The notes under the pieces: generated by a model | Seen by the model: the letters and a program-made list of their open reading frames with translations, nothing else | The model's database searches: none | Told to the model about the DNA's origin: nothing | Shown: piece by piece, positions 1 to 27,721 of the stretch | Layout: every line of letters begins with the position of its first letter | Numbering within the stretch: position 1 is the first letter of the stretch | Assembly: GCA_027488715.1 (NCBI GenBank) | Contig: JAIYBD010000229.1 | Span: forward strand, 1-27,721 | From: Bacteroidota bacterium | GTDB taxonomy: Bacteria > Bacteroidota > Bacteroidia > UBA7662 > CANHCV01 | Direction: 5' to 3' | DNA length: 27,721 bases | Position numbers and translations under genes: made by a program

Positions 1-378
1 AAAGAAACCAAAACCAAGAATCCAAAAAAACAACTGACGTTTCCCCTTTTGGTAATTACGTAAGAATTGATTTCCCCAAAATGAAAATGAAAATAAAAAA
101 ATGATCGGCTCCCAACGAGGTCGGAAAATGGGGTACCACAAATCAATTTTTGGAAGATTCCAAAAACAAATCAGAAAAATACCAAGCGAGGCAATGGACA
201 TGATCCAAAAAGAAAGTGTACGGCGTAAAAAAAAAGGATATCCAACAACAAGAACCCCGGAAATCCCACCGATCAAGGCACTATAAATGTTGCTATCCAC
301 CATCCACTCGAAAAGGCCTAAAATAACAAATAGGATTCCGAGGGATATTTCGAGCGGCCGAAACTTAAACGATTTCAT
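1..378 (-). CDS. Hydrophobic integral membrane protein, 3' end truncated by the window edge; family unresolved
   Basis: Not in the ORF track. My translation of the minus strand from ATG 378 (in-frame ATG also at 381) is stop-free to position 1, 126 codons: MKSFKFRPLEISLGILFVILGLFEWMVDSNIYSALIGGISGVLVVGYPFFLRRTLSFWIMSIASLGIFLICFW... It has several hydrophobic stretches. TAGATTTG lies 4 nt upstream of ATG 378. Confidence 0.75.
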   Translation of the reverse strand, partial: MKSFKFRPLEISLGILFVILGLFEWMVDSNIYSALIGGISGVLVVGYPFFLRRTLSFWIMSIASLGIFLICFWNLPKIDLWYPIFRPRWEPIIFLFSFSFWGNQFLRNYQKGKRQLFFWILGFGFF

Positions 379-382
379 CATT

Positions 383-390
383 CAAATCTA
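383..390 (-). promoter_or_regulatory. Bacteroidota sigma-ABfr type -7 element (TAGATTTG) for the minus-strand membrane protein gene
   Basis: Exact TAnnTTTG match, 4 nt before ATG 378. Confidence 0.65.
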
Positions 391-403
391 CTAAACATCC
401 TCC

Positions 404-411
404 TACCTTTG
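404..411 (+). promoter_or_regulatory. -7 element (TACCTTTG) for the eamA-SDR-namZ unit
   Basis: Exact TAnnTTTG match, then TGAA, then GTG 416. Confidence 0.75.
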
Positions 412-415
412 TGAA

Positions 416-1318
416 GTGATGACAAAAGCCAACAAAATTGTTTGGATCCATTTCGCACTTTTAGGTGTGGCCCTCATTTATTCTGCTAATAACCTCATTG
501 CAAAAATTGCCATGCCCGAATTTATTGAATCCCGTGGCTTGGTTTTGGTTCGGGTAACTGGAGCTATTTTTTTATTTTTTATCCTCCATATTTTCCTCTA
601 CAAATCACCTCCTTCCTTCCCTCCTAAAAGGATTTGGAAAGAGTTGATCATCTGCGGACTTTGTGGTGTTGCGTTCAACATGTTGTTATTTTTTCGTGGA
701 TTGGATTTAACACAGCCCATCAATGCGGGAGTCATCATGGTAATCTCGCCTTTATTGGTAACTACGTTCGGAATTTTTTCAAAAAAGAAATGGCCAAATT
801 TTACCATTTGGGCTGGGATTATTTTGGGATTAGGGGGTGCTTGGGGATTAATTCTAGCAGGAAAAGGTGGAATTCACGGCTCTTTGGGCGATTTCTACAT
901 CTTTTTAAATGCGGTGTTTTATTCCATTTATTTGGTACGTGTAAAACCATTAATGAAAGAATTTAAACCGCTATGGGTCGTTTTCTGGGTGATGATCGTT
1001 GGTTGGTTGGTTCTCTTTGTTGTTGGTTTTGATCAAGCTTGTGCCGTTCAATGGTCGAATATGCCCGCAAAAGCGTGGATGAGTATCGGTTTTGTTATCG
1101 TATTCACCACATTTCTCGCCTATCAACTAAATATTTGGGCCCTTGCCCATGCCGATAGTACCTTGGTGGGGGCTTATATTTATTTGCAACCATTATTTAC
1201 GGCATGTTTTGCTATTTATTTCGGGTTTGATCAGCTCAACATGGAGAAAGTTTATTTGGGATTATCGATTATTGCTGGAGTTTTTTTAGTTAGTTCTCAA
1301 ACGAAAAAGTATGAGTAA
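416..1318 (+). CDS. DMT superfamily, EamA-type transporter (two EamA repeats, about 10 TM)
   Basis: 300 aa, hydrophobic throughout. Family-like segments include ANNLIAK, VLVRVTGA, GLDLTQPINAGVI and YIYLQPLF. Start is GTG 416 or ATG 419. Confidence 0.88.
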   Translation: MMTKANKIVWIHFALLGVALIYSANNLIAKIAMPEFIESRGLVLVRVTGAIFLFFILHIFLYKSPPSFPPKRIWKELIICGLCGVAFNMLLFFRGLDLTQPINAGVIMVISPLLVTTFGIFSKKKWPNFTIWAGIILGLGGAWGLILAGKGGIHGSLGDFYIFLNAVFYSIYLVRVKPLMKEFKPLWVVFWVMIVGWLVLFVVGFDQACAVQWSNMPAKAWMSIGFVIVFTTFLAYQLNIWALAHADSTLVGAYIYLQPLFTACFAIYFGFDQLNMEKVYLGLSIIAGVFLVSSQTKKYE

Positions 1319-1982
1319 GTTAAAAGTATATGTAACAGGTGGAAGCCGCGGCATTGGAGCTGCTATTGCCCAACGTTTCCTCGCCGCGGAGGCTGAAGTC
1401 GTAATCAGTTCTCGAAATGCTCCTTCTTGGGAAGGCGCTCACTGGATTCAGGCCGACCTAGGACTGAAATCAGATGCCATTCAAGCCGCCAACAAAGCCA
1501 AAGAAATCCTTGGCGAAATCGATGTATTGGTGAACAACGGCGGATTATTTCTACCTGGGACCATTACCGAAGAAAACGATAAAGTTTTCGAAGCCATGAT
1601 GCAAGTAAACGTGGCCAGTGCTTACCACACCTCCCGGGTGATTGTACCATTAATGAAAGAACGAAAAAGCGGACACGTCTTTAACATGTGCAGTATTGCT
1701 AGTGAAACCGCTTATGCTGCAGGTGGAAGTTATACCATTGCCAAACATGCCTTACTGGGTTTAGGTAAGGTCCTTCGAGAAGAATGTAAAACCTTTGGAG
1801 TTCGGGTAACCAATGTTATGCCCGGTGCAGTACTTACCGATTCTTGGGCTGGCGTGGATTTACCTGAAAGCCGTTTTATCCCCGTAGAAGATATTGCAGA
1901 AACGATTTGGAATTGCCACCAATTGAGCCGCCGAAGCGTTATCGAAGAACTGGTTATTCGTCCTCAATTGGGAGATATTTAA
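1311..1982 (+). CDS. Short-chain dehydrogenase/reductase (SDR) family oxidoreductase
   Basis: Rossmann motif VTGGSRGIG (TGxxxGxG), LVNNGG, catalytic YTIAK (YxxxK) and VMPGAV. Overlaps the eamA stop by 8 nt. Confidence 0.93.
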   Translation: MSKLKVYVTGGSRGIGAAIAQRFLAAEAEVVISSRNAPSWEGAHWIQADLGLKSDAIQAANKAKEILGEIDVLVNNGGLFLPGTITEENDKVFEAMMQVNVASAYHTSRVIVPLMKERKSGHVFNMCSIASETAYAAGGSYTIAKHALLGLGKVLREECKTFGVRVTNVMPGAVLTDSWAGVDLPESRFIPVEDIAETIWNCHQLSRRSVIEELVIRPQLGDI

Positions 1983-3148
1983 TGAAAATAAAACTTCTTT
2001 TCTTCTTTTTGTTTTGCAGCTTTTTTTCGGAAGCACAACCCATTTGCGGTGCAGATCAAACGTGGAAATACTTGAAAGAATTGAGAGGAAAAAGGGTCGC
2101 TTGCATGGTTAATCCAACCTCTACCCTAACCTACAAACAGTCCCAACCTATCCACCTTGTCGATTTTCTGAAAAGTCAAAAAATCAATATTCAAGTCATT
2201 TTTGCTCCTGAGCACGGATTTCGGGGAGAGGCAGAAGCTGGTGCATCCATTAAGGATGGGATCGACACCAAATCTGGGGTAAAAGTGATTTCTCTTTACG
2301 GAAATAAAAAGAAGCCCAGCAAAAAAGACTTGGATTCTGTAGATGTTGTTTTGTTTGATATTCAAGATGTTGGTGTTCGATTCTACACTTACCTTGGATC
2401 CTTACATTATCTGATGGAGGCATGTTCTGAATTCAAAAAAAGATTGATTATTCTTGATCGGCCTAACCCAAACGGGCACTATGTGGATGGACCTGTTTTG
2501 GATACGGCTTATAAATCTTTTGTAGGAATGCATCCTGTTCCCGTTGTTCATGGGTGTACAGTTGGTGAATATGCCCAGATGATGTTGGGTGAAAAATGGG
2601 TGAAAACTTCGAAAAATTTTCAAATAACGGTTATTCCAATCAAACACTACAATCACCAAACGAGGTACGCACTTCCCATTCCACCATCACCTAATTTACC
2701 TAATGAAACATCCATTTACCTTTATCCGAGCATTTGCTTTTTTGAAGGAACGAATTTAAGTTTAGGAAGAGGCACTTTTGCGCCATTCCAAATGGTCGGT
2801 GCTCCCTGGTTTTCCGATACGACATTTTCATTTACGCCCATCTCCATCAAGGGGAAAGCGGAAAATCCTCCTTTTAAAAACCAAAGGTGTTTCGGAAGAA
2901 ATTATCAAACCGAAGCATACAAAATTTATCGAGAGAAGCAAATTCGATTGCAACCATTACTGGAGTTTTATTCAGCTCATCCCGATTCAATAACCTTTTT
3001 CACTTCTTTTTTCAACCAATTAGCAGGGTCAGATCAGTTGAGGAAACAAATTGAAAAAGGATGGAACGAACAAGAAATCCGCGCAACTTGGCTGCCCGAT
3101 TTGCTTAAATACGAGGCGATAAGAAAGAAATATTTACTTTATCCTTGA
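1982..3148 (+). CDS. namZ: DUF1343 / NamZ-family exo-beta-N-acetylmuramidase, secreted
   Basis: Motifs FAPEHGFRG, FDIQDVGVRFYTY, LDRPNPNG, PSPNLP and FEGTNLSLGRGT. Start moved from 1907 to ATG 1982, which gives a TAATG overlap with the SDR stop and a signal-peptide-like N-terminus (MKIKLLFFFLFCSFFSEAQ); 388 aa. Confidence 0.88.
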   Translation: MKIKLLFFFLFCSFFSEAQPICGADQTWKYLKELRGKRVACMVNPTSTLTYKQSQPIHLVDFLKSQKINIQVIFAPEHGFRGEAEAGASIKDGIDTKSGVKVISLYGNKKKPSKKDLDSVDVVLFDIQDVGVRFYTYLGSLHYLMEACSEFKKRLIILDRPNPNGHYVDGPVLDTAYKSFVGMHPVPVVHGCTVGEYAQMMLGEKWVKTSKNFQITVIPIKHYNHQTRYALPIPPSPNLPNETSIYLYPSICFFEGTNLSLGRGTFAPFQMVGAPWFSDTTFSFTPISIKGKAENPPFKNQRCFGRNYQTEAYKIYREKQIRLQPLLEFYSAHPDSITFFTSFFNQLAGSDQLRKQIEKGWNEQEIRATWLPDLLKYEAIRKKYLLYP

Positions 3149-4482
3149 TCGTGTATATCATTGAAAACCACACCGTAATTCTCTAGCTTCTTAAGTATAG
3201 GTTCATGCCATTTTGCATGAACAGGAATACGCACACCCGAGTCTTTGACCTCTCCTTTCATGAAACTCTCCACCGCAAATGCGATGGGTAAACCCACAGT
3301 TACTGCCATGGCGGTGTGAATTTGATCCTTGCCTTCTAAAACCAAGTAAGATTTAAGATGATGAATTTCGCCTTCGAGTTGGTATTTGAAAAGGTGAACC
3401 ATGGCAATCATGTCCCGATCACCAGGCGCTAATACCCAGTGTTTTTCCAAAATCGACTGAAGCGCCTGGGCAGGTGTAAACTCTTTTTCAAAACCCAAAT
3501 CAATATCATCGGTCAATTTTAGAAACTCAATTTTTTGGATTAAATCGTTCAAATCGGCACGAGGAACTAATTTTATGGCTTCTTCAACCCAATTTTCCAC
3601 CGTTGAATCAGACAAAACCAAAGCGAATAAATCTTTCCGAGTTTTGATTTTTTGAGGAGATAGCATTAAGGTATCGTCGGTTAAACCCAACTGAACAAAG
3701 AAATTCCAAGCTCTACAATAATTCAATTTTCTCAACGTGCCCCGGTAAAGGGTCTCTAAGTTTTTCAATCCGTAAACATCTTCGTAAGAAGTAGAATCTC
3801 GATTCGCATAGCCTTCGAATTTTCCATATCCTGGAATTTCAACTTCATCGATTCGGTCGAACAACTGATGATAGGGAATGGTTTTTAGTTGTTTGTGATG
3901 AATAAAGGTGCTCATTCCTTGCCCCGCTAAAACTACGTTTCTGGGATTCCAAGAGAATTTGTAATTCCAAGGGTTATTGTCGGATTCTGGAGCAACCAAT
4001 CCACCGCAATACGACTCGAATCCAAGGATGGTGGCTCCTTTGCGGTGGAGATCATCGATAATCTTTTGGGCACTCATGTGGTCGATGCCTGGATCAAGAC
4101 CACACTCATTCATGAACAACAATCCTTGCTTTAATACCTGCCCTTCCAAAGCCTTCATTTGAGGGCTAATGTAAGATGCGGTGAACAAGTGCTTTTTGTA
4201 TGTAAGACAAAATTTAGCGACCGTGGGATGTAAAAACGCAGGAACCATGGAAATGACAACGTCATGAGAGGCAATATAATTTTCCCATTCACTTGCGTCC
4301 TGGCTCTTTAGCGTCGAAGTATGGATGTTAGGATATTGCGATTTGATTTCATTTAATAAGCTAGAATTGGAATCAATGACGGTGAATTGCCAATTCTCTT
4401 TGCGAGTAATATCCGCTAATGCTTGAATTAATGACGCTGTTGAACGTCCGGCTCCAATTTGTAAAATCCTAGTTAATTCCAT
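3139..4482 (-). CDS. Saccharopine dehydrogenase family protein (Lys9 / AASS SDH-domain-like)
   Basis: IGAGRS nucleotide-binding start, ECGLDPGIDHMSA, FESYCGGL, NPWNYKFSWNPRNVVLAGQ, LYRGTLR and TAMAVTVGLP. Confidence 0.9.
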   Translation of the reverse strand: MELTRILQIGAGRSTASLIQALADITRKENWQFTVIDSNSSLLNEIKSQYPNIHTSTLKSQDASEWENYIASHDVVISMVPAFLHPTVAKFCLTYKKHLFTASYISPQMKALEGQVLKQGLLFMNECGLDPGIDHMSAQKIIDDLHRKGATILGFESYCGGLVAPESDNNPWNYKFSWNPRNVVLAGQGMSTFIHHKQLKTIPYHQLFDRIDEVEIPGYGKFEGYANRDSTSYEDVYGLKNLETLYRGTLRKLNYCRAWNFFVQLGLTDDTLMLSPQKIKTRKDLFALVLSDSTVENWVEEAIKLVPRADLNDLIQKIEFLKLTDDIDLGFEKEFTPAQALQSILEKHWVLAPGDRDMIAMVHLFKYQLEGEIHHLKSYLVLEGKDQIHTAMAVTVGLPIAFAVESFMKGEVKDSGVRIPVHAKWHEPILKKLENYGVVFNDIHDQG

Positions 4483-4486
4483 CTCG

Positions 4487-4494
4487 CAAAGTTA
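4487..4494 (-). promoter_or_regulatory. -7 element (TAACTTTG) for saccharopine dehydrogenase
   Basis: Exact TAnnTTTG match, then CGAG, then ATG 4482. Confidence 0.75.
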
Positions 4495-4540
4495 GGTAAA
4501 GGAATAGTGAAAAATATTTTCATGATTGAAAAAACATCAT

Positions 4541-4548
4541 TACCTTTG
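4541..4548 (+). promoter_or_regulatory. -7 element (TACCTTTG) for the 45-aa basic protein
   Basis: Exact match. TTTC at 4518-4521 lies 19 nt upstream and may be the -33 element. An A-rich leader precedes ATG 4570. Confidence 0.75.
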
Positions 4549-4569
4549 CATCCTAAAAAATAAGAAACC

Positions 4570-4707
4570 ATGGCCGTTACTAAAGTTCAGCGCAAGAAGA
4601 AGAAATTGAGAATGCGTAATGATTTGCGCACTCAATTGTTGAAGCAATCTCGCAAAGGTTCTTACAAGAATCCAAATCCAGTTGTAGAAGCTGCTTCAGC
4701 AGAATAA
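4570..4707 (+). CDS. Small basic protein, 45 aa, function unknown
   Basis: Translates to MAVTKVQRKKKKLRMRNDLRTQLLKQSRKGSYKNPNPVVEAASAE. It has its own promoter and terminator and fills an otherwise empty gap. Below the ORF-track size cutoff. Confidence 0.8.
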   Translation: MAVTKVQRKKKKLRMRNDLRTQLLKQSRKGSYKNPNPVVEAASAE

Positions 4708-4721
4708 TTTCTCTGAAAAAT

Positions 4722-4750
4722 AAAAAAGGCCGTCATTCGACGGCCTTTTT
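4722..4750. terminator. Bidirectional intrinsic terminator
   Basis: AAAAAA-GGCCGTC-ATTC-GACGGCC-TTTTT: perfect 7-bp GC-rich stem flanked by A and T tracts, between the convergent stops at 4707 and 4754. Confidence 0.88.
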
Positions 4751-4753
4751 CGT

Positions 4754-5356
4754 TTAAAACAAACCCAATTGCTGGGTTCCTGGATCATTTCCTGAACTTT
4801 TCTTGTTCGATTTCTTTTTGGCCACATTCTTTTGCGGCATAGGCGCAAAAAACCATGGATCGTTTTCCACCGTTTCTTCGGTTACTTTTTCAGTTATAGT
4901 TTCGTGAGATTCCCTTTCCGCAAGAACGACTTCCTCTTTTTGTACTTCCATAACCTCTTCCGTATCCGCTACTTTTTGCCGTGGCGCTTCACCTTCCAAA
5001 GGGGTTGAGGTTATTTCAACCTCTGGTTTCTGCCAACTTGTTTGAGGCACTTCCATTCCCTGGTTTAATGCACCCCACTCAAATAAAGCCGCTGTAATGG
5101 GAACCATGGATTCCCCCAAAGAGGTAAGCGTATATTCCACCCGAGGCGGAATTTGGGGGAAACTTTTCCGAACCAATAAACCATCGGCCTGTAATTCCAC
5201 CAAGGACGACGTTAGCATCTTTTGTGTGATTCCCACAATATCTGCTTTTAAATCAGAAAATCTTTTGGGACCGTATTTCAATTCCCAAACAATCATGGAC
5301 TTCCATCTTCCACCAATGCGATCAAGCGCATACTTGATGACTTGTGCGTCTTTCAT
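4754..5356 (-). CDS. HxlR (MarR/DUF24) winged-helix transcriptional regulator with a ~100-aa C-terminal extension ending in QQLGLF
   Basis: Residues ~5-98 match HxlR (ALDRIGGRWK, GPKRFSDL, GITQKML, PPRVEYTLTSLG, EWG). An in-frame stop 8 codons upstream fixes the start. The tail is E/T/V/K-rich and low complexity. Confidence 0.88.
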   Translation of the reverse strand: MKDAQVIKYALDRIGGRWKSMIVWELKYGPKRFSDLKADIVGITQKMLTSSLVELQADGLLVRKSFPQIPPRVEYTLTSLGESMVPITAALFEWGALNQGMEVPQTSWQKPEVEITSTPLEGEAPRQKVADTEEVMEVQKEEVVLAERESHETITEKVTEETVENDPWFFAPMPQKNVAKKKSNKKSSGNDPGTQQLGLF

Positions 5357-5409
5357 TTGTTTCTTTTTGTAATTTAATTACGCAAATAAACATTATGAAA
5401 ATGAAATCT

Positions 5410-5437
5410 TGGTTACTTTTTTAAAGAAAAGTATCCA
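5410..5437. promoter_or_regulatory. Inverted repeat, candidate operator between the HxlR gene and the divergent GT4 operon
   Basis: TGGTTACTTTT-TTAAAG-AAAAGTATCCA: 11-bp arms with one mismatch and a 6-nt spacer. Confidence 0.5.
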
Positions 5438-5452
5438 CAAATTTTCGAGTTG

Positions 5453-5460
5453 TATCTTTG
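5453..5460 (+). promoter_or_regulatory. -7 element (TATCTTTG) for the GT4-flippase-RluA unit
   Basis: Exact match, then AAAG, then GTG 5465. Confidence 0.75.
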
Positions 5461-5464
5461 AAAG

Positions 5465-6514
5465 GTGAATCAAAAAAAGTCATGGGTTTTTATTACCGAT
5501 TGGTATCCAAGAGAAACAGACCCTTGGAATGGTATTTTCATTGCAAAATGGCTTGATTTTCTAAAAGATGATTTTGATTTCACCGTTATTGTTTGGCGAT
5601 CAAAACAAAGTAGAAATCAATTATGCATTCAAGACACTTCCTTCGGGAAAGAAATCATCATTGAAACTCGTAGCGGACTTTCTGGTGCTTGGTGGCATTG
5701 GATGAAATTTAGAAAGCAGGTTATTCGTGAATTACCCAATAATTTTCAACTTCTTCTCGCTCCACTTCCTTGGTCTTGGGTCCTAAAAAACTTCTTTTTG
5801 GGTTCAAAAAATTACCAACTATCTGAACACCAATCAACGTATTTCCCACTTTATTTTCAAAATCTCTCTTTTTGGAAGAAATTACTTTATCGAAAAGGTT
5901 TAGCAGGTGCTACCCATATTTTTACGGTTTCTTTAGCATTGAAATCTGCTATTTTAACCGAGCTCCCCTCGGCTCAAGTTTCAGTTATTCCAAATCGAGT
6001 AGAAAGAATTCCCATGAAAGGTCGAATAAAAAAGAATCGAATTGCTATCATTGGTGACATTCGCGATCAAGTGAAAGGTATTTCCCAGGGTTTGGAATGG
6101 ATACAGCAAGCTTTTCCATCCTATGAAATTGCCGTGGTAGGAAATGGTCCAGACTTAACGAGAATTAAAGAAACGTTTCCGAAAGTATCTTTTTTACCCG
6201 CTATGCCCCACGATGAATTGTTGTTGTTTATTGAGGAAACCTCTGTTGTGGTAATTAACTCTCCTTTTGAAACTTTTAGTCTCTTAGCATACGAAGTTCA
6301 ACAATTAGGAACTTACCTACTCTGCCGAAAAAATGGAGGACCTGAAGATTATTCTTCCGAACACGTTGTTTGGTTCAGCAATTCATCTGAATTTTCGGTT
6401 GGGGCTCAGAAAATTAAAGAGAATATTTCCCGGAACCAATTTCCTCCCCCGTTTCATCATCAATCTCTTGAAGATTCGAAGATTCTTCAGTTATGGAAGG
6501 AAGCCCTCCAATGA
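5465..6514 (+). CDS. GT-B fold glycosyltransferase, probably GT4
   Basis: N-terminal ITDWYP...GIF, HIFTVS, VIPN, AVVGNGP and the EX7E motif ETFSLLAYE followed by NGG. GTG start. Confidence 0.78.
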   Translation: MNQKKSWVFITDWYPRETDPWNGIFIAKWLDFLKDDFDFTVIVWRSKQSRNQLCIQDTSFGKEIIIETRSGLSGAWWHWMKFRKQVIRELPNNFQLLLAPLPWSWVLKNFFLGSKNYQLSEHQSTYFPLYFQNLSFWKKLLYRKGLAGATHIFTVSLALKSAILTELPSAQVSVIPNRVERIPMKGRIKKNRIAIIGDIRDQVKGISQGLEWIQQAFPSYEIAVVGNGPDLTRIKETFPKVSFLPAMPHDELLLFIEETSVVVINSPFETFSLLAYEVQQLGTYLLCRKNGGPEDYSSEHVVWFSNSSEFSVGAQKIKENISRNQFPPPFHHQSLEDSKILQLWKEALQ

Positions 6515-7731
6515 AAACCATTGTTCAAGTTATTGGAACGCTTTCCACCCGAGTATTAGGAAACCTCATCACTCTTTTGATGTTGGGATATTGGGCCAAA
6601 GTATATGGAATTGATTTTCTAGGGTTCATATCCTTATTCACACTTCAGATCTCCGTTTCTTTTATTTTCTCTGGGATTTTCGCTGGATCCTCGGCTATCT
6701 TTTTTTCAAATCAGTGGAAAAATGGAACCCTGTTTACGGCCTCCATGGTTGGGACTATGGTTTGTTCCATCGGTTCATCGTTGGCTTTGTGGTCGATGGG
6801 ATTGATACCTTCGGAAGCGAATTCCTTTTTCCTCGTAGCGGCTCTTTTCCACGCTTTGGGTTCTTTGTTACAATCCATACACCTCGGACGAGGAAATGTT
6901 GGAGTTTTTAACCATATTCAGTTGATTCAAAATGTAGGTCTTCCCTTTCTTTTCTTTGTTTTACCCATTTCTGATCCATTTGAATTATATGGATATTCTT
7001 GGATTGGAGCTCAAGGAATATCCGGATTGTATGCCGTTATTCGATTCCCCAAATCAGAAGATGGAGAATCGTTATCGTTTGGTTTGGCAACAAAAAAAAT
7101 GTTCAAGTATGGATTTTGGGGACAGTTGACGAATTTAGGACAAATGTTGAATTACCGTTTTTCGTATTATTTGCTTGATTTTTATCATGGACGTGAAGCG
7201 GTTGGAATTTTTTCTGCTGCTATTCAATTGGCAGAATCGACTTGGTTACCAGCTAAAAGCATGGGTACGGTTCATTTAAGTCGATTGCTCAACCTTCCCG
7301 AGCAGGAAGATGATACACCAGCATCCATGAAAGTTGCTTTTTGGGCTTCTCTTGCTGGTGTTGTGGTACTCATGGCTATTCCTAACGATTTGTTTATCCT
7401 CATCTTTGGTGCAAAGTTTTCGAAGGCATTTCCCTATTTTCTTGGTTTAGGTCCAGGAATTATCATCTTTTCGTTTGCCATTATCATCGCCCAATTTTTT
7501 GCTGCTAAAAACAAAATTCAATTGAATTCCATCGCAACCATCTTCGGACTGTTGGCCACTTTAAGTTTGGGATTTGCCTTGGTTCAACCGTTTGAAGTAT
7601 TGGGAGCCGTAATGACGACATCCATTTCTCATGTGATCAATGCTTTTGTCCTACTTTACTTCTACCATAAACAATCGCCCATTCCTTGGAAATTCATCCT
7701 AAACCCGTTTCAATGGAAAACTTCCAAATAA
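6511..7731 (+). CDS. MOP superfamily oligosaccharide/polysaccharide flippase (Wzx/MATE-like)
   Basis: About 12 hydrophobic segments; KYGFWGQLTNLGQMLNYRFSYYLL, VGIFSAAIQLAE and LGPGI. Start moved from 6493 to ATG 6511 (ATGA overlap with the GT stop); 406 aa. Confidence 0.78.
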   Translation: MKTIVQVIGTLSTRVLGNLITLLMLGYWAKVYGIDFLGFISLFTLQISVSFIFSGIFAGSSAIFFSNQWKNGTLFTASMVGTMVCSIGSSLALWSMGLIPSEANSFFLVAALFHALGSLLQSIHLGRGNVGVFNHIQLIQNVGLPFLFFVLPISDPFELYGYSWIGAQGISGLYAVIRFPKSEDGESLSFGLATKKMFKYGFWGQLTNLGQMLNYRFSYYLLDFYHGREAVGIFSAAIQLAESTWLPAKSMGTVHLSRLLNLPEQEDDTPASMKVAFWASLAGVVVLMAIPNDLFILIFGAKFSKAFPYFLGLGPGIIIFSFAIIIAQFFAAKNKIQLNSIATIFGLLATLSLGFALVQPFEVLGAVMTTSISHVINAFVLLYFYHKQSPIPWKFILNPFQWKTSK

Positions 7732-8354
7732 TTTTTGAAGACCCTCAATTTGCTGTATTATCGAAATCTTCAGGAGTAGCCATTCAAAGTTTGGAGTACA
7801 CCATTCATCCTGAAATTGAACAACATTTTCAAGGAAAGTCAATTTTGATTGTTAACCGAATCGACCAACCCGTATCAGGAATTTTCATTTTAGCCTTTTC
7901 AGATTTTGCAGAACGAGATTTAAGATTACAATTCGAAAATCAGATTGCCAAGAAAACCTATGTAGCCATCTGTGAAAACGATATTGGACAAAAAGGGCGA
8001 TTGGATCATCTTCTTTTAAAGGTGGGAAATAAATCAAAAGTAACGAATGACTCGGCTGGAAAACCCTCGTCCCTATCCTATCAGCGTTTTGGAAAATCTG
8101 ATCGATATTTTGGTTATTTCATCCAACTTCATACCGGACGTTTTCATCAAATTAGAACACAAATGGCTCATGCTGGGGCATGCATCAAAGGAGATTTAAA
8201 ATACGGAGCGAAACGAAGTCATCCAGGAGGCGGAATTTGTTTACATTCCTATCAATTGGAAGTCAACCATCCTCAAACGCAAGAACGACTAAAATTCAGT
8301 GCTACTCCACCTCAGGATTCCCTTTGGGATTATTTTAAAACTTTACTTCCTTAA
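7713..8354 (+). CDS. RluA-family pseudouridine synthase without an S4 domain
   Basis: IIFED, the catalytic-Asp motif NRIDQPVSG, KTYVAI, LHTGRFHQIRTQMA, IKGDLKYG and LHSYQL. Start moved from 7686 to ATG 7713; 213 aa. Confidence 0.88.
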   Translation: MENFQIIFEDPQFAVLSKSSGVAIQSLEYTIHPEIEQHFQGKSILIVNRIDQPVSGIFILAFSDFAERDLRLQFENQIAKKTYVAICENDIGQKGRLDHLLLKVGNKSKVTNDSAGKPSSLSYQRFGKSDRYFGYFIQLHTGRFHQIRTQMAHAGACIKGDLKYGAKRSHPGGGICLHSYQLEVNHPQTQERLKFSATPPQDSLWDYFKTLLP

Positions 8355-10812
8355 AAGCCCGCTTAGCGGTTTGATAATCTACGAAGTACTGAAACTTAAT
8401 GGATAAACTGTGAGCATGAGGAATTCCCATCACAGTGGCCACATTTTCCCAATAGGTTTTTTCTTTTTCCGTATCGATATTGAAAAGAGAATTTTTGTAG
8501 ACCACCAATAAATCACTTCCGGGTGCAAACCTCCATCGCAACTCCCAATCAATGGTAAAGGCCGTAAATGAAATGTCGTTGATCGAGGGTGCATTCGCGA
8601 TTGGAAATCCTTGATATCCTGTTGTTCCCCATTTTCCATTTTCATCGATATCAAAAAAGGAATGATAAGTTGCTGTACTCCAATAATTTCGCATTCTGAA
8701 ATTGGTGAACAAAACTGCATTGAACGAATGAGTAACCGTTAATCCAGTTTCGTATGTTTCCATGCCCCTTTTCCCTAGGGTAATGTCATTTCCATTTCTA
8801 TAAACAAAACCAATATTGTTTGCCAACATGGTATACGTTAATCCCGGAATGATAAAGGTTTTATCTCCTACCCGAAATCTTAATTCAGTCCAACCTGTAA
8901 AATCGGAACGATCCTTTTGGTCGTAACGGGTGTATTCCCAACCGGCATCAATGGCTAATTTTTTGTTGTAATTGGAAGAAATCCAACCGCTGGTGTAATA
9001 ATTTCTCGGGGTATAAACGAATCGGCCAGGTGTTCTAGGTTCGAAATAATCTGCCCCTTCAAAAGGTGCTGCAGAAAAACTAAGGCCCATGGCCATGAAT
9101 TTTTTAGTAAATCCGGTAAAATTGTAGCTCAACGAAGCATTTGCAAATGCCGAAGGAACAACCACTCGATTGTAATTGGCCGAAAAGCTGTGATTAAATC
9201 GATTGAATTGCAACCAAGAAAATATTTTAACCGGTTTGAAATAAAAGTGTGAAATGGAGGCAGACTGATTGAAAATGTTGTTGTTGGTTTGAAATCCGAG
9301 GTCGTTCTGATTGTACGTATTATCCATAAAGAAACCGTTGTAGTTCCATTGGATTTTCCCAGCATTTTTTCCTGCCGACCAATTGGCTTTAATCCCTTGA
9401 TTTGTTCGATTCGAAAACCATTGCCAACTGCTACCCAAGCGTCCGCTAACAAAATGATTTAATTTCTTATTATTGAATCGAAATTGGGTTGCCAATACTT
9501 GGGCATCCATGGCTGTTCCCTCACGCAAAACATTGGAACTAACTATACTTAAGAAAGAATTATTGGGTAAATTCTGATCGAAAACCAACAAATTTGAGTT
9601 CGTTAATGGATTTACCAATGCTGTTCGGGTTTGTTGGGTAATCGTATCGAAATACGTATTGTACCCTGCAGCGGTAATGGCATTTAATACTCCAATTCCC
9701 AAGCCGCCACTGGTCCTTCCCGATACTTTTGTGGCATTCAACAACTGGGCGGGACCCGCCGTAGAAACCGTAATTTCATTCAATCCTTGGGAAGCCCCTA
9801 ATCGGTAATATGGCCGATCGCCAATTCTTCTTGAGTAAAACAAATCACCTTTTGAAAACAACTCAATCCCTTCGGTAAAAAACTGACGAAACTCATTGAA
9901 TTTCACTTCAAATGGAGTCAAATTCAATACCTGATTATCGAACCGAACTTGCCGAAAATCTGGAATGGTGGTGGCATCCAAAGTGAATGCTTCGTTCAAT
10001 CCCCATTTTAAATCAGCTCCAAATTGACTATTATTCGATGTTAATCCTTGCTCCCGTTGGGTAACATTCGATAAGTAGGGATACAGCATCAAACGCAGGG
10101 GTGGATGCAAATTTTTCAAACCTGTTAACTTCCCGGATCGTGCTAAAATTCCCGAGGGGTTTCCAAAACGTATCATGGAAGGATCCAAGGGATTCCACCA
10201 AACTTCTTCCCTATTACGGCGAATTTCACGAGCAAAGTTGATATTCCAAACATCTTCTTCAGCCTCAGCAAATCGAATAGCGGCATAGGGAATTCGTATT
10301 TCCAAGGCCCAACCTTGTTCGTTTTTGCTAGTCTTACTTTCCCAAACGGCATCCCAGGATTCATCAAACCCGTTGGCCGACATTCGGCTATCAATTTGAA
10401 CGTTATTTACGGTCAGTCCAAAGTAAAACGCATTGTTTCCGTCTTTATAGGTGTCTAAAATGATGGCGAACCAATCACTGTTTCCTGTATTGTCGCGTTG
10501 ACTCATTTGCGTCATGATGGAATCAGGAAAGGAGTCATCCAATTGAGCGCCAAAAATTAAGGCATCTTCATCAAATAGAACTTTTACGGTAGTATTTTGA
10601 GAGGCAGGGAAAAATGGAACGGGGTTGATGGTGGTGAAATTAGTAGCATTTTCAGCTAATTTCCAATCGTTTTCGTTCAATTTCCCATCAATGGTAATTT
10701 TTTCTTGTCGTTTCCTTGCCTGAACCTTTTTGGGTGGTGCATTTAAAACGGTCTCGTTCCCAAAAGAATGAAATGAAAAGGCGAGAAAAAATAAACTATA
10801 CCAGAAACGCAT
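8335..10812 (-). CDS. DUF5916-type exported protein: N-terminal CBM9-like sugar-binding domain plus a probable outer-membrane beta-barrel region
   Basis: ITIDGKLNENDW, GWALEIRIPY, DLKWGL, LDATTIPDFRQV, FEVKFNEFRQFFTEG and LFYSRRIG; alternating aromatic beta-strand pattern C-terminally. Start moved from 10890 to ATG 10812, giving a signal-like N-terminus (MRFWYSLFFLAFSFHSFG); 825 aa. Confidence 0.72.
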   Translation of the reverse strand: MRFWYSLFFLAFSFHSFGNETVLNAPPKKVQARKRQEKITIDGKLNENDWKLAENATNFTTINPVPFFPASQNTTVKVLFDEDALIFGAQLDDSFPDSIMTQMSQRDNTGNSDWFAIILDTYKDGNNAFYFGLTVNNVQIDSRMSANGFDESWDAVWESKTSKNEQGWALEIRIPYAAIRFAEAEEDVWNINFAREIRRNREEVWWNPLDPSMIRFGNPSGILARSGKLTGLKNLHPPLRLMLYPYLSNVTQREQGLTSNNSQFGADLKWGLNEAFTLDATTIPDFRQVRFDNQVLNLTPFEVKFNEFRQFFTEGIELFSKGDLFYSRRIGDRPYYRLGASQGLNEITVSTAGPAQLLNATKVSGRTSGGLGIGVLNAITAAGYNTYFDTITQQTRTALVNPLTNSNLLVFDQNLPNNSFLSIVSSNVLREGTAMDAQVLATQFRFNNKKLNHFVSGRLGSSWQWFSNRTNQGIKANWSAGKNAGKIQWNYNGFFMDNTYNQNDLGFQTNNNIFNQSASISHFYFKPVKIFSWLQFNRFNHSFSANYNRVVVPSAFANASLSYNFTGFTKKFMAMGLSFSAAPFEGADYFEPRTPGRFVYTPRNYYTSGWISSNYNKKLAIDAGWEYTRYDQKDRSDFTGWTELRFRVGDKTFIIPGLTYTMLANNIGFVYRNGNDITLGKRGMETYETGLTVTHSFNAVLFTNFRMRNYWSTATYHSFFDIDENGKWGTTGYQGFPIANAPSINDISFTAFTIDWELRWRFAPGSDLLVVYKNSLFNIDTEKEKTYWENVATVMGIPHAHSLSIKFQYFVDYQTAKRAFKEVKF

Positions 10813-12295
10813 GAATTTTGGGATGAATGGGGTTAAGGATTTCAATGAGCTCTTCGATTTGACTTTCCTGTTGAATGAATTGGAATCCATTGGTTTTTCT
10901 TTCCTGAAATACTTGATCAGGGAATAGCATATTCTTTATCTTCCCAATTCTTTGAACCTCGATTTCTTGCTTTTGTTTGATGGCTTTTTCAACTTTCTTT
11001 TCTAATCCTCTCCACAGTCCTTTCATTTTTTCAACCTCTGAACCTAAGGTCGCAAGCAACGTAGGATCAATTTTTTCAATTTGCTCCCTCGCATGTTGTT
11101 CCATGGAATTAAGATCAATAATAAAGGGTTCAGCCAAAAATTGATCGGGTTGCTGATGAATTAATCGTTTAATCAAGGCTTGTTCATCAGAAAAAACATC
11201 ATTAAACTTCCAACCCCATTTTTCTAACCAAAGTAGATGTTTGGGATCGACGAAAAATAAAGATGGACGCAGCAAGACGACCGGCATTTGCACATTAAAT
11301 TCAGAAAAAGCGATTTTAAGTTGGGCCCAATAGGCAACTTCGGCGGCTCCGCCAATGTAAGCTAGATTGGGCAAAATCGTCTCTTGAAATAACGGTCTCA
11401 TCAAGGCATTCGGAGAAATCTCCTCAGGCTTTAATTGAAGAAAATCGTGATCACCTTTATTGATCCTAATTCGATTTAAATCGTTTATTTTAAACAGGTT
11501 AATATCTCGATGATAAACTTGTGGTTCAAGTCCATAATTCGATAATACCTTGTTTTGCGTCTCAACCGATTTGGATAAAATTTGTTCTTTCCATTCCCGT
11601 TCAAAAAGCGCGAAAGCCCTGGATTTCAGTTCTTGAGAATCACCATCTACGATCAATAATCCAAATTTTCCAAAGCAAGCATGAACCAATCGAGCGATGC
11701 ATTTTGATAAAGGAAAACCCTCTTGATAGGATTCTTGAATGAGTGTTTTTGCCCAAGGAGATGAGATATATTCCATCGCTTTCTGGATTTCCTCCATCCA
11801 TGAACGCGTCATTTTTAATCTTCCAACGGGAGCATTTGAATATTCGGGGGCAAATTGAATGGTTTTTCCATAAAGAATGGTTGAAGCGATTTCATCAAAA
11901 TCATGATCTTCACTCGCTAACCAAAAAACAGGAATGCATGCTTCTCCCAAGATTTTTGAAAGATGAATGGTGGCAGCAATTTTGGTAAAGAAGAAATGTG
12001 GCCCGGAGAGAAAATTTAACTGATGACCTGTTGTTACCGTAAAAACATCTTCTTTGAGCAATTGATTTACCTGTTCTGGCAAAGGGATATCCCACGTTTC
12101 GTATTGGTTTTTGAGTACATTTACCAACGTATTTCTTGATTCTAAAGAAAATACTTTTGACTTTTTAGCCTTTTCAATTCCTTCTATACTTGGTTCAAAG
12201 TCAAAGAAATCACGATAATCCATGAATCCATTGCCTACTTTGGACGCAAATGATTGGCGATCAACATCGGCAAATGAAATTGACCAATTTTTCAT
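10796..12295 (-). CDS. bshC: Bacillithiol biosynthesis cysteine-adding enzyme BshC
   Basis: VTTGHQLNFLSGP, VFWLASEDHDFDEI, SPNALMRPLFQETILPNLAYIGGAAEVAYWAQL, a C-terminal coiled coil and LFP...FQER. Confidence 0.92.
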   Translation of the reverse strand: MKNWSISFADVDRQSFASKVGNGFMDYRDFFDFEPSIEGIEKAKKSKVFSLESRNTLVNVLKNQYETWDIPLPEQVNQLLKEDVFTVTTGHQLNFLSGPHFFFTKIAATIHLSKILGEACIPVFWLASEDHDFDEIASTILYGKTIQFAPEYSNAPVGRLKMTRSWMEEIQKAMEYISSPWAKTLIQESYQEGFPLSKCIARLVHACFGKFGLLIVDGDSQELKSRAFALFEREWKEQILSKSVETQNKVLSNYGLEPQVYHRDINLFKINDLNRIRINKGDHDFLQLKPEEISPNALMRPLFQETILPNLAYIGGAAEVAYWAQLKIAFSEFNVQMPVVLLRPSLFFVDPKHLLWLEKWGWKFNDVFSDEQALIKRLIHQQPDQFLAEPFIIDLNSMEQHAREQIEKIDPTLLATLGSEVEKMKGLWRGLEKKVEKAIKQKQEIEVQRIGKIKNMLFPDQVFQERKTNGFQFIQQESQIEELIEILNPIHPKIHAFLV

Positions 12296-13617
12296 TAAGA
12301 TGGAATAACGCTCCCAAACAAGTCGAACTCTTCAGCTGAATCAATTTTCACCTGGGCAAAGTCACCTATTCTTACATAGTTTTCCGATAATTCTGCATTG
12401 ACTAATACCTCATTATCTACTTCAGGAGAATCGAATTCAGTTCTTCCAATGAAATATTCCCCTTCTTTTCGATCAAATAGCACCTTGTATTGCTTGCCGA
12501 CTTTTTTCTGGTTTAAATCAAAAGAAATGCCCTGCTGAATGGCCATAATTTCTTCTGCCCGCGCTTCTTTTACCTCTTCGGGAACATCGTCAACAAGGTT
12601 GAATGCAGCAGTATTCTCTTCATGGGAATACGTAAATACCCCCAATCGATCAAATTTATTCCTTTCAATGAAAGCCATGTGTTCTTCATGGTCGGCCTGA
12701 GTTTCACCCGGGAATCCAACAATCATGGTGGTTCGGAGGGCTATTTCAGGAACTTCTTGTCGAATTTGATCAATGAGTTCTTGAGTTCGAGAAGCTGTGA
12801 TTCCCCGGCGCATGGATTTCAACATGTTCTCTGCCCCGTGTTGCAAAGGCATGTCCAAGTAGTTGCAAATGTTGGGATACTTTTTCATTAAAGGCAAAAT
12901 ATCCATGGGGAATTGACTTGGATACGCGTATTGCAAACGAATCCAATCGGCTCCAGGCACATCCGCTAATCGTTCCAATAATTCTGAAAGATTCCGTTTG
13001 CCATACAAATCCAATCCATAATAGGTTAAATCTTGGGCAATCAGCACCAATTCTTTAACCCCTTTGGAGGTTAAGTGGGTTGCTTCTTTTACTAAATCTT
13101 CCAATGTGCGCGAAACGTGTTTGCCCCGCATCAGCGGAATGGCACAAAACGCGCAAGGACGATCACAACCTTCTGCGATTTTCATGAATGCTGTGTGATT
13201 CGGAGTGGTAATGATCCGCTCTCCCAACAATTCATGCTTGTAATCGGCTTTCAAAGTTTTAAGCAAACGAGGCAATTCCATGGTGCCAAACCAAGCATCT
13301 ACTTCCGGAATTTCAACTTCAAGTTCGTCTTTGTAACGGTGAGATAAACAACCGGTTACATACACCTTTTCAACAATTCCATCCTGCTTTGCATCTACAT
13401 AACGGAGAATGGTATCAATGGATTCTTGTTTGGCATTATCAATAAAACCGCAGGTATTGATAATGACAATATCATTGGCATCGTCGGTTCTTTCGTGTCC
13501 AACATCGAAGTTATTGGCTTTGAGTTGGGTGAGAATATTTTCACTGTCAACCAAGTTTTTTGAACACCCCAAGGTGATCAGATTTACTCGATTTTTGGTT
13601 CTTGTTTTCGTTTTCAT
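12295..13617 (-). CDS. rimO: Ribosomal protein S12 methylthiotransferase RimO (radical SAM, UPF0004 and TRAM domains)
   Basis: TLGCSKNLVDSE, INTCGFID, VTGC, the CxxxCxxC motif CDRPCAFC and GRTEFDSPEVD. Confidence 0.95.
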   Translation of the reverse strand: MKTKTRTKNRVNLITLGCSKNLVDSENILTQLKANNFDVGHERTDDANDIVIINTCGFIDNAKQESIDTILRYVDAKQDGIVEKVYVTGCLSHRYKDELEVEIPEVDAWFGTMELPRLLKTLKADYKHELLGERIITTPNHTAFMKIAEGCDRPCAFCAIPLMRGKHVSRTLEDLVKEATHLTSKGVKELVLIAQDLTYYGLDLYGKRNLSELLERLADVPGADWIRLQYAYPSQFPMDILPLMKKYPNICNYLDMPLQHGAENMLKSMRRGITASRTQELIDQIRQEVPEIALRTTMIVGFPGETQADHEEHMAFIERNKFDRLGVFTYSHEENTAAFNLVDDVPEEVKEARAEEIMAIQQGISFDLNQKKVGKQYKVLFDRKEGEYFIGRTEFDSPEVDNEVLVNAELSENYVRIGDFAQVKIDSAEEFDLFGSVIPS

Positions 13618-13623
13618 TCTGGC

Positions 13624-15012
13624 TTATAGATGAATAACTTCACCATAAGCGGCTGCAGTTGCTTCCATCACGGCTTCCGACATGGTGGGGTGTGGATGAA
13701 CGGCTTTTAAGATTTCATGTCCGGTTGTTTCCAACTTGCGAGCTACAACCACTTCGGCAATCATTTCTGTTACGTTTGCTCCAATCATGTGAGCTCCAAG
13801 AAACTCTCCGTATTTCGCATCGAAAATTACTTTTACGAATCCTTCTTTTGCTCCGGCAGCAGAAGCCTTTCCGGAAGCAGAAAATGGGAATTTCCCGACT
13901 TTAATTTCGATACCTGCTTCTTTTGCTGCACGCTCGGTCATCCCAACACTAGCAATTTCTGGAGCGCAATACGTACATCCTGGAATGTTTCCATAATCCA
14001 ACGCTTCAACGTGCATTCCAGCAATTTTTTCAACGCAAATGATTCCTTCCGCAGATGCTACGTGTGCCAAGGCAGGACCTTTAACGATGTCACCGATGGC
14101 GTAATATCCAGGAATGTTGGTGCGATAAAAATCATCAACCATAACTTTTCCTTTATCGGTGGCAATGCCAACATCTTCTAAACCAATGTTTTCGAGGTTG
14201 GTGATTACTCCGGCAGCCGAAAGAACCACATCGCACTCAATGATTTGTTCACCGGATGCTGTTTTCACAGTAACTTTTGCACCGGAACCCGATTTTTCAA
14301 CTTTTTCCACGGAGGAGTTGGTTAAAATATCGATTCCTTTTTTCTTGTAGATTTTTTCTAGTTCTTTAGAAACATCGGTATCTTCAACGGGAACAATGTT
14401 GGGCATAAACTCAACAATGGTCACCTTCGTTCCCATGGTGCTGTAGAAATATGCAAATTCAACACCGATCGCACCCGAACCGATTACGACCATGGATTTG
14501 GGTTGTTTTTCCAATGACATGGCCTTGCGGTATTCAATAACCATTTCACCATCGATGGGGACATTGGGTAATTGACGAGCGCGAGCACCGGTTGCTAAAA
14601 TGATGTGGTTGGCCGAAATTTCTGAAATTTTTCCATCGGCATCCGTTACCTCAACTTTTTTTCCAGCTTTCACTTTTCCGTAACCCATGATGACATCGAT
14701 CTTATTCTTCTTCATCAAAAATTGAATGCCTTTGCTCATGCCATCGGCAACGCCACGAGAACGATTCACTACGGCATTAAAATCCGCTTTTGCATCGGCT
14801 ACCGAAATGCCGTAGTCGGAAGCATGCTGAATGTATTCAAAAACTTGGGCACTCTTCAATAAGGCTTTTGTGGGAATACATCCCCAATTTAAACAAATTC
14901 CACCCAAAGATTCTTTTTCAATGATGGCCGTTTTCATTCCTAATTGGGAAGCACGAATGGCAGTAACATATCCACCAGGACCACTTCCGATAACAACTAC
15001 GTCGTAATTCAT
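13624..15012 (-). CDS. lpdA: Dihydrolipoamide dehydrogenase (E3)
   Basis: IGSGPGGY, the redox disulfide GGICLNWGCIPTK, IGSGAIG and HPHPTMSE. Start moved from TTG 15042 to ATG 15012 (MNYDVVVIG); 462 aa. Confidence 0.96.
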   Translation of the reverse strand: MNYDVVVIGSGPGGYVTAIRASQLGMKTAIIEKESLGGICLNWGCIPTKALLKSAQVFEYIQHASDYGISVADAKADFNAVVNRSRGVADGMSKGIQFLMKKNKIDVIMGYGKVKAGKKVEVTDADGKISEISANHIILATGARARQLPNVPIDGEMVIEYRKAMSLEKQPKSMVVIGSGAIGVEFAYFYSTMGTKVTIVEFMPNIVPVEDTDVSKELEKIYKKKGIDILTNSSVEKVEKSGSGAKVTVKTASGEQIIECDVVLSAAGVITNLENIGLEDVGIATDKGKVMVDDFYRTNIPGYYAIGDIVKGPALAHVASAEGIICVEKIAGMHVEALDYGNIPGCTYCAPEIASVGMTERAAKEAGIEIKVGKFPFSASGKASAAGAKEGFVKVIFDAKYGEFLGAHMIGANVTEMIAEVVVARKLETTGHEILKAVHPHPTMSEAVMEATAAAYGEVIHL

Positions 15013-15030
15013 GAGTTTCAAATTTATTGG

Positions 15031-15038
15031 CAAAGATA
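15031..15038 (-). promoter_or_regulatory. -7 element (TATCTTTG) for the lpdA-rimO-bshC-DUF5916 unit
   Basis: Exact match, 18 nt before ATG 15012. The ORF-track TTG start at 15042 would run through it. Confidence 0.72.
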
Positions 15039-15061
15039 ACAATTTCCTTTCGCTTCCTTTT

Positions 15062-15069
15062 TACTTTTA
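15062..15069 (+). promoter_or_regulatory. Variant -7 element (TACTTTTA) for fructosamine kinase
   Basis: One mismatch to TAnnTTTG, then CCGC, then ATG 15074; same 4-nt spacing as the exact matches. Confidence 0.5.
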
Positions 15070-15073
15070 CCGC

Positions 15074-15955
15074 ATGCTACCCGAAAGTATTTCTCAATTT
15101 TTAAATGAGCATTTTTTACGTTTTCATGGAATTCCTGGAAATGTCCATCGAATCAAATCTGTTGGCGGTGGATGCATCAGTTTTACTTATCAATTCGATT
15201 ATGCTGACAAAAGTTACTTTATTAAATATTTAAGCAAAGAAAAGTTTCCAAACATGTATTGGGCCGAGTCAAAGGGCTTGAAACTCTTGGATTCGGTGGG
15301 TGCTTTTGACATTCCAAGAATTATTTTAGAGGGAGAAACGGATGAGTTTCAATTTTTAGTCATGGAATTCATCGATTCATCTCCTAAGAAAAAAGGATTT
15401 TGGGAAGAGCTCGCATTGGGAATGTCGCAAATACATGCCGAAACCCAGCCCCAATTCGGTTTATCGTTTCATAATTTCATCGGTACATTGGAACAAAAAA
15501 ACGATCAGGTTGATTCATGGACAGAATTTTATTTTGCCCAACGATTGATGCCCCAATTAGAAATGGCCCTAATGAGCCAAAAGTTACCTAAAGACATCAT
15601 TGGGAAATTTGAACACTTGTTTTTGAAATTTGATGAATTAATTCCTAAAGAAAAGCCTTCATTGCTTCACGGTGACTTTTGGTATGAGAATGTTATTCCC
15701 AATCAATTCGGTGCCCCAACATTGATTGATCCGGCCGTTTACTTTGGGCACCGAGAAATGGATTTAGCCATGGCCGATTTATTTGGAGGATTCTCAGAGG
15801 AATTTTGGGAAGCCTATCAACACCGTTTTCCCTTGGAACCCGGATACGAACATCGTAGAAAATTGCATCAGCTGTACCCTTTATTGGTCCACGTAAATTT
15901 ATTTGGAGACTCTTATCCACAAAGGGTGATAAATATCATGAACCAATTTTCATAA
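15074..15955 (+). CDS. Fructosamine kinase family protein (FN3K-like, APH/kinase fold)
   Basis: VGGGCIS, YFIK, FGLSFHNFIGTLEQKN, LLHGDFWYEN, IDPAVYFGHREMDLAM and YQLYPLLVHVNLFG-like C-terminus. Start moved from 15011, which overlaps the lpdA start, to ATG 15074; 293 aa. Confidence 0.9.
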   Translation: MLPESISQFLNEHFLRFHGIPGNVHRIKSVGGGCISFTYQFDYADKSYFIKYLSKEKFPNMYWAESKGLKLLDSVGAFDIPRIILEGETDEFQFLVMEFIDSSPKKKGFWEELALGMSQIHAETQPQFGLSFHNFIGTLEQKNDQVDSWTEFYFAQRLMPQLEMALMSQKLPKDIIGKFEHLFLKFDELIPKEKPSLLHGDFWYENVIPNQFGAPTLIDPAVYFGHREMDLAMADLFGGFSEEFWEAYQHRFPLEPGYEHRRKLHQLYPLLVHVNLFGDSYPQRVINIMNQFS

Positions 15956-15973
15956 GCTTCGTTGTTTTGTAGA

Positions 15974-15981
15974 TATTTTTG
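15974..15981 (+). promoter_or_regulatory. -7 element (TATTTTTG) for kmo
   Basis: Exact match, then TAATC, then ATG 15987. Confidence 0.65.
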
Positions 15982-15986
15982 TAATC

Positions 15987-17330
15987 ATGAAAGATAAAAT
16001 CAGTTTGGTTGGTGGTGGATTGGTGGGATCCATGTTGTCTATTTTGTTGGCAAAAAAAGGATATCCTGTTGAGGTTTTTGAAGCTCGTCCCGATATGCGC
16101 AAAAGCAACTCTTACGCAGGTCGATCCATCAATTTGGCCATGAGTCACCGTGGTTGGAAAGCCATTGAAATGGCTGGAATTAAAGAAAAAATTGATGAGG
16201 TTGCCATTCCCATGTACGGTCGAATGATTCACGATATGGAAGGCAACCAAACGTTTCAACCCTACTCCATTCACAACGATGCCATTTATTCCGTTTCTCG
16301 ATCTGGATTAAATCAAGCATTGATGCAAATTGCGGAAGATTTAGGGGTGGATTTCCATTTCGAAAATAAATGCATCGGAGCCGATTTAGATTCCAATGAA
16401 CTAACATTTCAACTTTCGGATGGCTCTCAGAAAAAGGTTAAAACCAACATCTCGATTGGAACCGATGGTGCGGCCTCCGAACTTCGATATGCCATGCAAC
16501 GTAAAGGCCGCTTTAACTTCCGTCAAGATTTTATTGAACACGGCTACAAAGAAATTTCCATTCCCGCAAATGCCGATGGCTCGTTCAAATTGGAGAAAAA
16601 CGCCCTTCACATTTGGCCTCGCAAAGATTTCATGTTAATCGCTTTGGCAAATCCTGAAGGAAACTTTACCTGTACCCTGTTTTTCGATATGGAAGGCCCG
16701 TTGTCCTTCGAATCGGTTAATACTCGTGAAAAAGCTAAGGATTTCTTTGAAAAATATTTCCCAAACATTCCCGAATTAGCTCCCGATTACCTTGATCAAT
16801 ACGAGAATAATCCGGTTGGTATTTTAGGTATTGTTCGTTGCGCTCCTTGGAATTACAAGAAAACACTTCTATTAGGCGATGCTTCCCATGCCATCGTTCC
16901 TTTTTATGGTCAAGGAATGAATAGTGGTTTTGAAGATTGTACAGCGTTACTGGAAATGATGGAAGAAATTGGCGAGGATTGGAACACCTTGATTCCTGAA
17001 ATTGCCAAAAAACGGAAACCAAATGCTGACGCCATTGCTGATTTGGCGCTCTACAATTTCATTGAAATGAGGGATAAAACAGCAGATCCAAGATTTATTC
17101 TTCAAAAGAAAATGGAAGGTGAAATCCAAAAAAGACATCCTGAAAAATGGATTCCGCTTTATTCCATGGTTTCGTTCTCCCACATTCCTTATGCCGAAGC
17201 ATGGAGAATTGGACAAGCCCATAATGAATTCATGCAAGAATTCCTCGATCTTCCGAATATTGAAAATCGGTGGAACGACGCAGACGTAGTAGAACTCATC
17301 GACCAAAAATTGGCAAATACCATCTTTTAA
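15987..17330 (+). CDS. kmo: Kynurenine 3-monooxygenase (FAD-dependent)
   Basis: VGGGLVG, GRSINLAMSHRG, IGTDGAAS, ALHIWPR, GDASHAIVPFYGQGMNSGFED and PLYSMVSFS. Confidence 0.93.
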   Translation: MKDKISLVGGGLVGSMLSILLAKKGYPVEVFEARPDMRKSNSYAGRSINLAMSHRGWKAIEMAGIKEKIDEVAIPMYGRMIHDMEGNQTFQPYSIHNDAIYSVSRSGLNQALMQIAEDLGVDFHFENKCIGADLDSNELTFQLSDGSQKKVKTNISIGTDGAASELRYAMQRKGRFNFRQDFIEHGYKEISIPANADGSFKLEKNALHIWPRKDFMLIALANPEGNFTCTLFFDMEGPLSFESVNTREKAKDFFEKYFPNIPELAPDYLDQYENNPVGILGIVRCAPWNYKKTLLLGDASHAIVPFYGQGMNSGFEDCTALLEMMEEIGEDWNTLIPEIAKKRKPNADAIADLALYNFIEMRDKTADPRFILQKKMEGEIQKRHPEKWIPLYSMVSFSHIPYAEAWRIGQAHNEFMQEFLDLPNIENRWNDADVVELIDQKLANTIF

Positions 17331-17356
17331 TTTGTCAAAAAGACTTATTATGCCGA

Positions 17357-17383
17357 AAAAAGCCGACATTTTGTCGGCTTTTT
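17357..17383. terminator. Perfect inverted repeat, probable intrinsic terminator of kmo
   Basis: AAAAAGCCGACA-TTT-TGTCGGCTTTTT: 12-bp arms, 3-nt loop, ending in a T tract, starting 26 nt after the kmo stop. Confidence 0.75.
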
Positions 17384-17402
17384 CTTTGCGGTTACAGATT
17401 TG
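17370..17402 (+). promoter_or_regulatory. Candidate clpB promoter: TTTG-N21-CAGATTTG
   Basis: -33-like TTTG at 17370-17373 and a one-mismatch -7 element at 17395-17402. An A-rich leader follows up to ATG 17428. Confidence 0.4.
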
Positions 17403-17427
17403 AATGAAAAAGTAAAAACGAGAAAAT

Positions 17428-20019
17428 ATGAATATGCAAAATTTCACCGAAAAGTCACAAATGGCTGTTCAGCAATCCATTGGAATTGCAGAAAATCTAG
17501 GACATCAGTCCTTGGAAAATGGCCACTTGTTAAAGGGAATCATGGAGGTGGATGAAACCGTACTTCCTTATTTCCTACAAAAAATTCAAGCCACCAAAGA
17601 ACGGCTCATTTTGCCCTTAGATGCTCAATTAAAACGATATCCCAAGGTTGAAGGTGGCCAAGTTTTTGTGGGCAATTCGCTTTCCAAAACTTTTAAAAAT
17701 GCTGAAGCCCACATGAAAAAAATGGGTGACCAGTTTGTTTCCTTGGAGCATTTGATTTTGGCTCTTTCTGAAAATACCGACGAGATCGGTCAATTAATGA
17801 AAGACATGGGATTGAAATTCCAACAGCTTCAATCGTGGATTTCAGAATTGCGGAAAGGAGCAAAAGTTACCGATGCCCATGCTGAAAACACCTACAATGC
17901 TTTAGGAAAATATGCCATTAACTTGAATGATATGGCAACGAAAGGGAAACTTGATCCCGTGATTGGTCGTGACGAAGAAATTCGACGGGTGATTCAAATT
18001 CTAGCCAGAAGAACGAAGAATAACCCGGTTCTGATTGGTGAACCTGGTGTGGGGAAAACTGCCATTGCCGAAGGGATTGCCTTTCGAATGATTCAAGGAG
18101 ATGTTCCTGAAACGTTAAAAACGAAAACCGTTTATTCTCTGGATTTGGGAGCTTTGGTTGCTGGTGCGAAATACAAAGGTGAATTTGAAGAGCGATTAAA
18201 GGCCGTGGTGAACGAGGTAAAATCATCCGAAGGTGAAATCATTTTATTCATCGATGAAATTCATCAATTGGTTGGCGCCGGAAAAGGAGAAGGAGCCATG
18301 GATGCCGCTAATATTTTAAAGCCAGCTTTAGCTCGTGGCGAACTTCGTTCCATTGGGGCAACCACTTTGGCCGAGTACCAAAAATACATGGAAAGCGACA
18401 AAGCCTTGGAAAGACGCTTTCAAAAGGTGATGGTGGACGAACCGGATACACAGGATGCCATTGCAATTCTTCGTGGACTGAAAGAACGCTATGAAACCCA
18501 CCATAAAGTTCGCATCAAGGATGAAGCGATCGTTGCCGCCGTTGAACTGAGTCAGCGATACATCAACGATCGATTTTTGCCTGACAAAGCGATCGATTTA
18601 ATGGATGAAGCCGCTTCCCGTTTGAGGATTGAAATTGACTCTGTTCCCGAAGTTGTGGATGAATTGGAGCGAAAAGTGATGCAATTCGAAATTGAACGTG
18701 AAGCCATGAAAAGGGAAAACGATTTGGATCGCATCAAAGTTTTGGACAAAGAAATTGCTGATTTAAAGGAACAATCCAATGCTTTGAAAGCAAAGTGGAA
18801 GGCTGAAAAAGAATCGGTAGAAAAAATTCAATCGATCAAAGAAGAAATTGAACAATATAAATTAGAAGCCGATCAAGCAGAGCGAAGGGCGGAATACGGA
18901 AAAGTTGCGGAACTGCGATATGGTAAAATAAAAGAGGCCGAAGAAGCGCTTGCATTGGCCCAAACTCAACTTTCTTCGGCCCAAGATAGCGGAAGTCGAA
19001 TGTTAAATGAAGAAGTAGGTGCCGAGGAAATTGCAGAAGTTGTTGCTCGCTGGACGGGCATTCCCGTGAACCGCATGTTGGAAAGCGAGCGCAATAAATT
19101 GCTTCACTTAGAAGATGAATTGAAAAAGAAAGTTGTTGGTCAATTTGAAGCCATTGAAGTGGTTGCCGATGCCGTTCGCCGAAATCGTGCTGGATTGCAA
19201 GACCCCAAACGTCCCATCGGCTCATTTTTGTTTCTTGGAAGTACCGGAGTTGGAAAAACCGAATTAGCTAAGGCTTTAGCATCTTTTCTTTTCAACGATG
19301 AAAATGCCATGGTTAGAATTGATATGAGTGAATACCAAGAAAAACACAGCGTTTCTCGATTGGTGGGAGCTCCTCCCGGATACGTGGGTTACGATGAAGG
19401 CGGACAATTAACCGAAGCGGTTCGACGGAAGCCCTACTCCGTTATTCTTTTGGATGAAATTGAAAAAGCTCATCCGGATGTTTTTAATATTCTTCTTCAA
19501 GTCTTGGACGACGGTCGATTAACCGATAACAAAGGAAGGGTGGCTAATTTTAAAAATACCATCGTCATCATGACCTCCAATTTGGGATCGCAAAAGATTC
19601 AAGAGAAGTTATTTGGCAAAGAGGGCCATGCTTTAGATGAATCCAAGGACGAATTGAAAGATGAAATGTTGGAAATTTTAAAGGGGCATCTTCGTCCGGA
19701 ATTCATTAACCGAATTGACGAAGTGGTGGTATTTTCTCCATTAGGAAAATCAGAAATTCTTGGAATCGTTCGTATTCAAATGAATCAACTGGTGGACCAA
19801 CTGGAAGCCATGGGGATTACGCTTGGATTTACCGAAGATGCTCTGCTAAAAATTGGAAGTTTAGGTTTTGACATTCAATATGGAGCCCGACCACTTAAAA
19901 GGGCCATCCAACGAAATGTATTAAATCCATTGAGCAAGGCCATATTGGCTGGAACAGTTACTTCTGAAAATCCGATTTTATTGACCACTTCCAAAGAGGG
20001 TGAATTGATTTTTGAGTAA
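17428..20019 (+). CDS. clpB: ATP-dependent chaperone ClpB
   Basis: Clp N-domain, [15 protein letters not shown], Walker A motifs GEPGVGKT and GSTGVGKT, coiled-coil middle domain with [19 protein letters not shown] and YGARPLKR. Confidence 0.97.
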
Positions 20020-20050
20020 TAACATCGCTAAATTTTACGTTCTTGATCTT

Positions 20051-20578
20051 ATGAAACACGTATTTCTCTTCCTTTCTATTCTTCTATCCATTTCGATAAA
20101 TGAAGTATTCGCACAATCTCAAAAAGAAAAGAATATGGAATTGTTTCGCATGATGAATGATTATCGAAAATTGCATGGACTTTCGGCCATCAACTTGAAT
20201 GAAAAACTTCAAGCGGTGGCCGAGGCCCACGCTTTGGATCTTGAAAAATATTACGATCCCACTCAAAAAAAATGCAATCTTCATTCTTGGTCAACTCATG
20301 GTAATTGGAGTTCTTGTTGTTATACCGATGATCATTCCAAGAAAGAATGCATGTGGAATAAACCCAAAGAAATTGCGAATTACAAGGGGAATGGTTTTGA
20401 AATAGCCTATTATTCTTCCGAACAGTTAACGCCTGAAAGGGCCTTAAACGGCTGGAAAAAAAGTCCGGGACACAACCAAGTTATTCTTCAAACAGGAAGT
20501 TGGAAATCCATTGATTTTAAGTCCGTTGGTGTGTTTATTAGCGAGCATTATGCTGTAATTTGGTTTGGGGTGGAATGA
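20051..20578 (+). CDS. Secreted CAP (SCP/PR-1) domain protein
   Basis: Signal peptide MKHVFLFLSILLSISINEVFAQ, then MNDYRKLHGL, AEAHALD, GFEIA and WKKSPGHN. Start moved from 20012 to ATG 20051; 175 aa. Confidence 0.85.
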   Translation: MKHVFLFLSILLSISINEVFAQSQKEKNMELFRMMNDYRKLHGLSAINLNEKLQAVAEAHALDLEKYYDPTQKKCNLHSWSTHGNWSSCCYTDDHSKKECMWNKPKEIANYKGNGFEIAYYSSEQLTPERALNGWKKSPGHNQVILQTGSWKSIDFKSVGVFISEHYAVIWFGVE

Positions 20579-20585
20579 AAGCTAA

Positions 20586-21494
20586 TTAAGCCTCTTTCAT
20601 TTGGTGTTTTCTTGAATTCCCGTAAATGGCAACATTCAATTCAAAGCCAACTAAAATTACAAAACTGTTGATGTACAGCCACAACATGATGATGAGGAGG
20701 GTTCCTAGCGAACCATACAATTTATTATAAGTGCTGAAATGACTAACGTAATAACTAAATCCGGAACTGGTGATCCAAAACAAAAGGGTTGCTATCCAAG
20801 AGCCAGGACTGAAAAGATTCCATTTCGTGATGGTGCTTGGACCGAATCGATAAATAATTCCAAGAAGTAGCAAAATAATCCCTAAAACAATTCCTTTTTC
20901 CAAGAGCCAAAAGGCATACTTAACCATTTCAAAGGTTTTGGGAAATTTGTATTGGATCCATTCGGTAGCAATTCCTTCCAAAACCAAGGAAGAAAGACCT
21001 AGGATTACGGTTAATGAGAGAAGTAATAACAGGCCAGCGGCAATGAGACGCTTTCGAATCATTCCACGATTTTCAAATTGCCGATCCAATTTGTTGAAGG
21101 AATTCATCATGGCAAAAATGCCATTTGTGCTAAAAAAGAAGGCCAATAAAAGCCCAAAACCCGCTAATGCGCCTTGTTGATTTTGTAAAATATCTTCAAT
21201 CGTATCTTTTACGGTAAGGAAAGCCGATTCCGGCAAAGCAAAACGCAACAACTCCATAAATCGAATTTCAAATCCAGAATACGGAACAAATGCCAACATC
21301 GTAAAAAAGAAGATGGTTGCCGGAAACAAGGCCATGAAAAAGTTAAAAGCAATGGCACTGGCTTTCATACTCATTTCATTGGAGTTGATTTGCTTCCATA
21401 GAATTTTTGCAACCAATCCCAAAGGAACATGTTTGAAAAATGGAATCTGAATGCCTCCCAACCAAGAGAAGAATGTTTTGATGGCGTTAATCAT
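20586..21494 (-). CDS. YihY / virulence factor BrkB family membrane protein
   Basis: ASAIAFNFFMALFP, STNGI, YRFGP, PGSWIAT and YNKLYGSLGTLLIIMLWLY. Confidence 0.9.
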   Translation of the reverse strand: MINAIKTFFSWLGGIQIPFFKHVPLGLVAKILWKQINSNEMSMKASAIAFNFFMALFPATIFFFTMLAFVPYSGFEIRFMELLRFALPESAFLTVKDTIEDILQNQQGALAGFGLLLAFFFSTNGIFAMMNSFNKLDRQFENRGMIRKRLIAAGLLLLLSLTVILGLSSLVLEGIATEWIQYKFPKTFEMVKYAFWLLEKGIVLGIILLLLGIIYRFGPSTITKWNLFSPGSWIATLLFWITSSGFSYYVSHFSTYNKLYGSLGTLLIIMLWLYINSFVILVGFELNVAIYGNSRKHQMKEA

Positions 21495-21496
21495 CC

Positions 21497-21901
21497 TTAT
21501 TCAAAGTATGGATTTAATGCTTCCAAAAGAAAATCAGGAGCGACCATCGATTTTTTGGTTTCCTTGCTCACACATACCAAAATTACTTTAGCCGTTGAAA
21601 CCAAAACATCATCCTTAAATAATTGATAGTCAAAACAAAAAGACCTTCGAGGTAAGGTGTTGATGGAGACCTCAATTCGAACCAAATCATCATAAAAAAT
21701 GGGTTGAAGAAACTTGATGTTCATTTCTAAAACCGGTAGAAAAATTCCCATTTTTTCTACCTCCTTGTATTGAATACCCAATGAGCGCAAACAATCTACT
21801 CGAGCCACTTCCAAATATCGCGCATAGGCACCGTGGTACATCACACCCATTTGATCGGTATCGGCGTAGGCAACACGAAAAATAGTATCAAAGCGCACCA
21901 T
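21497..21901 (-). CDS. YbgC/FadM-family hotdog-fold acyl-CoA thioesterase
   Basis: RVAYADTDQMGVMYHGAY...EVAR; 134 aa. Confidence 0.88.
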   Translation of the reverse strand: MVRFDTIFRVAYADTDQMGVMYHGAYARYLEVARVDCLRSLGIQYKEVEKMGIFLPVLEMNIKFLQPIFYDDLVRIEVSINTLPRRSFCFDYQLFKDDVLVSTAKVILVCVSKETKKSMVAPDFLLEALNPYFE

Positions 21902-22935
21902 TAACGGTAAATTTTACGGCTAGAAAGCGCTTTGCGATATTTCTGTGCATTTTGATTGTGCTGTGATTCATTCTCGGCAAAATTATGGTATCCAGAAAAA
22001 TCTTCTTTGGCGCACATGTAGATAAAGTTGTGTTTATTTAGATTTAGTACAGCTTCTAAATCCTCTATACTGGGAGTATTGATTGGACCTGGAGGTAATC
22101 CTTTGTATCGATAGGTATTGTAGGGTGAATTAACCTGAAGATCTTTTTCCCAAATTCTACGCAATTCAAAATTTCCTAGCGCAAATTTTACCGTTGGGTC
22201 GGCCTGCAACAACATTCCCTTATTCACTCGATTCCAATAAAGTCCAGCTACTTTTGGCTTCTCATCCGTTTTTATTGTTTCCTCATTCACAATGGAAGCC
22301 AATACGCTTACTTGTTCGATCGTTAATCCCAAATCTTTCGCCTTCTCTTTTCGTTCTGAAGTCCAAAATCGATCATACTCTTTTTTCATTCGTTTGATAA
22401 ATCCCTCCGATGTGGTAGTCCAATACAACTCGTAGGTATTGGGTATGAAATAGGTTAAAAGATATGTAGAATTCATGCCAAATTTAGACCAAACGGTAGA
22501 ATCCAACAGCCAATTCCGAAGTTCGTTGGAGTCGACCAGTGTTATTTTACCAATGGCCCCAGCCATATCAGAAAGGTTGCGGTATTTTACAAATGAAAAT
22601 TTTACCGCATCCTGTTCTCCCGATTTAAGTTTACGCATGATTTTGGCCAAGCTATACTTACCCCGAAAAACATATCGCCCTGGTTTTACATGATCGGTGT
22701 AATTCATTTGTTCTGCCAACAACGTAAGATGCCACTCCTCCAATTCGGGAAAAATTTTGAGCAAACCTAATTTTACCTTTCCAAAATTTTCTTCGGGAAA
22801 AATGTATAGTACGTTGTTCTTTCCTTCCGTTGAAGCGGGTTGATGTTGATGGAGAAAAACAAAATAGCCCAAATACCCGCCCACAGATAAACCTAGAGCT
22901 AAAATGACTATCAACAATCGGAAAATTCGCTTCAT
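21901..22935 (-). CDS. mltG: Endolytic transglycosylase MltG (YceG family)
   Basis: One N-terminal TM helix, LASIVNEET (catalytic Glu), LQADPTV, SPYNTY and GLPPGPI. Confidence 0.94.
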   Translation of the reverse strand: MKRIFRLLIVILALGLSVGGYLGYFVFLHQHQPASTEGKNNVLYIFPEENFGKVKLGLLKIFPELEEWHLTLLAEQMNYTDHVKPGRYVFRGKYSLAKIMRKLKSGEQDAVKFSFVKYRNLSDMAGAIGKITLVDSNELRNWLLDSTVWSKFGMNSTYLLTYFIPNTYELYWTTTSEGFIKRMKKEYDRFWTSERKEKAKDLGLTIEQVSVLASIVNEETIKTDEKPKVAGLYWNRVNKGMLLQADPTVKFALGNFELRRIWEKDLQVNSPYNTYRYKGLPPGPINTPSIEDLEAVLNLNKHNFIYMCAKEDFSGYHNFAENESQHNQNAQKYRKALSSRKIYR

Positions 22936-24056
22936 TTTTTTCGAGTTAAAGAATCCAACAAGCGTACTACTTCATTGAAATCAATGGTTTTACCATGAAC
23001 AATAGAGTTTGAATCAATAACCACGTACGTGGGTAAAGATCGAACCCCATAAGTTTTGACTGCGGAAGAATTCCATCGTTGCAGATCGGAAACCTGGGTC
23101 CAAGTCATTTTTTTAGTGGCGATTTCCCGCGTCCAATTTTCCTTTGAATCATCCAAACTTATGCCAATAAAATCAACACCCTTTGATCTAAATTTTTCTT
23201 CTGCCTTTTTTACTCTCGGAAAATCTTTATTACAAGGTTCACACCATGATGCCCAAAAATCGATGACTTTGAAACCACCCGTAACCATTTCAATGGAAAC
23301 CAAAGAATCTTGAGGATTTTTCAGGCTTAAAGCGGGTAATTTACCGCCAATCGTCACTTTTTCATCATTCCTCAATCCTTCAACTTCCCTTTTCAAAGGT
23401 TGAATAAATTGATTCAACATGGCGATGTACCGGTGTTTCGGATGTTGTTTCGAAAAACTAGCAATAAATTTTTCAAAAGTTCCCAAATCTTCTTTTTCAG
23501 CTAAGGAAAAATCAAAAAGTTGGGTAAATGCATAGAATCCAACCAAATCATGGGGATGAGTTACCAAAAAACTAGAAAGGTAATCTTTCATGTTTTTTCT
23601 TTCCCGATCGGCTAAATCTACTGTGGTTGAATCCGTTCTTTTGGCATAAATCAAACTTTTTCCATACCAATAACCGGTGCTATCCGAAATTCGTTGAATT
23701 GATTTTGAATTTACACCACTTAAAAATTCCGTTTGGAACGGAAAAGTAGCATAATTTAATTTTAATTGAATTGGTTCTTCATCTGGAACAATGGTTAGAC
23801 CTAAATCTTTACCTGAAATGGTAATTCGGTAAAAATCGTAGGAAGTAAAAGCCCCTTGATTCAATACGAATTTGCTCGACGAGTCAATATTGGCTGAGTC
23901 GATGATAATAAATTGATTGCCTTCGGAAAGTTCGAGAAGGTAAACAGTTTTCCCTTTTCCACCGACAACGCTTCCTTCAATGCGATAGCGATTTTCGTTG
24001 AAAGAGGAACAGCTAACTAAACTCCAGATGAACCCCAAGACAATGATATACCTCAT
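22932..24056 (-). CDS. TlpA-family thioredoxin-like lipoprotein with an N-terminal DUF4369-like domain
   Basis: Lipobox LVSC at residues 13-16, IDFWASWCEPC (CxxC), GISLDD, WTQVSDL and YGVRSLP. Confidence 0.88.
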   Translation of the reverse strand: MRYIIVLGFIWSLVSCSSFNENRYRIEGSVVGGKGKTVYLLELSEGNQFIIIDSANIDSSSKFVLNQGAFTSYDFYRITISGKDLGLTIVPDEEPIQLKLNYATFPFQTEFLSGVNSKSIQRISDSTGYWYGKSLIYAKRTDSTTVDLADRERKNMKDYLSSFLVTHPHDLVGFYAFTQLFDFSLAEKEDLGTFEKFIASFSKQHPKHRYIAMLNQFIQPLKREVEGLRNDEKVTIGGKLPALSLKNPQDSLVSIEMVTGGFKVIDFWASWCEPCNKDFPRVKKAEEKFRSKGVDFIGISLDDSKENWTREIATKKMTWTQVSDLQRWNSSAVKTYGVRSLPTYVVIDSNSIVHGKTIDFNEVVRLLDSLTRKK

Positions 24057-25498
24057 CCCAATAACTTCTGCAATATGGCCGAGGCTTTTTTAGGGTCGGC
24101 TTTACCTTTGGATTTTTTCATCAAATCTCCCATGAACAAACCGAGTACTCCTTTTTTACCCGATTGATATTCAGCAACTTTATCGGGCCAAGCTTCAAGT
24201 ACTTCTTTAGCGATGGATTCAAGGAAATCATCGTTTGATTCTTGTATGATGTCTTTTTCAATGGCGATGGATTCGGGTGATTTCTCAGAGTCTTTCAATA
24301 ATTCTGGAAATACCTGCATGCTTGCTGCCGTAAATGAAATTTTTCCTGAATCTACCAAGGCAATGAGTTCAGCCAACTTTTTAGGAGATAGGTTTAATCC
24401 GTTCCAATCCAAGGCCTCTTCGTTTAAATATCCTTTTACTGGTCCTAAAATCCAGTTTGCAGCCGCTTTAGCGGCAACATTTTGGGCGATAACCTCCGAA
24501 AAATATCGGGCAGTCTCTTTGCTATCGGTTAAGTTTCGAGCATCGTAATCGCTCAATCCTAATTCTTTGGTGAATTTAGCAAACAGTTCCCGAGGTAGAG
24601 CAGGCATGTTTGCTTTGATTTTTTCAATTGCATCTGCCTTTACGCGAAATGGCGGCAAATCAGGTTCTGGAAAATAACGATAATCGTTAGCCGCCTCTTT
24701 AGAACGCAAAGAAAACGTGGTTCCCGCAGTGGCGTCAAATGAACGTGTTTCAGATGTAAATGATTCTCCAGCCTCAAGTAAATCGATTTGACGCTTGATT
24801 TCAAACTCAATAGCACGTTGAACATTGCGAATGGAATTCATGTTTTTCACCTCCACCTTTGTTCCAAATTCCAAAGCACCTTTCTTCATGACAGAAATGT
24901 TTGCATCACAACGCAACGAACCTTCCTCCATGTTTCCGTCGCAGATATCAAGGTAACGAACCAATTTTCTAACTTCAGTCAAATAAGCGTATGCGTCCTC
25001 CGCAGAACGAAGATCTGGTTCAGATACCATCTCTAAAAGGGGAACACCACAACGATTGAAATCGACCAAAGAATCCATGGGGTCTTTATCGTGCATGCTT
25101 TTGCCTGCATCTTCTTCCAAGTGAATTCGGGTAATTCCAATCACTTTATCGCCCTCTTTGGTTTCTATGATAATCGAACCTTGCGTACAGATGGGAGTTT
25201 TGTCTTGTGTAATTTGGTAACCTTTGGGCAAATCGGCATAAAAGTAGTTTTTTCGAGCGAATCCATTGTACTCATTGATGGTACAATTCGTTGCAATCCC
25301 CAATTTTATTCCAAACTCCATGGCTTGTTTGTTGAAATAGGGTAATGTTCCTGGATGCCCTAAAGTAATAGGTGAAACCAACGTATTGGGATCAGCACCG
25401 TACTCGGCAGCTTCAAAACTGTAAGCCTTCGACTTGGTAAGCAATTGAATGTGGACTTCCAATCCAATGACTGCTTGATATTGATCGTATTTGCTCAT
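24053..25498 (-). CDS. gatB: Asp-tRNA(Asn)/Glu-tRNA(Gln) amidotransferase subunit B
   Basis: IGLEVHIQL, RKNYFYADLPKGYQITQ, IHLEEDAGKS, LRCDANIS, RSKEAANDYRYFPEPDL and a YqeY-like tail. Confidence 0.97.
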   Translation of the reverse strand: MSKYDQYQAVIGLEVHIQLLTKSKAYSFEAAEYGADPNTLVSPITLGHPGTLPYFNKQAMEFGIKLGIATNCTINEYNGFARKNYFYADLPKGYQITQDKTPICTQGSIIIETKEGDKVIGITRIHLEEDAGKSMHDKDPMDSLVDFNRCGVPLLEMVSEPDLRSAEDAYAYLTEVRKLVRYLDICDGNMEEGSLRCDANISVMKKGALEFGTKVEVKNMNSIRNVQRAIEFEIKRQIDLLEAGESFTSETRSFDATAGTTFSLRSKEAANDYRYFPEPDLPPFRVKADAIEKIKANMPALPRELFAKFTKELGLSDYDARNLTDSKETARYFSEVIAQNVAAKAAANWILGPVKGYLNEEALDWNGLNLSPKKLAELIALVDSGKISFTAASMQVFPELLKDSEKSPESIAIEKDIIQESNDDFLESIAKEVLEAWPDKVAEYQSGKKGVLGLFMGDLMKKSKGKADPKKASAILQKLLG

Positions 25499-25501
25499 AA
25501 A

Positions 25502-27721
25502 TTACTTTCCTAAACGTTTAACTTCTTCAACCAAGGCATCCTTGTAGTTCATGTTTTTTCCACCTGCATTGGCCAATTGAGGAGTACCTCCTCCTCCACC
25601 CTGCAGCATCGGCCCCCACGCTTTGATCAAAGCATTGGCTTGATTTCCAGAATCTGTTCCGCAACCAACAATGACCTGACATTTGCCTTCCTCTTTAGCG
25701 TGAAGAACAACAACCCAATCTGATTGGGATTGAATAATGGATTGAACGGTATTTTTTGCAAAGGCAGTGAAAGAAAAATCAATTTCTTCAAAAACGAGGT
25801 TCAATCCATTTTGTTGAGTAACTTTTTTCAACAAATCGTTTCCTAAGAAATGGGACAAACTTTTTTGTTGTTGTTCCAACTGATTTTGAAGATTTTTTTG
25901 CTCTTGAAAAAGATTGGAAATGGCGAGAATTGGATCTTTTGGTGACTTTAAGGCCTGCACCAATTGATCAGCCAATTGAGCTTTTTCTTGGAGTAATCGA
26001 GTTGCGGAGTCGTGAGTAACGGCTTCAATTCTTCGAACTCCAGCGGCAACGGATCCCTCAGAAACAATTTGGAATAAACGTATATCACGGGTATTTTTTA
26101 CGTGTGTGCCGCCGCACAATTCCACAGAATAGTTTGGATCGAAAGTAATAACCCTCACTTCATTTCCGTACTTTTCTCCAAACAGTGCCATAGCGCCCGA
26201 TTTAACTGCTTCGTCAAAAGAAACGTTTCGTTTTTCATCCAATGGTATGGCTGCGGCTATTTTTTCATTTACTTCGTTTTCAATGGTTTGAAGCAATTGA
26301 TCGGAAACTTTTTCGAAGTGAGAAAAGTCGAAACGCAATTTGTCGGAAGAAACCAAAGAACCTTTTTGTTCAACGTGTTTGCCCAAATGTGCTCGAAGTG
26401 CAGCGTGCAACAAGTGAGTAGCGCTGTGATGAGCAGAAGTTCCTGCCCTTCGGTCGTTATCTACAATGGCATGAAACGATTGGGCAGGATCAAGAGGAAG
26501 CTGATTTACAACGTGAACAATTAAATCGTTCTCCTTTTTGGTATCTAATACGATGATTTCCTCGGAGTCATTAACCAAAATACCACGATCACCTAACTGT
26601 CCACCGCTTTCTGCATAAAACGGAGTTGTATCTAAAACCACATGGTAAATGGGTTTATCCTTGATGGTTTGTGTTCTATACTTTACAATTTTAGACGTTG
26701 ACTTCAAGGTGTCGTACCCAACAAATTCTACCCTTACTTCCTCAGATACCATGTTCCAGTCTCCTTGACCAACCACAGCATCGGCTTTGGAACGAGCACG
26801 TTGGGCGGCCAATTCTTTTTGGAAACCTTCCTCATCCAATTTCACTCCTTTTTCTTGAGCGATCAAGTTGGTTAAGTCGATGGGAAATCCAAAAGTGTCG
26901 TAAAGTTCAAAGGCAAAATGTCCGTCAATTTCTTGAACTTTCTTGCCTTCAAAATACTGATCGATGAGTTTCAGTCCGTTGGAAAGTGTACGTAAAAAGG
27001 CGTTTTCTTCCTCTAAGATGATTCGTGCGATGAAATCTTTCTGGCCTTGGATGCTCGGGTACAAGTCCTCGAAATAGTTGGCCAGAATTCCAACCAATTG
27101 ATGTAAAAAGGGGGTTTGGAAACCAAGGAAGGAATATCCATACCGAACAGCACGACGAAGGATACGACGGCAAACGTATCCGGCTTTATTGTTGGAAGGT
27201 AAGGTGCCGTCGGCAATGATAAAGGTCACGGCCCGAATGTGGTCGGCAGCTACGCGCATGGCAATATCAACCGACTCGTTGCTGCCGTATTTCAAACCCG
27301 AATTGCGTTCCAACTCTTGAATGATCGGCATGAAAATATCGGTATCGTAATTGGAGGTTTTATTTTGCAACACCCGAACCAATCGCTCCAATCCCATTCC
27401 AGTATCGACGTGTTGCGCTGGAAGCTTTTCCAAGGAACCGTCGGCCAAGCGATTGAATTCCATGAAAACGTTGTTCCAAATTTCAATAACCAGGGGGTGA
27501 TCGTTGTTTACCCAACGGGCGCCATCTCCTTGATTTCGTTCATTTTCGGGTCGGTTATCGAAATGGATTTCGGAACAAGGTCCACATGGCCCGGTTGCTC
27601 CCATTTCCCAAAAATTATCTTTTTTGTTGCAACGAAGAATTCGGTCGGCCGGCAAAATTTTGCTCCAAATTTCAAAAGCTTCTTCGTCGGCCGGAAGGCC
27701 ATCGGCCTCATCTCCTCCAAA
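25502..27721 (-). CDS. alaS: Alanine--tRNA ligase, 5' end outside the window
   Basis: The frame stays open from the track start at 27655 to the window end (FGGDEADGLPADEEAFEIWSKILPADRI). Motifs: FWEMGATGPCGPCSEI, VDTGMGLER, ADHIRA, HSATHLLHAAL, LRFDFSH, ELCGGTH and a DHHA1 GGGG. Confidence 0.97.
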   Translation of the reverse strand, partial: FGGDEADGLPADEEAFEIWSKILPADRILRCNKKDNFWEMGATGPCGPCSEIHFDNRPENERNQGDGARWVNNDHPLVIEIWNNVFMEFNRLADGSLEKLPAQHVDTGMGLERLVRVLQNKTSNYDTDIFMPIIQELERNSGLKYGSNESVDIAMRVAADHIRAVTFIIADGTLPSNNKAGYVCRRILRRAVRYGYSFLGFQTPFLHQLVGILANYFEDLYPSIQGQKDFIARIILEEENAFLRTLSNGLKLIDQYFEGKKVQEIDGHFAFELYDTFGFPIDLTNLIAQEKGVKLDEEGFQKELAAQRARSKADAVVGQGDWNMVSEEVRVEFVGYDTLKSTSKIVKYRTQTIKDKPIYHVVLDTTPFYAESGGQLGDRGILVNDSEEIIVLDTKKENDLIVHVVNQLPLDPAQSFHAIVDNDRRAGTSAHHSATHLLHAALRAHLGKHVEQKGSLVSSDKLRFDFSHFEKVSDQLLQTIENEVNEKIAAAIPLDEKRNVSFDEAVKSGAMALFGEKYGNEVRVITFDPNYSVELCGGTHVKNTRDIRLFQIVSEGSVAAGVRRIEAVTHDSATRLLQEKAQLADQLVQALKSPKDPILAISNLFQEQKNLQNQLEQQQKSLSHFLGNDLLKKVTQQNGLNLVFEEIDFSFTAFAKNTVQSIIQSQSDWVVVLHAKEEGKCQVIVGCGTDSGNQANALIKAWGPMLQGGGGGTPQLANAGGKNMNYKDALVEEVKRLGK

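What the first reader, a model, noticed from the sequence alone, without database searches (positions are those of the whole stretch)
4754..5059. HxlR-type transcription factor with a disordered tail ending in a beta-clamp-binding-like motif (QLGLF)
Seen: after a normal ~98-aa HxlR domain the ORF continues for ~100 aa. The order is an acidic E/T/V-rich linker, an aromatic patch (DPWFFAPMP), a Lys-rich patch (KKKSNKK), and finally TQQLGLF-stop (QLGLF at 4757-4771). Established: DnaN clamp-binding motifs have the consensus QL[S/D]LF or QLxLF and often sit at disordered C-termini (e.g. UmuC QLNLF); HxlR proteins are usually single-domain. Inference: this regulator may dock on the sliding clamp, tying transcriptional control to replication or repair. 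That could mean fork-coupled eviction or loading at its operator, or titration of clamp-binding sites. I do not know of a described clamp-binding HxlR regulator. This is my best candidate for an undescribed system in the window.
Basis: partly seen in the sequence, partly recalled or inferred. Interest (0 to 1): 0.82.

Follow-up and report, generated by a model that had tools for sequence, protein, structure and literature searches.

The report
HxlR regulator with clamp-binding tail
A small DNA-binding regulator of a freshwater Bacteroidota bacterium carries a floppy tail that ends in the exact peptide (QLGLF) DNA polymerases use to grip the replication sliding clamp; a whole subfamily of these regulators keeps that peptide, which suggests gene control tied to DNA replication, though binding has not been tested.

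Summary
Window 4754-5356 (-) encodes a 200-aa protein. Residues 14-98 form an HxlR winged-helix domain. Residues ~101-160 are an acidic, predicted-disordered linker. Then come DPWFFAPMP, a Lys-rich patch and QQLGLF-stop, followed by a terminator.

The tail is not a strain-specific read-through. In orthologs the linker falls to 9-34% identity, while the last 40 residues stay 68-90% identical and the last six stay 100% identical.

A well-supported HxlR clade (99/94; 35 of 36 tips) ends in QLGLF, QQSLF, QLNLF or QLDLF, with tails of 10-100 aa. A separate clade ends in QLPLF or QQSLF, and one further protein ends in QISLF. The variation matches the known tolerance of beta-clamp-binding motifs: Q, L4 and F5 fixed, position 3 free.

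QLGLF-COOH is the validated E. coli Pol II clamp motif. This genome's DinB carries QLDLF. An unbiased scan of 401 Bacteroidota genomes found QQLGLF-stop on only one other family, DUF72, a UV-endonuclease-like putative repair enzyme.

Clamp docking is therefore the best reading (about 0.6), but binding is untested. The one complex prediction gave no verdict.

No paper links HxlR to the clamp. The known precedents are the phage factors MuC and T4 gp33/gp55. This scan earlier noted a comparable RHH protein with a QLKLF tail in another genome.

The parts
4754..5356 (-). CDS of the 200-aa HxlR-family regulator with a clamp-motif tail (stop codon included)
   Evidence: It is the only HxlR gene found in the genome.
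5063..5317 (-). HxlR winged helix-turn-helix domain (aa 14-98). The protein contains no cysteine.
   Evidence: Pfam PF01638, E 7.9e-28. Genome search places the match at 5063-5317. AF2 gives helices and strands in aa 2-98 with block-mean pLDDT 63-89 over aa 1-100. Cys count is 0.
4877..5056 (-). Acidic E/V/T-rich linker (aa 101-160), predicted disordered and fast-evolving
   Evidence: 16 D+E against 6 K+R. Identity to orthologs falls to 9-34% while the domain stays at 81-91%. pLDDT is below 50.
4835..4861 (-). Conserved aromatic-proline patch DPWFFAPMP (aa 166-174), specific to the long-tail clade; function unknown
   Evidence: Kept in all long-tail orthologs down to 58% identity. pLDDT rises slightly here.
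4799..4831 (-). Lys-rich patch KNVAKKKSNKK (aa 176-186)
   Evidence: Most motif-bearing tails have K-rich stretches upstream of the motif.
4757..4774 (-). C-terminal QQLGLF-COOH, the candidate beta-clamp-binding motif (QLGLF at 4757-4771)
   Evidence: 100% conserved in orthologs. Q, L4 and F5 are invariant across eight clusters at 31-48% identity. It is identical to the E. coli Pol II CBM (PMC11139829).
4722..4751 (-). Intrinsic terminator directly after the stop codon
   Evidence: 13-pair stem with 6 GC pairs and a T-run
5357..5464 (.). Divergent promoter/operator region between the regulator and the glycosyltransferase gene, strongly conserved
   Evidence: 85% mean column identity across four loci, including L077 whose regulator is only 58% identical
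5410..5437 (.). Palindrome TGGTTACTTTT-N6-AAAAGTATCCA, the candidate operator of the dimeric regulator (inferred)
   Evidence: Arms of 11 nt, 91% complementary, in a conserved stretch of the alignment with one substitution among the four loci. The core TACTTTT-N6-AAAAGTA occurs once in the whole assembly.
5358..5392 (.). Second imperfect palindrome directly upstream of the regulator's start codon
   Evidence: Arms of 17 nt, 82% complementary; largely conserved
5465..8354 (+). Divergently transcribed genes: GT1/GT4 glycosyltransferase (5465-6514), a 412-aa membrane protein with no Pfam hit (6493-7731) and an RluA-type pseudouridine synthase (7686-8354). These are the likely local targets (inferred from arrangement only).
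   Evidence: Pfam. The same arrangement is seen in L003, L004 and L077.

Best explanation
The gene encodes a dimeric HxlR-type winged-helix DNA-binding regulator. It probably binds the conserved palindrome in its own divergent promoter region and so controls itself and the adjacent glycosyltransferase / membrane-protein / RluA genes. Its long disordered C-terminal tail ends in a canonical beta-clamp-binding motif (QLGLF-COOH). That motif would dock in the hydrophobic cleft of DNA-loaded DnaN, as the C-termini of Pol II and Pol IV do. Through the flexible 100-aa leash, each regulator dimer could hold one or two clamp protomers. This would concentrate the regulator on freshly replicated DNA, where clamps are left behind, and make operator occupancy or promoter activity depend on replication. 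Shown here: domain identity, tail disorder, motif identity, deep conservation of the motif with CBM-like position tolerance, recurrence of the same terminal peptide on a repair-type enzyme family, and a canonical CBM on this genome's DinB. Inferred: binding to DnaN, the operator, the target genes, and the direction of the effect (repression re-established after fork passage, or clamp-assisted activation as with phage Mu MuC).
For: 1. The tail ends in QQLGLF-stop. QLGLF-COOH is the E. coli Pol II CBM, with Kd 1.7 uM and structure PDB 3D1E (PMC11139829).

2. In orthologs the wHTH is 81-100% identical, the linker 9-34% in the distant ones, the last 40 aa 68-100% and the last six residues 100%. 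Flanking genes in syntenic loci are mostly 84-90% identical (the divergent GT, membrane-protein and RluA genes 63-77%), while the regulator is 70-73%.

3. 58 of 314 collected HxlR proteins end in Q-[L/Q/I]-x-L-F plus 0-3 residues. Tails are 10-100 aa long.

4. On a domain-only ML tree, one clade with 99/94 support holds 36 tips. 35 carry the motif; the exception carries it followed by 7 extra residues. A separate clade with 100/97 support and one further protein also carry it.

5. Variation is confined to the positions that mutational studies call tolerant: position 3 is free, position 2 is mostly Leu, and Q1, L4 and F5 are fixed (against PMC11139829).

6. 14 of 41 relatives in four families of the same order carry a motif-bearing HxlR.

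7. The genome's own DinB has QLDLF immediately after its little-finger domain.

8. A DNA-pattern scan for QQLGLF-stop in 401 Bacteroidota genomes found 12 real ORF ends: this HxlR and 11 DUF72 proteins. DUF72 is a TIM barrel related to UV-damage endonuclease and linked to damage-response operons (PMC11791011).

9. The clamp of this lineage keeps R152, T172, H175, L177, P242, V247 and a C-terminal MPVM at positions that carry the E. coli pocket numbering (pocket list).

10. The tail is predicted to be disordered.
Against: No binding datum exists. The single complex prediction returned no verdict and counts neither way. The Lys-rich patch 9-19 residues upstream is unlike the mostly acidic flanks of known CBMs, and the area around the clamp pocket is positively charged (PMC11139829). 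The QQSLF variants have Gln and not an aliphatic residue at position 2. Gene neighbourhoods differ between clades (GT operon; trxB/DAO; thyA-folA; purL), so no common regulon supports a replication theme. Equivalence of pocket residues rests on near-colinear numbering, not on an explicit alignment to E. coli DnaN. Most carriers are uncultured MAGs.
Confidence: 0.6

Rival explanations
1. The conserved C-terminal peptide is a docking or degradation signal for another partner. It could be a C-terminal degron read by an AAA+ protease or adaptor, or a contact to RNA polymerase or another hub. Its likeness to clamp motifs would then be coincidental.
For: Short hydrophobic C-termini often serve as degrons (general knowledge). 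Binding to DnaN is untested. The conserved DPWFFAPMP and Lys patches show the tail holds more than one linear motif, so other partners are likely in any case.
Against: The conserved positions are exactly Q1, L4 and F5 of the clamp motif, and position 3 is free. The variants found (QLDLF, QLNLF, QLGLF) are themselves validated CBMs of the consensus peptide, Pol V and Pol II. The only other family with QQLGLF-stop in 401 genomes is a repair-nuclease-like family, as expected for a clamp client. Motifs followed by 1-3 extra residues (QLNLFG, QLDLFTNL) argue against a strict free-carboxylate degron.
Confidence: 0.15
2. The tail acts within the regulator itself. The terminal hydrophobic peptide folds back onto the wHTH dimer as an autoinhibitory or ligand-mimicking plug, or mediates higher-order oligomerisation, and has no external partner.
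For: HxlR/DUF24 regulators are usually switched by small molecules or thiol chemistry. This protein has no cysteine and so needs another switch. The tail is long enough to reach the domain.
Against: AF2 places no part of the tail on the domain with confidence. Tail length ranges from 10 to 100 aa, which is hard to reconcile with a fixed intramolecular geometry. The same hexapeptide sits on the unrelated DUF72 fold.
Confidence: 0.08
3. The protein binds the clamp, but its main role is in replication control and not transcription. It would be a DNA-bound clamp adaptor or regulator, functionally like Hda, YabA or CrfC. Examples are titrating or positioning clamps, or acting at specific chromosomal sites.
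For: It is the only HxlR gene in a streamlined 2.16-Mb genome. MuC overproduction perturbs replication initiation by soaking up clamps (PMC12867686). In some clades the gene sits next to nucleotide-supply genes: thyA-folA, purL and a trxB-like reductase.
Against: The gene has the classic layout of a local regulator, with a conserved palindrome that is unique in the assembly inside a divergent promoter. No link to oriC, dnaA or dnaN loci was seen. The neighbourhoods are not conserved between clades.
Confidence: 0.12

Closest known systems
C-terminal clamp-binding motifs of E. coli Pol II (QLGLF-COOH) and Pol IV, and the QL[S/D]LF consensus of Dalrymple et al. 2001 (reviewed in PMC11139829)
   Same: The pentapeptide is identical to that of Pol II. 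It sits at the extreme C-terminus of a flexible region. The pattern of conservation is the same: Q1, L4 and F5 fixed, position 3 free.
   Different: The carrier is a transcription-factor fold, not a polymerase or repair enzyme. A Lys-rich patch lies upstream, where known motifs have acidic flanks. Binding has not been measured.
Phage Mu MuC / Mor transcription activators (PMC12867686) and T4 gp33/gp55 with gp45
   Same: These are DNA-binding transcription factors that carry clamp-binding motifs and couple transcription to replication. The concept of a clamp-tethered transcription factor is the same.
   Different: There is no sequence or family relation; Pfam finds only HxlR. This one is cellular, chromosomal and vertically inherited within an order of Bacteroidota, not phage-encoded. 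It has one terminal motif on a long leash, whereas MuC has two near-consensus motifs. Dependence on the clamp is untested.
HxlR/DUF24 family regulators (B. subtilis HxlR, YodB, HypR, CatR)
   Same: The wHTH domain matches (PF01638). The protein is small. It has the divergent-promoter layout with a palindromic candidate operator whose half-sites contain TACT/AGTA.
   Different: The protein has no cysteine, so the thiol-based sensing of YodB and HypR cannot apply. It has a 100-aa disordered tail with conserved linear motifs, which typical members of 105-130 aa lack.
Non-polymerase clamp clients Hda, YabA, CrfC and IS transposases
   Same: These are regulatory or DNA-binding proteins that use a short CBM on a flexible end to reach the clamp.
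   Different: Their folds and roles differ, and none is an HxlR-type operator-binding regulator.
   Same: It is a small DNA-binding fold with a terminal QLxLF that relatives keep.
   Different: The fold (ribbon-helix-helix) and the phylum are different. It was not examined here.

Membership tests
HxlR family (Pfam PF01638) | Sequence match to the HxlR wHTH profile above the curated threshold | tested here: met
   96.6 bits against a cut-off of 20.8, aa 14-98
HxlR family (Pfam PF01638) | Winged-helix fold (helices followed by a beta hairpin wing and a C-terminal helix) | tested here: met
   AF2 elements: H2-14, H17-28, H33-39, H45-57, E61-66, E72-77, H79-83, H85-98
HxlR family (Pfam PF01638) | Redox-sensing N-terminal cysteine, a feature of the YodB/HypR/CatR subgroup only | tested here: not met
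   The protein has no Cys, so it is not a member of the thiol-switch subgroup
HxlR family (Pfam PF01638) | Binds a palindromic operator near its own gene | tested here: inconclusive
   A conserved palindrome, unique in the assembly, lies at 5410-5437. Binding was not tested.
Beta-clamp (DnaN) client proteins with a CBM | Peptide matching QL[S/D]LF / QLxLF | tested here: met
   QLGLF at aa 196-200, equal to the Pol II motif
Beta-clamp (DnaN) client proteins with a CBM | Motif exposed in a disordered region or at a terminus | tested here: met
   It is at the extreme C-terminus, with pLDDT below 50 over aa 170-200
Beta-clamp (DnaN) client proteins with a CBM | Motif conserved among homologs while flanks diverge, with CBM-like position tolerance | tested here: met
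   compared with the mutational data
Beta-clamp (DnaN) client proteins with a CBM | Cognate clamp keeps the peptide-binding pocket | tested here: inconclusive
   R152, T172, H175, L177, P242, V247 and the C-terminal MPVM are present. Equivalence to the E. coli residues rests on numbering only.
Beta-clamp (DnaN) client proteins with a CBM | Physical, motif-dependent binding to DnaN | not testable with these tools
   The one complex prediction gave no verdict. ITC, FP or two-hybrid is needed.
Mor/MuC transcription factor family | Sequence homology to Mor/MuC | tested here: not met
   The Pfam scan of the whole protein returns only HxlR. The likeness is functional only.

The most novel reading that the evidence does not exclude
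Bacteroidota use the replication sliding clamp as a cofactor of a chromosomal transcription factor. The HxlR dimer at its operator captures clamps left on newly replicated DNA, or is delivered by them. Expression of its target genes is thereby switched once per fork passage. This would be a cellular counterpart of the clamp-dependent late transcription of phages T4 and Mu, evolved at least twice within the HxlR family.
Probability: 0.2. Interest if true: 0.9.

Novelty: new variant of a known kind. Interest (0 to 1): 0.7.

Why it matters
The known partners of the bacterial sliding clamp are nearly all replication, repair and transposition proteins. Its use in transcription is documented only for phage T4 and, in 2026, phage Mu. 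A vertically inherited family of cellular regulators that has kept a textbook clamp motif would show that host cells also wire gene control to fork passage. That conservation spans about 50% domain divergence and tails of 10-100 aa. It would give a simple, testable system (one small protein, one peptide, one operator) for studying replication-coupled transcription in bacteria. It also flags DUF72 proteins of a Bacteroidota family (f24; taxon unnamed in these tools) as probable clamp-bound repair enzymes.

Tried and rejected
1. Complex prediction: the G001 DnaN (95.6% identical to the window genome's truncated DnaN) was paired with tail aa 156-200. The median score was 0.26, below the 0.32 mark, so no verdict; it is not used as evidence either way.

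2. The window genome's own DnaN could not be used whole, because it is cut by a contig end at residue 360.

3. A conserved regulon was sought from gene neighbourhoods and not found. The window clade has the divergent GT / membrane protein / RluA genes. The short-tail clade has TonB receptor, DUF4249, a trxB-like gene, then HxlR, then a convergent DAO gene. Another cluster has HxlR-thyA-folA, and two clusters have a divergent purL. The GT and unknown gene beside P0078 are not homologous to the window's pair. The apparent nucleotide-supply theme (thyA, folA, purL, trxB-like) is only an untested lead.

4. The genome was searched for further copies of the candidate operator. There was one exact site (the local one) and one 1-mismatch site inside an ORF on C236, so no regulon emerged.

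5. The other QL.LF occurrences in the genome lie in a RecQ-like helicase, a PD-(D/E)XK nuclease, an APH-like protein and a 1467-aa orphan. They are internal, and their status is undecided.

6. Of the 21 DNA-pattern hits for QQLGLF-stop, 9 do not end a real ORF. This is comparable with the 13 hits of the reversed control pattern, and only the 12 ORF-terminal hits are used.

7. The read-through hypothesis is rejected, because the tail and its end are conserved down to 58% identity and beyond.

8. The thiol redox-sensor reading is rejected, because the protein has no cysteine.

9. Literature: no paper holds both 'HxlR' and 'sliding clamp'.

Full report
**What is there.**
Window 4754-5356 on the minus strand is a 200-codon ORF. 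Pfam places an HxlR winged-helix domain at residues 14-98 (E 7.9e-28, 96.6 bits against a cut-off of 20.8). AlphaFold2 with a 12-row alignment folds residues 1-98 as a winged helix. It leaves 106-160 and 170-200 below pLDDT 50 with no secondary structure.

- an acidic E/V/T-rich linker, aa 101-160, with 16 D+E against 6 K+R;
- DPWFFAPMP, aa 166-174;
- KNVAKKKSNKK, aa 176-186;
- QQLGLF followed by TAA, with QLGLF at nt 4757-4771.

A strong hairpin terminator follows at 4722-4751. The protein has no cysteine. It is the only HxlR-family gene detected in the 2.16-Mb, 92%-complete assembly.

**Is the tail real and conserved?**
A search of 5.8 billion proteins found full-length relatives of 200-213 aa down to 58% identity. 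It also found a second group of 127-141 aa that is about 50% identical in the domain. All of them end in QQLGLF.

Against the more distant long-tail orthologs, identities are:
- wHTH domain: 81-91%;
- linker: only 9-34%;
- last 40 residues: 68-90%;
- last six residues: 100%.

Two syntenic loci from freshwater Bacteroidetes MAGs (L003, L004) have flanking genes mostly 84-90% identical to the window's (the divergent GT, membrane-protein and RluA genes 63-77%). Their regulator is only 70-73% identical, because the linker drifts. The read-through and strain-specific alternatives are therefore excluded.

**How far does the motif reach?**
Two further searches were run: a profile search of 1.84 billion cluster representatives, and a second word-indexed search with a profile of eight divergent members. 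Together they gave 314 HxlR proteins. Of these, 58 end in Q-[L/Q/I]-x-L-F followed by 0-3 residues. The endings are QLGLF, QQSLF, QLNLFG, QLDLFS, QLDLFNF, QLDLFTNL, QLPLF(E) and QISLF. Tail lengths run from about 10 to about 100 residues.

On a maximum-likelihood tree built from the wHTH domain alone (96 rows), one clade with 99/94 support contains 36 tips, of which 35 carry the motif. The one exception, from a 791-bp contig, has the motif followed by seven extra residues. A separate clade with 100/97 support (QLPLF, QQSLFG) and one more protein (QISLF) also carry it. The minimum number of state changes is four. The feature has therefore been kept over long divergence and was probably gained more than once.

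Among 41 relatives of the window's genome, 14 genomes in four families of the same order carry a motif-bearing HxlR.

**Why the clamp is the most likely partner.**
1. QLGLF at a free C-terminus is the E. coli Pol II clamp-binding motif. Its Kd is 1.7 uM and the structure is PDB 3D1E (PMC11139829).
2. Variation in the HxlR tails mirrors the published mutational tolerance. Gln1 is important, position 2 is preferably Leu but tolerant, position 3 is free, and the last two hydrophobic residues are strict. Here Q, L4 and F5 are invariant across eight clusters that are only 31-48% identical. The variants QLDLF and QLNLF are themselves the consensus motif and the Pol V motif.
3. This genome's DinB has QLDLF directly after its little-finger domain, so the organism uses the canonical motif.
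4. An unbiased DNA-pattern scan for QQLGLF-stop in 401 Bacteroidota genomes gave 21 hits, against 13 for the reversed control pattern. Only 12 of the 21 end real ORFs: the window's HxlR and 11 DUF72 proteins of one family. DUF72 is a TIM barrel close to UV-damage endonuclease and is enriched in damage-response operons (PMC11791011). That is the kind of enzyme expected to ride the clamp. The same portable hexapeptide on two unrelated folds points to a common partner.
5. The lineage's DnaN keeps R152, T172, H175, L177, P242, V247 and a C-terminal MPVM at positions numbered as the E. coli pocket residues. The equivalence rests on a near-colinear alignment and is an inference.

**What is not shown.**
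Binding itself is not shown. The single complex prediction allowed (clamp plus the last 45 residues) returned no verdict and is not used as evidence.

Two features give pause:
- The Lys-rich patch upstream differs from the mostly acidic flanks of known motifs. It might instead touch DNA.
- The QQSLF variants have Gln at position 2.

**Local anatomy and likely targets.**
The 108-bp region between the regulator and the divergent glycosyltransferase gene has 85% mean column identity across four loci, even where the regulator is 58% and the glycosyltransferase 40% identical. It contains a palindrome, TGGTTACTTTT-N6-AAAAGTATCCA (5410-5437), and a second imperfect palindrome abutting the regulator's start codon. 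The core TACTTTT-N6-AAAAGTA occurs only here in the assembly. The single 1-mismatch copy lies inside an ORF. This is the layout of a local autoregulator that also controls the divergent genes. Those genes are a GT1/GT4 glycosyltransferase, a 412-aa membrane protein without a Pfam hit, and RluA.

In other clades the neighbours differ:
- The short-tail clade sits behind a terminator after a 312-aa thioredoxin-reductase-like gene and faces a DAO oxidoreductase.
- One cluster precedes thyA-folA by 8 bp.
- Two clusters are divergent from purL.

No common regulon follows from this. The nucleotide-supply flavour of some neighbours is only a lead.

**Mechanism proposed.**
The dimer sits on its operator through the wHTH domains. 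Each flexible tail can reach a clamp protomer on nearby DNA. Clamps accumulate behind forks, so the tether would raise the regulator's local concentration on just-replicated DNA, or would make promoter output depend on a passing or parked clamp. The second case is what happens with MuC and with T4 gp33/gp55-gp45 (PMC12867686).

I put about 0.6 on clamp docking. I put much less, about 0.2, on a true clamp-dependent transcription switch. The rivals are:
- another partner, or a degron (0.15);
- an intramolecular plug (0.08);
- a replication-control role in place of a transcriptional one (0.12).

**Novelty.**
No paper in the library mentions HxlR together with the sliding clamp. Searches on clamp-binding motifs with transcription factors or repressors return only the phage Mu work and reviews of classical partners.

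The closest known systems are:
- the Pol II/Pol IV C-terminal motifs (same peptide, different carrier);
- MuC/Mor and T4 gp33/gp55 (same idea, unrelated proteins, phage-encoded).

This is a new variant of a known kind: a cellular, vertically inherited regulator family with a conserved clamp motif. This scan earlier noted a comparable RHH protein ending in QLKLF in a Desulfobacterales genome. That hints that clamp-tailed small DNA-binding proteins recur across phyla.

Noticed in passing
L094-L104 (e.g. L101:652-1518:+, L100:589-1518:+): DUF72 (PF01904) proteins of one Bacteroidota family (f24, 11 genomes) end in ...PPLPxWPxxxxQQLGLF-stop. This is the same hexapeptide as the HxlR tail, so they are probably clamp-tethered UV-endonuclease-like repair enzymes.
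   Followed up: partly
window 4570-4707 (+): A 45-aa, very basic ORF (MAVTKVQRKKKK...) lies between the regulator's terminator and the saccharopine dehydrogenase gene. A 60-aa gene is called at the same place in L077 (5673-5855).
   Followed up: no
L071:5001-6775 (also L072, L073): In another motif-bearing cluster (P0078, ending QLNLFG) the HxlR gene is followed after 8 bp by thymidylate synthase and then dihydrofolate reductase, which looks like one operon. In two further clusters (P0146, P0176) the gene is divergent from purL. This is a possible nucleotide-supply link, not tested.
   Followed up: partly
G000:C217:11964-13130 (-) = L085: The genome's DinB has its QLDLF motif at aa 344-348, right after the IMS_C domain. 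About 40 further residues follow, so the motif is internal and not terminal.
   Followed up: partly
G000:C67:9984-11063 (L001:1501-2580): The dnaN gene of the window's genome is cut by the contig end at residue 360 of about 373, so the last pocket-forming residues are missing from the assembly.
   Followed up: yes
window 5453-5467 (+): A TAtcTTTG box matches the Bacteroidetes -7 promoter consensus TAnnTTTG (consensus recalled from memory). It ends only 4 nt before the GTG start of the glycosyltransferase ORF. Either the mRNA is leaderless or the true start codon lies further downstream.
   Followed up: no
window 6493-7731 (+): A 412-aa multi-pass membrane protein overlaps both the glycosyltransferase gene and the RluA gene and has no Pfam hit.
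   Followed up: no
window 4835-4861 (-): The DPWFFAPMP patch is invariant or nearly so in the long-tail clade down to 58% identity and absent from short-tail relatives. It is a second linear motif of unknown partner. The DUF72 tails have a loosely similar P/W-rich stretch just before QQLGLF.
   Followed up: no
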